From a virus, in IMG/VR virus record IMGVR_UViG_3300048996_000163, positions 68,718 through 132,717 of that record: a stretch of 64,000 nucleotides of DNA, one strand, 5' to 3'. The translations under genes were made by a program, and so were the position numbers. Position 1 is the stretch's first letter, and every line of letters starts with the position of its first letter. The notes beneath the pieces are model-generated. The model was not told the DNA's origin. It did not search any database and saw only the letters and a program-made list of their open reading frames with translations. This document shows, in pieces, positions 1 through 64,000 of this stretch.

Positions 1-427
1 GCGGCACATGCGCCGGGTACAGGCCAGTCCCGGTCGCCGCCTGCAGTTGGTCATCGACGAACCCGGGCCTGCCCAGCACCACCCAGCAGGCGGCGACAGC
101 GTCATCAGCGCCGACGGCGTCCGGCTGCACGTCCATCACGAACACGCCGAGCTGCGTCGTGATCCACGCGTTCGGGGTGTTCCTCGGGTCGTCGACGTCG
201 ACACGGCCACCGATCAGTTCAGGCTCGGTGGCCGGCGCCACCCCCGTCTCCTCCCGCAGCTCACGCAGCATCGCGTCGATGTCGTCCTCACCCGGCTCGA
301 CCATCCCGCCCGGCAGCGCCCACCCGCCGCCGTCGCCACGCAGGACCAACAGCAGCAGCCCGCCGCACACGACGGCCGCGTCCACGGCCTGGTTCTCGCC
401 CGGCTCCAACACCTTCGGCACCGTCAA
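1..427 (-). CDS. NUDIX hydrolase (ADP-ribose pyrophosphatase-like), runs off the window start
   Basis: Read by hand (not in ORF track): [28 protein letters not shown] is a full Nudix box, followed by [10 protein letters not shown]; TTG start overlaps the upstream stop. Confidence 0.85.
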
Positions 428-678
428 CTCCAGTCGATGCTGGAGTCGCGGACCTGGGCGCGGGCCTCATCCTCGGACAGGCCCCGCTCGCGGCAGAAAC
501 CGATCAGCTCGCCCGACCCGAACCCGCTGTTGTGCAGGATCCGGATCGCCCGGCCACGGTCACCGCCACGCCAGTACCCGTCGGCCTCCCCGACCGTCGC
601 CTGCCGGCGGGCGTCACGGGCCTGGGCGTCGCCGGCCGCAGCCTGATCCCGCAGTCCCTGCTCCTCGTTGTAGTCCAT
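424..678 (-). CDS. hypothetical protein
   Basis: [11 protein letters not shown]..., GGAGG SD, coupled to the NUDIX gene. Confidence 0.65.
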
Positions 679-762
679 AAGTCCTCCCCTGCTATCGGCA
701 CGCGGCACTACGCCGCGGTGCTCGCCTGCTGAAAGTGCTGGTCAGCCGCTACCCTGAGCGGC

Positions 763-957
763 ATGGATGAGCGCCAAACGCTGCAATTCGTGAACGAAAT
801 CCACGAATTCGTGACCCGAGACGCCGACCGGCGCGACAAAGACGCCGAAGACCGGCACAAGGAACTCCTCGCCGCCATCGACGACACCCGCAAGGCGATC
901 GTCAGCGCCATCGAAACCGGGTTCCGGCAACTCGCCGACGTGCTCCGCAGCCGCTGA
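763..957 (+). CDS. small helical hypothetical protein
   Basis: 64-aa ORF with GC3-rich codon usage, convergent with traB. Confidence 0.55.
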   Translation: MDERQTLQFVNEIHEFVTRDADRRDKDAEDRHKELLAAIDDTRKAIVSAIETGFRQLADVLRSR

Positions 958-959
958 CG

Positions 960-3290
960 TCACGCGTTCACCTGCTCGGCCAAGTCCAGCGCAGCGATGA
1001 CGCCGGCCTCGGTGAGGCTGTGTCGTCGGTCTGCTGACACCACGAAGTCCCGGTCGCGGAGCTGCTTCAACGCCCCCCGCACTGTCGCCGTCGAATACGA
1101 CATGCCGGCGTCCGTCAAGGCACCGTCGAGCTCATCCATCGTCAACGCCCGCCGCCCGTCCGTCTCAGCCCTGGCGAGGACCAGTAGCACCGCATCGACG
1201 GACCGTTGCGGCGTGACCGACTCCGCAGACTTCGCCTCCGGCGCCCACGACTCCCCCGCCGCCGCAGCCTTCACCCACTGCGCGTACGCGGGACCGAACG
1301 TGTCGAGGGTGACCTGCGGCAGGACGGCCGGGTAGCCGATCGGCTGGTCGTTGCTGTCACGCACCCAGTCGTAGTAGTCCGGTTCCCACTCGGTGCGTGC
1401 GAGCATCGCCTTCGGCTGCAGCCCACTGAGGATGTACGCCATGCCGGGGATCTGCGGGATGCTGCGCGGGTCGGCAGGGAGCCGCCCGTTGAACGCGGTG
1501 GGGCCGGACAGGCTGTTCGCGGTCCGGCCGACCCATACGAGCCCACCGGTGAGAACATCCCGCAACGCCATGCTGCCACCCAGGTCCGTCAGCAGCGGCG
1601 TGTGCGTGGCGAGTCTCAGCTGCCCGCCGCACTTCCGCCACATGCGACCGGCTTTCGTGACGAGCGTCGCGAACGCTCGGTTCGACAGGTAGTCGTGCGC
1701 CTCGTCGATCGTCAGCGACAGGATCGGGCCGTCGATGAGCGGGTTCCACCACTTGCGGCCCTTCCGCTTCCGGCCGCGCTCGTCGACGTACTCGACGCGG
1801 GCGAGGTAGCGGTTGCGGCGCAACATCTCCTCGGTGAGGCACAGCACGAGCAGGATCGCCTCTTCGAGGGATGTCGCGACGGGCGCGGCGAGGTCGTCGA
1901 GGAACGGCGCGAACGACTGGCCCTGCTGGGGGTCGATGAGGAAGTTCGCGACGAGACCGTGCGCCCTGCCCTGTTCGTCGCGGTAGTGCGCCCACCGGTC
2001 GATCGTGAACAGCGCATTGAGGAACTCCGATTTTCCTGAGCCGGTCGTGCCGAACGCAGCCACGTGGGGGACGCCCCAGCCGGGCCGGTAGATCTCGTAG
2101 AACGCCTGCTCGCCGTCGGCGTACATGGCGATCGGCGCCCGGCCGGTCTTGACGTCGATGGAGTCAGGGCCGGACCAGCGGACCGTGTCCTTGATCGGGC
2201 TGGACCGCTGCGCGAGGATCGTCGACTGGTTCTCGTCGTCCGGGTCGGGCAGGACGGTGATCATCGACTTTTTCATGCTGTACGCCGATGCGATCTTCCC
2301 GACGGCGGCAGCGAACTGGTCCGACTCGTACGCGCCGATCGGGCCGACGACCGTCGCACCCCAGCCACCGACCACCCGATGCCAGTCCTCGAGGTGAGTC
2401 CCGGCGAGCTTCCCGTTCGCGGCGGCCCTGACCGACGTCCCGTCCGGATGAACACCGATCACCTGGTCTTTGCGGACGGCGAGGACGGTCCTCCAGATCC
2501 GCTCGACCTCGACCCGGCCCGGGTCCAGCGCGACAACCTCCTGTGGCTCCTCGACCTCGACCTCGACGTCGATGGCGGGCTGCGGCCGGTGCCGGCGGAC
2601 ACGCTCCGCCCGCCACCACGACGCTGCCGGGACCAGCCACGCCGCGACCAGTGCGGCGAACGCGACCCGGCCGGTCCACGTCGACGGGTCCACGCCCAGG
2701 CCCGCGGCGGCCGCGAGTAGCGTCGCGACCGTCACGCCGGCGTAGCCGTACAGGCGCGCCGACCGGGCGATCGCAGCGCGGCGGCGCTTGTCACCGCCAG
2801 GGTCCGTGTCGTCGATGCGACCCTTTCGCGCCGCCTTCGACGTCAGGTATTTCGCGGCGGCCGTCTTCGCCAGCCATCCGGCGGCGGGCACCGCCAGCGC
2901 CAGCGGCAGGAACGGCACCTCGGCCGCATCGACCGCGACACACACGCCACCGGCAGCGACCAGCGCCCACACAGGCCGCAGCGGGCGCTCCGCCGCGATC
3001 CGAAGGTCACGCCACGGCAGCAGCGGAGGCCGCTTCACGTCCATCGGCACCATGCGTTTCCCGCACCGCTCGCACGCTGGCGGGGTCTTCATCGTGGACC
3101 AGCCCGCCGGGCCGTGCTGACGGCACCGGTACTGGACACCGACGATCGTCCCCGACTGGTCGACAGGCACCTCCGCCGCAGCGCGACGCAGGACACCGGA
3201 CGTGTCGTAGTAGGTGCGGGACTTGCGTTGTGCACCCAGCGGCCCACCTGGCACGGCGGGTCCGCCGGGCGGCGACACCATCGGATGCAT
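960..3290 (-). CDS. traB: FtsK/SpoIIIE-type conjugative DNA translocase (TraB of actinomycete ICEs/plasmids)
   Basis: N-terminal TM helices, Walker A AFGTTGSGKS, LIDPQQG, Walker B LTIDEAH, C-terminal wHTH-like region. Confidence 0.85.
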   Translation of the reverse strand: MHPMVSPPGGPAVPGGPLGAQRKSRTYYDTSGVLRRAAAEVPVDQSGTIVGVQYRCRQHGPAGWSTMKTPPACERCGKRMVPMDVKRPPLLPWRDLRIAAERPLRPVWALVAAGGVCVAVDAAEVPFLPLALAVPAAGWLAKTAAAKYLTSKAARKGRIDDTDPGGDKRRRAAIARSARLYGYAGVTVATLLAAAAGLGVDPSTWTGRVAFAALVAAWLVPAASWWRAERVRRHRPQPAIDVEVEVEEPQEVVALDPGRVEVERIWRTVLAVRKDQVIGVHPDGTSVRAAANGKLAGTHLEDWHRVVGGWGATVVGPIGAYESDQFAAAVGKIASAYSMKKSMITVLPDPDDENQSTILAQRSSPIKDTVRWSGPDSIDVKTGRAPIAMYADGEQAFYEIYRPGWGVPHVAAFGTTGSGKSEFLNALFTIDRWAHYRDEQGRAHGLVANFLIDPQQGQSFAPFLDDLAAPVATSLEEAILLVLCLTEEMLRRNRYLARVEYVDERGRKRKGRKWWNPLIDGPILSLTIDEAHDYLSNRAFATLVTKAGRMWRKCGGQLRLATHTPLLTDLGGSMALRDVLTGGLVWVGRTANSLSGPTAFNGRLPADPRSIPQIPGMAYILSGLQPKAMLARTEWEPDYYDWVRDSNDQPIGYPAVLPQVTLDTFGPAYAQWVKAAAAGESWAPEAKSAESVTPQRSVDAVLLVLARAETDGRRALTMDELDGALTDAGMSYSTATVRGALKQLRDRDFVVSADRRHSLTEAGVIAALDLAEQVNA

Positions 3291-3358
3291 CGGGTTCCCC
3301 TCGGTCGTGGCTGGCTGTCACCGCGCAGGCCGGCACATGTCCGGCCCGACGGAAACGG

Positions 3359-4459
3359 TCAGTTGCCACCGAGACGGGCCGGCTGGCGTCCCGCGGCGGC
3401 GACGGCCGCCTGCTGTTCGGCGACGGCGATGGTGGCGCCGAGTTGCGCGTTGACGCCGCCGTCTGCGGCGAGGAACCGGGAGTCTCCGCCCAGGTCACCG
3501 GCGACGGTTGTCGCGGCGTCGCCGTACTTCGCGACGATCCCGGCAAGCGCCGCCTCCGTCGCCTGCAGCGCCACCTCGGCGGCGTCACGGCGCTCCTTCG
3601 CCATCACTTCCATCGCCTCCAGCTGGTCGAAGTAGGTGTCGACAGCACCGGCCGGCATCGCGTCGGCGACGGTCCCCGTGTTGCCGAGGGTGTCCGCGTC
3701 GAGGTTCAGGACGGCGAGGTGCTCATGCGTGGAGGCGGCAGCGGCGCTGCTGGACCGGTACGAGTCCTGCATGTCACCGATGTGGCCCTTCGCCTCGCCG
3801 AGGGCACGTTCCGCGGCGGTGCATGCGTCGAGGTGCAGCTGCTGCTCCCTGAGGAGCGCCTCGAGTTCGGCGACGGTGGTTTCGTAGTTGACGGCTTCAC
3901 CGGTCGGTGTGGTCATGGTTCCTCCTGCGGTTGGCGCTGGCGTTTCCTGTTTCCTGGCGGGCCGCCACGCGTACCCATCCCATTCCTCGTCTCCGTCGTC
4001 GGTGTTGCGGCGGGTGCCGGGTTCGAGGTCCGCGTACCGGGTCGCGTCGGGGATCTCGTCTGCGGCCGGCTCCGGTTCTGGCCGCGGTTTCCGCTCGACG
4101 GGTTCGACGAGCTTCCGGACGACCGGCGACGCGGCGACCTTCCGGGCTCCGTTGACGACGACGTCCTTCGCTGCGGCGAGCCGGTCCCGGAACCTGACCT
4201 TCTCCCCCGGGTTCGCGGCCTTCGCGTCGCGGGCGGCGATCAGGGCGTCGGCGCGGCGCGGCCAGTAGTCGTTCCACGCGTCCCGCAGAAAGTCCGTGAA
4301 GCCGTACCGGTCGACCTTCGCCGCGGCCGTGGCGCCGTGCTTGCGTTCCATGCGGGGCGACACGATGCCCTGCTTCGCCAGGTTGTTGTCGACGATCGCG
4401 TCGCTGACGGTGCGTTTCACCGCCCAGGTCAGGAGCATCACCGCGAGGAGGATCTCCAC
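3359..4459 (-). CDS. transfer/spread-associated protein (N-terminal anchor, coiled coil)
   Basis: 366-aa ORF directly upstream of traB in the operon. Confidence 0.65.
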   Translation of the reverse strand: MEILLAVMLLTWAVKRTVSDAIVDNNLAKQGIVSPRMERKHGATAAAKVDRYGFTDFLRDAWNDYWPRRADALIAARDAKAANPGEKVRFRDRLAAAKDVVVNGARKVAASPVVRKLVEPVERKPRPEPEPAADEIPDATRYADLEPGTRRNTDDGDEEWDGYAWRPARKQETPAPTAGGTMTTPTGEAVNYETTVAELEALLREQQLHLDACTAAERALGEAKGHIGDMQDSYRSSSAAAASTHEHLAVLNLDADTLGNTGTVADAMPAGAVDTYFDQLEAMEVMAKERRDAAEVALQATEAALAGIVAKYGDAATTVAGDLGGDSRFLAADGGVNAQLGATIAVAEQQAAVAAAGRQPARLGGN

Positions 4460-4465
4460 GGCGGC

Positions 4466-4864
4466 CTACTTCGCCGTCTGCTGCTGCACCTGGTCGCCGG
4501 TCTTCGACACGCCGCCGCCGGCCTGGCTCAGCACGGTCGGCAGTGCCGCAAGGAACGCGACGAAGAAGACGGGGACGAGGAAGAACGCGAACAGGGCGGG
4601 CCGGTCGGCGCCCTTCTTCTTGCCTTTGACGTCGGCGATGATGACGCAGATGCCGACGAAGACGAGTACTCCGGCGATGAGCAGCACCTGCTTGGCGTAG
4701 CCGTTGAGCCACGTTCCGGTGCTTGTGTTGTAGGTCATGAATCCGCCGATGGCGGCCACGATGCAGGCGGTGCGGGTGAGACGGACCTTCTGGTGTACGT
4801 AGTAGGCGCCGGCGAATACGACGAAACCGCCGAGGGTGGACAGGAACGAGCTGATCACGTCCAT
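4466..4864 (-). CDS. multi-pass membrane protein (Spd-like)
   Basis: MDVISSFLSTLGG..., about 4 hydrophobic helices, AGGAGG SD. Confidence 0.7.
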   Translation of the reverse strand: MDVISSFLSTLGGFVVFAGAYYVHQKVRLTRTACIVAAIGGFMTYNTSTGTWLNGYAKQVLLIAGVLVFVGICVIIADVKGKKKGADRPALFAFFLVPVFFVAFLAALPTVLSQAGGGVSKTGDQVQQQTAK

Positions 4865-4874
4865 GGTCGGCCTC

Positions 4875-5321
4875 CTAGCCGATAGTGAGCAGGTAGAGGG
4901 GGACGGCGAGAAGCACGGCGAGCGCGGCTCGCGCCGGATGACGGGCGATCCACAGCAGGACGGTGAGCGTCCCGACGACCGCGAGCGCGACCGCGGGGAT
5001 GAGCAGCCCGACGCTGTGGTTGTAGAGGACCCAGCCGGCGTAGAGGGCGGCGTTGGAGCCGGGGACGGTGTCGCGGTCCGGCATCCGCTCCGCCCACGCG
5101 GTGGAGAACGTCGGCAGCGAGGCGGGCATGAACCAGGCGTCGCGGAGGTCCTGCCACGTCTGCCGGCCCCACCCGGCGAAGGTGTTGACCAACACGGAGC
5201 GTGACCCGTACCCTCGCGCGCGCATGCGCGCATGCGGACGCGCCTTCTCCAGACGCACAGTGGGGGCTGCCGCAACGTCTGCCGCCGCGACACGGCCGCC
5301 GAAAGCGCTACTGATAGTCAC
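4875..5321 (-). CDS. membrane protein (Spd-like)
   Basis: GTG start overlapping upstream stop; C-terminal TM helices. Confidence 0.6.
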   Translation of the reverse strand: MTISSAFGGRVAAADVAAAPTVRLEKARPHARMRARGYGSRSVLVNTFAGWGRQTWQDLRDAWFMPASLPTFSTAWAERMPDRDTVPGSNAALYAGWVLYNHSVGLLIPAVALAVVGTLTVLLWIARHPARAALAVLLAVPLYLLTIG

Positions 5322-5581
5322 CGCTGCTCCTTCCAGTTCTGCTCGACGTCGAAGCGTTCGACCGTCATCGCGATCGCTGTGGCGAGGTCCCGGCGGGCCG
5401 TGTCGGTGATCCGCTTGCTCGCCGCGAGCGCCGCGTTGCAGGCGACCACGACGAGCTGATGGCCGCCTTTGCCGCCGTCGATCACCTTCGTCGCGCGGAC
5501 ACGGACGAACTCGGCCCGGTTCTCCTGACGGCGCACGATCCGCGCCGCTTTGCGCTCCCCTGGAGTCCCCTTGCGCGCCAT
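5318..5581 (-). CDS. hypothetical protein
   Basis: MARKGTPGERK..., coupled overlaps at both ends. Confidence 0.6.
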   Translation of the reverse strand: MARKGTPGERKAARIVRRQENRAEFVRVRATKVIDGGKGGHQLVVVACNAALAASKRITDTARRDLATAIAMTVERFDVEQNWKEQR

Positions 5582-5769
5582 CACGCCCCCTGACCTGCGG
5601 TGACGCGTTCGCACCAGCGGTCCAGGACGGCACGCAGCAGGATGTCGCCGAGCTCGGTGTCGGCCTGGTCGATCGCGTGGTCGCCTTCGCGGAAGCCGCG
5701 ACGGCCCGCACCGATGAGGACGAGCGCGTGGGCGTCGACGAGCTGGGTGAGGTTCCGGAGCGTCTTCAC
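5581..5769 (-). CDS. hypothetical protein
   Basis: 62-aa coupled ORF. Confidence 0.55.
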   Translation of the reverse strand: MKTLRNLTQLVDAHALVLIGAGRRGFREGDHAIDQADTELGDILLRAVLDRWCERVTAGQGA

Positions 5770-6074
5770 GCGGCACCGCCCAGTTGGGCGTGGGCGGCCC
5801 GGTCATGGGCGGACGCGTAGGCGACGGACACGCCCAGGGCGCCCACGCCCAACACGACCCCGGCGACGCCCTCCGGCTGGCGGCCCGCCCAGTCGACGAT
5901 GACCGCGGTGAGCCAGAAGCCCAGCGCGGTCCGGAACGCCCAGTGGGCGGCTTGGGCGTCGTTGGGCGGACTGGGCTGGGCGAGGTGGGCGCCCCTGTCG
6001 CGGAACGTGGGCCGGGTGGGCGTGGGCTTGGTGGGCTGGGCGCCCACAGTGGGCGTGCTGGGCTGGACGGTCAT
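5766..6074 (-). CDS. small two-TM membrane protein
   Basis: Two hydrophobic helices; ATGA overlap. Confidence 0.6.
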   Translation of the reverse strand: MTVQPSTPTVGAQPTKPTPTRPTFRDRGAHLAQPSPPNDAQAAHWAFRTALGFWLTAVIVDWAGRQPEGVAGVVLGVGALGVSVAYASAHDRAAHAQLGGAA

Positions 6075-6682
6075 GACGCCTCCTCGGTGGGCGTGGGCTG
6101 GGCGCCCTGGGCGGCGCGGATCTCGCCCAGTAGGCGGACCAGCTTCCCCGCTGGCTCCTTCGACGCCCAGCCCACGTAGCCGCTGGCCTGCATGTGCTTC
6201 ATCGCCTTGTCCCGCCCGGGCGCTGGCGTGCCCTGCGGGAACTCCTTGTCCAGGTCGACGAGCCGGCGCACCTGCAGCTCCGGCAGTGCCGCAACCTGGG
6301 CGTCCAGATCTGGGCGACCGGCGTGCAGGGTGGGCGGCACGGTGGGCTGGGCGCCCTGGGTGGGCGTCTTGGGCTGGGCTGGGCTGGGCTTGGTGGGCGC
6401 CTTGGGCTGGGCGGGTGCAGCGGTGGGCGTGGGCTGGGCGGCGCCCAGGTGGGCGAGCGCCTCAGTGGGCGTGCCGCTGGGCGTGGGCTGGGCGGCCGGG
6501 GTGGGCGTGTCAGCCTGGGCGTCGCCCACCTCGCCCGCGTTGGGCGTGGGCTGACTGGGAGATCCGGGTGTGGGCGCCTCGATCCGGGCGGGGGCGGGCT
6601 GGGCGCCCTGGGCGGGCGACTCGCCCACCACGGAGTAGACACGGACCGCGCCCACCTGGGCTGACCGGTCGCCCAAATGGGC
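5778..6682. repeat. dense TGGGC/GCCCA pentamer field inside two transfer genes
   Basis: About 65 copies counted by eye in about 900 bp, both orientations. Confidence 0.85.
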
Positions 6683-7552
6683 GGGATCAAGCCGGACGGC
6701 GATCATGTCGGTCAGGCCGTCGTAGTCCGCACGGTCCTTCAAGCGGGCGGCGATCTCGTCGAGGTCGTACACGGCGACCGCGATGTCCGCCGTCATCGGG
6801 TCGACCGCGGCGCGGATCTCCCGGTGCAGCACCTTCGAGATCGCCTTTGTGCGGATCTCGCGACGCTTCTCGGCGCGGGCTGCGGTCAGGGACGTGTAGA
6901 GCCCGAGCCGCTCGTCGGCCTTCGCCAGGTTCTTGGCGCGCAGGGTCAGCCACGGGTGCCGGATCCAGTGCCCGACCACCTCGTAGGCCGGGGTGGTCGG
7001 CGGCAGGTCACCGGTCGCCCGCAGTCGGTCCCGGCGCTGGTTCTCGGTGTGCATGACCCACACGAGGTAGCCGAGCGCGGACATGCCGGCGAAGAACCCG
7101 GCGAGAAGCTTCACGTCGTGGGCCATCCAGTTGAACGCGACCGCCCACGCGGCGATCCCGGCGGACAGCAGGCGCGACGTGAACGCCTTCTCCCCCAACC
7201 TGCGGCGCACGTCGGCGTCGTTGAGGACGACGATGCCGCCGAGCTCGAGCGCGCCGACGGCGGGGATGGCCCAGACCAGTGGGATGCCGAGGGCTTCGAC
7301 AGCACCGGACACCTGCCCGGCGAGGGCGACGCCGAGGACGACGACGTAGAACGCTTTACGGATGTGACCGGACCGGTGAACGGACCGCTGCAGGTCGGCG
7401 TCGAGCTTTTCCTTGACGCCCTGCGGGTCGGTGGGCTTCGACGCAGCCTGCGGCTTGCTCCACGCGGCCAGGTTGATGGGGTGGATCGGCTGGTGTCCGT
7501 TCACGGGGAGGTCCCGGGTCGGCCGGTATACGGGGGTGGCGAGCGCGGTCAT
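6071..7552 (-). CDS. SpdB2/DUF2637-like 4-TM transfer protein with Pro/Thr-rich tail
   Basis: 4 TM helices, then a PTP/QP-rich linker; position in the tra operon. Confidence 0.65.
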   Translation of the reverse strand: MTALATPVYRPTRDLPVNGHQPIHPINLAAWSKPQAASKPTDPQGVKEKLDADLQRSVHRSGHIRKAFYVVVLGVALAGQVSGAVEALGIPLVWAIPAVGALELGGIVVLNDADVRRRLGEKAFTSRLLSAGIAAWAVAFNWMAHDVKLLAGFFAGMSALGYLVWVMHTENQRRDRLRATGDLPPTTPAYEVVGHWIRHPWLTLRAKNLAKADERLGLYTSLTAARAEKRREIRTKAISKVLHREIRAAVDPMTADIAVAVYDLDEIAARLKDRADYDGLTDMIAVRLDPAHLGDRSAQVGAVRVYSVVGESPAQGAQPAPARIEAPTPGSPSQPTPNAGEVGDAQADTPTPAAQPTPSGTPTEALAHLGAAQPTPTAAPAQPKAPTKPSPAQPKTPTQGAQPTVPPTLHAGRPDLDAQVAALPELQVRRLVDLDKEFPQGTPAPGRDKAMKHMQASGYVGWASKEPAGKLVRLLGEIRAAQGAQPTPTEEAS

Positions 7553-7618
7553 CGGTGCCTCCTCTCTGGGTTTAGCCGGCCGCCGCCGACGGGGGGACGA
7601 CGGCGGCCGGGGTCTGGG

Positions 7619-8901
7619 TTACCGGTGTCCGGTGACGATCGGGTCGATGTCTTGCGGGTGCAGCGGCAGGTGCCGGCAGTCCTGGAACCAGCTGCGGTGC
7701 GTCCAGCAGGTGAGCCGGTCGTCGCCGTGGAGTCCCTGGTATTCCTCGGCGAAGTCTTCGGCGGCGAGGGTTTCGAGGAGCAGGCGGTCGGTGGTGGTCA
7801 CGCGTCACCGACGTCGGTGATGTGGATGTCGACGGTGCCGCCGCCGCGGGTGTGCTGGTACGTGAGTTGCCGGGTGGCGCTGGCCAGGTCGAGGCGTCGG
7901 TCGGCGCCGATGAGCCGGACGCTGCGGGTGGTGGTGACACCGTCGCGGGTGAGGTCGTAGGCGACGAGGTACACCTTCACGACGCCTCCACCGGGGTGGA
8001 GACCCGGCCGCCGCCCTGTGACGACGACCGGGGGCTGTGGGCCGCCATGAGCCGGCGGGCGGTGGTGAGCGCGGCGATGACCTCGTCGAGGGCGGCGGCG
8101 TCGAGGTTCGCGCCGATCTGCTCTTCGGCGGTGAGGGCGCGCAGGTTGACGACGGTCCCGTCGGTGGTGTTTTGGAGCATGACGGTGACCATGTCGGCGC
8201 GGCCGGGGGTCTGGACGCCGAGGCAGGCGAGCGCCGCGATGTGGGTGCGGTGCGGGCCGTCGATGGTGCACCAGCTCGGGCAGCGCGCTGCGAACGTGAC
8301 GACCTGGGCGGGGATCTCGGGGAGCCGGGTCCGCAGGAGCGGGGCGGGCCCGCGCTGGCGGGTGCCGAAGTCGACGGTGATGACGTCGGCGTAGGTGACG
8401 CTCATGACGCGCTCCTCGCGGTCCGGCCGGCCCGGGTGAGCTGGACGGTGAGGTGGTCGCGTTGCCCGATGCCGCTGGCGCGGTTGACAGCCCAGTCGGC
8501 GCCGACGACACCGGCGGTGAGGTGGATGACCTGGATCAGGTCCTGGTTCGCGGCGTCGAGAACTGCGGCGGCGCTGGTCGCCGCGAGAGCTTGGGCGAGG
8601 CTGCCGCCGTCGTAGGCGATGCCGAGGAGCTGGGTGAGGGCGACGGTGCTCATGCCGTCACCTCGGCGAGGGCCATCTGGCAGTGGAGCCGCGCGACGGC
8701 GCACGCTTCCTGCTCGGTCGGGTACGAGCCGCAGAGGTCGTCGAGCCGGTAGCTGCGACGCTCGACGACGACGCTGTACGCGCTGTCGAGCCGGACGCAC
8801 TGGACGCGGATCGTGTACTCGCCGGCCGCGAACGGCCGGTACTGGCCCTCGGCGAGGTTCAGCTTCTTCGGAGCTGCGGGGGTGGCGAGCGCGGTGGTCA
8901 T
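7619..8901 (-). CDS. five small coupled hypothetical ORFs (7619-7801, 7798-7980, 7977-8405 with CPSWC..H motif, 8402-8653, 8650-8901)
   Basis: Consecutive ATGA/GTGA overlaps. Confidence 0.6.
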
Positions 8902-9173
8902 GCTGCGGCTCCCTCGGTGGCGGTGGTCTTGGAGTCCAGGAGTTGGCCGATCCGCTGCCGGGAGAGCTGCAACTTCCGGGCGATCCAGATCTGCTTGCGC
9001 TCGCCGTCGCCGCGGAGGGCGGTGATGGCCTCGCGGTACATCTGGGACTGCGCGGAGGTCAGCGGGAGGTTGTTGCGCGTCATCGCCCTGAGGCGGAGCG
9101 CACGCTGCAGCGGGTCGGTGATCGCCTGGATGGCGGTGTCGCTGTCATCGCTGAGCGGTGCGGTCACGGTCAT
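8898..9173 (-). CDS. small HTH regulator heading the transfer operon
   Basis: QIWIARKLQLSRQRIGQLL helix-turn-helix. Confidence 0.65.
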   Translation of the reverse strand: MTVTAPLSDDSDTAIQAITDPLQRALRLRAMTRNNLPLTSAQSQMYREAITALRGDGERKQIWIARKLQLSRQRIGQLLDSKTTATEGAAA

Positions 9174-9225
9174 CTCCTCGGCGGTCGGGCCCTTGCCGTT
9201 CGGCTAGGCCTAGCCAAGATGCTCC

Positions 9226-9278
9226 GTGCAATCGCGTGCAATGTCAAGCGATTGGATCTAATTGCACTACGATTGCAC
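9226..9278. promoter_or_regulatory. divergent promoter with operator inverted repeat
   Basis: GTGCAATCG (9226) / CGATTGCAC (9270), plus extra TGCAAT/ATTGCA half-sites in an AT-richer spacer. Confidence 0.55.
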
Positions 9279-9403
9279 CCAGCCAGGTCACGCATCGCCG
9301 CCCAAATCACCCCCGCCTCCACAGGGAGCGGGGGTGATTGCATACATTGCGTCAAGCTGCGAGCATCGAAAGACCCACAAGCAGCACGCGAGAGGGGCAC
9401 AAG

Positions 9404-9607
9404 ATGCGCAATCTGGACTTCATGTGGAAGGACGGCGACTCCGGCGGCGGAGGCTGCCCGGCGCTGTATGCGACCGAGGGCGGCTACGTCGTCCAGGGCA
9501 TCAAGCTCACCGACGAGGAGCGCAGCCAGTTGCGCCAGCTCGCCGACGACGAGGACGGCGTCTTCGTCCCCGCCAACGTCCTCGACCGGCTCCGGCAGCT
9601 CACCTGA
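9404..9607 (+). CDS. small protein typically upstream of DUF6879
   Basis: KDGDSGGGGCPALYAT...YVVQG motif. Confidence 0.75.
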   Translation: MRNLDFMWKDGDSGGGGCPALYATEGGYVVQGIKLTDEERSQLRQLADDEDGVFVPANVLDRLRQLT

Positions 9608-9609
9608 CC

Positions 9610-10161
9610 ATGTCCACGACCGTCATCGACAACACCGAGTGGGCCGAGCGTCTCCGCAGCTTCAAGCGCAGCGCGTTCCGGTTGGAGCTCCAGCCGCGCT
9701 ACCTGGAGCCCGAGGAGACAGAGACGGTCGCGCGGTTCGTCGACGGCAACCCGCAAGACCCGACCGAAGTCCCGATGCTGCGAACCTGGTTCAACCAGAT
9801 CCGCAGCCTCACCGACCGCGGTCGGACCGTCGAACGGGTTCGCGTCCAAGACGACCCACCGACCGACTACCAGCTATGGGAACGCTTCATCAGCCCATGG
9901 AACATCGCGGCCGGCGAGACCCTGCGATACCTCGACCGACAGCTGGCGCACGAAATTGGCCTCCTGCCAGATGCCGGACCCGGTGACTTCTGGCTCTTCG
10001 ACGACACCACCCTGATGCGGATGCACTTCGACGACGAAGGCCGACGCATCCGCAACGAAATCATCACCGATAAAACACTCGTGGAGCAGGCGATCTCATG
10101 GCGCGACCTGGCGGTCCGCAACGGCGTCCTGGACAACCCACAGGACGCCGTCACCGCCTAA
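9610..10161 (+). CDS. DUF6879 family protein
   Basis: SAFRLELQPRY, RVRVQDDPPTDYQ, NIAAGE, DFWLFDD. Confidence 0.8.
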   Translation: MSTTVIDNTEWAERLRSFKRSAFRLELQPRYLEPEETETVARFVDGNPQDPTEVPMLRTWFNQIRSLTDRGRTVERVRVQDDPPTDYQLWERFISPWNIAAGETLRYLDRQLAHEIGLLPDAGPGDFWLFDDTTLMRMHFDDEGRRIRNEIITDKTLVEQAISWRDLAVRNGVLDNPQDAVTA

Positions 10162-10178
10162 CACGAGGAGCAGAAACC

Positions 10179-11036
10179 ATGACTGAGCGCCAGAGGGAGT
10201 GGCTCACGAGGCCAGGCGGTGTCGCTGAACGGCTGGGCGAACTGCGAGCCGCAGCCGGCCTGGACGGGAAGGGACTCGCCGAGAAGCTCGGATGGACCAC
10301 GTCGAAGGTTTCCCGAGTCCAGACCGGCGCCACCCGACCGTCGCCGGCTGATCTCGTGGCGTGGGCGGCGGCAACAGGTGCCAGTCAGGAAGCGACGCAG
10401 GAGCTGCTCGCGCTGCTCGACGAGGTCGAGCGGGCCCGCAGGGAGTTCGGGCTCAAGATGGGCCGCGGCCAGACTGCCGTCCAGGCGGCACACAACGACT
10501 GGACGGCAAGGTCCACGCTGATCCGCTACTTCGACCACTACTTCATCCCGGGGTGGTTCCAAACCCGTGAGTACGCTCACCGAGTGCTGTCCGAGATGAT
10601 CCCGCTGCACCAGCTGCAGATTGACGACGTTGACGCAGCCGTTGCCAAGCGCCTCCAGCGGCAGCACATGCTGTACGACACCGACAAGCAGTTCGAGATC
10701 ATCATTACGGAGTGGGTCCTGCGGGCGGTCATCATCGAGCCCGCAGCAATGCGGGCGCAACTGGACCGCCTCCAGACGGCCGTCGACCTGCCGAACGTCC
10801 GGTTCGGCATCATTCCGCAAGGCGTCCTGCTGCGCACGATCACCCCGCAGAACTCGTTCCAGACCTACGACGACCTGCCGGTCATTGAAGGGTTCCACGG
10901 TGAAGAGGAACTCGACGACAACCCGCGTGCGGCGGCCCAGTATGCGCGGGTGATGGAGATGCTGTGGGAGGAGGCGGCAGTCGGGCCGGATGCCCGGCGG
11001 CTCATCATCGCGGCAGCCGACGCCCTTCCTTCGTAA
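10179..11036 (+). CDS. XRE HTH + DUF5753 regulator (Scr1-type)
   Basis: N-terminal XRE HTH (LAEKLGWTTSKVSRVQTG), IPGWFQTREYA, RLQRQ, GPDARRLI. Confidence 0.85.
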   Translation: MTERQREWLTRPGGVAERLGELRAAAGLDGKGLAEKLGWTTSKVSRVQTGATRPSPADLVAWAAATGASQEATQELLALLDEVERARREFGLKMGRGQTAVQAAHNDWTARSTLIRYFDHYFIPGWFQTREYAHRVLSEMIPLHQLQIDDVDAAVAKRLQRQHMLYDTDKQFEIIITEWVLRAVIIEPAAMRAQLDRLQTAVDLPNVRFGIIPQGVLLRTITPQNSFQTYDDLPVIEGFHGEEELDDNPRAAAQYARVMEMLWEEAAVGPDARRLIIAAADALPS

Positions 11037-11059
11037 CCAGGTCCGCCACATCGCACAGC

Positions 11060-11096
11060 ACCGCCCCGCCTCTTCGGAGACGGGGCGGTTTGCGTT
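11060..11096 (+). terminator. intrinsic terminator
   Basis: ACCGCCCCG...TTCG loop...CGGGGCGGT then TTGCGTT, between convergent genes. Confidence 0.65.
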
Positions 11097-11103
11097 CGTG
11101 GCG

Positions 11104-11397
11104 TCAGTCGTCGAGCGGGTGTTCCGCCAGCCACTCTGCTCGCGCCTCGGGACTACTCCCGTAGTAGATCGTCGGCGACCAGTCCTCACCGGGGATCTCA
11201 CGAGCGGACGCGTTGTCGAGCGTGTTGCGCAACTCTTCGATCGCGGCCAGCGCCTTCTGTGCGGCTTTCGCCTGCGGGGAGTCCTTCGGGTAACGGTTGC
11301 CCGTCAGGACCGCGGCGTCGAGGAGCGCGCGGCGGGCGTTCTGCAGGTCGGCGCCGAGCTCAACGTGCTCGCGACGGGTCGGGTGCTGCTTCGTCAT
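11104..11397 (-). CDS. hypothetical protein
   Basis: MTKQHPT..., GAAGGA SD. Confidence 0.6.
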   Translation of the reverse strand: MTKQHPTRREHVELGADLQNARRALLDAAVLTGNRYPKDSPQAKAAQKALAAIEELRNTLDNASAREIPGEDWSPTIYYGSSPEARAEWLAEHPLDD

Positions 11398-11484
11398 CCG
11401 GGCGTCCTTCCGGGTCGGGGTGGCGGCGAGCCTAACCGACATCGACCGACATTGGGCGCTTCTCGGCGTTCCGCGTTCGCCACG

Positions 11485-11955
11485 TCACACGGCAGCGCTT
11501 TGCCGCTCGAGCATCTCGGCGTGCGCCCGCCCCACGGCTTCCGCCGCATCGGCCAGCCTCGCGTCAGGCCAGCTACCGCGGCACTCCGGGCCAACCCCGT
11601 ACGTCCTGCTCGCCACATCGCTCAGCGACCGGCCGCAGATCACGCACGCACACTGCAGGGTCGCGAACCGTGCGGCGGCAGCGAGCGGGTCGGCCTTGAT
11701 CGCCTCATGGGCCCGGCGGTGCCACGGCGCCGAGACGTCCTCGATCCAGGCAAGGAGCCACTGCCGGCGTTCCTCGCCGCTCAAGCCTGCCGGGATGACG
11801 TGCTGGTGTCCCGGTCCGGGCTTGCGGTACAGCGCCGGTCCGTAGCGCGCTTTCGCCGGCCACGGCGCCAGCTGGCCGCTGTCGGCCCGGCGCCAGTAGG
11901 TGATCCGGGTGGGGTCGTCGGGGTCAGCGACGGCGAAGTAACGCGGTCCGGTCAT
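11485..11955 (-). CDS. DUF6011-like zinc-binding protein
   Basis: CVICGRSLSDVASRTYGVGPEC. Confidence 0.7.
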   Translation of the reverse strand: MTGPRYFAVADPDDPTRITYWRRADSGQLAPWPAKARYGPALYRKPGPGHQHVIPAGLSGEERRQWLLAWIEDVSAPWHRRAHEAIKADPLAAAARFATLQCACVICGRSLSDVASRTYGVGPECRGSWPDARLADAAEAVGRAHAEMLERQSAAV

Positions 11956-12008
11956 CGGCTACCTTCTGGCTCGTGCTGGTCGACGAGCGGCGAGGAATGG
12001 TGCGTCAG

Positions 12009-12140
12009 GTGTGTTCCATGATCCAAACTCACTGCTCAACCCCCCGCAGTGCGAGTGTGTGGTGTGTCCCTAAAGGACGGGACACACAGACACACCACTC
12101 GCGGGTATGTCTGAACACACCCGAACACACTCAGACACAC
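12009..12140. repeat. palindrome plus ACACAC iterons; candidate origin 1
   Basis: GTGTGTCCC-TAAAGGAC-GGGACACAC, outer GCGAGTG/CACTCGC, three 10-bp-phased ACACAC repeats at 12111-12140. Confidence 0.65.
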
Positions 12141-12147
12141 CGAGGTT

Positions 12148-13437
12148 TTAGGCCGCATCGGCGAGGACCTCCGTCAATGGAAGCGAGTGCAGACGACTGC
12201 GGTTCGGCCCCTCCCTGACGACGATCTCGCCGTTATCCTCGAGCTGGGCAAGCGCCTGCCGGATCTTCGTCGCACCGAACCCGACACGAGCGCTGATGTC
12301 GTTGAACGTCTGCGGCTTGTCCTTCGACGCGAGCGAGGCGAGGATCTGCTTCACGACCTTGCTCAGGTCGACGGGCTTGGGCTCTGCCTCTTCGACGCCG
12401 TCTTCCTGATCCTCAGCCCGCGGCGGCCAGAAGATGAGCGACTCCATCTCGCCGCTCGTGGCATCCCCGACCAGATCGCCGAGGTAGGTCATGCCCGGTG
12501 CGCCCTCGACCGGGTTGCCGTGCTGGCGCAACCCGCCGTTGCGGTCCTTCGACACCAGCACCTTCGACCGACCCTTCAGCCCGCGACCGAACGGGTCGAC
12601 CCGCTCCATCAGGAACTGGGCGCCGTTCAGGCCGGCGAGCTTGTGCTGAGCACCGATGGCGTAGGCGCCGCGGGCCTCCCGGTTCTTCACGACGTGGTCA
12701 GTCGCGAGCGTCGCCGCCCCGAGGGCCATCGCAGGCTTGATCAGTAGGCGCCGCCACTCCGCCGCAGCGTTCTGGTTCAGCGGGTCGAGACTCCACAGCT
12801 GCATGCCCTCGGTGACGCCGTCGTAGATGACGAGGTCCGCGGCATCGTTGTTGAATCGGAGCAGCTCCTCGAGCCATTCGATCCGGTGCGGGCCCTCGGG
12901 TCGGACGTAGCGGAACTGGTCCGCCTCGTCAGTGAGTCGCGCGGCGAGCAGCCCCATCGTCTTGAGCCGGCCGACGATGGTGCGCTCGTCATCTTCGAAG
13001 TCGACGTATAGAACTCGACGGCCGCGTTTGAGGAGGTCGATGACCTGCATCAGCGCGAACCACGTCTTGCCGCACTCGGGCTCGCTGGCGATCGAGTGTT
13101 CCTTGCCCCGGTAGAGCAGGGGCACGCCGTCGTGGCGCCGGCCGATCTCCGGAAGGACGACCGGCGCGGTTCCGTCGAGGACCGGCCTGAGGTCGACCGG
13201 CTTCCACCCGCCGCGCTCTTCGGCGTCGGTCGCATCGGTGAGAGGCTCGGCGGCGAGTCGTTCCTTCGCCTCCTGGTCCGCCTTCCGCCACGCGATGCGG
13301 TCTTTGACGAGCGCCTGGTGGTTGAGGTCCAGGGCGCGCTTCAGGTTTTCTTTCCCCTGCTCGGCGTACTGGCCTTCGAGAACGGCCCGCATGCCGGGGT
13401 CTTCGTCATCGTCGGGCGGGTCGGGTACCAGCTTCAT
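12148..13437 (-). CDS. AAA_25/RepA-like replicative ATPase with C-terminal wHTH
   Basis: SEPECGKT, VLYVDFEDD, VIYDGV, DHVVK, KDRNG. Confidence 0.8.
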   Translation of the reverse strand: MKLVPDPPDDDEDPGMRAVLEGQYAEQGKENLKRALDLNHQALVKDRIAWRKADQEAKERLAAEPLTDATDAEERGGWKPVDLRPVLDGTAPVVLPEIGRRHDGVPLLYRGKEHSIASEPECGKTWFALMQVIDLLKRGRRVLYVDFEDDERTIVGRLKTMGLLAARLTDEADQFRYVRPEGPHRIEWLEELLRFNNDAADLVIYDGVTEGMQLWSLDPLNQNAAAEWRRLLIKPAMALGAATLATDHVVKNREARGAYAIGAQHKLAGLNGAQFLMERVDPFGRGLKGRSKVLVSKDRNGGLRQHGNPVEGAPGMTYLGDLVGDATSGEMESLIFWPPRAEDQEDGVEEAEPKPVDLSKVVKQILASLASKDKPQTFNDISARVGFGATKIRQALAQLEDNGEIVVREGPNRSRLHSLPLTEVLADAA

Positions 13438-13505
13438 GTGGTGCCCCGCTCACCGCGAGGGGTCGTGCTCTTGGCGCGGCTCAACGTACGATCGACGTAG
13501 AGCAT
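13434..13505 (-). CDS. 23-aa leader peptide coupled to the ATPase
   Basis: GGAGG SD; MLYVDRTLSRAKSTTPRGERGTT; TGA overlaps ATPase ATG. Confidence 0.5.
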   Translation of the reverse strand: MLYVDRTLSRAKSTTPRGERGTT

Positions 13506-13578
13506 GGTCGGGGTACCTCCCGATCGAGGCCCGGCATTGCGGTGGGGCAACCGCGCCGGGCCTTCTGCTTGTCTGGGG

Positions 13579-13854
13579 TCAGGCTGCGTTCGCGAAGCGC
13601 GGCGCGGGGTCGGCGACGACCTGGACTTCGAAGAGGGTTTCGAACTTCTCGTCGAGCAGGTCCATGACGCTGGCGACGAGCGCGGTGTGCGGCTGGCGGC
13701 GGCCGTGCAGGTACCGGCTCATGTCGCCTTGGTCGACGTGGAGAGCGCGAGCGATCGCGATGTCGCTCTTGAGGCCGAGCTTTTCGTGGGCGATGCGCCG
13801 CACAGTTTCGCGGCGCATGACGACGCGCCTAGGGCGCCGAATCGGGGCAGGCAT
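13579..13854 (-). CDS. Cro-like XRE protein (leaderless)
   Basis: IARALHVDQGDMSRYLHGRRQP; TATGAT 7 nt before ATG. Confidence 0.75.
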   Translation of the reverse strand: MPAPIRRPRRVVMRRETVRRIAHEKLGLKSDIAIARALHVDQGDMSRYLHGRRQPHTALVASVMDLLDEKFETLFEVQVVADPAPRFANAA

Positions 13855-13940
13855 GCCATAGATCATACCGCACGCCATGGCACAAAAACCAACCCGAGCC
13901 ACTGCAGTGGGTCGTCTCGCCTTTGCCCTAAGGTTGGCAT

Positions 13941-14354
13941 GTGAGCCAAACCGAGGATCGGAACGTGCCAACCCAGTTCGGCATGTTCCTGCTCGCCGCG
14001 ATGAACGCCGCCGGGTACCCCTCGACCACGAACTTTGCCCGCGCTGCCGGCGTCGACCCTTCGGTCGTCTTCCGGTGGATCTACGGCAAGACGGCGCCCA
14101 CGACAAAGATCCTCGCCAAAGTCGCGCCCGTGCTGGGACTCACCGAGAGCGACCTCATCGCCCGCGCGTACTCCACTGGGACGTCGCTTGCCGAGAGCCC
14201 GCGTGTCATCCACCCGCTCGTCGCCGAACTGGCCCGCCTACTCGGCGACGACTCCCCCATCGGCACCGACGAGCGTCAGGTGCTCGAGACCCTCATCGAC
14301 CGGATCGTGCAGCCCTACCGCCGCCGGCCCGGCCGCGGACGCAAGACGGCCTAG
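13941..14354 (+). CDS. XRE-family repressor
   Basis: FARAAGVDPSVVFRWIYGKTAP; divergent from the Cro-like gene. Confidence 0.8.
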   Translation: MSQTEDRNVPTQFGMFLLAAMNAAGYPSTTNFARAAGVDPSVVFRWIYGKTAPTTKILAKVAPVLGLTESDLIARAYSTGTSLAESPRVIHPLVAELARLLGDDSPIGTDERQVLETLIDRIVQPYRRRPGRGRKTA

Positions 14355-14632
14355 CGCAACTCTTCCGGCACCTCGGACGCCGATGCGACGAACGTGAACT
14401 CGACGCCGCTTTTGCCGTGCCGGTACAACTGCAGGTCGAACGCCCACAGCTCGTTGAGGTTCTCGCCGGCGCGCCGGACCGCGTCGACGAGGAGCCCGGT
14501 GAGGACCCGGTCGATGGTGGCCCGCTGCTCGGGGTCTTCGAGGTCGAAGTGGCGGCTGAACGGGTCGAGGCCGCTGACGTCGCGCTGCCGGTGGCGGAGC
14601 CGGATGTCGTAGTGGACGAGCGCCACGGTCAC
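14351..14632 (-). CDS. hypothetical protein
   Basis: 93-aa ORF. Confidence 0.5.
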   Translation of the reverse strand: MTVALVHYDIRLRHRQRDVSGLDPFSRHFDLEDPEQRATIDRVLTGLLVDAVRRAGENLNELWAFDLQLYRHGKSGVEFTFVASASEVPEELR

Positions 14633-14766
14633 TCCCGGGGGGTCAAGTAGTCATGTTCGGGTGACCGTCAGGTTACCGGTCGTGGCGTGAGCTGCGCATT
14701 CCCCGGGACGCGCCGACCCGCCCGCCGGTGTCGGCGTGTCGGGCATCGACGGTTAAGGATCCGCTC

Positions 14767-15021
14767 ATGGCTGAGCACCGCGCTGTCACCGAGGCCCGCG
14801 CCGCGTACGCCCGCGGCGACCGGGTCCTGCAGGTCGGATTGACGCTCGTCGGCGGCACCATCCAGGACCGGAGGTCAACGACCACCGCCACAGCCGACGA
14901 CGTCAACGCCGTGTTGAACGAGATCGTCAACGTCGGCTGGGACCTGGTGACCGCGCACATGGACCGTCAGCCGCGGAACCCGGAGATCCTGATGGGGTTC
15001 TACCTGTTCCGGCGGCGCTGA
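14767..15021 (+). CDS. hypothetical protein (DUF4177-like)
   Basis: LNEIVNVGWDLV...YLFRRR; AAGGA SD. Confidence 0.6.
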   Translation: MAEHRAVTEARAAYARGDRVLQVGLTLVGGTIQDRRSTTTATADDVNAVLNEIVNVGWDLVTAHMDRQPRNPEILMGFYLFRRR

Positions 15022-15066
15022 ACGAAGAACACCCGCAGCCTGATTGCTGCAGGTGTCCGGTGAAGC

Positions 15067-15141
15067 CCCTGCCTAGCCGCGCCAGGCCCGACCATGCCTT
15101 GCCTGGCGATGCCATGCCAGACCGGACCCGACCGCGCCGTT
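15067..15141. repeat. 15-unit degenerate 5-bp periodic repeat (CCNNR)
   Basis: ccctg cctag ccgcg ccagg cccga ccatg ccttg cctgg cgatg ccatg ccaga ccgga cccga ccgcg ccgtt. Confidence 0.75.
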
Positions 15142-15218
15142 GCAGCGTAGCCCGAATCCCACCGGTGTAGTTCGCTTCGCCCTCTTGACCTGCGAGGACC
15201 CGCCACGATCATGGAAAT

Positions 15219-15443
15219 GTGACGGTTCTTCACGCTCCCGGCTGGCGCGTGGAAGAGACGTGGCTGGACCTGGACGGCCGCGGCGAACGCACCTGGTTCC
15301 GGGCCGTCGACCGGTACGGCGCGGAGCACTGGTGCACGACCGCGCAGCTGCAGGAACGTCTCCGCCGCGACGGCCTCGATGTCGGCGACTTGCGCCTCAC
15401 CGAGCCCGAGCGGCTCGTCGACAGTGATGACGGCTGCGAGTGA
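15219..15443 (+). CDS. hypothetical protein
   Basis: 74-aa acidic ORF. Confidence 0.55.
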   Translation: MTVLHAPGWRVEETWLDLDGRGERTWFRAVDRYGAEHWCTTAQLQERLRRDGLDVGDLRLTEPERLVDSDDGCE

Positions 15444-15494
15444 CACGCCGTCACTGATGGACCTCTCACCCGGACTGAAGGTACCGTCGTACGT

Positions 15495-15671
15495 ATGGCC
15501 GACCAGCAGCGCGACACCCAGGGTGACGTCGTCGACGAGCGCGGCGTGCTCATCACCGCCGCCGGCCGCAAGCGGATGCGGGCGAAGATGGACGAGGTCA
15601 TGAACCGTTGGACCCCCGAAGAGCGGGAACAGCGCCGCCTGGCCGCCCTCGCGCGTATCACCGCGGCGTGA
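15495..15671 (+). CDS. putative antitoxin (58 aa)
   Basis: Read by hand: MADQQRDTQG...WTPEEREQRR; GTGA-coupled to the PIN-like gene. Confidence 0.55.
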   Translation: MADQQRDTQGDVVDERGVLITAAGRKRMRAKMDEVMNRWTPEEREQRRLAALARITAA

Positions 15672-16051
15672 CCGAAGCGCAGTTCACGCTCGACACCACA
15701 GCGGTCCTCGCGTACGTCGCCGGGTCGCACGGCCTCGGTGAGCTCCTCGGTGAGGTCGCCGACGAGAAAGCCCGGTTCGCGGTGCCCGCCATCTGCCTCG
15801 TCGAGGCTGCGACGATGCTCGAGGATGTCGCCTGGCCGATGCTGGACCTGCTCGCCGGGCACCCGAACGCGGTGCTCGTGTCGCTGGACGGGACGCAGTG
15901 GCGGAGTCATGCCGCGTCGGCGCTCGTGTACGGCGGGGTCGGGTCGGGTGCGGCGGCGCTGCTTTTCGTGCAGGAACGCGTCTGGTATGTGGCGACCTGC
16001 GACCCGGCGATCTACGGGGATGGGATCGACACGGTCGCGATCGAGGACTGA
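15668..16051 (+). CDS. PIN-like (VapC-fold) protein
   Basis: FTLDTTAV, PAICLVEA, VATCDP. Confidence 0.6.
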   Translation: MTEAQFTLDTTAVLAYVAGSHGLGELLGEVADEKARFAVPAICLVEAATMLEDVAWPMLDLLAGHPNAVLVSLDGTQWRSHAASALVYGGVGSGAAALLFVQERVWYVATCDPAIYGDGIDTVAIED

Positions 16052-16341
16052 TCTCGCACTTCGGGCACCTCGACCCCGTCCACGTCGCCCCGGGCCAGCT
16101 GCCCGTACACCGCCTCAGACCACGCTCCGAGCGCCCGCCGATGCTCCTTGCACCCGTGGGTGCCCTCGTACCACAGGACGACAAGCAGTTCGTGCCGGGT
16201 GAGGTCGTAGTCGGCGCAGACCGCCGCCTCATCCCGTTCCGCGAGGTACAGGCCGGCGATCGCGTCGGTGGAGATGCCGCGCAGGTGCGGGCCGCCGAAG
16301 CGCATGCCCGGTTCTGTGCGGATGACGGGGCGGTTGGTCAC
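16012..16341 (-). CDS. DUF433 domain protein
   Basis: IRTEPGMRFGGPHLRGI...VCADYDLTR. Confidence 0.65.
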   Translation of the reverse strand: MTNRPVIRTEPGMRFGGPHLRGISTDAIAGLYLAERDEAAVCADYDLTRHELLVVLWYEGTHGCKEHRRALGAWSEAVYGQLARGDVDGVEVPEVRDQSSIATVSIPSP

Positions 16342-16354
16342 AGCTACCAGTGTC

Positions 16355-16873
16355 CTACCGCAGGGTGCCGCGCAGTTCGGCCGGCACGTGCTCCTTCGAG
16401 CAGTAGCCGATGCCACCCGCGACGAGAGTCATGGCCTCAACGCAGCCGCGGTGGGCGCACCGTTCGGTGGCCGGCGCTGGGTAGCTGATCGCGAGCCCCG
16501 GAACCTCCATGGCGACCCGCGCGACGACCGCCCGATGCCACGACGCCGGCCACGGCTGGTCGGGATGAGCCGCGTGGTATTCGTCGTCGTTGCGGTAGGT
16601 GAGAACCGTGGCGTCGACGGGCGCGGCGTTGAGCTTCTCGACGATGCCGTCGACGAACTCTGCGGTCCGCTGCTCGAGGTCTTCGAGTTCGAGGCGGACA
16701 CCGTCGGGGATCGGGTAGCGGCCTTGTTCCCAGCTGCGGACGGTGCGCGGGTTGATGCCGAGGTGTCCGGCGAGCCAGTCACCGGTCAGGCCGAGGTGTT
16801 CGCGGACGACGCGGAACTCGGCGTCGGTCATGCGTTCGTCGTCGGGCATGCCGGGCGGGTCGGTGTATTCCAT
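16355..16873 (-). CDS. DUF1870 (Aca2/YdiL-like) HTH protein
   Basis: MTDAEFRVVREHLGLTGDWLAGHLGINPRTVRSWEQGRYPIPDGV...WHRAVVARV. Confidence 0.75.
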   Translation of the reverse strand: MEYTDPPGMPDDERMTDAEFRVVREHLGLTGDWLAGHLGINPRTVRSWEQGRYPIPDGVRLELEDLEQRTAEFVDGIVEKLNAAPVDATVLTYRNDDEYHAAHPDQPWPASWHRAVVARVAMEVPGLAISYPAPATERCAHRGCVEAMTLVAGGIGYCSKEHVPAELRGTLR

Positions 16874-16931
16874 GGTGGGGCTCCGGAAACGGTGCGACCC
16901 CGGCACGTGGCCGGGGTCGTGGTGGGTGAGG

Positions 16932-17147
16932 TCAGTTGGCGTGGCGCTCGACGATGGTCCAGAACTCGTCGTCGCTGACGGTCTGCTCGAACCCGGCGGT
17001 GTTGAGGAGTTCCTGGCCTTTGTCGTTGGTGTCGACGCGGTACTCGAATGCGTCGACGAAGATAGCTTCGACGTTGTAGTCCGCGGGCTCGTCGAGGGCG
17101 GGGAGGACGGCCTGCTCGATGGCGTCTTCGCGGGTGGTGTAGCGCAT
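16932..17147 (-). CDS. small acidic protein, first gene of the DUF1870 operon
   Basis: 71 aa, 17 D/E vs 5 K/R; GAAGGA SD. Confidence 0.75.
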   Translation of the reverse strand: MRYTTREDAIEQAVLPALDEPADYNVEAIFVDAFEYRVDTNDKGQELLNTAGFEQTVSDDEFWTIVERHAN

Positions 17148-17199
17148 GTCCGGTTCCTTCCGGCTGAGTCTGGGGCCTGCTCCCCTGACCAACACCTGA

Positions 17200-17228
17200 A
17201 GACTAGCGCCCTAAATTAGGGTGCACAA
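17200..17228 (-). promoter_or_regulatory. sigmaA-type promoter with operator between -35 and -10
   Basis: TTGTGC-17 bp-TAGTCT; IR GCGCCCTAA-A-TTAGGGTGC at 17206-17224. Confidence 0.7.
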
Positions 17229-17233
17229 GGCTG

Positions 17234-17917
17234 TCACTCGGACGAGGTTGCTTCCCGCCGCCATTCCCGCTCCTCCCGCCGCCGCTGCGACTTCTTGCCC
17301 CGCGCCGTCGACGTGCAGTCCGGCCCGGCCGGCCCGTGGCAGTAAGGGCACCACTCCCGCTGGCACACGCCGAGCATCCGGGCCACGTCAGCCTGCCTCC
17401 ACCCGGTGCCCGCACTGCTCCTGCATCGGCGACCCGGCCCACTGCCGGTACAGCCACTCCCGGTCAAGCTTCCCGTTGACGTGCGTGGAGGACTTCATGC
17501 CCTCTTCCCATTCGCGCAGGAGCGGTTCAAGGACGCCCTGCCGGTCGAGGTACAGCAGCGCGCCGCACGGGGCGCAGCAGGACGGGCAGCAGCCCCAGAT
17601 GTCGTCGCCCTCATCGCGTGGCTGGAAGTCCGACGCGTACCAGACCTGCGACAGGGCGTGGTGGGCGAGCATCGCGTACGCCTCGACGCGCGACGTCGGC
17701 GACTGCGGCAGGGTGAGGGTCACGTCGTCTCCCCCGCCGCCGCCCGCACCGCCGCGATGAACTCCTCGACCTTGTCCGGCGGCAGGTATCCGTCGTACGG
17801 TCCGACGCTGATCGCGACCCACCCGTCGGGGGCGGACTCAACAGTGATCGTCTCGCGCTGCTCGCCGAGTGGCCAGCCGCCCTCAGGCTCGATCGGGTAC
17901 TGCCACAGCTCCGACAT
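17234..17917 (-). CDS. three small hypothetical ORFs (17234-17386, 17388-17723 Cys-rich, 17720-17917)
   Basis: Closely packed or overlapping ORFs with SDs. Confidence 0.5.
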
Positions 17918-18154
17918 CGCCGCCTCCATCAAGGACCGTCACACCCCATTGTCGCAGGCCACGGGGTTTCGGTCATTGACCGGTGGGGCGTTTCGGAAGT
18001 TGCTCATCAAGGAAACGTGCCTGTCTGTGCATCATTCGCACACGCCCCGCAACCACGGCCGCCGGGCGGGTACAGGCTTCGCGGGCCGGTGCGCACCGGG
18101 TGGCTTCCGCCGGGACCACCGCCTCCGCAGCACGGCAGGTGCGCGCCGGCCCAA

Positions 18155-18343
18155 CTACAGCGTGAAGCCTTTGCCAGGATCGTATTGCGCGCCGATGGTC
18201 GGGTCGTTCGCGTTGCCGGACTCGTTCTTCGCCGGCGTGACGAGCGTGTCGTCCGTCGACAGCAGGTCGTCGACTGAATGGTCGCTCGTGTCGACGTGCT
18301 CGATCTTCGGGAGGGGTTCCTTCGGGGCTTCATCGTCGGCCAT
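18155..18343 (-). CDS. small acidic peptide
   Basis: MADDEAPKEPLPKIEHVDTSDHSVDDLLSTDDTLV...; 62 aa. Confidence 0.5.
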   Translation of the reverse strand: MADDEAPKEPLPKIEHVDTSDHSVDDLLSTDDTLVTPAKNESGNANDPTIGAQYDPGKGFTL

Positions 18344-18425
18344 GCATCGACCATGCCACGCGCAACGCGGGGTGCACAGCACGAAGCCCGGCAGCCGTGT
18401 GACTGCCGGGCTCTTGTGTCTGACC

Positions 18426-20009
18426 CTAGAAAGGCCAGGCGCCGTCGATCCCGCGTTCGATCAGCGGAATCATGCGGAGTCCTGCGTCGGTGAGCCCGCC
18501 GAACGCCCACCGGTTCCGGTCCGACGGCGCGTGCCCCATCCGGTAGCCGGCGAGGTTCCAGGTGAACATCGGCACCGAAGCCGGGATCACCGCGCCTGGG
18601 TCGCCGTCGTACGAGGTCTGCTCGTCGGTGAGGATCACTACCCGGTCGTGCTTCGCGAAATGCGCCCGGACCGCGGTCGCCGTGTACGTGCCACCGCCAC
18701 GGAAGTGGCCTTCCTGCCGCCAGCGCTCCAGCGATCGCAGCAGCGACTCGCCGCGGTGCAGGTTGAACACGGACGTGCGTCCGTCGTAGGCGATGACGTC
18801 GGCGTGCGCGCACCGCTGGGCGAGCGCCACACCGAAGATCGTCGCAGCGTCCCACCGGCGCAGGGTGCCGTCCTTGGAGAACACGTCGTTCATCGACCCG
18901 GACACGTCGACCATGACGAGGGTGCGGCCCGGCAACTCGGCGATGTTCGCGAGGCAGTGCCCAAGCGCCTGCTCCAGCGGGTACGACCAGCGAAGCGACG
19001 GCGCCGCCCGGTACGCGGACAGGAACCGCATCGGCAGCTGCCTGGACTTCGCGACCTGCTCCGGGTCGGCGATGCGCGCGGCAACGGTCGCGGCGACCTC
19101 GTCGGAGACGCCGGCCTCGTCGAAGTTGCGCAGGTTCCGCAGGAGCGCCATGTACCCCATCGACGGGATCAGCGAGGTCCACAGCTTCGCCTTGTCGACC
19201 TTCGACCCGGCGAGCGACAGCACGTCCTCCCACGTCATGCCCGCCTCGCGGAGCCGGTCGGCGTCGAGCAGGACGGACGGCTCCCGCTCGGCCTGGAGGC
19301 GCAGCAGCGAGTTCGCGGCTAGCATCGGCAGTGACGTCGGGAACTCCACCTCGCGGCCGTGACGGCGGTCGAGCGCCTGCTTGAACAGGTCACCCTGCCA
19401 TGCGAGTTCCGCAGTCGGGTGGACGAGGTCGAGCACGTCACCGAACCGGAAGCCCTTCGACGCGGTGTCGTACTTGAGCAGGTTCCGCTCGGTGTACAGC
19501 CGCTGCACCCCGTCGGCGATGCCCCGCTTCACCGGCTTCGGCACCTTCCGGCCGTACCGCGACAGCCAGTAGGCGAGCATCTCGCCCGGCTCGTCGGCGC
19601 GCTGCAGCACGGACGCGACCACGGCCCGGTTCTTCGCGTGGTCGGGGAGTGCCTGGTCGCCGCCGCCGAGGGTGAGCCGTCCGCGGACGTACTCGGCGGC
19701 GCCGACGATCGCGGCGGTCCGCATGTTCGCCGACCCGCGTAGCCAGCCGAGGAACCGGGCCGCCCAGCCGGGGTCCTCGACGGCGAGCCGCTGGACGAGC
19801 TCGACGAAACGGGAGTCGCGGTCGCCGGACTTCTCGTAGAAGGTGTCCTCGCCGACCATGTTGGTCACGGCCAGGAGAAAAAGTTCGGACTTCACGTCCC
19901 GCGTGTAGCCGGCGGCACCCTCGTGGGTCACGCCGGTCGGGCGCTGCTCGGTCGCGATGGGGCCGGTTCCGGATGCTGCACGGACACCGACCTGGTTGAA
20001 CTTGGACAT
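18426..20009 (-). CDS. rsr: Ro60/TROVE domain RNA-binding protein with vWA domain
   Basis: ELFLLAV...DTFYE, RADEPGE, KPVKRG, LLKY, YMALLRNLRNF, MIDAS DVSGSM, ILTDEQ. Confidence 0.93.
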   Translation of the reverse strand: MSKFNQVGVRAASGTGPIATEQRPTGVTHEGAAGYTRDVKSELFLLAVTNMVGEDTFYEKSGDRDSRFVELVQRLAVEDPGWAARFLGWLRGSANMRTAAIVGAAEYVRGRLTLGGGDQALPDHAKNRAVVASVLQRADEPGEMLAYWLSRYGRKVPKPVKRGIADGVQRLYTERNLLKYDTASKGFRFGDVLDLVHPTAELAWQGDLFKQALDRRHGREVEFPTSLPMLAANSLLRLQAEREPSVLLDADRLREAGMTWEDVLSLAGSKVDKAKLWTSLIPSMGYMALLRNLRNFDEAGVSDEVAATVAARIADPEQVAKSRQLPMRFLSAYRAAPSLRWSYPLEQALGHCLANIAELPGRTLVMVDVSGSMNDVFSKDGTLRRWDAATIFGVALAQRCAHADVIAYDGRTSVFNLHRGESLLRSLERWRQEGHFRGGGTYTATAVRAHFAKHDRVVILTDEQTSYDGDPGAVIPASVPMFTWNLAGYRMGHAPSDRNRWAFGGLTDAGLRMIPLIERGIDGAWPF

Positions 20010-20043
20010 GAGAAAAGGCCCCTTCCGCACCGGGAGGAGCCTG

Positions 20044-20200
20044 CTTCAGTTGCGAGTGCCCGAGATCAAGGTCGGGAGCGGTATGAGTGCCTTTGCTCTG
20101 CCATCTGAGCTACCGGCGTCGAAACGCCGAGCAGGAATTGAACCTGCGACCCAAGGATTAGAAGTAACCGCCACCTGCGCACCGGGCACCGCATCTGAAG
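20044..20200 (-). ncRNA. yrlA: YrlA-type Y RNA with tRNA-like domain
   Basis: 5' GUGCCCGGUGCGCAG pairs with 3' UUGAUCUCGGGCAC; permuted T-arm GCAGG-UUCAAUU-CCUGC, closed acceptor stem CGGCGU-UUCG-ACGCCG, D-arm UAGCUCAGAUGGCAGAGC. Confidence 0.88.
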
Positions 20201-20210
20201 TTGTAGGCCG

Positions 20211-20276
20211 CTCCCGAGATCAATGTGCCAGCGGTGTTTTTCGCAGAAGAAGTAACCGCTGGCGGCGCACCGGGAG
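20211..20276 (-). ncRNA. second, minimal Y RNA (Ro-binding stem only)
   Basis: CUCCCGGUGCGC...GCGGUUACUUCU...UUGAUCUCGGGAG; same three motifs as the YrlA copy, no tRNA-like domain. Confidence 0.8.
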
Positions 20277-20287
20277 ATGCTCGGGTC

Positions 20288-20316
20288 ACGCTAGCAGGCT
20301 CGGATCCGCAGTGCCA
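20288..20316 (-). promoter_or_regulatory. promoter for the Y RNA-Ro operon
   Basis: TGGCAC-17 bp-TAGCGT just upstream of the first Y RNA. Confidence 0.55.
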
Positions 20317-20348
20317 CGCGATTCACTCGCAAGCCGTCGATGCCACAC

Positions 20349-20888
20349 CTACCTCGCGTGGTCGTGCGCCTTCACCGTCGCGTCGAGCACCGGCACGTCG
20401 ACCGGCCGACTGCCGCGCTTCACGTCGTGGGCGACCGCGGCCTGCTCGGCGAGGTGCACGGCGGCGTCGACGAGCTTGCGGAGGGCGTCGCGGTCGCGGT
20501 CGCTGATGCCGGAGTCGGGGTGCAGCCAGGCGTCGACCTGCTGGCCGGGGGTGAGGCCACCGCCGAGCATCGGGGGCGGGTCGGTGCCGGCCTGGTGCAT
20601 CCCGGCGCCGTACTTCGCCGCATCCTCGGGAACGTAGATGACCTGCGTGCCGGGCGCGGGCGGATCTCCACCGTCGAGGATCGACCGCACAGCTCCCGGT
20701 GGCCACTGGAGCGCCTTCTCCAGCTTGGCAATCAGCGAGTCCCGATAGCCCTTCTCTTCGCCCCGTTCGAGCTCGCCGACAGTCCGTGAGCCGATGCCGG
20801 CCATGGCGGCGAAGTCGTCGCGCCGGTCGTAACCGAGTTCGACACGTCGCGACGTTATGGCTCTGCCGAGTGCTGCCCATTCCCCCAC
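20349..20888 (-). CDS. XRE immunity-type repressor
   Basis: FAAMAGIGSRTVGELERG...LEKALQWPPGAVRSILDGGDP. Confidence 0.75.
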   Translation of the reverse strand: MGEWAALGRAITSRRVELGYDRRDDFAAMAGIGSRTVGELERGEEKGYRDSLIAKLEKALQWPPGAVRSILDGGDPPAPGTQVIYVPEDAAKYGAGMHQAGTDPPPMLGGGLTPGQQVDAWLHPDSGISDRDRDALRKLVDAAVHLAEQAAVAHDVKRGSRPVDVPVLDATVKAHDHAR

Positions 20889-20990
20889 GCGGCCAATGCT
20901 GCCAGCGGGCGCACGTATGTGCCAGCACCGTCGGGCGACCAGCCGTCCGGCGGCTTGCCAAAGCGCACGTAACTGCCTATAGTTGCCAGT

Positions 20991-21227
20991 ATGCGCACAC
21001 GCACCGGCATCACAGTGAACGGCCACGCCGTTCGTGCACTGCGCGACGCGCTCGGATTCGACATCCCGACGTTCGCCAAGGCGGTCGGCGTCAGCGTCCC
21101 GTTCATGTCGCGCATCGAACGCAACAAGCGGCAGCCGTCCCCGATGGTCCGCGCCCGCATGGTCGCCGTCCTCGGCGTTCCGCTGAACGCGATCACCATC
21201 CACCCCGACGAGCTCGAAGCCGCCTGA
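20991..21227 (+). CDS. Cro-like XRE protein
   Basis: FAKAVGVSVPFMSRIERNKRQPSP; leaderless after TATAGT. Confidence 0.8.
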   Translation: MRTRTGITVNGHAVRALRDALGFDIPTFAKAVGVSVPFMSRIERNKRQPSPMVRARMVAVLGVPLNAITIHPDELEAA

Positions 21228-21302
21228 CCCCAGAAACAGACCGACCCGGCCAGTGGTCGCCACCACTTGTCGGCCGGGTCCTAATCGGGAGGGAACCCCG
21301 AA

Positions 21303-22383
21303 ATGTCTCACCCCGAGCCTAGCAAGATCGGCACCACTCGCACCATCACCACCGACCGGGCTGCCCGCCGCGAGGACCGCGCTGCCCGCAACCGCCGGCG
21401 TCGCGCCGTCGAGGTCAACGAGCTGCGGTTCGCGATGACCGAGGCCCGCACCCTGCGTCAGTTCAAGCGCCTGCTGGGCGGTGCGGCATGAGCACCCCGA
21501 TCGTGTTCAAGACCGATCTGCACGGCCACCCCATCACCGAGAGCGGCAAGCCTGTCACCTGCGACGGCTGCGGCGCCGTCCTCACCGTGCAGCCCGGCCC
21601 GGACCAGCAGCAGCCCGTTCCGGCCGACGTCGCCCGCGAGGTCTACGGCCAGGAGCCCGGCGTGCTGACGTACGTCGTCTGCGAGCGTGGCGCCGCATGC
21701 TTCACCCTCGCGCAGCTCGGCGACGAGATGCACGCTCGCACGCGCTGTCGCGTTCCCGACTGCCGCGGCGACCGCTGTTCAGTCGAGGGCAGGCCCTCAT
21801 GAGCGGCCAGCCCGTCGCCGGTGACGGCCAGCATCAGGCGTGTGACCAGTGCGGCATCGTCGCCCCGTTCGCCGACCTGGACATGCAGTACAGCTACGGC
21901 ATCGGCGTTGAGATCGAGTGCCGCGACGGTGCCGCATGCAAGGCGCGGCGTGATGCGCCCACCCCGAACCGCCTCATCGACAACGTTGTGGACGCGCTCG
22001 CCGCGCTCGGGATCTCCGCCAACGCCGACGACGACCTCAACGAGGACGACGACTTCTGCGGACTGAGCATCGACCCGCGATACCTCATCGACAGCGACGC
22101 CGAAGGCATGCACGTCGGGTGGGACGCCGACAACGGCTGGACCTTCACCGACTGGTGCGACCCGCCGACCGGCGGCGACAACACGTCCTACCTCGACCCC
22201 GCCGATCCTGCCGGGCCGCGCGAGGTCGCCGAGCGGGTGAAGGCGATCCTCGACGGCACCGTCACCGAGTTCCGGGCCGCCTGCGTCTGCTACGGCGACC
22301 AGAAGAGCACGCAATGCAGTCTTCACGGCCTCGACTACGTGCGTCAGCTGCTCGCAGCCATGAACGGCACCCCACGTACCTGA
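21303..22383 (+). CDS. three coupled hypothetical ORFs (21303-21491, 21488-21802, 21799-22383)
   Basis: ATGA overlaps; CxxC motifs. Confidence 0.6.
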
Positions 22384-22418
22384 CCGACCCCTCCCAACGC
22401 CCGGAAGGGGCATCCAAC

Positions 22419-22490
22419 GTGCGCACGAACAAGCCGGCCGCCCGCGGAAGCGTGACGCCGCGGGCGGCCGGCACGCGGGGGCTGTCGTGA
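22419..22490 (+). CDS. 23-aa leader peptide coupled to the ATPase
   Basis: GAAGGGG SD; VRTNKPAARGSVTPRAAGTRGLS; GTGA overlap; internal 15-bp stem. Confidence 0.5.
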   Translation: MRTNKPAARGSVTPRAAGTRGLS

Positions 22491-23866
22491 GTGAAGACCA
22501 GCCACCCGAGCCGGAGATCGGCACTCTCGCGCACTGTCACTGGGCCTTCACCAAATGGCTCGGCAAGTCCTACGACCTCGGCGCTCTCGACGTGACCATG
22601 TCCGTGGCGGCCTGCGAGGACCTCGGCGGGGACCCGCCGTGGCTGCTCGTGCTGTCCGGGCCGGGCAACGCGAAGACCGAGACCGTCGGATCGCTCGCCG
22701 GTATCGACGCGCACATCACCTCGACGATCACCAGCGAAGGCGCCCTGCTCTCCGCGACCGCACAGAAGGAGCGCGGCAAGGACGCCACCGGCGGGCTGCT
22801 GCGGAAGATCGGCGCCAGCGGCCTGCTCGTCATCAAGGACTTCACGACGATCCTCTCGATGAGCCGCGACGCCCGCGCCAGCGTGCTCGCCGCCCTCCGC
22901 GAGATCTACGACGGCAAGTGGGAACGCAACGTCGGCGCCGACGATGGGCGCACCCTGACGTGGATCGGCCGGATCGTGCTCATCGGCGCGGTCACCTCCG
23001 CATACGACGCGGCCCATGCGGTCATCGCCGCGATGGGCGACCGGTTCGCCGTCATCCGCATGAACTCCTCCGAGAGCGTCGGCCGGCTCGCCGCCGGTCG
23101 CCAGGCGCTGCTGAACGTCGACCACGAGACCGAGATGCGCGCCGAGCTTGCCGCGTCGGTCGGCGCACTGCTGAAGAAGGTCGACGAGTCCAAGGCGGTA
23201 CTCGACGGCGAATCGCAGGACCGGCTGCTTGAGGTGGCGAACCTCGTCACCTGGGCGCGGACCGCGGTCGAGCGCGACTACCAAGGCAACGTCATCGATG
23301 CGCACGCACCGGAGATGCCGACGCGGTTCGCGAAGATGCTCGGCCAGGTAGTCCGTGGCGGGCTGTCGCTCGGCATGACGCTCGAAGCGGCGATGCACGG
23401 AGCGATCCGGGTGGCCGGCGACTCGATGCCGCCGTTGCGGCTGTCCGTGCTCGCGGACATCGCCGCACACCCGAACTCGCGGACGTCCGACGCACGGAAA
23501 CGACTACAGAAGCCGCACAACACGATCGACCGGGAGCTGCAGGCGCTGCACATCCTGGGGCTGCTGTCGCAGGACGAGCCGACGGTCGGTGGTGGTTGGT
23601 TGTGGGCGTTGACGTCGGAGGCCGATCCCAAGGTGCTCTCGATCTTGGTTTCCAGAAATGGCTGTCTGGGGGCATTGGGAACAAAGGAAGAAGAGACGAC
23701 AGACGACGGTGGAGTACGCCGGGGTACAGCCAAAGCTGGAAACCAAGATCGCGAAACGGCGACGGTCGTCCCGCTCTTCGGCGATGCCCAGCCCGTCTGT
23801 CCTCGCTGCGGCTTTGACCTGGACTCCAACGGACACGCAGCGACCTGCGAAGGCATCGCCGCGTGA
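22487..23866 (+). CDS. AAA+ helicase-like replication ATPase with HTH
   Basis: PPWLLVLSGPGNAKT, LVIKDFTTIL, REIYDGKWER, MGDRF, C-terminal HTH. Confidence 0.75.
   Translation: MSEDQPPEPEIGTLAHCHWAFTKWLGKSYDLGALDVTMSVAACEDLGGDPPWLLVLSGPGNAKTETVGSLAGIDAHITSTITSEGALLSATAQKERGKDATGGLLRKIGASGLLVIKDFTTILSMSRDARASVLAALREIYDGKWERNVGADDGRTLTWIGRIVLIGAVTSAYDAAHAVIAAMGDRFAVIRMNSSESVGRLAAGRQALLNVDHETEMRAELAASVGALLKKVDESKAVLDGESQDRLLEVANLVTWARTAVERDYQGNVIDAHAPEMPTRFAKMLGQVVRGGLSLGMTLEAAMHGAIRVAGDSMPPLRLSVLADIAAHPNSRTSDARKRLQKPHNTIDRELQALHILGLLSQDEPTVGGGWLWALTSEADPKVLSILVSRNGCLGALGTKEEETTDDGGVRRGTAKAGNQDRETATVVPLFGDAQPVCPRCGFDLDSNGHAATCEGIAA
23640..23751. repeat. 16-bp perfect inverted repeat in the ATPase 3' end; candidate origin 2
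   Basis: CGATCTTGGTTTCCAG ... CTGGAAACCAAGATCG with inner GGCTGT/ACAGCC and a purine-rich spacer. Confidence 0.7.
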
Positions 23867-23919
23867 TCCACGCCGCCCTGAGGCCAACCACCGCCCACCG
23901 CAACGAAACGGATCCCCCG

Positions 23920-26900
23920 ATGACCGCCACCCCGCTCACCGTCCACAACGCCGAGATCCGCACCGCCACCGTCGAGATCAAGACCCTGACCGTCTCCGGC
24001 AAGCAGGTCACCCTCGCCGTGTTCCGGCAGCTCATCCAGGACCACCTGATCGACCAGGACGGCGGCCTGCGCGGCACCCCATGGGGCGTCGTGAACTACC
24101 ACCCCGACAAGTGCGGCGACCACCCGTACCACCTGCACGTCGCCTGGCAGAACGGCTCGGACCTTCGCCGAGACCGGATCGACCCGCCACGCCAGGCCGC
24201 CCTGCACGGTCGAACGGCCGCACTGGCGTTCATCGCCGCCATCCGCGCCGGACTCCGGGAGCCCAACCGCGGCACTGCTGTCGATGGCCACGGACTTGTC
24301 GGCGTGAAGTGCTCGCTTGATCTGCACCCGCATACCGGGATGTCGAACAGCGCCACGAGGCAGGTCCGTTTCATCCACGACGGCGTGTCGTACAGCACCG
24401 CGGTGAAGGTCGAAGTCGGAAAGGCGTTCCAGGGAGAGCCGGCGGCGCTTGCCTGGCTCGAAGAGTCCGCAGCATCGACCGTCCCGCCCCTCGACGAGGC
24501 ACTGTCGCTGCTCCCCAGCGCGCAGTACCGCCGACTGTGGTCGGAGATCTCCGCCCTCCCTCAGCTCTTCATCGCCGTCTGACCCGACGAGGCTGCATGA
24601 ACGCGGCCTGCAGTCCCGCGCGGACCTCTGCCCGCGCCTTCCTCGACGCCGTTCTTCAACTTCCGATCAACCGCAAAGGAGCCGACATGACCAACTACTT
24701 CCCCGCCGCCTCGATCCTGCCCGCACTCACCGATGAGGCGCTGCAGCGGCAGACGTTCTACGCCGGCGAGATCGCCGAGCTGCTGCTGACGATCCCGGCG
24801 GAGTTCCGTCAGGCCGCAGCAGCGGAGCAGCACTGCCGGTCCACGAAGACGACCTACGCGCCGACGAACTCCGGTCTGCACGAGGCGAGGGCCGAGCGGG
24901 TCCGCGACTCGCTGGAGACGTGGCATGAGGTTGTCGCCGAGATCGCACAGCAGGTCGCGAAGGCGGGTGCCAGCTGATGACCCCCACCACCAACCGGCCC
25001 CCCACCGCCGCACCGCGTGTCATCACCGCCGACCCCGGCGTCCAGCCCGAGCTGGAGCCGACCGGCTTCCACTGCGACGGCACGACCTTCGACGACTGTG
25101 AGGCGTGCGCGAAGGGCTGGTGCGGCTTCCCCGACCAGCACTGCGAGCACCGCGACCCCTCAGATCCTGACGATGACGGCGGCAACGACTGGTGCACACA
25201 CTGCGGCTGCTGCCCGTGCAACTCGTGCATGTACGCGAGGCACGCGTGACCGCCGAGCGGCCGGCCGCGCTCAGCGCGAAGGCCGAGTCCGTCCTGCGGA
25301 TCGCCCGTTCGATCGGCGGCCCGTTCACCCGCGCGGACTGCGGCATCCCGCGTGACGACCGCCCCGACTGCGTCATGGCCGAGCTGCTGGGCGCCGGCGT
25401 CGTGGAGCGGGCGGAAGGGCTGCGCGACGGCTGGCTGCTGTGGCGGCTGACGGACACCGCAAGCGGCGTTTCCGCCTCGGCCGTCCCGTGCCCGCGGTGC
25501 GCTGGTCTCGCGGTAGAGCTGGCCGCCACGCAGCAGATGCTCGACGTGATGACGACGCCCGAGCCCGTCTTCCTGACCCATCCCACAGTCGCGTCCGGCT
25601 GGCTGTACATCGGCGATCACTCCCCCGCGTTCCTGGCCGCGGTCGCCGCGCACCTGGAGGCGCACGAGGACCTGGACGTGCAGGAGATCGGCGCCCGGAT
25701 CCGCGCGGCGGGTGGTGCAGCGTGAGCCCGGTCACCCGGCACCACCGTGGCCGAGTCGCCATCGACCCATCCCTGCTCGACGACATCGACGGCGTGCTCG
25801 CCATGGACACCGCCGAGCCGCCGGAGGTGGTCAGGCCGCTCGGCGACCAACTCCGCGACTACCACCGCGACCTGAACCTCGACCGTGAGCGGGACACCGC
25901 TGAAGGCGTCCACGACTGGATGTACGTCAGCGAGGTCGACTCGGTGCAGCGGTGCCGGGCCAGCCTCGACGGTGGCACGGTGGACGCCCAGTACTTCTCC
26001 GAGGTCCGCAACGTCCTCGACGGGCTGACGCTGTCGTTCGAGTCGGAGTGCGGCGGCGGCGACTGCTGCAACGAGTGCAACTGGTGCCGGTTCCTGATCC
26101 TCCGCGACCGGTGCGACGTCGCCCTGAACCGGCAGGGGTTCGAGCGGCCGGCGTACCTCGACGAGCCGGACTACGACCCCGACGAACTGTGGCGCGGTAC
26201 GAACCGGAAGGACCTGCGATGAGCCGCAACCGCACCTGGAACCCACTGCAGACGGACCGTCGTCGCCGTCCGGAGACCGGGAACCTGATCGCCCTCGACC
26301 ACGCCGTCTGGCGCATCGCCGCCGTCACCGACCTGCCGTTCAGCGACACCGACCGCGAGACGTGGATGGACGTCGGCATGCCCGATCCGGCGACATGGCA
26401 CGGCCGTCCCTACCGCGCGGACGTCGACTGGGTCGCCGGGGTCCGCCCCGACTGGGCGCTGACCGGACCGGTCGACACGGCGTCGGTGGACATCGCCGCG
26501 AACAACAGCTGGTCCGGCGCGCAGTGGGACGTGTACCCGCCGTCGGGCCGCTGGCCGCAGTGCTCGTGCTGCGGTGAGCCGATGCCGTGCCGCGCGGAGA
26601 TGGAAGACCGCGAGGTAACCGCGGGCCTGAACCTGGTGGAGAAGTTCGCGAAGCGGCTCCCCGGCTGCTGCTGGGGCTGTGAGGAGCCGATCACCCGCCG
26701 CCAGAAGTCGGTGACGTACGCCGGCGACAACCTGGACCTGCCGGGCGGGCCGGAGGCGCGGTTCCACACCCGCGCCGACTGCCACTACTACGCCTGCCGG
26801 TACGAGCTGCGCTGGATCGCCGTCGACCCTCGGCGGGAGCGGGTCCTGACCTACCCGAAGTGCGCCGGGATCCTCGTCGTTCATGGTGACGGGTCGTCGG

Positions 26901-27724
26901 AGTGCCGGTCCGGGACGAGCGCCCTCGGTGGCGTCCGTGAGAGCGAGCGGGAGTGCCGCGGCCACCTGACCCACGACCACGCCGCGCATCAGGCGTGCTA
27001 CGTCGGCGACTCGTACTTCGTGCAACTCGCCGACATGCCCGGCTGCCCGCGTGGCTGCCCGCGCGACGAAACCCACCCCGGCACCCGCACGACACCGCGC
27101 CCGCCGCGTGTGGCGTACGCCCAGCCGACCCTCTGACCCGCTAACCGAAGGAGACCCCGATGACCGACGAACGCGACTACAGCAACGACGTGGGGGACCC
27201 GCTGTTCCCCGACGATGACGACCACTGCGGCAACGACTGCGGCGGCTACCGCGACGAGGACTCCGGCGACTGGGAGGACGCGGTTGCCTGCGTCTGCTGC
27301 GAGTGCTGCTGCACGTGCACGTCGTGCGAGTACGCGAGGGTCGGCTGATGTGGGACCCCGAATGCCCTGATGAGTGGCACCGCAACGACGTGCTCGACCA
27401 ACCGTGCCCGGAGTGCGGTCAGGAGCTCGACCCGGCGTGGGTCTGGTACGACCCGCCCGCGACAACCCCGAAGGAGACCCGATGACCGAGACCCCCGAGG
27501 AGCGTCAGGCCCGTATGGACCGGATGCTCGACGAGCTGCTGATCCACCCCGGCCGCCCGCGGCCCGCCTACCTGGACGACCCGGCCCGCCTCCAGTCGCT
27601 CGCCGACGACCGGGCCAAGATGCCCGAGAACCCGCGCTGCTCGTACTGCGGCTCGCAGGCCGTGTCAGCAGTCGCCGGCGTGCAGGCGTGCAACGACTGC
27701 GGCATGACGGGTGGTACGCGATGA
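23920..27724 (+). CDS. array of phage-type hypothetical ORFs (23920-24582, 24687-24977, 24977-25249, 25246-25725, 25722-26222, 26219-27136, 27160-27348, 27348-27485, 27482-27724), many Cys-rich
   Basis: Stop/start overlaps and SDs. Confidence 0.6.
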
Positions 27725-28455
27725 CCTCATACGCCCGCTACCAGCAGCTGCTCGCCGAGTCGAAGGCCCGTTTCACCTCGGACACCACCGACCACGAGAT
27801 GACGGTCCTTCACGATGACGGCCTGTACCGGCACGTCCGGTTCGCGGAGCCCGGCACCGGCATGTACTCGTTCAACCTGATCACCTGGCCCGGCTACCTG
27901 ACGATCTGCGGCGACATGCCCGTCACCGCGCTCACGTTCCGCCGGCTCGACGACATGTTCGCGTTCTTCCGCCAAGCCGACATCAACCCCGGCTACTGGG
28001 CGGAGAAGCTCTGCTCGGGCCGGGACGCGGCGACCGGCTACTCGGAGGGCAAGTTCCGGCTCCTCGTCGACGAGCGGGTCACCGACGCGGTCGAGGCCGA
28101 CCCGGAGTTGGAGCCCGTCGACGAGGACCGGCCCGGTCTGGTCGCCGCGGTCGCCGCAGCGTTGGAGGACGAGTACGACCCGTCGTATGAGGAGACGGCG
28201 CGGGAGTTCCTGCAGCGGTTCACGTACGACTACACCGACTCGGCCGCCCGGCAGCAGTGCTTCCAGTTCCGGGACACGTGGGAGTGGGATCTCACTGAGT
28301 ACGACTGGTCGTTCCTGTGGGCATGCCACGCGATCCGCTGGGGTGTCGAGCAGTACACCGCGGCTCGTGGCGTTGCGCCGGTTGAGACCGTGCCCGTTGC
28401 GCCGGTCGCGCCGGTCGGCGTGGAGACGCTGGTAGCGGCGGGCGGCGTGCTGTGA
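27721..28455 (+). CDS. conserved phage protein
   Basis: HEMTVLHDDGLYRHVRF...LITWPGYLTICGD...INPGYWAEK motif. Confidence 0.7.
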   Translation: MTSYARYQQLLAESKARFTSDTTDHEMTVLHDDGLYRHVRFAEPGTGMYSFNLITWPGYLTICGDMPVTALTFRRLDDMFAFFRQADINPGYWAEKLCSGRDAATGYSEGKFRLLVDERVTDAVEADPELEPVDEDRPGLVAAVAAALEDEYDPSYEETAREFLQRFTYDYTDSAARQQCFQFRDTWEWDLTEYDWSFLWACHAIRWGVEQYTAARGVAPVETVPVAPVAPVGVETLVAAGGVL

Positions 28456-31400
28456 CCGCCCCCGAGGAGATCCTCCGCGACCGTCTGATCGCCGCCCTGC
28501 GTTCCGTCGAGACCGCGGCACCGCGCCTGCAGGTCCCGTACGGCGCGATGGCCGACGCGGTCCTCGACCTCGGCGACGTGGAATGCCGCTGGGAGGTTCG
28601 TCTCGGCGCCCCGGACGACCCCGCGTACTACCGCACAGCCAGTCGCGAGGACGCCGACGCGATGGCGGCAAAGAAGGGTGGCGACGTGTCCGCCCTGCTC
28701 TCGCTGCGGCTCACGCCGATCAGCGTCAACCTGGAGGATGCCCGATGACCACGCGATGGGTGTTGCGCGCCAACGGCCGCGACATCGAACTCCCGGACGG
28801 CTGCGAGCGTCTCGGTGCGATGCGACACGCAAGCGAATGGGCGGCGGAGCTTCACGCGACGGTGCAGGTGTTCTGCGACGACGACGCCGGTCCGATGCGG
28901 CACATGGGTGACGTGCGTCCGTGGCAGGACATTGCCGCCGAGCGTCACACGGAGCGGGTGCTTCGTGGCGCTGCCGCGATCTGCCCCGTGAACCGGGCCG
29001 TGTTCGGGCACCGGGACCGGGACGAGCCGCCGTGTGAGCAGTGTGCGCGGACAGCGGAGCAGGTACTGGCGGCGGCGGGAGGTGCCGCATGACCGGGATC
29101 AAGCGGGGCTTCGGCGCCCCGAACCCCGACTGTTCGAAGTGCGGCGACGAGCGCGGCGGCCTGCCCGGCCACACCGCCGACGCCTGCCAGTGGTTCCCAG
29201 GCATGTCGGTGTTCCTGCTGACGCGGCTGCCGCACATGGCCGGCCGAGCCAACGAAATCTGGGACACCTACATTGACCGCTACCTCGACGCCCACCTCGG
29301 ATCGGAGAGCAAGGCATGACCACCATCCCCGACGCTGCCATCGATGCGTTCCGCCAGGCGGAGCAGGAGGCGTGGGCAGCCGCCGCGCCGATCACGCAGG
29401 GCGGAGCGGTCGAGGTGAACCGGGACGCGACCCGGGCGGGTCTCGAGGCTGCCGCGCCGCTGCTCGCCGCGGAGGCGCTGGGTCGAGTGCATCTGCAGGT
29501 GCGGGCCGCGCTCGGTGCGAACACCACCCGGGAGCGCGAGGCCCGTGACGCCGGCCGCGAGGGCGATGCGCTCCTCAACGCCGCCCGCGCCGACGCGTTC
29601 GACTGGGTGCTCCAGCGGCTCGACGAGGAGATGGGCAAGTGAACGACAGCTCGTACACCGAGGAAGACGTCCAGCTCGTCGGCGACGGGATCGGCGACCG
29701 GGGCATCGCCCGCGCTGCGCTCAGGATTCTCGCCAACGCCGGCAGGCTGCGGCCCGCGGTGCTTGCCGTCAGCGACATCAGCGCCGACCTCCGTGAGGAG
29801 CTCGCCGCCGAACGTCTCGAGGCGCGTCGTGCTCAGGCCCGCGCGAACGAGGCGGCCCGCCTGTCCGCTGACGCCCGCGATGAGGTCGCGGACCGGGACA
29901 AGACGATCGCCGACCTGCGCCAACAGGTGGAGATCGTCGAACGGGACCGGCTCGACCGGGACGCGTGGGCGGTGAACCTCGCGTACCTGCACCATGCCGG
30001 CTACCGGGAGTGCCCCGGCGTCGACCCGTTCAAGGCGATCGAGGAGGCGCTGTCCGACGTCGCGGAGCTGCTGCGCCTCAACGACGACTCGGCGAACACC
30101 CGCGACCGGGCTATGGACCGGCTGGAGTCGGCGCAGTCCACGATGCACGGGCTGGTGACGGCCGGTGTCCGCAACGGCGAGATCCACCGCCGGTCGGCGA
30201 TGCCGCTGCTGGAGGCTGCCGGGTTCACCGCCGACGAGGCGCGGGAGATCGTCTACGCCGCCGAGGAGGAGCAGTGACCGTCGAGACCCGCGTCGCTGCC
30301 CTACGGGCCGAGGCAGACCGCCTGGAGTCGACGTCGTGCACCGGCCTGACCGCGACCTGGTGCCCGGTCCACGGCGACTGCCGCTGCCCGCACGTGTACT
30401 ACGCCGACGGTGACGAGCCGCAGGGGCGCACGCTGAACGACCCTGCCTGCCCGCTGCACGCGGTGTCGTCCAGCCACGCCGAAGCGGGTGTGGCATGACG
30501 GCCCGGTACGTCATCGTCCACACCGACGAGCACGGCCTCATCGAGACCCTCGCCACGGTCGTCTACACCGACCGGGCGGAGGCCGATCATCGTGTCGCCG
30601 AGCGGCGCAGGACCGCGACCGGGCACGACTGGTCGGACCGGTACGACGTCTACCAGCTGCTGCCCGCTGACGTTGAGCAGCGCGTCGAGTGGAAGGTCCG
30701 CTGGCTGACCGAGGGCGGCGGCATCGCAACGTCCGAGCGGCATCTGATCAGCCGCGGTGAGGCCGAGCGGCTGGGGCCGACGCGGGTCGGCGAGTACAAC
30801 ATCGCCGGCTGGTCCGTGCATCACCGCACGCACCGCAGCTACACGGACGGGTCGTCGTGGACCGGCCCGTGGTACGACGTCGAGGGTGAGGCGCAGCGGT
30901 GATCGACCCTCTCACCGACCTGGCCGACACCCCGCTGGAGACCCTGCTCGCCTCCGTCGACAACGCCCTGACCACCGGCTCGGACATGAACAACGCGAAC
31001 CTGGCGTTCCTGCTGCTCTGTGACCGGCTCGGCGTCGACCGGGACGCGCTCGTGTTCGACCGCAGCTGGTCGACGCGGCCTGTGCCGCCGGTCAAGACGC
31101 CATGCCCGGAGGGCTTCCACTGGATCGGGCAGTCGTTCGCGGTCTGCGACAAGTGCGCGCTACCCGCCTGGGAGCACGAGGGCGTGTCGACGCCGGCGCG
31201 GGACAACCCGTTCGACAACGGCGGCTGGGTGCTGCGGCCGTGGGCGCCCGGCGAGCGTGAGGCGTGCCGGGCGAAGTGGGCGCCGACGCTCGGGGGTGGC
31301 AACTCGTGACGGACCTGCGAAGCGACCCGCTGTGGCGTCTGGCTCACACGCTCAACCGGTTCCGCGACATGCCGCCCGAGGGTCCGATCGCCGCGACCGC

Positions 31401-32113
31401 GACAGCCGACGGTGGTGCGAGCCGGTTGACGCACGGCGACCTGGCCCTGCTCGCGGAGCGGCTCGGCTCGTTCGGTGAGCGCCTCGACCGGATCACCTCG
31501 TGGCATGCCCGCGAGTCCGGGCCGGGCGGCATGGTCGGCGACTACTGCCGCGAGTGCGGGCACGTCTGGCCGTGCGACACGCGGCGGATGGCGGAGGGCA
31601 GCTTCGTGGACGAGGAGGGGTCGTGACCGACCTCGACGCGAACCCCTTTGCGCTGCGCCAGGTTCAGGGCTTCGACGGCCTGTACGTGCACGCCGCTGAC
31701 GTGGTGGCGTGCCTGCGGGCAAGGGCCGCCCAGTTCGGTGAACTTGCCGATGACGGCCAGGGCGACGAGCTACGGCGGGCCGCGTACCAGGCGGTTTCGG
31801 ACGCGTTCGCCACGCACGCCGACCAACTCGACGTGGCCGCCATCGGCTGCATCACCGCGGACCCCGCGCCGTGGGTGGTGGGCAAGTGACCGCCGAGGTG
31901 GACCTGTCCGGCGTTGATCCGTCGCACCGACCGGGCATGGCGGAGGACAACCTCATCCCGGGCCTCGTGTACTGCATGCGCTGCTGCCGCCTGCTGGCCA
32001 GCGAGAAGCGCGGCCTGGCGAAGTCGGGGCCGGTCCCGTGCCCCGGTCCTGGCCGGATGCGACCGCTCGAACCCATCTACGACGCGATCACCGAACCGAT
32101 CAAGGAGAACTGA
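28452..32113 (+). CDS. array of 11 coupled hypothetical ORFs (28452-28748, 28745-29092, 29089-29319, 29316-29642, 29639-30277, 30274-30498, 30495-30902, 30899-31309, 31306-31626, 31623-31889, 31886-32113)
   Basis: Unbroken chain of ATGA/GTGA overlaps. Confidence 0.65.
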
Positions 32114-32115
32114 CC

Positions 32116-32646
32116 ATGACCAACGAGACCCTGCACGCCAACCCCTGGGTGTCCCTGCACGTCGTGCGCAGGCCCGAGGCGGGCATCAACGGCTACGTCT
32201 ACTCCCACGAGACCCGGTGCCAGGGCCGGATCGTGGCCGTCCTGCCGTTCCGCGACACTACCGTCGGTCGTGAGTGGCTGGTCAAGTCGGAGGTGACGCC
32301 GTGCTGGTCGCTGGAGCCGTCCCTGTCGGCGATCACCGGCGGCTACGACGGCGGCGACATCGAAGACGACGCCGTGCACGAGATGGCCGAGGAGACCGGC
32401 TACGCCATCACCAGGGCGGACCTGGTCGAGTTGGGCGAGTCGTACGCGTCGAAGTCCACGGACACGGTCTACAGCCTGTTCACGGTCGACCTGACGGGGC
32501 GGTCGCCGGGCGTGGCGACCGGCGACGGCAGCCGGCTGGAGGCAGAGAGCACCGCCGTGTGGGTGTCGGAGCGGGAGCTGGCCGACGTCCGCGACCCGCA
32601 GGTGTCGGTCATGCTCGTCCGGGCGAAGCTGGCGGTGTCCGCATGA
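32116..32646 (+). CDS. NUDIX hydrolase
   Basis: GGYDGGDIEDDAVHEMAEETGY, a variant Nudix box. Confidence 0.75.
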   Translation: MTNETLHANPWVSLHVVRRPEAGINGYVYSHETRCQGRIVAVLPFRDTTVGREWLVKSEVTPCWSLEPSLSAITGGYDGGDIEDDAVHEMAEETGYAITRADLVELGESYASKSTDTVYSLFTVDLTGRSPGVATGDGSRLEAESTAVWVSERELADVRDPQVSVMLVRAKLAVSA

Positions 32647-33269
32647 CCACCGAGATCCTCGCCGACAAGATCGTCGACCTGGCCCGCCTGTCGCTGCTGT
32701 TCGGCCGAGTCAACCGGATCACGTTCCACGAGGACGGCAAGCGACCCGAGTCCGACACCGACCACACGGTGATGCTCGGGCTGGCCGCCTCCGCCCTCGC
32801 GGCGGAGCAGGGCGACCTCGACGTCGGGCTCGTCGCCCAGTTCGCGCTCGTCCACGACCTCGTGGAGGCGTACGCCGGCGACATGCCGACACTGCGGGCG
32901 CTGTCGTCGGACCGGAAGGCGGAGAAGCGGTCCCGCGAGCACGCCGCCTTCGAACGGATCATGCGGGAGTTCGGGCTGGACCTGCCGTGGATCGACCAGA
33001 CGATCGCCGAGTACGAGCGGCAGCAGTGGCGGGAGGCGCGGTTCGTGCGCGCCCTGGACAAGCTGCTGCCGAAGCTGACGCACCTGCTCAACGGCGGGGT
33101 GACGTTGCGCGCTGAGGGCATGGGTGCCGACGAGTTGGCCGGCCGGTACGTGGCGCAGCGGCAGGAACTGCTGGAGTACGCGGCGGACTTCCCGGTGCTG
33201 ATGGACCTGCACGCCGAACTCGTCGGGCGAGTGCTGGCCGCGTACGGGCGGGCGGAGGTCGCAGCGTGA
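32643..33269 (+). CDS. HD-domain phosphohydrolase (HD_3, 5'-deoxynucleotidase-like)
   Basis: ESDTDHT, ALVHDLVEAYAGD, EARFVRALDK. Confidence 0.85.
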   Translation: MTTEILADKIVDLARLSLLFGRVNRITFHEDGKRPESDTDHTVMLGLAASALAAEQGDLDVGLVAQFALVHDLVEAYAGDMPTLRALSSDRKAEKRSREHAAFERIMREFGLDLPWIDQTIAEYERQQWREARFVRALDKLLPKLTHLLNGGVTLRAEGMGADELAGRYVAQRQELLEYAADFPVLMDLHAELVGRVLAAYGRAEVAA

Positions 33270-33446
33270 CCGCCCACGCCTGGACTCCCGGCGTCCGCAG
33301 CGGCAACCCGGTCTTCACCTGCTCGAACTCGCCGTGCCGGATCGTGTGGTGCCGGACCGTCGGGAGCCGAAGTCGCAGTGCACGGGGACGCCGGTCGAGG
33401 AGACCGCGGCTGACTTCGTACGGGCGATGATGATCGGCGGTGGGGC

Positions 33447-34776
33447 ATGACCGATGACGAGACACTCGCCGCCCGCTACTTCGACGAGGAGCAGGCCGGC
33501 CGCCTGCGCGCGGACGGCTTGCCCGAGGACGGTATCGCACACCTGCGGCAGCGGTACATCACCGACGCGGTCGCCAACCCTGAGGCGGTCCGTCAGCTGC
33601 GCGAGATCTACGGGGAGCGGCCGTGAGCGCCAAGACCTACCTCGCGGGAGTCGCCGGCCTGCTCCGCACGTGGGCGGACCGGATCTCCCCGGAGACAGGC
33701 CCGCACGGCATCCACTGGTCGTTCACATACGAGGACCGGGAGGGCATCCGGTTCCGCGACGACGGCAAGGGCTGCCCGCTGTGGTATCTCGGCGCCGACG
33801 ACTATGAGCGGGCCCACACGGAGGCGGACACGAGGCATATTCGCGTGAACTGGAAGGCGATGACCTTCGACTACCCGGGAGGTTCGTCGTGAACACGAGG
33901 CACCCTTATTGGCCGGACCTGACCAACGACGAGGGCGACGCCCTGTCCGAGTGGTTCGACGACACGTGCGGCGATTGCATCGAGGGCCGCTGCCACTGGG
34001 GCGGTGACACGTCCCGTCGGTCGATCGAGATGGCCACGGCCGGCGAGGAGTACGAGGACCCGCAGTTCGGGCGGTGTGGCTGCTCTCGGCATGCGACGAG
34101 CGTCCTGGCCCGGCCGTTCCGGCAAGGGGAGCCGAAGGGGACCGCGCTGGCGTGGCGGGCGGCGAAGGAGTCCGGCGCCGTGGTGTCCACCGAAGACGAC
34201 GAGGGCGACGTGATCTGGGTCAGCGACCCGGCGAGACTGCGGGAGGGGTCGTGATCGACGTCGACAGCCTGCCGCCGACGCAACTGCTGATCCTCGAGAC
34301 CCTGGCCGCGAGGACCCGTCTCGGGCATCATCGCTGGCCGTTCGACCCACGCCTGCGCCAACAGTTGGTCGCCCTGCACGAGCTGGGGCTGATCGAGATC
34401 TGCAACGACTACGAGGCCTCACTGACGGACGTCGGCCGGGCTGCGGTGATGGTCGACGACTACGAGGGCGCGGACATCCTGCGGCAGCGAGACGTGGCGC
34501 AGGAGCAGTTGGCGCTGATCGTGCGGGCGGCTGAGCGGTGGGGCGGCGAGCACTACGACGAGGTGCTGCGGATTCTGACGGAGGAGAACCATGGGTAGAG
34601 GGCCAGTCCAGGGCAACCCGGACCTGTACATCCGTACGCAGGCGTCACGGGCGATCACCGCGAACCCGGCCGGGTCTCGTGAGGAGCGGCGGGCGGCGAA
34701 GAAGCTCGGCGTCGTACCGGAGAGTGGCTGGGCGCGGTTCGCGCCGGACAAAAACGACAACGAGGAGACCGAATGA
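33447..34776 (+). CDS. five coupled hypothetical ORFs (33447-33626, 33623-33892, 33889-34254, 34251-34598, 34591-34776)
   Basis: Overlapping starts and stops. Confidence 0.6.
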
Positions 34777-35067
34777 AGCTGATCTTCGCCGACGTGGAAA
34801 CCGTTGGGACCGATCCGACACGACATGGCCTGTGGGAACTGGCATTGGTCGTCCGCGAGATCAAGGCCGACCCGGCGACCACCGCCGACACCTGCACCGA
34901 CACCGAATACTGGTGGCAGACCCGCCCCGACCTCAACGCCGCCGAGCCGATGGCGTTGAAGATCGGCGGGCGTCGAGGTAAAGGCTGAGGACCGACACTC
35001 GGCGCTCGGCGACGCACGGGCCGTCCGGGACCTGTACGACGCGGTCCGGAAGCTGGGTGCAGCATGA
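34773..35067 (+). pseudogene. DnaQ-like (DEDDh) exonuclease with internal deletion and frameshift
   Basis: ExoI motif IFADVETVG in one frame; ExoIII motif RHSALGDA in another frame ending at the ATGA overlap; ExoII missing. Confidence 0.7.
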
Positions 35068-35618
35068 CTCGAACGGTGAACGACGCCCGCGAGTTGGCGT
35101 ACGCCGCCCACCGCGGTCAGGTCGACAAGGCCGGCGTGCCGTACTTCGAGCACGTAGCCGAGGTCGCCCGGCGCGTCGAGGTCCACGGTGACGAGGCGGT
35201 GATGGCGGGCTACCTGCACGACATCGTCGAGGACACCGATTTCACGTTGTTCCAGCTTCGGTCGCTGGGCTTCCCGGAGGCGGTTGTGCGGGCCGTGGAC
35301 GCGGTGACGCGCCGGGACGGGGAGCCGTACATGGACTTGATCGCGCGGGCTGCTGCGGATCCGCTGGGGCGGCTGGTGAAGCTCGCCGACAACGCCACGA
35401 ACAGCGATCCGGAGCGGCTGGCGCTGCTCGACCCGGCAACGGCGGAGCGGCTGCGGGTGAAGTACGCCCGCGCCCGGCAGGTGCTGTACGACGTGGCGGA
35501 GATGCCCGAGGTTGAGGAAGTCGACCTGCCGTGCTGCACGCCGATGGACGAGGCGCACACCCTGTCGAACGGGCACACCGTGTTCTGTCGCGTCGAGATG
35601 AACAAGGAGAGGTTATGA
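35064..35618 (+). CDS. HD-domain protein, RelA/SpoT hydrolase (SAH/Mesh1)-like
   Basis: AHRGQVDKAGVPYFEH, LHDIVEDT, VKLAD..N. Confidence 0.8.
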   Translation: MTRTVNDARELAYAAHRGQVDKAGVPYFEHVAEVARRVEVHGDEAVMAGYLHDIVEDTDFTLFQLRSLGFPEAVVRAVDAVTRRDGEPYMDLIARAAADPLGRLVKLADNATNSDPERLALLDPATAERLRVKYARARQVLYDVAEMPEVEEVDLPCCTPMDEAHTLSNGHTVFCRVEMNKERL

Positions 35619-36214
35619 CCGAGGCACGGAACGCGATGGTCTGGGACGGCACCCCGGAGTGCTACCAGGACTTGAAACGGTGGGTCGGGCAGTCGAAGTT
35701 CAGCGCCGACCCGCTCTTCGACACGTGCCGGAACCCGACGCCGCCCGGCGATCCGGGGCTGGACCTATGGAGCGCTGACACGCTGCGGTGGGTCAGGGTG
35801 CCGGTAGGTGCGACGGTGGTCCGCGATGACCGCGGGGTCCTCTCGGTGGGAGGAACGGGCGTGATCGTGAACCTGACCCCGCACCCGATGCATGTCTTCC
35901 CGCCGGACTGCCCGGACCGTATCGAGCGGGACGCGGTCAAGCCGGCGTGGGTGCTCCCGGCGTGCGCCCGTCCGCCGCGTCTCGGCGAGACGGAGATCGG
36001 GCTGCCGTGGGTGGTGAGTGGCGTGCCGGTCGTTGACATCACGTTCGGGCTCGGCGAGGGTCTGCCGCCGCCGCAGCCGGGCGTGTTCCTGGTGGTGTCG
36101 AGGCCGGTGGCGATGGTGAACCGGGACCGGTCGGATCTGCTGGTGCCGCATGAGGTTATCCGGGATCTGGACGGGTCGACGTTGGGGTGTCGGGCGTTCG
36201 CTCGGCCGGTGTGA
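35615..36214 (+). CDS. hypothetical protein; C-terminal half is the phage NLTPH family
   Basis: IVNLTPHP...GLPPPQPGVFLVVS...RSDLLVP; internal GGAGG + GTG at 35861. Confidence 0.6.
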   Translation: MTEARNAMVWDGTPECYQDLKRWVGQSKFSADPLFDTCRNPTPPGDPGLDLWSADTLRWVRVPVGATVVRDDRGVLSVGGTGVIVNLTPHPMHVFPPDCPDRIERDAVKPAWVLPACARPPRLGETEIGLPWVVSGVPVVDITFGLGEGLPPPQPGVFLVVSRPVAMVNRDRSDLLVPHEVIRDLDGSTLGCRAFARPV

Positions 36215-36286
36215 GGCGCCTGTTCCTCCGCCGCCCGGAGTGCGGGTCGTGGTGGTGCGCGGTGTGGTGGTTCGGGGGCGAACGAC

Positions 36287-36499
36287 CTACTCAGCGCGCC
36301 GGGGCCGTCCAGCGGGACGTTCCGGCGGGCGGTAATCGGCGAGGAGCCTGAGCAGTTCGGGGTGCTCAGGCAATGCGGTGAGGAACGCAACGAGCAGCGC
36401 CTCCCGCTTCCAGCCCGCCGCTTCGAGGGCGTCGTCAGCCACCGCGAGCACCTCAGTTGGCGCGCGGAAGTTGACGTTCTTGCGGGGCGGTCCGGTCAC
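36287..36499 (-). CDS. RHH-like small regulator
   Basis: RKNVNFRAP beta strand then two helices; divergent operator IR at 36516-36566. Confidence 0.6.
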   Translation of the reverse strand: MTGPPRKNVNFRAPTEVLAVADDALEAAGWKREALLVAFLTALPEHPELLRLLADYRPPERPAGRPRRAE

Positions 36500-36595
36500 C
36501 TGATCAGGATGCCATACCTGCTTGCACATTACCTAGACCCGTGCCATGCTTAATCTGCAAGCAGGTTTTGATCAGGCGATACAGAGGAGCCAGCC

Positions 36596-39500
36596 ATGCG
36601 CCGCACCGTTACCAACACCGCCGACCGGCTCCGCACCCTCGACCTCCTGGAGATGGACGCCGACCTGCGCAAGCAGACCCCGGTCAAGCTCCCCAACGTC
36701 GTCCTCGTTGAGGACATCGCCGCCTGCGCCACCCACGGCTCGTGCATCGCCACCGCCGTCGCCAACCCGCACGGCGCGCTCAGCGACGAGCCCGCCGCCG
36801 TCCTGCACATCCCCGCCGGCTACATCGCCACGTGGACCGGTAACTACGCCGAGGTCAACTGCGTCGGCTTCCGGCCCGGTGGCGTCGACTACACCCGCCC
36901 CGCCGGCTGGACCGACGCCCTCGCCGCCATCCCCGAGGTCGGGGAGACCGCGACCCACCCGCGCACCGGCCGTCCGACCCTCGTGCACCGCGTCGACCGC
37001 ACCTTCACCACGATCGGCGTCCGCTTCGCCGACGCCACCTACGCCACCTACCCGCGCATCATCGCCGAGAGGATCGCCGCCTGATGGCCGAAGAGAAGCC
37101 CGAACTCATCGAGGTGCAGTACCCACTCCCCGGTGAGATGCCGACGGGCTACTGCCCGATCTGTGAACTCGCGCTGATCATGCACACCAAGCCGTGCGCC
37201 ACCCCGACCACCTTCTACCTGGTCGTCACCCAGCGCCTCTGGCTGAATGAGACCGGCGACGGCGTCACCTACGCCACCGACGGCCGCGAGTTCATCAACC
37301 GTGAGACCGCCATCCGCTGGGCGACCGGCGACCACGGTCACGACGACTTCAACATCGCCACCGTCACCGACGGCCGCCTCGTCGCGTTCGGGTGGGGCAT
37401 GGACGACTTCCCGCTCGACGAGGACGGGTGCCCGCACGGGCACGACCTGCGAGAGATCGCCGAACAGATCGGGCTGGAGGTGACGGCCTGATGTGCCACT
37501 GCTTCCGCCTCGTCGGCGTCGTCTGCGCCACCCACTGCAACTCCCCCGTCTGCCGCGGCGGCGAGCACGTCGACCTGTGCGCCGGCCCGACCGGCAATCG
37601 GCACCTGGAGTCCCTGCACCGCGCCGGGGTGCCGATCACCGAGCAGGTTATCGCCACGGTCCTCGGCGTCGAGCGCGCGTTCCGCGAGGTGTTCGCATGA
37701 GCCACTACGTGATCAACCCCGGCGGCGGCCCGGTCCACATCTCCGACGTGGATGCGTTCCTCGCCGAGGCCCGCGAGTCGCACGGCGAGCCGTACATCGA
37801 CCTTGGCGGCGGCATGGTCGTTCGTCTCGCCGATCACATTCAGGAAGCCCGCGAAGCCGACGAGGCGGAGCGGTTCGAGGGCCAGGACGGATAACGATGA
37901 CCGACTACACCGCCCACCTGACCGGCACGAGCCGCATCGGCGGCTTCACCCGCCGCACGTACCTGTTCGACAACGGCGAGACCGCGGCCGTCACCGAGAT
38001 CGGCGACGGCCGGTACGACGTCGAGCACCGCGACGGGCCGCGTCGGCACGTCACCGACGTGAACATTGCCGCGCACCTCGTCGACGTCGTGCTCGCCGAG
38101 GTCATGAGCCTCCCGGAGGTCACAGAATGACCGACTTCATCGACTACCTGAAGGAGCACGGCGGTGGCAGCACCACCCTGTGGTGGCAGTACCGCTTCCC
38201 GAACGGCCGCGAGGTCGGCGTCTACCCCGCCCACATGACGGTGCACCCGTTCCGGTTCGACGTCGAGTACGACGGCGACGACGAGCTGATCGTCAAGTCG
38301 GGGCTGACCACCGAGCAGGTGGAGGCGAAGCTCGCCGAGGTCATGACGCTGCCGGAGGTGACCGGGTGAGCACCCTCGCCGACATCCGCAAGGCCGCTGA
38401 GGCGGACCTGCACACCTGGCCGTCCGACTTCACGCCCGGCCACTTCATCGCCTCGACGGTCATCGCAGGGCTGGTCACCGACTACCTGTGCGCCGGCAGC
38501 CCCGACGACGCCACGGCGCCGATCGTGGGCCGCATCGAGTGGTCGCCGATCTCGTCCGGCCCCCGGCCGAACGCCTACCGGGGTGGCGGACTCAAGGGCG
38601 GCACACTGCTGGCTCGGTGGACGCATGCGGGCGAGGCGTTCCAGGCGATGGTCTCGTGACCCCCGGCATGCCCGACGCCTACCGCCGCATTGAAGCCGCC
38701 ATGGACGCGCAGGTCGCGAACCCGCGCCTCAACGACGGTCTCGCCGACGCTGCCTGCTGCGCGGTCCTCGACGTCGCCCGTGACCTCGGGCGCAAGCACC
38801 CCGAACACGCGGCGGCGTTCCAAGCGCTCGCCGAACACCTCGGCTACTGCTGAAGGAGACCTGCATGAGCGACAACACGATCACCCTGAAGATCGAGCAG
38901 TACGGCGAGACGACCGTCCACGTCGACCGCGCCGAGTACGAGCAGGCGAAGGCCGACGGAACCGTCGACCAACTGCTCGACATGCACCTTTCGGACATGG
39001 AGCACGACACGACGATCACCGAACCGGACGGCACCAGCTTCGACCCGTTCGCGCCGGCGGCCCAGTGATGACCGACACCCTCATCGCCGACCTCGTGACC
39101 GCCTCGTTCGCCGCATCACGCGAGACCACGGACCGCCTCGTCGAGAACCTGCAGGCGACGATCGCAGCTGCCGAGGCGCACCGTCAGGCCGTCGAGCACG
39201 GCATCGCCGGCCTGCTCGCCGGGGACCACGTTCCGTCGGCCGCCGCGATCCACCGGGCCGTGTTCGTGCCCGACTCGGCGCTCGTCGCCTACTACCGGCA
39301 GGAGCCGACGCGGTGACCACCGCCGACCGCAAGCGTCTCGCCGTCCTGCGCAACATCCACAACGTCCACCACGGCTGGCAGCACGAGGAAGGCGCCGAAG
39401 CCAAGAACGTCCACGGTGAGACGGCGTGGCTGCTCTACCACGGCCTGATCGAGGTCGGCACCGACAGTAGCGGCGACCACCGCTACCGGATCACCGACGC

Positions 39501-42065
39501 CGGTCGCGACCAGCTCGACGAGTGGGAGGTGGCGGCGTGACGGCCCAGCCGCTGGACGAGCTGCTCAACGACTACCGCTACGAGGTGACGCAGGGTGCCG
39601 CTGTCGGGTTCAGCGACGAGGCCGATGCCATCCGCGACGAGATCGACGTCCGGCTCGGATACCTGCGCGCGGTCGCCGAGAACCCGAACGACTCGCGCGC
39701 ATTGGCCGAGGTCGTCGCGTACGTCCTGGACGGGGGCGAGAAGCCGTGATCTACGACATCCCCGAACCGGCCGACTACGTGCTCTCCGTCTACGACCGGG
39801 CCGACCGCACCTGGACCCGCGTCCCTGGCCACCCCGACCTGTGGCAGCACGCCGATGTCGTCAAGCCGTGGCGGAACCTCGTCGCGATGCTCGGCCCGAT
39901 CCGAGACAAGGACCTGGCGCAGTGACCCCTCCGCAACCGACTCCCGCCCTGCTCGTCGTTGCTCGTCGGGTCGCCGCCCACCGCTGGACGCTCGGCCCGA
40001 ACGACGACTACAGCCCGACCGCCAACCCGAACCTGAACCTGCTCCACGAGTACGGCTTCGTCTACGTGCGCTTCGCCGCCAATCACCTGCGGCAGGACGT
40101 CGCCGACGAGGACCGTTGGGCGCTCACGCTGACGGGCCGGGACTGGCTCGCCGAACACGACACCGAAGCGAAGGAGACCCGATGACGAGTCACTACGACG
40201 TGTTCGGCATGCGCCACCACAGCCCCGAGGCAGACGCGATCCTCGCCGCTCAGGTCCGCGACATGATGTTCCCGGTCCGCTGCACCTGCGGTCGGATCTA
40301 CGACCTCGCGAAGGTTGAGGTGACCGCCCGGTACGCCGACTGCTCCATGTGGAAGGCGCCGTGCTGTGGTCGACCTGCCGATGACCGTGGCGAGACCGGC
40401 TGGAAGACCACGCAGGACTACTACCGGCTGGACCGTAACGGGCGGGAGGTGCGGCGGTGACCGACTGGATGAGCAACCCGGCCGTCCGCGACAACGGCGA
40501 CGGCACCTACACGCTCGCCGACGAAGACGGTCGCGTGTCCGCCTGGTGTTGGCGGATCGTGCCGTTCGGTGGAGGCTGGCGGGCGTACGCGCCGGACGAC
40601 CACTTCGGCGCCACCGTGTTCGCGACTGCCGCCGACGCGATCGGCGCAGTGCTCGGCGACCCGGCGAAGTCGCACGTCGTCGGGGGTCAGCTCTGGACGG
40701 ATGCTGACTGCGGGTTCGCACGGTGACCCCCGAGCTGATGACCTGGACGAAGCCGACCACCTACACCGTCTGCGCCGTCCCCGAGACCGTCCAGGACTGG
40801 TACGTCTTCGCGATCACCGTCGAGGAGACCGCACCCGACCGGTGGGCGGTCCGCCGCTCGAAGCGCTGCCTCAACGCGGACGGCGACTGGGAGTGGGAGT
40901 CGATCCCGTCCGAACGGGAGGATGACTTCCTGCGGCGATGCCGGTTCAGCCTGGAGGCGGCGTTGAACATGGCGAGGGAGGCGGCTGCGGAGATCAGGGT
41001 GAACGGGGTCACCGCCGCACGGGCCGCAGTCGAGTGGGCGAGGGAGGGGTCATCGTGACGCGCCTGTCGTGGGCCGAGGGCGAGATCACCGCCGAGTTCG
41101 CCGGCGCCGCCCTGTCGCTCGCGTCGCTGTGCGCGCACCTGCCGGACCGGGCCGAAGCGATGCGGCTCGCGGCCGTCGGGAAGCTGGACGAGGAAAGCCG
41201 GGCGCTGGTCGTGGCGCTCGCGGCGCAAATCGAGGAGGGGATCTGATGGACGAGGACCGCTACGTCGAGACCGACCCCGACGAGGAGTACCGATGAACGA
41301 GGTTGACCAGAAGCGCGGGTTCCTGATCTGGCCCGACGACGTCATCGACGAGCTCGTTGGCGACGACACGTACGTGAGCAAGGTCGCCGGGATTTACCTG
41401 GCGCTCGTCGTCAACGGCATCCCGCTCAGCGGCGGCGGCGACCCGAGGTGGTCACAGGTCCTCGACGTGTCGATCAACGAGCACGGCGCGGTCACCGTCT
41501 ACACGAACGGCATCGCGCCGCACGAGCACCACATCGACCGGGACGCTGTGAAGCCGCTGACGGACTGGCTGCGGGAACAGGACGCAGCGGAGTGACCGAG
41601 GTCGGACCAATGTTCCTCGCCGCCGTTCTGGCCGAGACGTTCGAGGAGTACGCCGATGAGCCGCTCGCCGAGGAGGCAGGACGGTTGCTGCAAGAAACCC
41701 TGACTCGCCACGGCTACCGCCTCGCCCCTGTTGACGACGAGCGCACGGCGAGCCGCATCCAGCTGAATGAGGCCGCCCTGAGCGCGGTCCGCCGCTTCGC
41801 CGGCATCGCTGACGCGCTCGCCCGGGACCTGGACCGTGCCGCCCGCGCGATGGCCGCCATGGACGTCGAGCCGGACGAGGCGCGGCGGGTCGAGGATGCG
41901 GCGTGGCATTCGATCTGGCTGCACGGGTCGTGGCGCGAGGTGACGACGCAGATGACGACGGGACAGAAGGAAGCCGCCGCCGCGGCCGTGGAGCGGCACT
42001 GGTACGTCCCGGGCGACAGCATGGGGCCGGAGACTCGGGCGGAGTTGAGGTGGTGGGAGAAATGA
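36596..42065 (+). CDS. array of about 20 small coupled hypothetical ORFs (e.g. 36596-37084, 37084-37491, 37897-38130, 38127-38369, 38865-39068, 40182-40460, 40723-41058, 41293-41595, 41592-42065)
   Basis: SD-led or overlapping ORFs on one strand. Confidence 0.6.
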
Positions 42066-42451
42066 GGGAGCCGCACGAAGGCAGTGCTGTCCGGGAGCGC
42101 ATCTCCCAGCGGATGCGCGCTCGCCGCTACGCACTCGGCCTGTCCGCCGCCGAGTTGAGCGCGAGAACAGGCGTTGCCCGGTCCGTCATCGCGAACTGGG
42201 AGGTGGGGCGGACCAACCTCACCGTCGACGACTACTTCGCGCTCGGCATCGCACTCGGCGCCGAACCGGACGTGTTCATGCGCGAGACGGTCTGCGCACG
42301 GTGCTCCGGGCTGCCGCCTCAGGGCTACACCTGCGCCGACTGCGGGGCGGGTGACAAGCGCGACCCGTGCATGGCCTGCAAGAACGAACCACCAGAGGGC
42401 TTCATCTGCCGCGCATGCGGCGCCGGAACAACACCTGAGGAGCGACCATGA
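42062..42451 (+). CDS. XRE HTH with two C-terminal zinc-ribbon repeats
   Basis: ELSARTGVARSVIANWEVGR; CxxC...PPxGxxCxxCG twice. Confidence 0.75.
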   Translation: MREPHEGSAVRERISQRMRARRYALGLSAAELSARTGVARSVIANWEVGRTNLTVDDYFALGIALGAEPDVFMRETVCARCSGLPPQGYTCADCGAGDKRDPCMACKNEPPEGFICRACGAGTTPEERP

Positions 42452-42639
42452 CCAACTCGACCATCACCCTGGAACTGCAGACCATCGGCCGCGCCACCGC
42501 CACCGTGGACCGCGCCAGGTACGAGCAGTCGAAGGCGGACGGCACCCTCGACCACCTCCTCGACCGGTACCTGTCGAACATGGACGAGACCACCACGGTC
42601 ACGGAGCCTGACGGCACCACGTTCGACCCGACCGCGTGA
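42448..42639 (+). CDS. small acidic protein, paralogue of 38865-39068
   Basis: Shared TITL...VDRA.YEQ.KADGT.D.LLD..LS.M...TT.TEPDGT.FDP. Confidence 0.75.
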   Translation: MTNSTITLELQTIGRATATVDRARYEQSKADGTLDHLLDRYLSNMDETTTVTEPDGTTFDPTA

Positions 42640-42980
42640 ACGCCGAGCAGGTCGAGCGACTGACCCGGTTCATTGAGGCGCGCCTGCGAGACGACGAGCA
42701 GGTCGCCGCCGGCACCGACCTCGACGGTGACTGGCAGCTGGTGGACGAGCGTCAGTACGGGCGGCTCGTCATCTCGACCCGGCGGGTGACGGCCGACGTC
42801 GTCTCGAAGCGGCGCATCCTGACCGAGGTCGTGGCGCAGATCGACGGCATGGACCGGCAGATTGAGGTCGAGCGTGGCAGCGGGCTGTCGAAGACGACCG
42901 GCGAGAGCGACCTGCTGCTGAAGCTGCTCGCGGCACCGTACGACTCGCACCCCGCCTGGGACGAGGCGTGGCGCCCGTGA
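42636..42980 (+). CDS. DUF6221-like protein
   Basis: FIEARLRDDE...ADVVSKRRIL...LLAAPYDSHPAWDEAWRP. Confidence 0.7.
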   Translation: MNAEQVERLTRFIEARLRDDEQVAAGTDLDGDWQLVDERQYGRLVISTRRVTADVVSKRRILTEVVAQIDGMDRQIEVERGSGLSKTTGESDLLLKLLAAPYDSHPAWDEAWRP

Positions 42981-44155
42981 AGACCGGCGGCTGGGGCGGC
43001 ACGTGGGTCGAGCTGGAACGGCCGAAGCCGCCACCGGTCAAGGACGAATACGCGTACTCGTCGAAGCCGCCACCGGACCTGTCACCGCGCTGCGCCTACT
43101 GGGTCAGACAGATCGAACGCGGCTGGCGACCGAACCGGCGCCTCCAGATCATGGGCTGGAGCTCGGCGACCTACTGGTTCGGGGTGTGGACGTGGGAGTA
43201 CCTGAACGTCATCTATCCGAGGTTGCGCGAGTTGAAGGCAGGTCAGTGAACCACTCAACCGCGTCCCGCTTCGGGAGACTGCTCCGCGACCCCGCGTTCC
43301 GGGCGTACCTTCCGTCGGTCGGCTACACCCGCGGCATGACCGCGTGGTGCGTCGCGGACTGGCAGACGGAGGAGCTGGTGCGGGCCGAGATGGAACCGGG
43401 CCGGCACCTGCTCGTCGTCGCGGCCGAGGGTGCGCGGTACGGGCTGCGCATGATCGTGATCGAGGTGGACCGCTGACCGATCGGCGTCGCGGCCTCCACC
43501 GTTCGGTCAGTGTCGGTTACTGCGACGTATCCGAGGTGGTACCTCCGTGCAGTGTCGCCGTGCGCTCGGTCGATGGCCAGACCCGCAGGCCAGGTGGACC
43601 GTGGGGTCATGGACGAACCGGAGGGGATCTACCTCGTGTCGGGTGCGACGCTCGACGACGAGCCGGTCGGGCCACTGTTCCTGCCGGCCGCCGACGCCCA
43701 CGACGTGGCGCGGAAGACGATCGCGGGCATCGGCGGGACGGTGGGGATTCTGCGCGACGGTGAAGCCGGCTGGGTTGAGGTGGCGCGCTACACGGACACC
43801 GGCGTGCACTCACGTGGAGTCGGTGGCGGGCTCGTGACGTGGGCAGTGATCGCGGTGGACGAGGACGAGCCGGACTGGGCCGACGTCGTCGAGGTGCGCC
43901 GGCCGTTCGCGGGACTACGCAGACGGCGGCGCTGAGAGTGGCTGAGCCGCAAGCGCGCTGTGCGCCGCCGGGTCCTCGTCGAGCTGTGCGGTGCCGAACT
44001 CCAGGCGGTCGTCGAACAGGACCGGGATCTGCGACTGGCCGTACCGGAGGTCACCGCTGAGGTCGGGCTCGGTGTCGTACATGAGCTGCCAGATCTCGCG
44101 GGTGGTGTCGCGGGACATGTAGATCACGGGATGCTTGAAGTGCGGCGCCATGCCC

Positions 44156-45369
44156 TCAGGGTAGCCGCGCCTGCCGTGAGATCAGGTGCTGCACGTGCGC
44201 GACGGTGAGGATCGCGAAGTGCCCTCCGTCGGAGTCCCGCTCCAGCACCATCTCGTACGTCTCGGAGCATGACCGGCACACCGCGACAGCGCTGTACGTG
44301 TCCCGCGAGGCGGTGACGACCTGGCGCTCGTGGCACGGCAGCGGCACCCGGATCGTAGTCGCGGTCGTGTCGGTCCAGCGTTCGATGACACGGCCCGGGA
44401 CAAGGTCGGCTTTCGTGACCAGCTCGCCCGCCCCGATGGCTCGCGGGGCGGGCTTCTCGCTGGTCATCCGGCGGACCGGTGCACGTACCCAGCGGGTTCA
44501 CCCAGCTCGTTGTAGCGGTCCGCATCTCCAGCGGCGGGCGTGTAGAGGCTGTCGCGAATCGCGTCGAGCACCGCACCCGAGTAGCTGGACTGCGTCGGCT
44601 CGTACGAGGCGGGCTCCCACGGCTCGTTGATGTCGTCGTCATCCGTCACCGTGTCGTTCATGGGCCGGATCGGGTCGGGGTCGATCGCCTCGTCGAGTTG
44701 GGCGATCCCAGCTTCGGCCTGCTCGATGGTCTGCGCGCGGCGGCCGACGATGTCACGGCACTCCGGGCAGGTGATCACGGCAGGGTCGCCGCAACGGGCG
44801 CCCTGAGCGCCGCATGCCGCGGCACTGGACGCGGCGTAGATGTCCCGGTTGAAGGCGTGCACCAAGGGCAGCGTCTCGGCGTCGCTGGGGTCGCCCTTGA
44901 CCTTGAGGCCCATCTCACGCTGCAACTCCCGCTGGTAGGCGGCCGAGTCGGCTTTCCGGGCGGCGCGGGTGACTTCGCGGTACTCCTCCAGGGCCTCGGC
45001 GTGTGCGGCGTCGCGCACGACCTGGCGACCTTCAGCGCTCATCCGGTCCGTCATCTCCTTGGCGGTCAGCGGTTCGGGGTGCTCGACGCGGCTGTGACCG
45101 AGCGGGTTGCGCAGGCAGTCGCACTGCTCGCGGGCGTCCTGCGCGGTGTGCGCCTCGTCCCACACCTGCTCGGGCGTGTTCGCGGGGTAGTAGCGGTACC
45201 CGACGCCGCGACGCCACCAGCCGAACTCGCGCAGCAGACCGCGCTCGATCATCGCGTCGACGGTGCGGCGGAGGGTGCGGCCGTCGCGGATCAGATCGAC
45301 GTAACCGTGCCTCGCCACGATCTCCATCACGCGCTGCATGGCTGGGGTGAGCTTCGCGTTCTTCGTCAT
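44156..45369 (-). CDS. two coupled hypothetical ORFs (44156-44467, 44464-45369)
   Basis: ATGA overlap; GGAGG SD. Confidence 0.6.
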
Positions 45370-45464
45370 GATGACCTCCGCTTACGTTGTCCTGCTGATA
45401 TAGACAACGCTAGGCTGATCGGAACGGCTTGTCAACCCCAACAGGACAACGTACCTTTACGGGC

Positions 45465-45698
45465 ATGGAAGGCTTCCTCACCGCCGAACAACTCGCTGCC
45501 CGCCTCGGCGTCAAGCGGGACAGCATCTACCGCATGCACACCCGCGGCGACCTGCTCGCGCCCGACGAGAAGGTGGGCCGCACACCGCTGTGGTCCGTCG
45601 CGAGCGTCGATGCGTGGGAGAAGGATCGGCCGGGTCACGGCTGGCGGAAGGGCAAGAAGCGGGAGACGCCGGCGAGCGATTCGCCCGAGGGTGGTTGA
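45465..45698 (+). CDS. AlpA/MerR-like HTH protein (leaderless)
   Basis: LTAEQLAARLGVKRDSIY...PDEKVGRTPLW. Confidence 0.75.
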   Translation: MEGFLTAEQLAARLGVKRDSIYRMHTRGDLLAPDEKVGRTPLWSVASVDAWEKDRPGHGWRKGKKRETPASDSPEGG

Positions 45699-45798
45699 GG
45701 TTCAAGAGCGGCGAGGAGCGAAGGCCAGGGTCCGCACGGACCGGTTGAGCCTCGTCCTCGCCGCCCTTTTGGGCGCCGATGTGGGTCGGGCGCCGGAC

Positions 45799-45965
45799 CT
45801 GCCCCCACCCTAGGGTGGGTGGTGGGGGCAGTTTCGCCGTGATGCCTCCTGCCCGCTGCCCGCAGACTGCCCGGGGCAGGTCTGGCCTGCGGTTTCGCAA
45901 AACTGCCCGCGCTCAGTCGGGGCAGTTATCTAACCCGTCGGTTTCGTACCTGCCCGGGGCAGTTT
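45799..45965. repeat. CTGCCC/GGGCAG iteron and palindrome array; candidate origin 3
   Basis: CTGCCCCCACC...GGTGGGGGCAG around CCCACCCTAGGGTGGG; about 10 hexamer copies overlapping the ATPase stop. Confidence 0.7.
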
Positions 45966-47004
45966 CGTGCTCACGCTTGTAGATGCGTGCCGCCTCCTCC
46001 CAGACGCTGTTCGCGTGCTTGCGGTCCGGGTAAGCCTTCATCACCGCCGCCTTGATCGCGTCCCGGCCAGCACGCGGCGACAGGCCCAACGCGACGGCCT
46101 GACCGGCGAGATACTTCGCCACCTCGAAGTCGGACTCACCCGAGCCGGAGCGATCACGAAGGACGTGCCGGGTCTCCCCCGCCGCCCAGCGCTCAGTGTC
46201 TCCGTCGCCGATCTTCCGCCCCTGCCGCCACAGGTCGATGACGCTCCGGCCGAGACCGGACCGCGTGTGGGTTCGCGTCAGCCTGATCGGCACCCCGGCC
46301 GGTCCCGGCTTGCCCTCCGTCGACAGCTCCCAGACGGCGTCCACATCCTGCGTCTTCGCCGACGAGCCGCGGGCGCCCCGGCCGGAGTCCTTGCCGAAGT
46401 GGTCGAGCCTCACGCTGGCGATCCGGTCCCGCTTCAGGTAGAGCATGGTCCGCCGGTAGAGGTCCAGCCATGTGTCCGAGTCGTTCTCCTTGCCGCTGAT
46501 CATCCTGCTGATCGTGTCGAGCATGACGACCTCTGCCTCCGCCTCGTCAATGAAGCGACGGAGCGTCTCGCCACCCTCCGCGGTGTCGAGCGGCGGCAGG
46601 CCGGGGAAGCTCAGGTAGCGGACGCCCGCCAGGTCGTCGCCGTCGAAGCCGAGGCTGCGGGCGCGGTCCTGGATGTCACCCCATGAGTTCTCGCAGTCGA
46701 CGTACAGGACGCGGCGCGGTGTGCGCTCGCCACCGCCGTAGATGCGCCTGCCGGCGGAGATGGCCTGGGCCCATTCGAGGGTGAACAGGCTCTTGCCGAC
46801 CTTGCCATCGCCGACGAGTGCGGTCTGCTGGCCGGGCTGGATGATGTCTCCCGCAACGAACTCGGCGCGTCCGAAGTCTTCGGCGAGGAACTTGGGCCAG
46901 TCGAGGAACGGGCTCGTGGCGATGGGCTCCGGTTCGGCGGGCCGCTCCCGGCTCCATTCCTCAGGCCAGTCGATGCCGTCGGCGTTGGGGATGGTGTCGG
47001 TCAT
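45913..47004 (-). CDS. AAA_25/RepA-like replicative ATPase
   Basis: GDGKVGKS, VLYVDCEN, VMLDTISR, LDHFGK, ARGSSAK. Confidence 0.82.
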   Translation of the reverse strand: MTDTIPNADGIDWPEEWSRERPAEPEPIATSPFLDWPKFLAEDFGRAEFVAGDIIQPGQQTALVGDGKVGKSLFTLEWAQAISAGRRIYGGGERTPRRVLYVDCENSWGDIQDRARSLGFDGDDLAGVRYLSFPGLPPLDTAEGGETLRRFIDEAEAEVVMLDTISRMISGKENDSDTWLDLYRRTMLYLKRDRIASVRLDHFGKDSGRGARGSSAKTQDVDAVWELSTEGKPGPAGVPIRLTRTHTRSGLGRSVIDLWRQGRKIGDGDTERWAAGETRHVLRDRSGSGESDFEVAKYLAGQAVALGLSPRAGRDAIKAAVMKAYPDRKHANSVWEEAARIYKREHETAPGRYETDGLDNCPD

Positions 47005-47072
47005 GCCACCGCCCCGGAACGCGCAAGGTCCGGTATTTGGGCAGGCTCGCGCCTACCGTTAATCTGGCCCAC
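47001..47072 (-). CDS. 23-aa leader peptide coupled to the ATPase
   Basis: AAAGGA SD; VGQINGRREPAQIPDLARSGAVA; ATGA overlap. Confidence 0.5.
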   Translation of the reverse strand: MGQINGRREPAQIPDLARSGAVA

Positions 47073-47152
47073 GGTTGAGTAATCCTTTCGGGTGCTCGAT
47101 CGGGCCCTAGCCGGTTGAAGCTGTCCAAGGCGATCCGGCTGGGGCCGCTTAC

Positions 47153-47659
47153 TCAGTTGGCGTCGGCTGCCGTGGCGGCGCGGTCCTTCTTGGCCTTGTT
47201 CACCACGAGGCGATCGGGACGGTGGCGGCGGTTGAGCGCCAACCATGTCTCCGGCCTCTTCCTCCAGCCGGTTTCGCGTATCCAGCCCGTGGCGTCGCGA
47301 ACGTAGCGAAGCCTTCCGGCAAGGACGCGCTCACCAATCTCCGGCTCGGCCGCCAAGACGCCAGCGATTCCAGCCCTGTTCAGGAGCGTCTGGTACCACG
47401 GGTTGGCCAAGAACGTCGCAACGGACGGCGACCGCTGCCGGTCCAGCCAGCGACCAATCGCGGTGTTGCACCGAACGCACAGCAGGCCGCGAACCGCCCA
47501 GTCGGCGATCGCCGAGTCGTGGTCGATGTAGAGCTGACCCCCGGGGCATTCCACCTCAGGGGTTAGGCAGATTTCGCACCTGCCTCCCGACCTGGCTTGA
47601 AGGTCGGCGTACTCCTCGCACGTCAGGCGGTAGACCACGCGATGGCGACAGCCCGTCAA
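47153..47659 (-). CDS. endonuclease VII-like HNH protein
   Basis: CEIC...IDHD...VRGLLCVRCNTAIG. Confidence 0.8.
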   Translation of the reverse strand: MTGCRHRVVYRLTCEEYADLQARSGGRCEICLTPEVECPGGQLYIDHDSAIADWAVRGLLCVRCNTAIGRWLDRQRSPSVATFLANPWYQTLLNRAGIAGVLAAEPEIGERVLAGRLRYVRDATGWIRETGWRKRPETWLALNRRHRPDRLVVNKAKKDRAATAADAN

Positions 47660-47934
47660 GACTCGCCACCCTTCTTCTTGCCTGCCGCCGCCTGCCGCTT
47701 CCGCTCAGCCTCAACCTGACGGAGCGCCTCTCTCTGCTCCTCCGTCATCGCGTCGCGGCGGAGCATCTCGCGGGTACGGCTGAGCCGTTTCGCGATGGCC
47801 GACTGTCGGCCGCTCGCACCCTCCGTGACGCCCTCCGCGATGTAGGAACGGAGGGTCTGCCGGTAGTTCTCCCAGGCCCGTTCGATGTCCTCGAACGCGG
47901 CTACGACCTCGTCTTCTGTTGCCATGACTGCCAT
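47656..47934 (-). CDS. small HTH regulator
   Basis: QSAIAKRLSRTREMLRR; AAGGAGG SD. Confidence 0.6.
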   Translation of the reverse strand: MAVMATEDEVVAAFEDIERAWENYRQTLRSYIAEGVTEGASGRQSAIAKRLSRTREMLRRDAMTEEQREALRQVEAERKRQAAAGKKKGGES

Positions 47935-48023
47935 GATCTCACCTCCTTGGCCTAGCCTATATGGCCCAACCTCCTTTGCCAAGTTTCCTTGACACGCCTA
48001 CTTTCCTTGGCTACTGTTAAGGC

Positions 48024-48617
48024 ATGACGCAGACGAGCACCGCCACCGCCAACCGGATCTACTCGGTCCCGAACGCCGGCCTCGTCCACGTCATCGGCGA
48101 GGTCGAGATCACCCTCAACCCGCACACCTACGCCGGGTTCCTCCTCCGGGGCAGCCGCAACGGCGTCCACGCCCCCGACCTGTGCGGCCAGTTCAACCAC
48201 TCCGACGACGCGATCCGTGCGTTCACCGCCGCCATCGCCCGCGTCGAGGCGGAGCAGGTCGAGGCCGCCGCCGAGAAGCCCGCCAAGGTCGAGGCGCCCG
48301 CTACCGTCCACGCCATCCCCGGCAACGTCGGCACCATGCAGCGGGTCAGCGACCCGGCCCATACGGTTCTCGCGCTCGCCGCGACGCACCCCGCCGGGAT
48401 CGTCGAGCAGGGCGGGAAGCTCGGCCAGGCCACTCGCACCCAGATCCGCTCGCTGGCCCGCAAGGGGTACCTCGTCGAGATCTACGAGCAGGGCCGCAAC
48501 GACGCCCGCAAGGTCATCGAGGCCGGACGGATCACCGCCAAGGGCCGCAAGCGGCTTGCCGAACTCACCGCCGCCGACAGCGACGCCGCCCGCCTCAACG
48601 CCGCCCTCGCAGCCTGA
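48024..48617 (+). CDS. hypothetical protein (leaderless)
   Basis: TTGACA-17 bp-TACTGT, 6 nt before ATG. Confidence 0.7.
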   Translation: MTQTSTATANRIYSVPNAGLVHVIGEVEITLNPHTYAGFLLRGSRNGVHAPDLCGQFNHSDDAIRAFTAAIARVEAEQVEAAAEKPAKVEAPATVHAIPGNVGTMQRVSDPAHTVLALAATHPAGIVEQGGKLGQATRTQIRSLARKGYLVEIYEQGRNDARKVIEAGRITAKGRKRLAELTAADSDAARLNAALAA

Positions 48618-48629
48618 AGGAGCCCCGCC

Positions 48630-49035
48630 ATGATGCAGATCGTCGCCGAAGCCCCGCAGCCCACCCTCGTCATCCACGGCCACCACGCCACCATCAGCGG
48701 CGTCCGGTTCCTGCACATGGCGCACTACCCGTGGTGCCGCAACGCGTTCCACGTCGCCACCGACGGCGGCACCATCCACATGGGCATCGCCGTCACCGGC
48801 AAGAACCCCGCGCTGGTACGAGAAGGAAACCCCCGGCGGTCACCCCGAGGCACCGGCCGAGTGCCCGAACGAGGCGTGCGGCAAGGAGATGCCTCGCCGC
48901 CAGTACCACTGGTACACGCCGTCGCCGGTCTACCTCGCCCGGGACCTGATGAACGAGGCGTGGACGACGATCCGCGTCAACCACCCGAAGCTGTCCGGTC
49001 CGGCCGACCGCGCCGCCGGCATCATCCCCGCCTGA
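48630..49035 (+). pseudogene. hypothetical gene with +1 frameshift in a C-run
   Basis: Coding-like frame switches at CCCC 48806-48809 to RWYEKETPGGH...GIIPA*, followed by AAGGAG and a new ORF 49047-49250. Confidence 0.55.
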
Positions 49036-49046
49036 AGGAGCATGCC

Positions 49047-50205
49047 ATGCACGAGCCCCACCAGCTGGACGAACGCACCCCCGCCGAGTACGCCGCGCTC
49101 ATCGCCGCCGTCGAAGCGTCCCTGCCCGTGCCGATGCGCGACCCGAAGGGCCGGACCGTCATCGTCGGCGCCGACCGCGTCGCCGAAAGGCTCGCCGCCG
49201 GCTACACCCAACACCCCGACCTTGCCGCCGCCGCCGACCGGAACCGCTGAGGAGCCGACCGTGCCGATCCCCCTGGACCCGTACGTCGCCGAGGTCGCCG
49301 CGGCCCTGACCGCCGCCGGACACGACGTCACCGAAACGTGGACCGAAGCAACCGACCCGACGGACCACAACATCGCGCTGCGGGTGCGCACCTCGACGCT
49401 CGTCCTCGTCTGGGACACCGCCCGCAGATGGGTGTGGATTGCATACCCGTCCCCGTCCGGCACGTACAGCGCCGCCGGGACGTTGCTCCCTGACGACGGT
49501 GTCCGTCCCGCCCCGGCTGTCGTCGCCGCCGCGGTCGCCCTGCTCATCGCCCGCCCGATCTTCTGAAGGAGCCCGCCATGCGCCGCACCGACATCGTCAC
49601 CGGGGCCGAGCTGTACCTGGCCGCCGGCGAGCAGTGGAAGGTCGTCCCGCCGAAGCGCGCCACCGTCGTCGACCCCGGCCCGTACCGGATCCACCGCGCC
49701 ACGCAGGGCCCGTTCACGTTCGTCTCCCACACCCGCGACGACGCCGGCACCGCGGTCCTCGTCCGCGTCGACGGCGAAACCACCGACCGCGCCGTGCCCC
49801 GCCGCGACCTGCGCGGCCTGTGGCTGGAGACGCTCGCCGCGACCGGGCGAACCCTGGCCGGGGTCAAGGCGCACAGGGCTCTGCTGTCGGAGATCGCCGG
49901 CTCCGGCCGGGACGTCACCGGCGAGGACCTGCTGCGGCTCGCGGCGGGCGACGAAGGCCTGCCCGACGACACGTTCACCACGCTCGCCTGCACCATCGAA
50001 GGAGAATGACGTCATGGCCCTCTACCTCTTCGCCTACCAGTCCGGCCGCGCCGGCGGAGGCTTCGGGTTCGGCAACTGGATCACCGAGCGCGAACGGGCG
50101 ATCCGGACCAAGGAAGACCTCGACTGGGTCGCCGAGGAGATCCGCGTCGGCAACCCGGGCAACACGTCCGTGGTGATCCTGTCGTGGCAGCGCTTCGAAG
50201 ACTGA
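49047..50205 (+). CDS. four hypothetical ORFs (49047-49250, 49261-49566, 49578-50009, 50014-50205)
   Basis: Each has a GGAG SD. Confidence 0.6.
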
Positions 50206-50445
50206 ACCGAACGTGACGGCGTCGGCAGCGCACGGTGAGATTCCGTGCCAGTCGGCGCCGTTTGCTGTGTGGAGATCGCTTACGTGGCCTACGTTCCGAA
50301 ACAACGCAGACCCCCATCTCGGCTGCTGACAACAGTTCGCCGTAGTCCGGGTCTCCGGAAAACCCTTGCCCAAGCTGTAGGGGTGCAGGCTGATGTTGGC
50401 CACGGAGAGCGCAGGTGATCCCCGGACCAACCTCTGGAGCCCACG

Positions 50446-51090
50446 CTGAACGCAGCTCGTTTCGCCGCAGCCCTGACCGTCGCCGCGTCCCTCATCGCCG
50501 TTCCCGCACCACCCGCCGCCGCGCACACGCCCGTCGACGTAGCCAGCATCCCGCAGCAGCTCGCCGCCCGCACACCGCTCCCCCGCGCCGACAGGTGGTT
50601 CGAGCGTCGCGTCGCGCCGGTGCCGCCCGTTACCGAAGTCGTCGCGGGGAAGCCGAAGAAGCCGCCGGTGAAGATCGTCAAGCCGAGTGTGAAGCCGGTG
50701 AAGAAGACCTCGCAGAAGGCCACCGTCGAGGTGACGACCGTGACCGCGTCCGGCTCCATCGGCGCCGTCCTGGCGTACGCCCGCGCGCAGCTGGGCAAGC
50801 CGTACGTGTGGGCCGCCGCCGGTCCGGGTGGTTTCGACTGCAGCGGGCTGGTCATGGCGAGCTTCGCGCGGATCGGGGTCAAGCTTCCGCACCAGACCGG
50901 CGGACTCATTGGGCGCGGGCGGGCCGTCACCCGTGCGCAGCTGCGTCCCGGCGACCTGGTGTTCCCGAGCTCGGGGCACGTCGGGATCTACGTCGGCGGC
51001 AACCAGATGATCCACGCGCCGAAGCCCGGCGACCACGTGAGGATCGCAACGGTGTACGCGTTCTACGCCGGACGTCGTATCGTCGGGTAG
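50446..51090 (+). CDS. secreted NlpC/P60 peptidoglycan endopeptidase (probable CTG start)
   Basis: LGKPYVWAAAGPGGFDCSGLV...HVGIYVG...MIHAP; signal peptide only if translated from CTG 50446. Confidence 0.85.
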   Translation: MNAARFAAALTVAASLIAVPAPPAAAHTPVDVASIPQQLAARTPLPRADRWFERRVAPVPPVTEVVAGKPKKPPVKIVKPSVKPVKKTSQKATVEVTTVTASGSIGAVLAYARAQLGKPYVWAAAGPGGFDCSGLVMASFARIGVKLPHQTGGLIGRGRAVTRAQLRPGDLVFPSSGHVGIYVGGNQMIHAPKPGDHVRIATVYAFYAGRRIVG

Positions 51091-51233
51091 TCCGCTGAAG
51101 CCCTCCCCGGGTATGAGCGGCGGGTCAGCCTGTGGCCGCTGCGGCACTGACGCTCGATAGGTACCGCGCCAGCGAGATCGGGTCCCTGCGGGGAAGCAGT
51201 GCCTGTCGCCAGTCGAAGCCGTACGGACAAGCG

Positions 51234-51278
51234 GAAGCCCCGACCTCGTTACGAGTAGCCGGGGCTTCTTGCTGTCTT
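51234..51278 (+). terminator. intrinsic terminator
   Basis: GAAGCCCCG...CGGGGCTTC followed by TTGCTGTCTT. Confidence 0.6.
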
Positions 51279-51307
51279 CGGAGTCGGGGCGGGCTTATCG
51301 TTTGGGC

Positions 51308-51475
51308 ATGAACGAACCCGCGCTCCTCGTCAACGTCACCAGCGTCCCGCTGACCGCGCTCCTCCTCGAGCACGAGGACACGCCGGTTGTCCGCTCCATC
51401 CGACGCCTGCAGGCGAGTCTCGAGGACCCGAACGGGGTGCTGTCCGCGTTCAGCTCGTTCATCGACAAGGTCTAG
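51308..51475 (+). CDS. fxsA: FxSxx-COOH (FxsA-like) RiPP precursor peptide
   Basis: LVNVTSVPLTALL...DTPVVRSIRRL...VLSAFSSFIDKV. Confidence 0.7.
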   Translation: MNEPALLVNVTSVPLTALLLEHEDTPVVRSIRRLQASLEDPNGVLSAFSSFIDKV

Positions 51476-52011
51476 GCAGCGAGCCAGCCGCCCGACTCTA
51501 CGACCCTGACCCGCCGTGCCGTCGGTTCCAGGTGCACACCCGACAGACCGCGCTGTTCGGCCTTGCGCACCGCGCTCGCCGTGCCGCCATCCACCTTGCC
51601 CGCTAGTAGCACCGCCACGACAGCGGCCGACTCGGCGAGCATCGCATCGTTGCGGGCGTGGAGGAGCCGGACCGCCTCGCGCCGGTCTCGAGGATTCGGC
51701 CCGACAACCCGCACGACTGTCGCCAGCCCGCGGAGCCGCGTCCACTCGGCGCGCTCTACAGGCGTCCACCGGTCCGCCTGCGTCTCGAACGGGATGTAGG
51801 CGTGGAGCTCCAGCCCGGCGGCGAGGACGGCGTGCGCCCACCAGGTGTCGACGCCCAACGCCATCCCGCTGATGCCGACCTTCATGCCGTGCTCGTCACG
51901 CAGCCAGACGGCGCCGACGGTCAGCTTCTCCCGCACCCAGTGGACCGCAGACGGGTCGAGGTGCTGCGGACGGTGCCCGGTCGCGCAGACAGCAGGCCAC
52001 GAGGCAGTCAC
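51472..52011 (-). CDS. SLOG superfamily protein (YspA/DUF1273-like)
   Basis: ATGHRP, ISGMALGVD, RNDAML, GGTASAVRKA. Confidence 0.8.
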   Translation of the reverse strand: MTASWPAVCATGHRPQHLDPSAVHWVREKLTVGAVWLRDEHGMKVGISGMALGVDTWWAHAVLAAGLELHAYIPFETQADRWTPVERAEWTRLRGLATVVRVVGPNPRDRREAVRLLHARNDAMLAESAAVVAVLLAGKVDGGTASAVRKAEQRGLSGVHLEPTARRVRVVESGGWLAA

Positions 52012-52237
52012 AGCGGCTTCCTCAGCGTGCGCCGGTCCACGAGCAACCCCTTGCCCTTCAGCGCCTTAACGATCCCGCCGGCCTCTCCCCAGTGCCCCAA
52101 CCGAATCTCCGCCCACCCGTCGCGCTGCGCCAGTTCGCTGGCGATGATGACACGTGGGTCGGTGCTTTCCGGGTCGAACTGGCGGGATTTCCCATCGTCG
52201 CACCGGCGGTGCCCGAACGGGCCGGTGACGGACGCCA

Positions 52238-52873
52238 TCACGCCACCGTGCCTAGCACCGGCAGCGCCGGGATCGTCCCGGCGAGGAATCCGCCCGCGTT
52301 CGTCGTGAAGTGCGGCGCCGCCCGCGTCTCCCACCACGACCGCATCGCCACCACCGTCTCCTCGACCTGGGTCCGCTTGTGCGTGAACGTCACCTCACGC
52401 TCCCCCGACGCCCGCACGACGACCCGTCCGCGCTTGCAGCCGTCCGGGTAGTCGTTCCAGTTGATGCCCTTCTCCGCCCACAGCAGTTCCTGCGCCTGCG
52501 CCGAGTTGACCCCGTGCAGCCGCTTGTGCGGGAACACCGCCTGCGCCGCCATCGAGATCGAGTTGCGGACCGCGTCGCGCTGCCGCCAGATCATGTAGTT
52601 CGCGACCTCGTTCGGGTCGGAGATCGTGAACACCCGCGCGTCGAACATCGCCAGCCTGCCAGGACGACGGGCGTTCAGAGTCGCGGTCGCCACCGACGCC
52701 GCGACGGAACACCACTTCTGCACCTCCGCCGCCTCGACCACGTCGGCCAGCTGGTCGTTGGTCATGTCGGCGAGCAGGCGCTCCGCCACGTACGGGTCAA
52801 GCTTCAGCGTGCTGAGGACGTGGGCAACCGCGAGGCGGACAGCGTCGTACTTCTCGCGCGTTCGCGGCGTCAT
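52238..52873 (-). pseudogene. N-terminally truncated tRNA(His) guanylyltransferase (Thg1-like) chimera
   Basis: VQKWCSVAAS, FDARVF, YMIWRQRDAVRNSI, INWNDYP..KRG present; catalytic DG..FH and QSDEIS motifs absent. Confidence 0.75.
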
Positions 52874-55254
52874 GGTGCCCCCTCCGCCGCGTCGTTCAGC
52901 TCTTCCTTCGCCAGCGCGATGTAGTTCCGCGCCCGGCGCAGAGCGGCGCCCCGCTTGCCGGTCGGCTGATCCCGCACGTCGGAGCGCAGCCAGTCCTGCG
53001 CGTCGCCGAGCAGCTTGTACGCCTCTGAGCGGACCGTCTCGAATCGGGGCAGCATCAGCGCTCCACATCCACGTCGGCGTCGGGCTGGAACGCCAGCCGG
53101 TACCGCAGATTCGGCGTTGACCCGAGCCACTGGAAGTCGGTCGCGCCCGTCACCTCGGGCAGGCGGTCCGGGTCGCCGAAGCTGCCCGGCTTGGGCACCT
53201 CGACGTCGACGAAGATGCGGTCCCACTTCGGGTCATCGGGCACGAGGTCGCCCCACGGCGCGTCGGAGACGACGAGCGTGCCGATCGCGGTGGGGATCCG
53301 GTCGCCGATGGTCAGGTCTGCGGGCTTCACCTGGTCACCTCAAATGTCCCGTCGGGCGTACGGATGCCCGCACCGAAGGTGATTCCCTCCGGGTTCCGCC
53401 AGACGGCGATACGCCCCCTGACGTTCAGCATGAACCGGATCTCCCGGCGGTTGGCGATCTCCTCAGCAACCTCGTCCAGATCGGCATCCTTGTCCACCTC
53501 CCAGTCCCAGGCTCGGGTCGAATGGATCGGCGGGAGCGTCGTCCAGTCCGTCTCATTACGGCTGAGGTCGATCGTCTGGACTGCGTAGGTGACGTACATG
53601 CTGGTCTCCTTAACGCCGCGAACGGCAGGTCGATGGTCGGGTGGGTGTGGTCGTCGCCGAACATGGCGTCGCCGGCGGAGTCGTCAGCGACGTGAACGCC
53701 CTCGCACCGACCGAGGCCACGCAGGCGGCGGAGGGCGGCGAGCCGGATGTGGGCGAGGTGTAGGTCGTGGGCGCGGGCGGCGTCGACGTACCGGCCGAGC
53801 TCGACCACGGCGGCCTCTTCGCGGGTCACGACGCACCGCCGAAGTCGGCGAGGTTGACCGTCTCGTACAGCTGCACGCCGCTGCCCTCGTCGACGTAGAC
53901 CCGGACCTGGGTCAGGTCCTTGCGGAGCATCCCGAGCCGGTAGTCGTCGGCCATCTGCTGCACGTAGCGGTACGCGGCGGGCTTCGACTCGTGGCGCTTG
54001 TACGCAGAGCCGGGCGTGGTCCGTGTCGACCACTTCTTGCGCGGGCTGGCCATCAGGCACCCACCTCCCGCAGGTGCTCCTCGACGGCGACCTCGGCGTC
54101 CTCGCGCTCCTCGAACCCGGTGTCGTCCCAGCCGCAGGAGCAGCCGGCGTCGAACGTCTGGTCGTCCTGCTCGTCGACGGTGGCGACGTGGTCGAACTCG
54201 CTCATCACTCCCCCGTCCCGACGCGCAGCACGATCGCGTGCTCGCCCCGAACGAGCTGGTCGATGTGCTCGTCGCGGATCGGCCCGCTGACGTGCGTCGC
54301 GGCCCACGGCGAGAAGACCTCCTCGGAGTCCTCCTCCTTGAAGAACGCGCCGCCGATGGTGGCGACGACCGACCCGACGGGCAAGGTCGCGGCGGCGGGC
54401 CGGTCGATGGCCCACTTGACGGCGTCGATCGCGGTGCGCAGGTCGCAGCCCGTCTTGTCGCGGACGATCTTCGTGGCGCGGATGACGCTGACCTGCTCGT
54501 CGTGGGTCGCGGATTCGCTGGCGACGGCGGCGATGGCAGCGGTGCGGATCTCGTCCATCAGGCACCGCCGACGGAGCGCAGGACGACAGTCGCGAGAGCG
54601 CGCAGGTCATCGACGGTCAATGGATCGGGGTGGCCCTCCCACGCCTCGTCCAGGAGCGCCCGGACAGCGTTGTCGATGACGCGGTCGGCGGTCAGGGCAG
54701 CGGTAGCCACCTCGGCGATCTGCCCCGCGCCCATCGTGTGGTTGCCGTCGGCGACGCGGATCGCGTTGGCGATGACGTCGATCGGGTTGGTCATCAGGAC
54801 TCCTCGGAGCGGACGAAGCGCCGCACGAACACGTCAGCGCTGATGCGGGTCGTACGGGCGGGCGGGTAGTCCATCGCGGTCCAGCCGGTCCGGGCGCGCA
54901 CCTGCCAGGAGCTGAAGCCCTCGACGAACCCGTCCGGGTCGGAGGCCGTGACGGCGACGAGACGGCGGTAGCGGGTCTTGTCCCGCCACTCGCGGCGGTC
55001 GGTCATCGGGCGCTGGTCGATCCAGGTCTGGCCCGGCTGCGGGGTGGCGGTCATTGGGCCATCTCGCGGACCGGGCCGTAGTCAACGACGAGGCGCCGCC
55101 AGTCCGCGATCTCCATGCCGTCGGCGCTGGTCCACTTGCCGCGTCGGCCGCGATTACCCCGGGTCCACACCTCGCCTTCGGTGTCGACAACCTTTTCCAG
55201 GTCGTCTGGGGCGTCCGGGACGCCGAACGTGCGGACGTTGACCTCGTCACTCAT
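52870..55254 (-). CDS. array of small coupled hypothetical ORFs (52870-53055, 53055-53330, 53327-53599, 53826-54053, 54053-54205, 54205-54558, 54558-54794, 54794-55054, 55051-55254)
   Basis: TGATG/ATGA overlaps. Confidence 0.6.
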
Positions 55255-55356
55255 GGGTCCATCCTGACACTTGATGTTGCAACACCCTGTTGCATCTCCA
55301 CCGAGAGTACGCCGCTGCGCTACCGCGATGCAACACGATGATGCATAATTGCCCGC

Positions 55357-55605
55357 ATGGACGACGACGTGACCGCAGCACTTGCCCAGATCAAGCGGGC
55401 AGCAGCGGCCCACGCGCGCGCCCAGAAGCGCGAGGAACAGACCCGCGCCGAGTTGCATACAGCCATTGTCGAAGCGTTCCGGCACGGCGCCCGGCCGGTG
55501 GAGGTTGACGAGGTCAGCCCCTACGACCGCAACCACAACGGCCGCATCCGTGCCGCCGCCGACATCCCCGGTGTCCGCGAGCAGAAGAAGGCCGCCGAGC
55601 AGTAG
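55357..55605 (+). CDS. small HTH regulator (leaderless)
   Basis: CATAAT 7 nt before ATG; TGTTGCA operator repeats at 55275-55335. Confidence 0.65.
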   Translation: MDDDVTAALAQIKRAAAAHARAQKREEQTRAELHTAIVEAFRHGARPVEVDEVSPYDRNHNGRIRAAADIPGVREQKKAAEQ

Positions 55606-56147
55606 CTACCCCTGCTCCCGAGCCCGCCGCGCCGCCCGACCCAGCGCCTCCGCGAGCGCCTCAGCCACAGCCGCCGACCACGCCAGGCCGCGCATCGAGA
55701 ACGACACCTGCACCGGGCCCGAACGGTGCTGCTGCAGGACGACCGCGCCGTACTTCAGGCCGCCGACGACGACCGGCCACTCAGGGCTCTGGTGGGGCAT
55801 GCCGGCAGCGACCGCGGCGGACGGGCAGGTGGCGGTGTCGCACCACTTCGGGTGCGTGAGGGTCGCGGCGGTCACAAGCCCACCCCCGCCTCCGCGAGCA
55901 GGTCATCCACCGCCGGGGCGAGAGACTGCGCCACCACCAGCGGCACCGCCAGACGCTCATCACCGAACCGGAGCTCCAGCCGCGGCACCCGCGCACCCAC
56001 CGGCTGCACCAGGCGCAGCACCAGGGCGTCGACCGTCGACGGGGCCGAGCGGTGCATCCCGACCTGGAAGCCGTTCACCGGCGGGCGCTCGATCGTGCAG
56101 AAGGCGGGGATGCACCACTGCGGGTGCGGAAACTGGTCGGCGTCCAC
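55606..56147 (-). CDS. two HPxWC-motif small proteins (55606-55875, 55872-56147)
   Basis: HPKWCDTATC and HPQWCIPAFC, each followed by HxS. Confidence 0.6.
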
Positions 56148-56344
56148 GAGACCTCCGGGGGTGAGGTGTGGTCGGAGGCGGGCCGGCGCGGGAGTCTGCC
56201 GAGCGCAGTGACCGCGCCGACCCTTGGGCCTCCACCAGGTTTGCCGACTCGGGAGAGGCCCCGCCGCGAGTCTTACATATTTGCCCTGGCGAAAGAAGAA
56301 AGCGGCGGAGTGGTCTACTACCCGTGCCGACTCGGGAGACCCAC

Positions 56345-56584
56345 ATGCCCGCCAAGAAAGGCCCCTCGTACCACGAGGTGGCCGCAGATCTGCGTTCCAA
56401 GATTCGCCGGGGCGAGTATCCGGCGGGCTCCCGTCTGCCCACGAAACGCGACCTGAGCGCCAAGTACGGCGTGTCGATGCAGACCATCGACTCGGCGAAG
56501 ATCCTCCTGCGTATCGAGGGTCTCATCGTGGACCGGACCCGCGCAGGGACGTACGTCGCTGACCCGCTGCCGCCGTCTACGTAG
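56345..56584 (+). CDS. GntR-family wHTH regulator (KorSA-like, DNA-binding domain only)
   Basis: YHEVAADLRSKIRRGEYPAGSRLPT..LSAKYGVS...GTYV. Confidence 0.85.
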   Translation: MPAKKGPSYHEVAADLRSKIRRGEYPAGSRLPTKRDLSAKYGVSMQTIDSAKILLRIEGLIVDRTRAGTYVADPLPPST

Positions 56585-56864
56585 GCCGCGCAGATGAGAG
56601 CAGTCTGGCCGTTCGGCGTAAAGTAACCATCCGTCTGGCGGTCGACCTAGGTCAGCCCCTGAGCGCGAACGGGTGCAGAATCGGGGGCGAGTCATCCGAG
56701 CGCAAGGCTCGGGTCCTCCCCCTGGGAACGACCTGAGGGGCGCCCCACCCCGCGAAACTTGGCTGACCCCCGAGCGAGCGGGGTGGGGCGTTCTGTATGT
56801 GCAAGCAACCATACGTACACCCGGTGCAGCCAACCCCACACGGCGCGCATTCACTCACGGATTG

Positions 56865-56918
56865 TCATTTCGTTTTTGCGGACCGACACAGGCGTGCGCA
56901 CCCGCAAACACCAAATGA
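56865..56918. mobile_element. candidate intact attP of the serine integrase
   Basis: 17-bp arms (15/17) TCATTTCGTTTTTGCGG / CCGCAAACACCAAATGA, symmetric about GG at 56891-56892, 12 bp from the int stop. Confidence 0.6.
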
Positions 56919-56930
56919 GATAGCCGCAGG

Positions 56931-58415
56931 TCATTTGCCGTGCAGGTACTGAAAGCGGAACGCCGAGAGTCGTTCGGCCTCCGGTTCGCGGTAGTACCGT
57001 GCGCGCCGGACCGAGAAGGACCGCATCACCGACCTGAGCCCCCGGTTGCGTTCGGGGTCAGTCAAGTCCGGCCAGTGGTCCAGCAACTGCTCCACGAGGA
57101 CGACCACCTCCCCCGGCCTCGGGGCCTCGGCGAGTCCGCGGGCCGTGTCCAGCTGCGCGACCTGACTGGCCTCGTCGTCGGTGAACTGGGCCATCGCCCG
57201 GCCGTACGCGTCGTCACTGACCGCCCCGCGAGCCCACGCCTCGGCGAGCTTCCCCATCGCCTCGCGCGTCCTCTCCAGTTCACGCTCCACCCTCGGGACG
57301 CTCGCCCACGCGGTCGACCGTTTCGCCTCCCGTGCCTCCACCGCGGCCGGGTTGCCCCGCAGGTCGGCGCCGTGGAGGCGGACCTCGTCGAGGACGGCCG
57401 CCTCAACGGGGTCATAGAGGGGGGTGCCGACGCCGCCGCAGGCCGCCGTCTGCTTCTTGCGGTTGCAGAACAGGCGCCGCACCCTGTCGGGGTTCTCCTT
57501 CGAGTGCATGACCTGGACCCGGTAGCCGCAGTGCAGGCAGACACCGAGGCCGGTCAGCGAGTACGCCGGTTCGAGGTGCCGTGGTGGGGTCTGCTGGTCG
57601 GCACCGAGGCGTTTCTGCGTCAGGCGCCACGTGTCGGGGGTGACGAGCGGCGGGTGCTGGTCGGGGATCTCGATGTAGCCGCCGGTGGACGAGTTCAGGA
57701 CGACGCGGCCGATGTAGACGGGGTTGCGGAGCATCTCCTTGACGTTGCGCCGGTCGATGGGTTTGCCGCGGGCGAGCGCGAACGCCGCAACGATCTCGGA
57801 TACGGGTGCGCCGGCCGCGTAGCTGTCGAACATGGCGGTGATGGCGGGGCCGAGGATGGGGTCGGGGATGCGGGTTCCGTCCGGGCCTGCGATGTATCCC
57901 TGGCTGACGGGGCCGTGGATCTGGCCGCGGCGTGCCCGGCGTTCGATGATCCGTGCCCAGCTCTCGCCGATCTGGTTGCCCTGGAGTTCGGCCATGTTGA
58001 GCCACATGCCGATCATGAACTGGTCTTCGGGTGTGTCGCCGATCTTTTCCGTGGCGGAGACGATGGTGACACCGCGTTCGCGGAGCCAGCGGATGAAGGA
58101 GAGGGATTCGGCGAGGTTCCGGCCGACGCGGGACAGGGCGTAGACGGCGATGACGTCGACCTGGCGTGCTTCGACCATGGCGCGGATCCGGTCGAGGCCC
58201 TTGCGGTTGAAGCTTCTGCCCGAGACGTCGATGTCGTCGTCGATGACCTCGACCTCTTGGAGGCCCTGGCGTTGGACGAGGTCACGCATGCTGGCGACCT
58301 GGACGTCCGGTGAGTGGAAGGCGTCGCCGCCACGGCCCATGAGTGCGCTGACGCGGACGTAGAGGACGGTCCGGCCGGCACTGGGGACGGATTTGAGTCG
58401 CCTACGTGGGGGCAT
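56931..58415 (-). CDS. int: large serine recombinase (integrase)
   Basis: YVRVS catalytic motif, SRVGRN, LRNPVYIG, HPPLV, CxxCG zinc ribbon, coiled coil. Confidence 0.92.
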   Translation of the reverse strand: MPPRRRLKSVPSAGRTVLYVRVSALMGRGGDAFHSPDVQVASMRDLVQRQGLQEVEVIDDDIDVSGRSFNRKGLDRIRAMVEARQVDVIAVYALSRVGRNLAESLSFIRWLRERGVTIVSATEKIGDTPEDQFMIGMWLNMAELQGNQIGESWARIIERRARRGQIHGPVSQGYIAGPDGTRIPDPILGPAITAMFDSYAAGAPVSEIVAAFALARGKPIDRRNVKEMLRNPVYIGRVVLNSSTGGYIEIPDQHPPLVTPDTWRLTQKRLGADQQTPPRHLEPAYSLTGLGVCLHCGYRVQVMHSKENPDRVRRLFCNRKKQTAACGGVGTPLYDPVEAAVLDEVRLHGADLRGNPAAVEAREAKRSTAWASVPRVERELERTREAMGKLAEAWARGAVSDDAYGRAMAQFTDDEASQVAQLDTARGLAEAPRPGEVVVLVEQLLDHWPDLTDPERNRGLRSVMRSFSVRRARYYREPEAERLSAFRFQYLHGK

Positions 58416-58846
58416 CAGCGGATGCTTCGCAGGGGGTGGGGCCGCGGTTGCGACCGGGGTGGGTCGGCGTGGTTCATGCCGTCGATGATGCCGTCGCTGT
58501 TGCGCTGGTCGCCGTACGTCTCGATGTCCTGGCGGAGCCTGTCGATGCATCCGCAGATGCGTTCGGTGCCGCTGACGATGGCGAAGAGGACCCAGGCGGT
58601 GCCGGCGGCGGCGCGGAGTGCCGGTGCGGCGTCTGGCCAGTGGTCGAGGGTGGCGATGATGGCGGTTGCGGTGATGATTGCGGCGCCCACAAGGGAGGCG
58701 GTGCGAAGCGGGGTCACTGCCTGCTGCCCTCCGGAGGTCAGCGCGAGGCGGCGGCTCCGCCTCGCGTGTACGGCTGACCCCCGAAACGCGTGGTCCGATG
58801 TCGTCTTAACGCGATTCCACCTGTTCCAGCAACGGAACATTGTCAT
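58415..58846 (-). CDS. two-TM membrane protein coupled to int (start uncertain)
   Basis: Two hydrophobic helices; TGATG overlap. Confidence 0.6.
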   Translation of the reverse strand: MTMFRCWNRWNRVKTTSDHAFRGSAVHARRSRRLALTSGGQQAVTPLRTASLVGAAIITATAIIATLDHWPDAAPALRAAAGTAWVLFAIVSGTERICGCIDRLRQDIETYGDQRNSDGIIDGMNHADPPRSQPRPHPLRSIR

Positions 58847-59505
58847 GGACTAACCATCTGGGTGATCTTTCAGACCGAACGTTTCTGCAGCTGGGAACGG
58901 TAAGGATCGATGAGCCGACTGGTCATTGCTCGAAGGAACTCGATGTCCTCGCGGCTCAGCGGGCTGTCGCTCCCGATCATTCTTTGCAGCTCAAGCACCA
59001 ACGGGTCATAGACCGCCGGGTCCGCGTCGACCCCCGTGTGGTGGCCGGCCGCAGCGAGCAGTGCGCCATGCTTCGCCGCTACCGCCGTGTCGCGATCGAC
59101 GCTTGCGGTGCGGGGGTCGAGTTGTGCGTCGATGAGTGCTGCGGCGATCCGGCCGAGGGTGTCGGTGTCGGGATTCGCGACTCCTCCGTAGATCAACCGC
59201 GTCACCGTCGACGGGCTGACGTTGGCAGTCCGGGCGAGGGCCGCCGCCTTGAGTCCGGCGTCCCTCATCTCGCGTAGGAGCCGGTACCCGAACTCGGTCG
59301 GCGTCCTGTCAGTCCGCGTGTTCCCCACGCGGAACAACACTACGGCACCACGCTGCCGAGGTATGCGCGCACCCGTGACGGCGCGCCGATTGGCTCGATC
59401 TAACGCATCCATGCCGATCACTGCCATGCGTCGGACGGTACACCAGATCTTCCGGCGCCGGAATTCCCACCGAACGGATGAACCGATTTCCTTCCGTCGA
59501 CGGAA
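58824..59505. promoter_or_regulatory. four TTCC-N5-CGGAA operator palindromes
   Basis: 58824-58837, 59321-59334, 59450-59463, 59492-59505. Confidence 0.6.
58870..59328 (-). CDS. XRE immunity repressor
   Basis: LARTANVSPSTVTRLIYG; C-terminus resembles 13941-14354. Confidence 0.8.
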   Translation of the reverse strand: MGNTRTDRTPTEFGYRLLREMRDAGLKAAALARTANVSPSTVTRLIYGGVANPDTDTLGRIAAALIDAQLDPRTASVDRDTAVAAKHGALLAAAGHHTGVDADPAVYDPLVLELQRMIGSDSPLSREDIEFLRAMTSRLIDPYRSQLQKRSV

Positions 59506-59526
59506 CATTTCGGGTACGTTCCTTGC

Positions 59527-59844
59527 ATGGCAAGAACAAGCGCCAATCCGGTGCATCGCCGGAACAGCGGACCGCCGAGCAGGACTTTCCCCAGGGCCGT
59601 CGTCAAGCTCCGCGGCCAAGCACTGAAGGACCTGTTCGAAGCCGAAGGCGTCAAGAGCCTCCGCGGCCAGGTCGCCGAGCTCAACCACTCGAGCATCGCC
59701 GCACTCAGCCGCGCCTACGACGACGGCGCAGTCTCCGCCTTCCTCATCGCCGCCGTCCGGCTCCGGTTCCCCCACGTCCCCTACGAGCAGCTCTTCACCG
59801 AAAGCGAGGAGTCGGCCGATGCGCGAACGCAGGCAGCCGCTTGA
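59527..59844 (+). CDS. Cro-like protein
   Basis: Divergent from the repressor; degenerate HTH. Confidence 0.6.
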   Translation: MARTSANPVHRRNSGPPSRTFPRAVVKLRGQALKDLFEAEGVKSLRGQVAELNHSSIAALSRAYDDGAVSAFLIAAVRLRFPHVPYEQLFTESEESADARTQAAA

Positions 59845-59930
59845 CCCGAACAGCGAAGCCGGCAAGGCCACCGCTGAAGCCCTGACGGCATTCCTCGCAT
59901 CCGTCGGTCCCCGGGTTCGCCAGCGCCGAC

Positions 59931-60200
59931 GTGAACGCGAAGCCGCCCAGGCCGCATCCGAGCAGAAGGCCGCCTGACGTGCCCGCCGAGGACCTGCTCA
60001 CCGTCCGCGAACTCGCCACCAAATGGCGGGTCAGCAAGAACGCGATCTACGCCGCGATCCGCAGCGGCGATCTCCAGTGCACGCACCTCGGCCGCGGAAC
60101 GAACCAGACCCGCATCCCCGAATCGATCGCCGACCAGTACTGGCAGGCCCGGCTGGAGCCGAAGAGGCCCGGCCTTCGCGCCGTCCCGTCGGCCGCCTGA
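59931..60200 (+). CDS. excisionase-like HTH_17 protein
   Basis: LLTVRELATKWRVSKNAIYAAIRSGDL...RIP. Confidence 0.8.
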   Translation: MNAKPPRPHPSRRPPDVPAEDLLTVRELATKWRVSKNAIYAAIRSGDLQCTHLGRGTNQTRIPESIADQYWQARLEPKRPGLRAVPSAA

Positions 60201-60478
60201 AAACGAGAGGCCCGCCGGTCGCACCCGACGAGCCTCTGCGGCACCAACCTCATCACCTCTTGAAAGGAAGGCTGGCGCATGCCTGATCGGCAGAGTACAG
60301 CCCATGGCGGATCGACCGCCACCGAAGACACCGACACGTTCCTCCGCACGCTCAGCGACATCGCCCGCGCCGGCATCGCCGCCAAGGCCCCGTGCGGCTG
60401 GTGTGGCGTCAACTGCGGCAACGCCGAGCACGACCGCCTGTACCGCATGTCGGAGACGACGTGGCGGGAGATGGCGGC

Positions 60479-61117
60479 ATGACCGACGTCGTCCAGTTCG
60501 ACTTTGAGGGCCTGACGGAATGCCGCCTGCCCGGCAAGGCGAGGCATGGCGGGTACGTGTATCTCGTCGAGTTCGTTGGCGGGATCGTCAAGGTGGGGAT
60601 GACCGCCAATCCTCAATCTCGCCTCGCGAACTACACCTCCGGTGCGGGAGTCTTTGGCCCCCAGCCTCTCCGTGGGTGGCTTTCGCCGCTCCACCTCAAC
60701 CCAAGGGCAACGGAGAAGATCCTGCGTGAGGTCCTGGCTGACCTCGGCAGCCCGGTCGCCGGCCGCGAGTGGTTCACCGAGGTCTCGTTCGAAGAGGCCA
60801 TCAATAAGGCGTCCCTCCTGACGCTCCAGCCTGTTGACGTTGAATTCGAGACCGCGCGGGCGATCAGGGGGGGTGACGACGCCGTTCGGATGCTCGCCTC
60901 GCTTGGCGGCGGGGTTGAACAGCATTTACTCCTTAGTCCCGGACGGGATGAGCGCAGCCCTTCGGGTAACAGCGTCGAGGCCGTGGCGTACATGCTCGCT
61001 GCGGTAGACGGGATGCACGGCTTGCCGCAGGGTAGCGAGCCGGAGGTCCGCCACTTCGCAGCAGCGCGCGCTGTCCTGGGCCTCCTGGACGGGCGTCCCC
61101 TCGTGGTGTCGGCATGA
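60479..61117 (+). CDS. GIY-YIG (T5orf172-like) domain protein
   Basis: GYVYLV...VKVGMT..P..RL...E...EWF. Confidence 0.7.
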   Translation: MTDVVQFDFEGLTECRLPGKARHGGYVYLVEFVGGIVKVGMTANPQSRLANYTSGAGVFGPQPLRGWLSPLHLNPRATEKILREVLADLGSPVAGREWFTEVSFEEAINKASLLTLQPVDVEFETARAIRGGDDAVRMLASLGGGVEQHLLLSPGRDERSPSGNSVEAVAYMLAAVDGMHGLPQGSEPEVRHFAAARAVLGLLDGRPLVVSA

Positions 61118-61713
61118 CCGCCCCGGCCGCCCCGATCACTCTCCGCCCGGACCCGTCCACGGTCCCCGCGACGATGACCGACTACCAGCGGATGATGGCC
61201 GAGGCGCTGTCGCCGCTGACCGAGAAGTGCGCCACGTGCGGCGAGCCGGCGGGCATCGGCTTCAACTGCCGCTCTAAGTCGGGCTACACCGTCCCGTTCC
61301 ACGCCGCCCGCAAGAAGGCCGTCGCGCACCTCACCGAGGACGAGCGGATTGCCGCGTTCGGTGCCCTGCGCGCCGAGCAGAGTCGCCGTCGCGCCGCGAC
61401 CGTCGCCTACATCGAGCGCGCCAAGACAGACCCCGAGGTTCAGCGGCAGCGTGCGTGGTGGAACGACCAGTTCGCCCGCATCGACGCGGAGGCCGCCGCG
61501 TCCGAGCGTGACTTCCGCGCCCGCTGCACCGACGCGCCGTTCCGGAACTCCCGGACCCACGCCGACGGCTGCACCTGCCGTTCGTCCGGGGTCGTCGAGT
61601 ACACGCCCGAGTTCGCGCGGGTCAAGCGTGAGCGGGAGCGGGACGAGGCGCTGCGCGGCACGCGCCGGGTCACCGACCTCGCGCAGGTTCGGGCAATGCG
61701 GGGTGCGCGATGA
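61114..61713 (+). CDS. zinc-finger hypothetical protein
   Basis: CATCGEPAG...C...FHAAR. Confidence 0.6.
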   Translation: MTAPAAPITLRPDPSTVPATMTDYQRMMAEALSPLTEKCATCGEPAGIGFNCRSKSGYTVPFHAARKKAVAHLTEDERIAAFGALRAEQSRRRAATVAYIERAKTDPEVQRQRAWWNDQFARIDAEAAASERDFRARCTDAPFRNSRTHADGCTCRSSGVVEYTPEFARVKRERERDEALRGTRRVTDLAQVRAMRGAR

Positions 61714-62105
61714 CCGTCATCTCCCGCCCGGTCACCCTGTATCTCGGCGGCCCGTTCGTCGTCGACGCGGAGCTGCGCTACGACACCACCGACCAGCTCG
61801 CGGTCTCACTGGTCCCGCAGGACGCGGACGGCGGTGACAACCCGTGGCAGTTCGCGCGGTCGCTGCTCGCCGACGGTCTCAAGGCGGACGCTCATGTCGT
61901 CGGCGCCGGCGGTGTCGCGTTCCATCGTCACGGCCCGCGGCTTGTCATCCGGCTGCGCGCCGGCGGCGTGTGTGGTGAGGCGTGGATGCACGCGGCCGAG
62001 GTGCGGGCGTTCCTGCGCGACACGTACCGGCTCGTTCCCGCCGGGGCTGAGGTCGTCGACTTCGGTGCGGAGCTGGACGCGATCGTCGCCGGGGGTGCCC
62101 GGTGA
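61710..62105 (+). CDS. SsgA-like (SALP) cell-division/sporulation regulator
   Basis: LRYDTTDQLAV...WQFARSLLADGL...GAGGV...VRAFLRDTYRLVPAGAE. Confidence 0.8.
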   Translation: MTVISRPVTLYLGGPFVVDAELRYDTTDQLAVSLVPQDADGGDNPWQFARSLLADGLKADAHVVGAGGVAFHRHGPRLVIRLRAGGVCGEAWMHAAEVRAFLRDTYRLVPAGAEVVDFGAELDAIVAGGAR

Positions 62106-62220
62106 AGCCGCTGTGCCCGACGTGTGACCAGCCGCTGCGGTCGCAGCTCGCGACCTGCCTGAACTGCCCCAAGCCCGAGGGCGATCACGAAATGTCCCAC
62201 GTGCGCAGAGAGGACGTCTG

Positions 62221-63812
62221 ATGCGCGCGTTCACCGAGGGCATCCCCGGCACCATCGTCCTGCCCGGCGGCCAGGAGAGCGGGAAGCTCGTCACCGCCAC
62301 GTGGACCCCGAGCAACCCGGACTGGGTGACGCTCGGGTTCCCGGACCGGGTCACGGAGGTCTCCCGCGACGGCTGGTACGCCGGCACCGGGGCGCCGCAC
62401 TGCGAGGCGGGCGGCAGGGTCTACCCGTCGCAGTGGACCGACGTGCACTGGACGGTGTTCGAGTCCCGGGTTCCCGGCCTGCCAGTCCTGCGTTGGTTTG
62501 TGCAGACGTGGCGGGTGACGGGGTTCGTCGGCGACACGCACATCGAGATGCCGGCGTCGTGGACCAAGGATCTCGAGGACCTCAACGACGACGCGAAGGT
62601 CGACGCGTGGCTGCGCGGTCTGGCGGGTGCGGCGTGAGCACTGTGGACCTGTCGCTGCTCGCGGACCTGCTCGCCGACATGGCGAGGAGGCGTTGCGCGG
62701 ACCCGTCACCGGTCCGGGACCGTTCGGAGACTGACGTCGTCGACATGAATTACCGCGTCGACCCGCAGTTCGCGACCGCGTACGTGCAGCAGCGCATCCT
62801 GCGCGCCCTGGACCGGCTCCGTCCGGACGGCGTCATCTCCGGCGATGCGGTCTCCGACGCGCTGATCGTGCTCGGCGCGTGGGCGCACCTGCAGGACCTG
62901 CGGGCGGTGAACGCGTGAGCACCTTCGACACCACCGTTGACCTGGCCCGCGCGTACCGGTTCCCGAAGCACCGCGCCCGTCGTGACTTCGACTGGTCCCG
63001 CCCCGCGTCAGCCGCGTCGCTGGTCCTGCTCGCGCTCGGCGTGTACGGCGCCTGGGCGTGGGTCGCCGGCCCGTTCCTCATCGACCTGATCGGGCTGTGG
63101 CCGACCCGCGCGGTCGGCGTCGCCCTCATCGCTGCGACCTTGTGGAGGCGCTGATGGACCGCAATCGCACGTGGGCGTGTCTCGCGCTCATCGGCTGCGC
63201 GGACGTGTTCACCGCGACGTTCTGGCCCGGCCCGCTCAACGGGCTGACCGTCGTCGCGATCCTGGCCGTCGACGCCCTGCTCGCGTTCGTGCTGCTGGGG
63301 CTGCCGAACATTGTCGCCGCATACCGCTGCCAGGCTCGGGTCCTCGCCGGGGAGCGGTGCGCCGACTGCGCGGGCGGCGCACGCGAACGGGCCATTGCCG
63401 CCGCGGAGCGCGCCAATGACGACCAGGTGTTCGCGACGATGCGAGGTGGGCTGTGACCCGCGCATTCTGGCAGCTGTTCGCGATCGTGTTCTCCGCGGTC
63501 ATCGCTGGCTTGGTGTGGCTCGTCGGCTACATGGTCGACGTCGAGCGTGGCGTCGCTGTTCTCGCCGGCGCCATCGCCTTCGGTGGTCTCGAGGCGTGCA
63601 TGTCGAGGTTCATCGCCCGCCACACCGACCCGGCCGATCCGGGCCTGACGGACCCGTGGGAGCACGGGCGGGAACTGCTCCACCAGGAGCATGTGCCGGC
63701 AATCCTGAACCGACAGGCCGACGCCGACGACGTGACCCGGGTGCTGTCCGCCCGTGACTTCGCCGGGTACCGCGGTGAACGGCGGTCGCTGAAGCCGGGT
63801 GGTCAGCGATGA
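62221..63812 (+). CDS. five coupled hypothetical ORFs, last three membrane (62221-62637, 62634-62918, 62915-63154, 63154-63456, 63453-63812)
   Basis: Overlaps; hydrophobic helices. Confidence 0.6.
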
Positions 63813-64000
63813 GGTACCTCGCCATCGGGTTGGTGACCGTGATTGCCGTCGCCGCAATGGCGTACGCCCTCTACCGGGCGGCGCGCGTCGGCCGGTCCGC
63901 CCCTCCCCCACCTGCCAGTGACGGCCCCGCGCGGGCTGTCGTCAGCCGAGGCCGGCACGCCCGGGGTGATTTGCGGATCGACCCGACCGTCGAGATCACG

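Follow-up and report, generated by a model that had tools for sequence, protein, structure and literature searches.

An Aca2-type operon in a large, probably temperate soil actinomycete phage with a swapped slot for small, very acidic candidate anti-defence proteins

The locus described here lies on a virus record of 132,717 bp that has direct terminal repeats and is rated complete; the window, by which we mean the whole stretch of 64,000 nucleotides that was analyzed, corresponds to bases 68718–132717 of that record. The part of the genome outside the window encodes a portal protein (E 1.6e-103), homologues of a head protease and of a major head protein, a DnaB-like helicase and an HNH endonuclease, and the window itself encodes an FtsK/SpoIIIE-like protein, two AAA_25 proteins, a large serine recombinase and a TROVE/Ro-like protein. 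Going by the gene content of both of these halves, the source element is a large phage, probably a temperate one, whose host is a high-GC actinomycete. On the minus strand of the window, a promoter-like site with a palindrome is followed in order by a leader, a 71-codon ORF for an acidic protein (hereafter the cargo), a hairpin and a 172-codon gene with a helix-turn-helix (HTH) motif. The two genes are separated by 58 nt and have one promoter, and the same order, of a small gene and then an aca2-type gene, is found in related loci. The features are as follows, in the direction of transcription:

17223–17228, minus strand: −35-like hexamer, at a position before the palindrome that is kept in related promoters; missing from an E. 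coli-type scan
17206–17224, no strand assigned: 19-nt palindrome in the promoter spacer, a conserved inverted-repeat pair; predicted operator
17200–17205, minus strand: −10-like hexamer directly after the palindrome, at a conserved position, with a 17-nt spacer to the −35-like hexamer
17148–17193, minus strand: 5′ leader of ~45 nt with two hairpins, defined by an alignment of 43 leaders and a covariance model; its 5′ end is a predicted one
17167–17190, minus strand: leader hairpin 1, from alignment covariation and RNAalifold
17150–17163, minus strand: leader hairpin 2, with the ribosome-binding purines in its loop, from alignment covariation and RNAalifold
16932–17147, minus strand: cargo gene for a very acidic protein of 71 aa, from homologues, a conserved start and an AlphaFold2 model
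16895–16919, minus strand: GC-rich intergenic hairpin between the cargo and HTH genes, with a perfect 10-bp stem and a conserved position
16355–16873, minus strand: gene for an Aca2/YdiL-family HTH repressor of 172 aa, from Pfam, PDB sequence matches and the predicted fold
16012–16341, minus strand: possible third gene of the operon, 109 aa, beginning 14 nt past the HTH stop

Several of these elements had been picked out in an earlier, sequence-only reading of the locus. The promoter with an inverted repeat between its −35 and −10 sites is indeed present on the minus strand, and its layout is conserved in relatives; the small, highly acidic ORF has the composition ascribed to it at 16932–17147 (17 Asp/Glu versus 5 Lys/Arg); the 10-bp hairpin at 16895–16919 has a perfect stem, and its position is conserved in 38 of 53 loci; and the suspicion that the HTH protein is DUF1870-like was confirmed by a Pfam match above the cut-off and by Aca2 entries in sequence and fold searches of the PDB. 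In this 69.5% GC sequence, GC is distributed over the codon positions of the cargo and HTH ORFs as in real genes, and the N-terminus of each is the one conserved in its homologues. The 109-aa ORF downstream may also belong to the operon, judging solely by its spacing; a weak Pfam match to DUF433 (E 0.0048) fell under the cut-off.

The product of the 172-codon gene is a member of the Aca2/YdiL (DUF1870) family by its Pfam match, its PDB sequence matches and its predicted fold. The Pfam model Aca2_YdiL (PF08965) matched it with 29.8 bits relative to a cut-off of 23.8 (30.5 bits in the genome search), and the best four matches in a PDB sequence search were Aca2 entries (E about 1e-6) that aligned over residues 15–107 and covered both domains. 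The AlphaFold2 model (pLDDT 86.7) matches the two-domain fold of Aca2, with an N-terminal HTH domain and a C-terminal dimerisation domain, and all 10 Foldseek matches of the model at E <= 0.001 were Aca2, YdiL or SO3848; superposition on Aca2 chains spanned ~120 columns with TM scores of 0.74–0.78 by target length and an rmsd of 2.6–3.0 Å. Arg43 of the window protein aligns with Aca2 Arg30 (with an inferred offset in numbering) and is invariant in 29 homologues; Arg30 lies in the recognition helix of Aca2, and its mutation was described as abolishing repression (PMC6765145). Residues ~136–172 form a C-terminal extension with three Cys and two His that was modelled with low confidence and that is common to only one of 28 aligned homologues. 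YdiL (PDB 1s4k) and SO3848 (PDB 2ox6) have the two-domain fold in common with the window protein, and SO3848 is described in PMC8434428 as having extra C-terminal helices, much as the window protein has its extension; according to the same source the genes for YdiL and SO3848 are chromosomal and outside prophages, whereas the window gene is in a phage and behind a swapped cargo. The family is common in actinomycetes, as 661 proteins were matched at E <= 0.001 among 765 candidates, most of them 132–146 aa in length and about 70–78% identical over the first 130 residues.

A pattern-plus-tblastn survey from the HTH side yielded 32 loci in genomes of actinomycetes, including Streptomyces, Actinoplanes, Streptosporangium, Amycolatopsis, Micromonospora and Lentzea, and a further 30 in contigs of IMG/VR. 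Rows with partial HTH matches (L040, L062 and L070) and duplicates across the two collections (L045, L048, L051, L054, L058, L059 and L063) were dropped, such that 52 loci from actinomycete genomes and phage and plasmid-like contigs were kept, which with the window make 53. What is conserved around the HTH gene in these loci is the promoter palindrome, the two-hairpin leader and the GC-rich hairpin.

The arms of the promoter palindrome, 17206–17214 and 17216–17224, are complementary at eight of nine positions, and the repeat fills the spacer. Among related promoters, 30 of 38 have a palindrome with perfect arms of at least 7 bp, a feature seen in only 20 of 1900 shuffled sequences, and the remaining eight have imperfect palindromes in the same layout, the palindrome being placed between conserved −35-like and −10-like hexamers. 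An E. coli-type promoter and terminator scan gave no promoter in 15900–17900 and left the minus strand at the locus empty; counted by hand, the agreement with the E. coli consensus is only three of six positions for each hexamer. Our assignment of the promoter is therefore based on the conservation of its layout in related loci and on the Streptomyces-type promoter consensus. Additional copies of the operator or of the leader would have suggested a regulon, and none was found in the 132.7-kb phage genome, either by a pattern search for the operator, which showed the palindrome to be unique, or by the covariance model for the leader.

The sequence of the predicted operator varies among the loci in classes that change in both arms and that track residues of the HTH protein. 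In the majority class, residue 47 of the HTH protein is His and residue 52 is Lys. The window and one related locus (L046) belong to a rare class in which outer bases of the half-sites differ in both arms, and both have Ser47 and Arg52, and another locus (L030) has a third variant of the outer bases together with Arg47 and Gly52. The inner part of the half-sites varies, again in both arms, in six loci, all of which have Pro-Glu in place of Gly31-Asp32, a replacement found in no locus of the other classes. Symmetric changes of this kind are what is predicted for a dimer that recognizes two half-sites, and so they are supportive of such recognition and fall short of proof since the loci are related. 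As such, the covariation of operator and residues, seen among loci that are not independent, suggests that the HTH protein would bind the palindrome and repress the promoter, and the palindrome with its symmetric variants gives indirect support for a predicted homodimer.

An alignment of 43 copies of the leader between promoter and cargo gene has 14 invariant columns. The common fold has two stems, one of nine pairs with a single mismatch and one of four pairs, and the loop of the latter carries the ribosome-binding purines. The proposed pairing holds in 89.2% of the cells of the alignment, with six of 13 pairs changed on both sides, and was matched in none of 500 shuffles; controls in which the pairing was slid along the alignment dropped to 56% or less. 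RNAalifold independently predicted the same two hairpins. A covariance model built from the alignment identified the leader upstream of the HTH gene and on the same strand in 47 of the 52 related loci and in the window (54.9 bits), including 10 of the 15 loci that had been left out of model building; the copy of phage Gilgamesh, which is discussed below, scored 37.9 bits. Five loci have the leader twice, the additional copy being located between the genes of the operon. Rfam gave no match at this locus or in the rest of the window. When folded by itself the leader of the window was no more stable than shuffled sequences (z −1.5, 14 of 200). The leader is nearly constant across the operator classes, and therefore there is no covariation that ties the repressor to the RNA.

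The hairpin between the two genes (16895–16919), with its perfect 10-bp stem and 5-nt loop, has a folding energy of −24.9 kcal/mol (z −3.0), which was equalled in one of 200 shuffles. Perfect stems of at least 7 bp within the 90 nt before the HTH start were present in 38 of the 53 loci, relative to 74 of 1060 shuffles (7%) and six of 52 coding windows. The position of this hairpin is kept among the loci and its sequence varies; it looks like an attenuator or a stabiliser, not a protein-binding site. The sequence-only reading had listed this hairpin, but the RNA that probably matters most is the leader with its two hairpins, which lies upstream of the acidic ORF and was absent from that reading.

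The closest described counterpart of this arrangement is the acrIF8-aca2 operon of Pectobacterium phage ZF40, whose repressor (PDB 7b5j, 7vjo–7vjq and 8w35) belongs to the same family as that of the window by Pfam, sequence and fold. ZF40 Aca2 is reported to repress its own operon through an inverted repeat in the promoter, and the Aca2 dimer to bind also two hairpins in the 5′ UTR and so block translation (PMC6765145, PMC13551039). As in ZF40, the repressor gene of the window is directly behind a small gene, the promoter contains an inverted repeat and the 5′ UTR contains two hairpins. There are also clear differences: the window protein is only about 28% identical to ZF40 Aca2 and has an extra, poorly modelled C-terminal stretch of ~37 residues, the two operators are unlike in sequence and in spacing, neither AcrIF8 nor any other named Acr is related to the cargo, the host is of a different phylum, and the window locus has a positionally conserved GC-rich hairpin between cargo and aca2. 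The layout described in PMC13551039 consists of a DNA motif in the promoter, an RNA motif right after the start site and extra RNA motifs between genes, and the year 2024 saw the definition of two RNA motifs for Aca2, one of which was named for Actinobacteria ("actino"; Birkholz et al., Nature 2024, cited in PMC13551039). The leader of the window is very probably the published "actino" motif. Since the locus fits the published description of aca2 operons point by point, the control system is of a known kind, and we hold it highly probable, with regard to the regulatory design taken by itself, that the locus is a self-repressed operon of the Aca2 type.

A second counterpart is available in culture. 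Streptomyces phage Gilgamesh (MN234216; 129 kb, host S. lividans) carries the same cassette as its genes 86 and 87, for which the annotation gives no more than "hypothetical protein" and "HTH DNA-binding protein", respectively. Its HTH protein is 60.8% identical to that of the window, and a palindrome, an upstream gene of 107 codons and an intergenic hairpin are visible; the upstream gene is of a sequence type other than that of the window cargo. The Gilgamesh cassette follows the gene for the small terminase.

The cargo of the window is among the most acidic of the 202 proteins predicted for the element: with its 17 Asp/Glu and 5 Lys/Arg it has a net charge of −0.17 per residue, for which the median of the element is −0.009 and the 5th percentile −0.109. 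It has 33 close homologues with 51–75% identity, and in all 33 the conserved start corresponds to the ATG at 17147. The family is far larger than this: a search of 1.84 billion proteins gave 398 representative clusters at E <= 0.001, for the most part 60–100 residues in length, and the family matches no named family or solved fold. AlphaFold2 predicted a small alpha/beta domain with high confidence (pLDDT 92.9). Searches of the sequence against Pfam, PHROG and NCBIfam gave no match, a profile search of the PDB gave none at E <= 10, and Foldseek of the model against the PDB gave none at E <= 0.001; VIA-align against 48,161 chains gave a best Z of 4.5, a value that common arrangements also reach. 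In BFVD the model matched only uncharacterised phage proteins (seven at a probability of at least 0.97, with a top TM of 0.80), and the matches in the protein atlas were to unnamed clusters of actinomycetes and phages. No match to the cargo was found by tblastn in cultured phages or in plasmids, and Pfam identified no family in ten fused or longer relatives. A pattern scan for the cargo in genome contigs produced 38 pattern matches, none of which was confirmed. Prediction of a complex between the cargo and residues 1–135 of the HTH protein, run without controls, gave a score of 0.00. On six IMG/VR contigs with relatives of the cargo, an Aca2-type gene follows in two and is absent within 4 kb in the other four; in one of the former, a phage of 59% GC, two tandem cargo-like genes precede the HTH gene and the inverted repeat between the promoter hexamers is a different one.

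The profile of the window cargo family had a strong match upstream of the HTH gene in only two of 59 loci, and a weak one in nine further rows. Profile comparison related the window family to one type of 60 residues (94% probability), found a terminal helix alone in common with a 110-residue type (24%), and found a 100-residue type to be unrelated (0.2%); these comparisons were each between the window family and one other type. BLAST clustering gave six further groups, namely a Cys-containing type of 170 residues, four singletons and a basic type of 170 residues, where the clustering was single-linkage and without composition correction, such that several types were joined through fused proteins. 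Ten representatives of the other cargo types gave nothing above the cut-offs of Pfam or NCBIfam. Among the ORFs directly upstream of the HTH gene, 40 of 53 carry a net charge of at most −6 in the final 60 residues; in seven loci a basic protein of 170 aa stands first behind the leader, and in two the acidic segment and the HTH protein form a single in-frame fusion. Taken from sequence comparison, the gene between the leader and the HTH gene is swapped among several protein types that appear unrelated and that are mostly very acidic. Swapped acidic genes upstream of an HTH gene are the guilt-by-association pattern of acr-aca loci.

Of the original proposal, that this is an acr-aca-like operon with a candidate anti-CRISPR, the operon itself has thus gained from the Aca2 family assignment, the conserved palindrome and RNA hairpins and the swapping of the cargo. 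A dedicated anti-CRISPR role did not emerge as favoured over other targets, given that Cas1 was found in only eight of 27 cassette-carrying genomes (these are drafts, in which absence is not proven), and for that reason we prefer the term anti-defence to anti-CRISPR for the cargo. We regard the cargo as a candidate inhibitor of host defence because of the design of the operon, the swapped slot, the acidity of the protein and the phage setting. Ocr and ArdA are DNA mimics that counter restriction; these small, strongly acidic proteins are made early and are encoded on phages and plasmids. The cargo has in common with them that it is small, strongly acidic and phage-carried, and is unlike them in sequence and fold. 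That the cargo counters some host defence is in our view an evenly balanced proposition, and the same even balance applies to the full statement that a temperate phage of an actinomycete has here an accessory operon of the acr-aca2 type that represses itself and carries an anti-defence cargo.

The course of events that we infer from this reading is a predicted one as regards where transcription starts, whether the repressor binds DNA and RNA, what the intergenic hairpin does and how the cargo acts. When the phage DNA enters a cell free of repressor, host RNA polymerase would fire the promoter and give a burst of the 71-aa protein. The GC-rich hairpin may lower or delay expression downstream of it, such that the Aca2-type protein would build up more slowly. 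A dimer of that protein would then bind the palindrome in the spacer and shut off transcription and, by analogy with ZF40 Aca2, might also bind both hairpins of the leader, one of which has the ribosome-binding site, and so block translation. The target of the cargo would be some component of the host, a defence system being the likeliest.

Several observations stand against this reading: the cargo matches no known anti-defence family in Pfam, PHROG, NCBIfam or the PDB, Cas1 was detected in a minority of carriers, a basic protein comes first in seven loci, the hexamers are weak by the E. coli consensus, the leader of the window did not fold better than its shuffles and is nearly the same in all operator classes, and Aca2-like proteins occur in contexts without an Acr. 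The narrower view, that the cargo is a dedicated anti-CRISPR, for instance against the type I-E systems that are common in actinomycetes, draws on the same design as the acr-aca2 loci described in PMC6765145 and PMC13551039 and on a cargo that is small, acidic and swapped. Nevertheless, the Cas1 count in the draft carrier genomes speaks against it, as does the failure of the cargo to resemble any solved or named Acr (PDB sequence and fold, Pfam, NCBIfam), and fewer than half of the 450 genes predicted to be under Aca1 or Aca2 control in RefSeq and IMG/VR are given an assigned function in PMC13551039. We consider so specific a role improbable. Even less credible, to the point of being very improbable, is a toxin–antitoxin or exclusion module in which the HTH protein would be an autorepressing antitoxin like HigA or MqsA and the upstream gene its toxin. 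A small gene in first place, an HTH gene in second and an operator between the hexamers do resemble higBA and mqsRA, and the HTH protein has weak matches to HigA-2 (E 0.024) and to the MqsA and Y4mF models, the latter two far under their cut-offs; yet over its full length its fold and sequence match Aca2 and not HigA, the strongly acidic cargo resembles no toxin family of Pfam or NCBIfam, it is fused in frame to the HTH protein in two loci, and the partners do not always travel together, the HTH gene being missing beside cargo relatives in four of six viral loci.

A more serious competitor, if still an unlikely one, is that the module is a built-in regulatory or host-takeover unit of the phage with no link to defence, in which the acidic protein would modulate a DNA-binding protein of phage or host, for example as an anti-repressor or by inhibiting a nucleoid or transcription protein, and the HTH protein would time its expression. 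The position of the Gilgamesh cassette behind the small terminase gene would suit such a unit, as would the basic, DNA-binding-looking protein that shares the leader in seven loci and the occurrence of Aca2-like proteins outside anti-CRISPR contexts, of which YdiL and SO3848 are examples (PMC8434428). What tells against it is that close relatives of the HTH protein (about 60–80% identity) carry unrelated types of cargo, and so an accessory slot fits better than a fixed regulatory partner. In addition, in four of six viral loci relatives of the cargo are without an Aca2-type gene within 4 kb. An accessory operon with a candidate anti-defence cargo is the reading that we retain.

To our knowledge, no anti-defence protein has been characterised from phages of Streptomyces and related actinomycetes, and a search of the literature for Aca2 or anti-CRISPR in combination with Streptomyces found nothing relevant. 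The control system is not new, and the value of the locus is in the catalogue of cargos and in the covariation of operator and protein, from which the residues that set specificity in this Aca2 branch are predicted. The conserved frame of promoter, leader and aca2 marks a slot from which the contents can be harvested as candidates, a pool that comprises the 398 representative clusters of the window family and at least several other acidic types, and because the cultured phage Gilgamesh carries the cassette on S. lividans the idea is directly testable. We tentatively put forward the wider and rather doubtful possibility that the leader-aca2 slot is a gene-swapping site of widespread temperate phages and phage-plasmid-like elements of actinomycetes, holding several unrelated families of very acidic small proteins that, taken together, would amount to the first anti-defence arsenal reported for Streptomyces and related genera; in that case the 71-aa family would be an inhibitor with a new fold, possibly a DNA mimic, of defence that targets nucleic acids (restriction-modification, BREX/Pgl-type systems or type I CRISPR-Cas). 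With regard to the elements that carry the cassette, many of the carrier contigs are whole contigs of 60–130 kb, which suggests phage-plasmid-like elements, and close relatives of the HTH protein were also identified on Streptomyces plasmids of 84–120 kb.

Not all of the related loci in actinomycete genomes and IMG/VR contigs place the acidic cargo gene first. In five of them, the first gene behind the promoter and the conserved two-hairpin leader encodes a basic protein of 167–176 amino acids, and a second copy of the leader is located between this gene and the acidic gene, ahead of the latter. The position of this arrangement in these loci was as follows:

L015, L028, L042, L049 and L055, ~1.0–1.2 kb upstream of the HTH gene: promoter and leader with the basic-protein gene first

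The same basic protein is likewise encoded by the first gene in two further loci, L053 and L056. In L061 (2389–3384) and L064 (2328–3020), the Aca2-type HTH and the acidic cargo domain were identified as a single in-frame fusion protein. A different arrangement was apparent in L005 (3992–4957), a phage contig of 59% GC, where a tandem pair of cargo-like genes is followed by an Aca2-type gene; a different inverted repeat is present between the promoter hexamers of this locus.

The alignment of homologues and the structure model delimited a C-terminal extension in the window's HTH protein:

16355–16465, minus strand: C-terminal extension, residues ~136–172

This extension, which is common to only one of the 28 aligned homologues and was modeled with a pLDDT of 55–66, contains three cysteines and two histidines, and the Cys/His-containing tail may be metal-binding.

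A Pfam search identified one gene 1.3 kb upstream, on the same strand as the operon:

18426–20030, minus strand: TROVE/Ro60-like protein of 534 amino acids with a vWA-like C-terminal part

An Rfam search of the entire window returned neither a Y RNA nor any other family above threshold. A protein similar to the TROVE/Ro60-like protein is also encoded close to a cargo relative in L003, a viral contig. Among the other genes in the window were the following:

960–3290, minus strand: FtsK/SpoIIIE-like ATPase
15495–16051, plus strand: two small ORFs, of 58 and 147 amino acids
32274–33269, plus strand: HD-domain protein
52238–53068, minus strand: protein with a Thg1 C-terminal domain
56931–58550, minus strand: large serine recombinase

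The two small ORFs, neither of which had a match in the Pfam search, are convergent with the end of the operon and overlap the 109-amino-acid ORF, its possible third gene, by ~40 nt.

By a plain reading of the contig-range tables, the cassette is located <10 kb from a contig or prophage end in ~17 of 30 IMG/VR loci. DUF1870-family genes with ~41–42% identity to the window's HTH were also identified on Prescottella equi plasmids of roughly 80 kb, which account for 28 of the 45 matching records in the plasmid search with that HTH.
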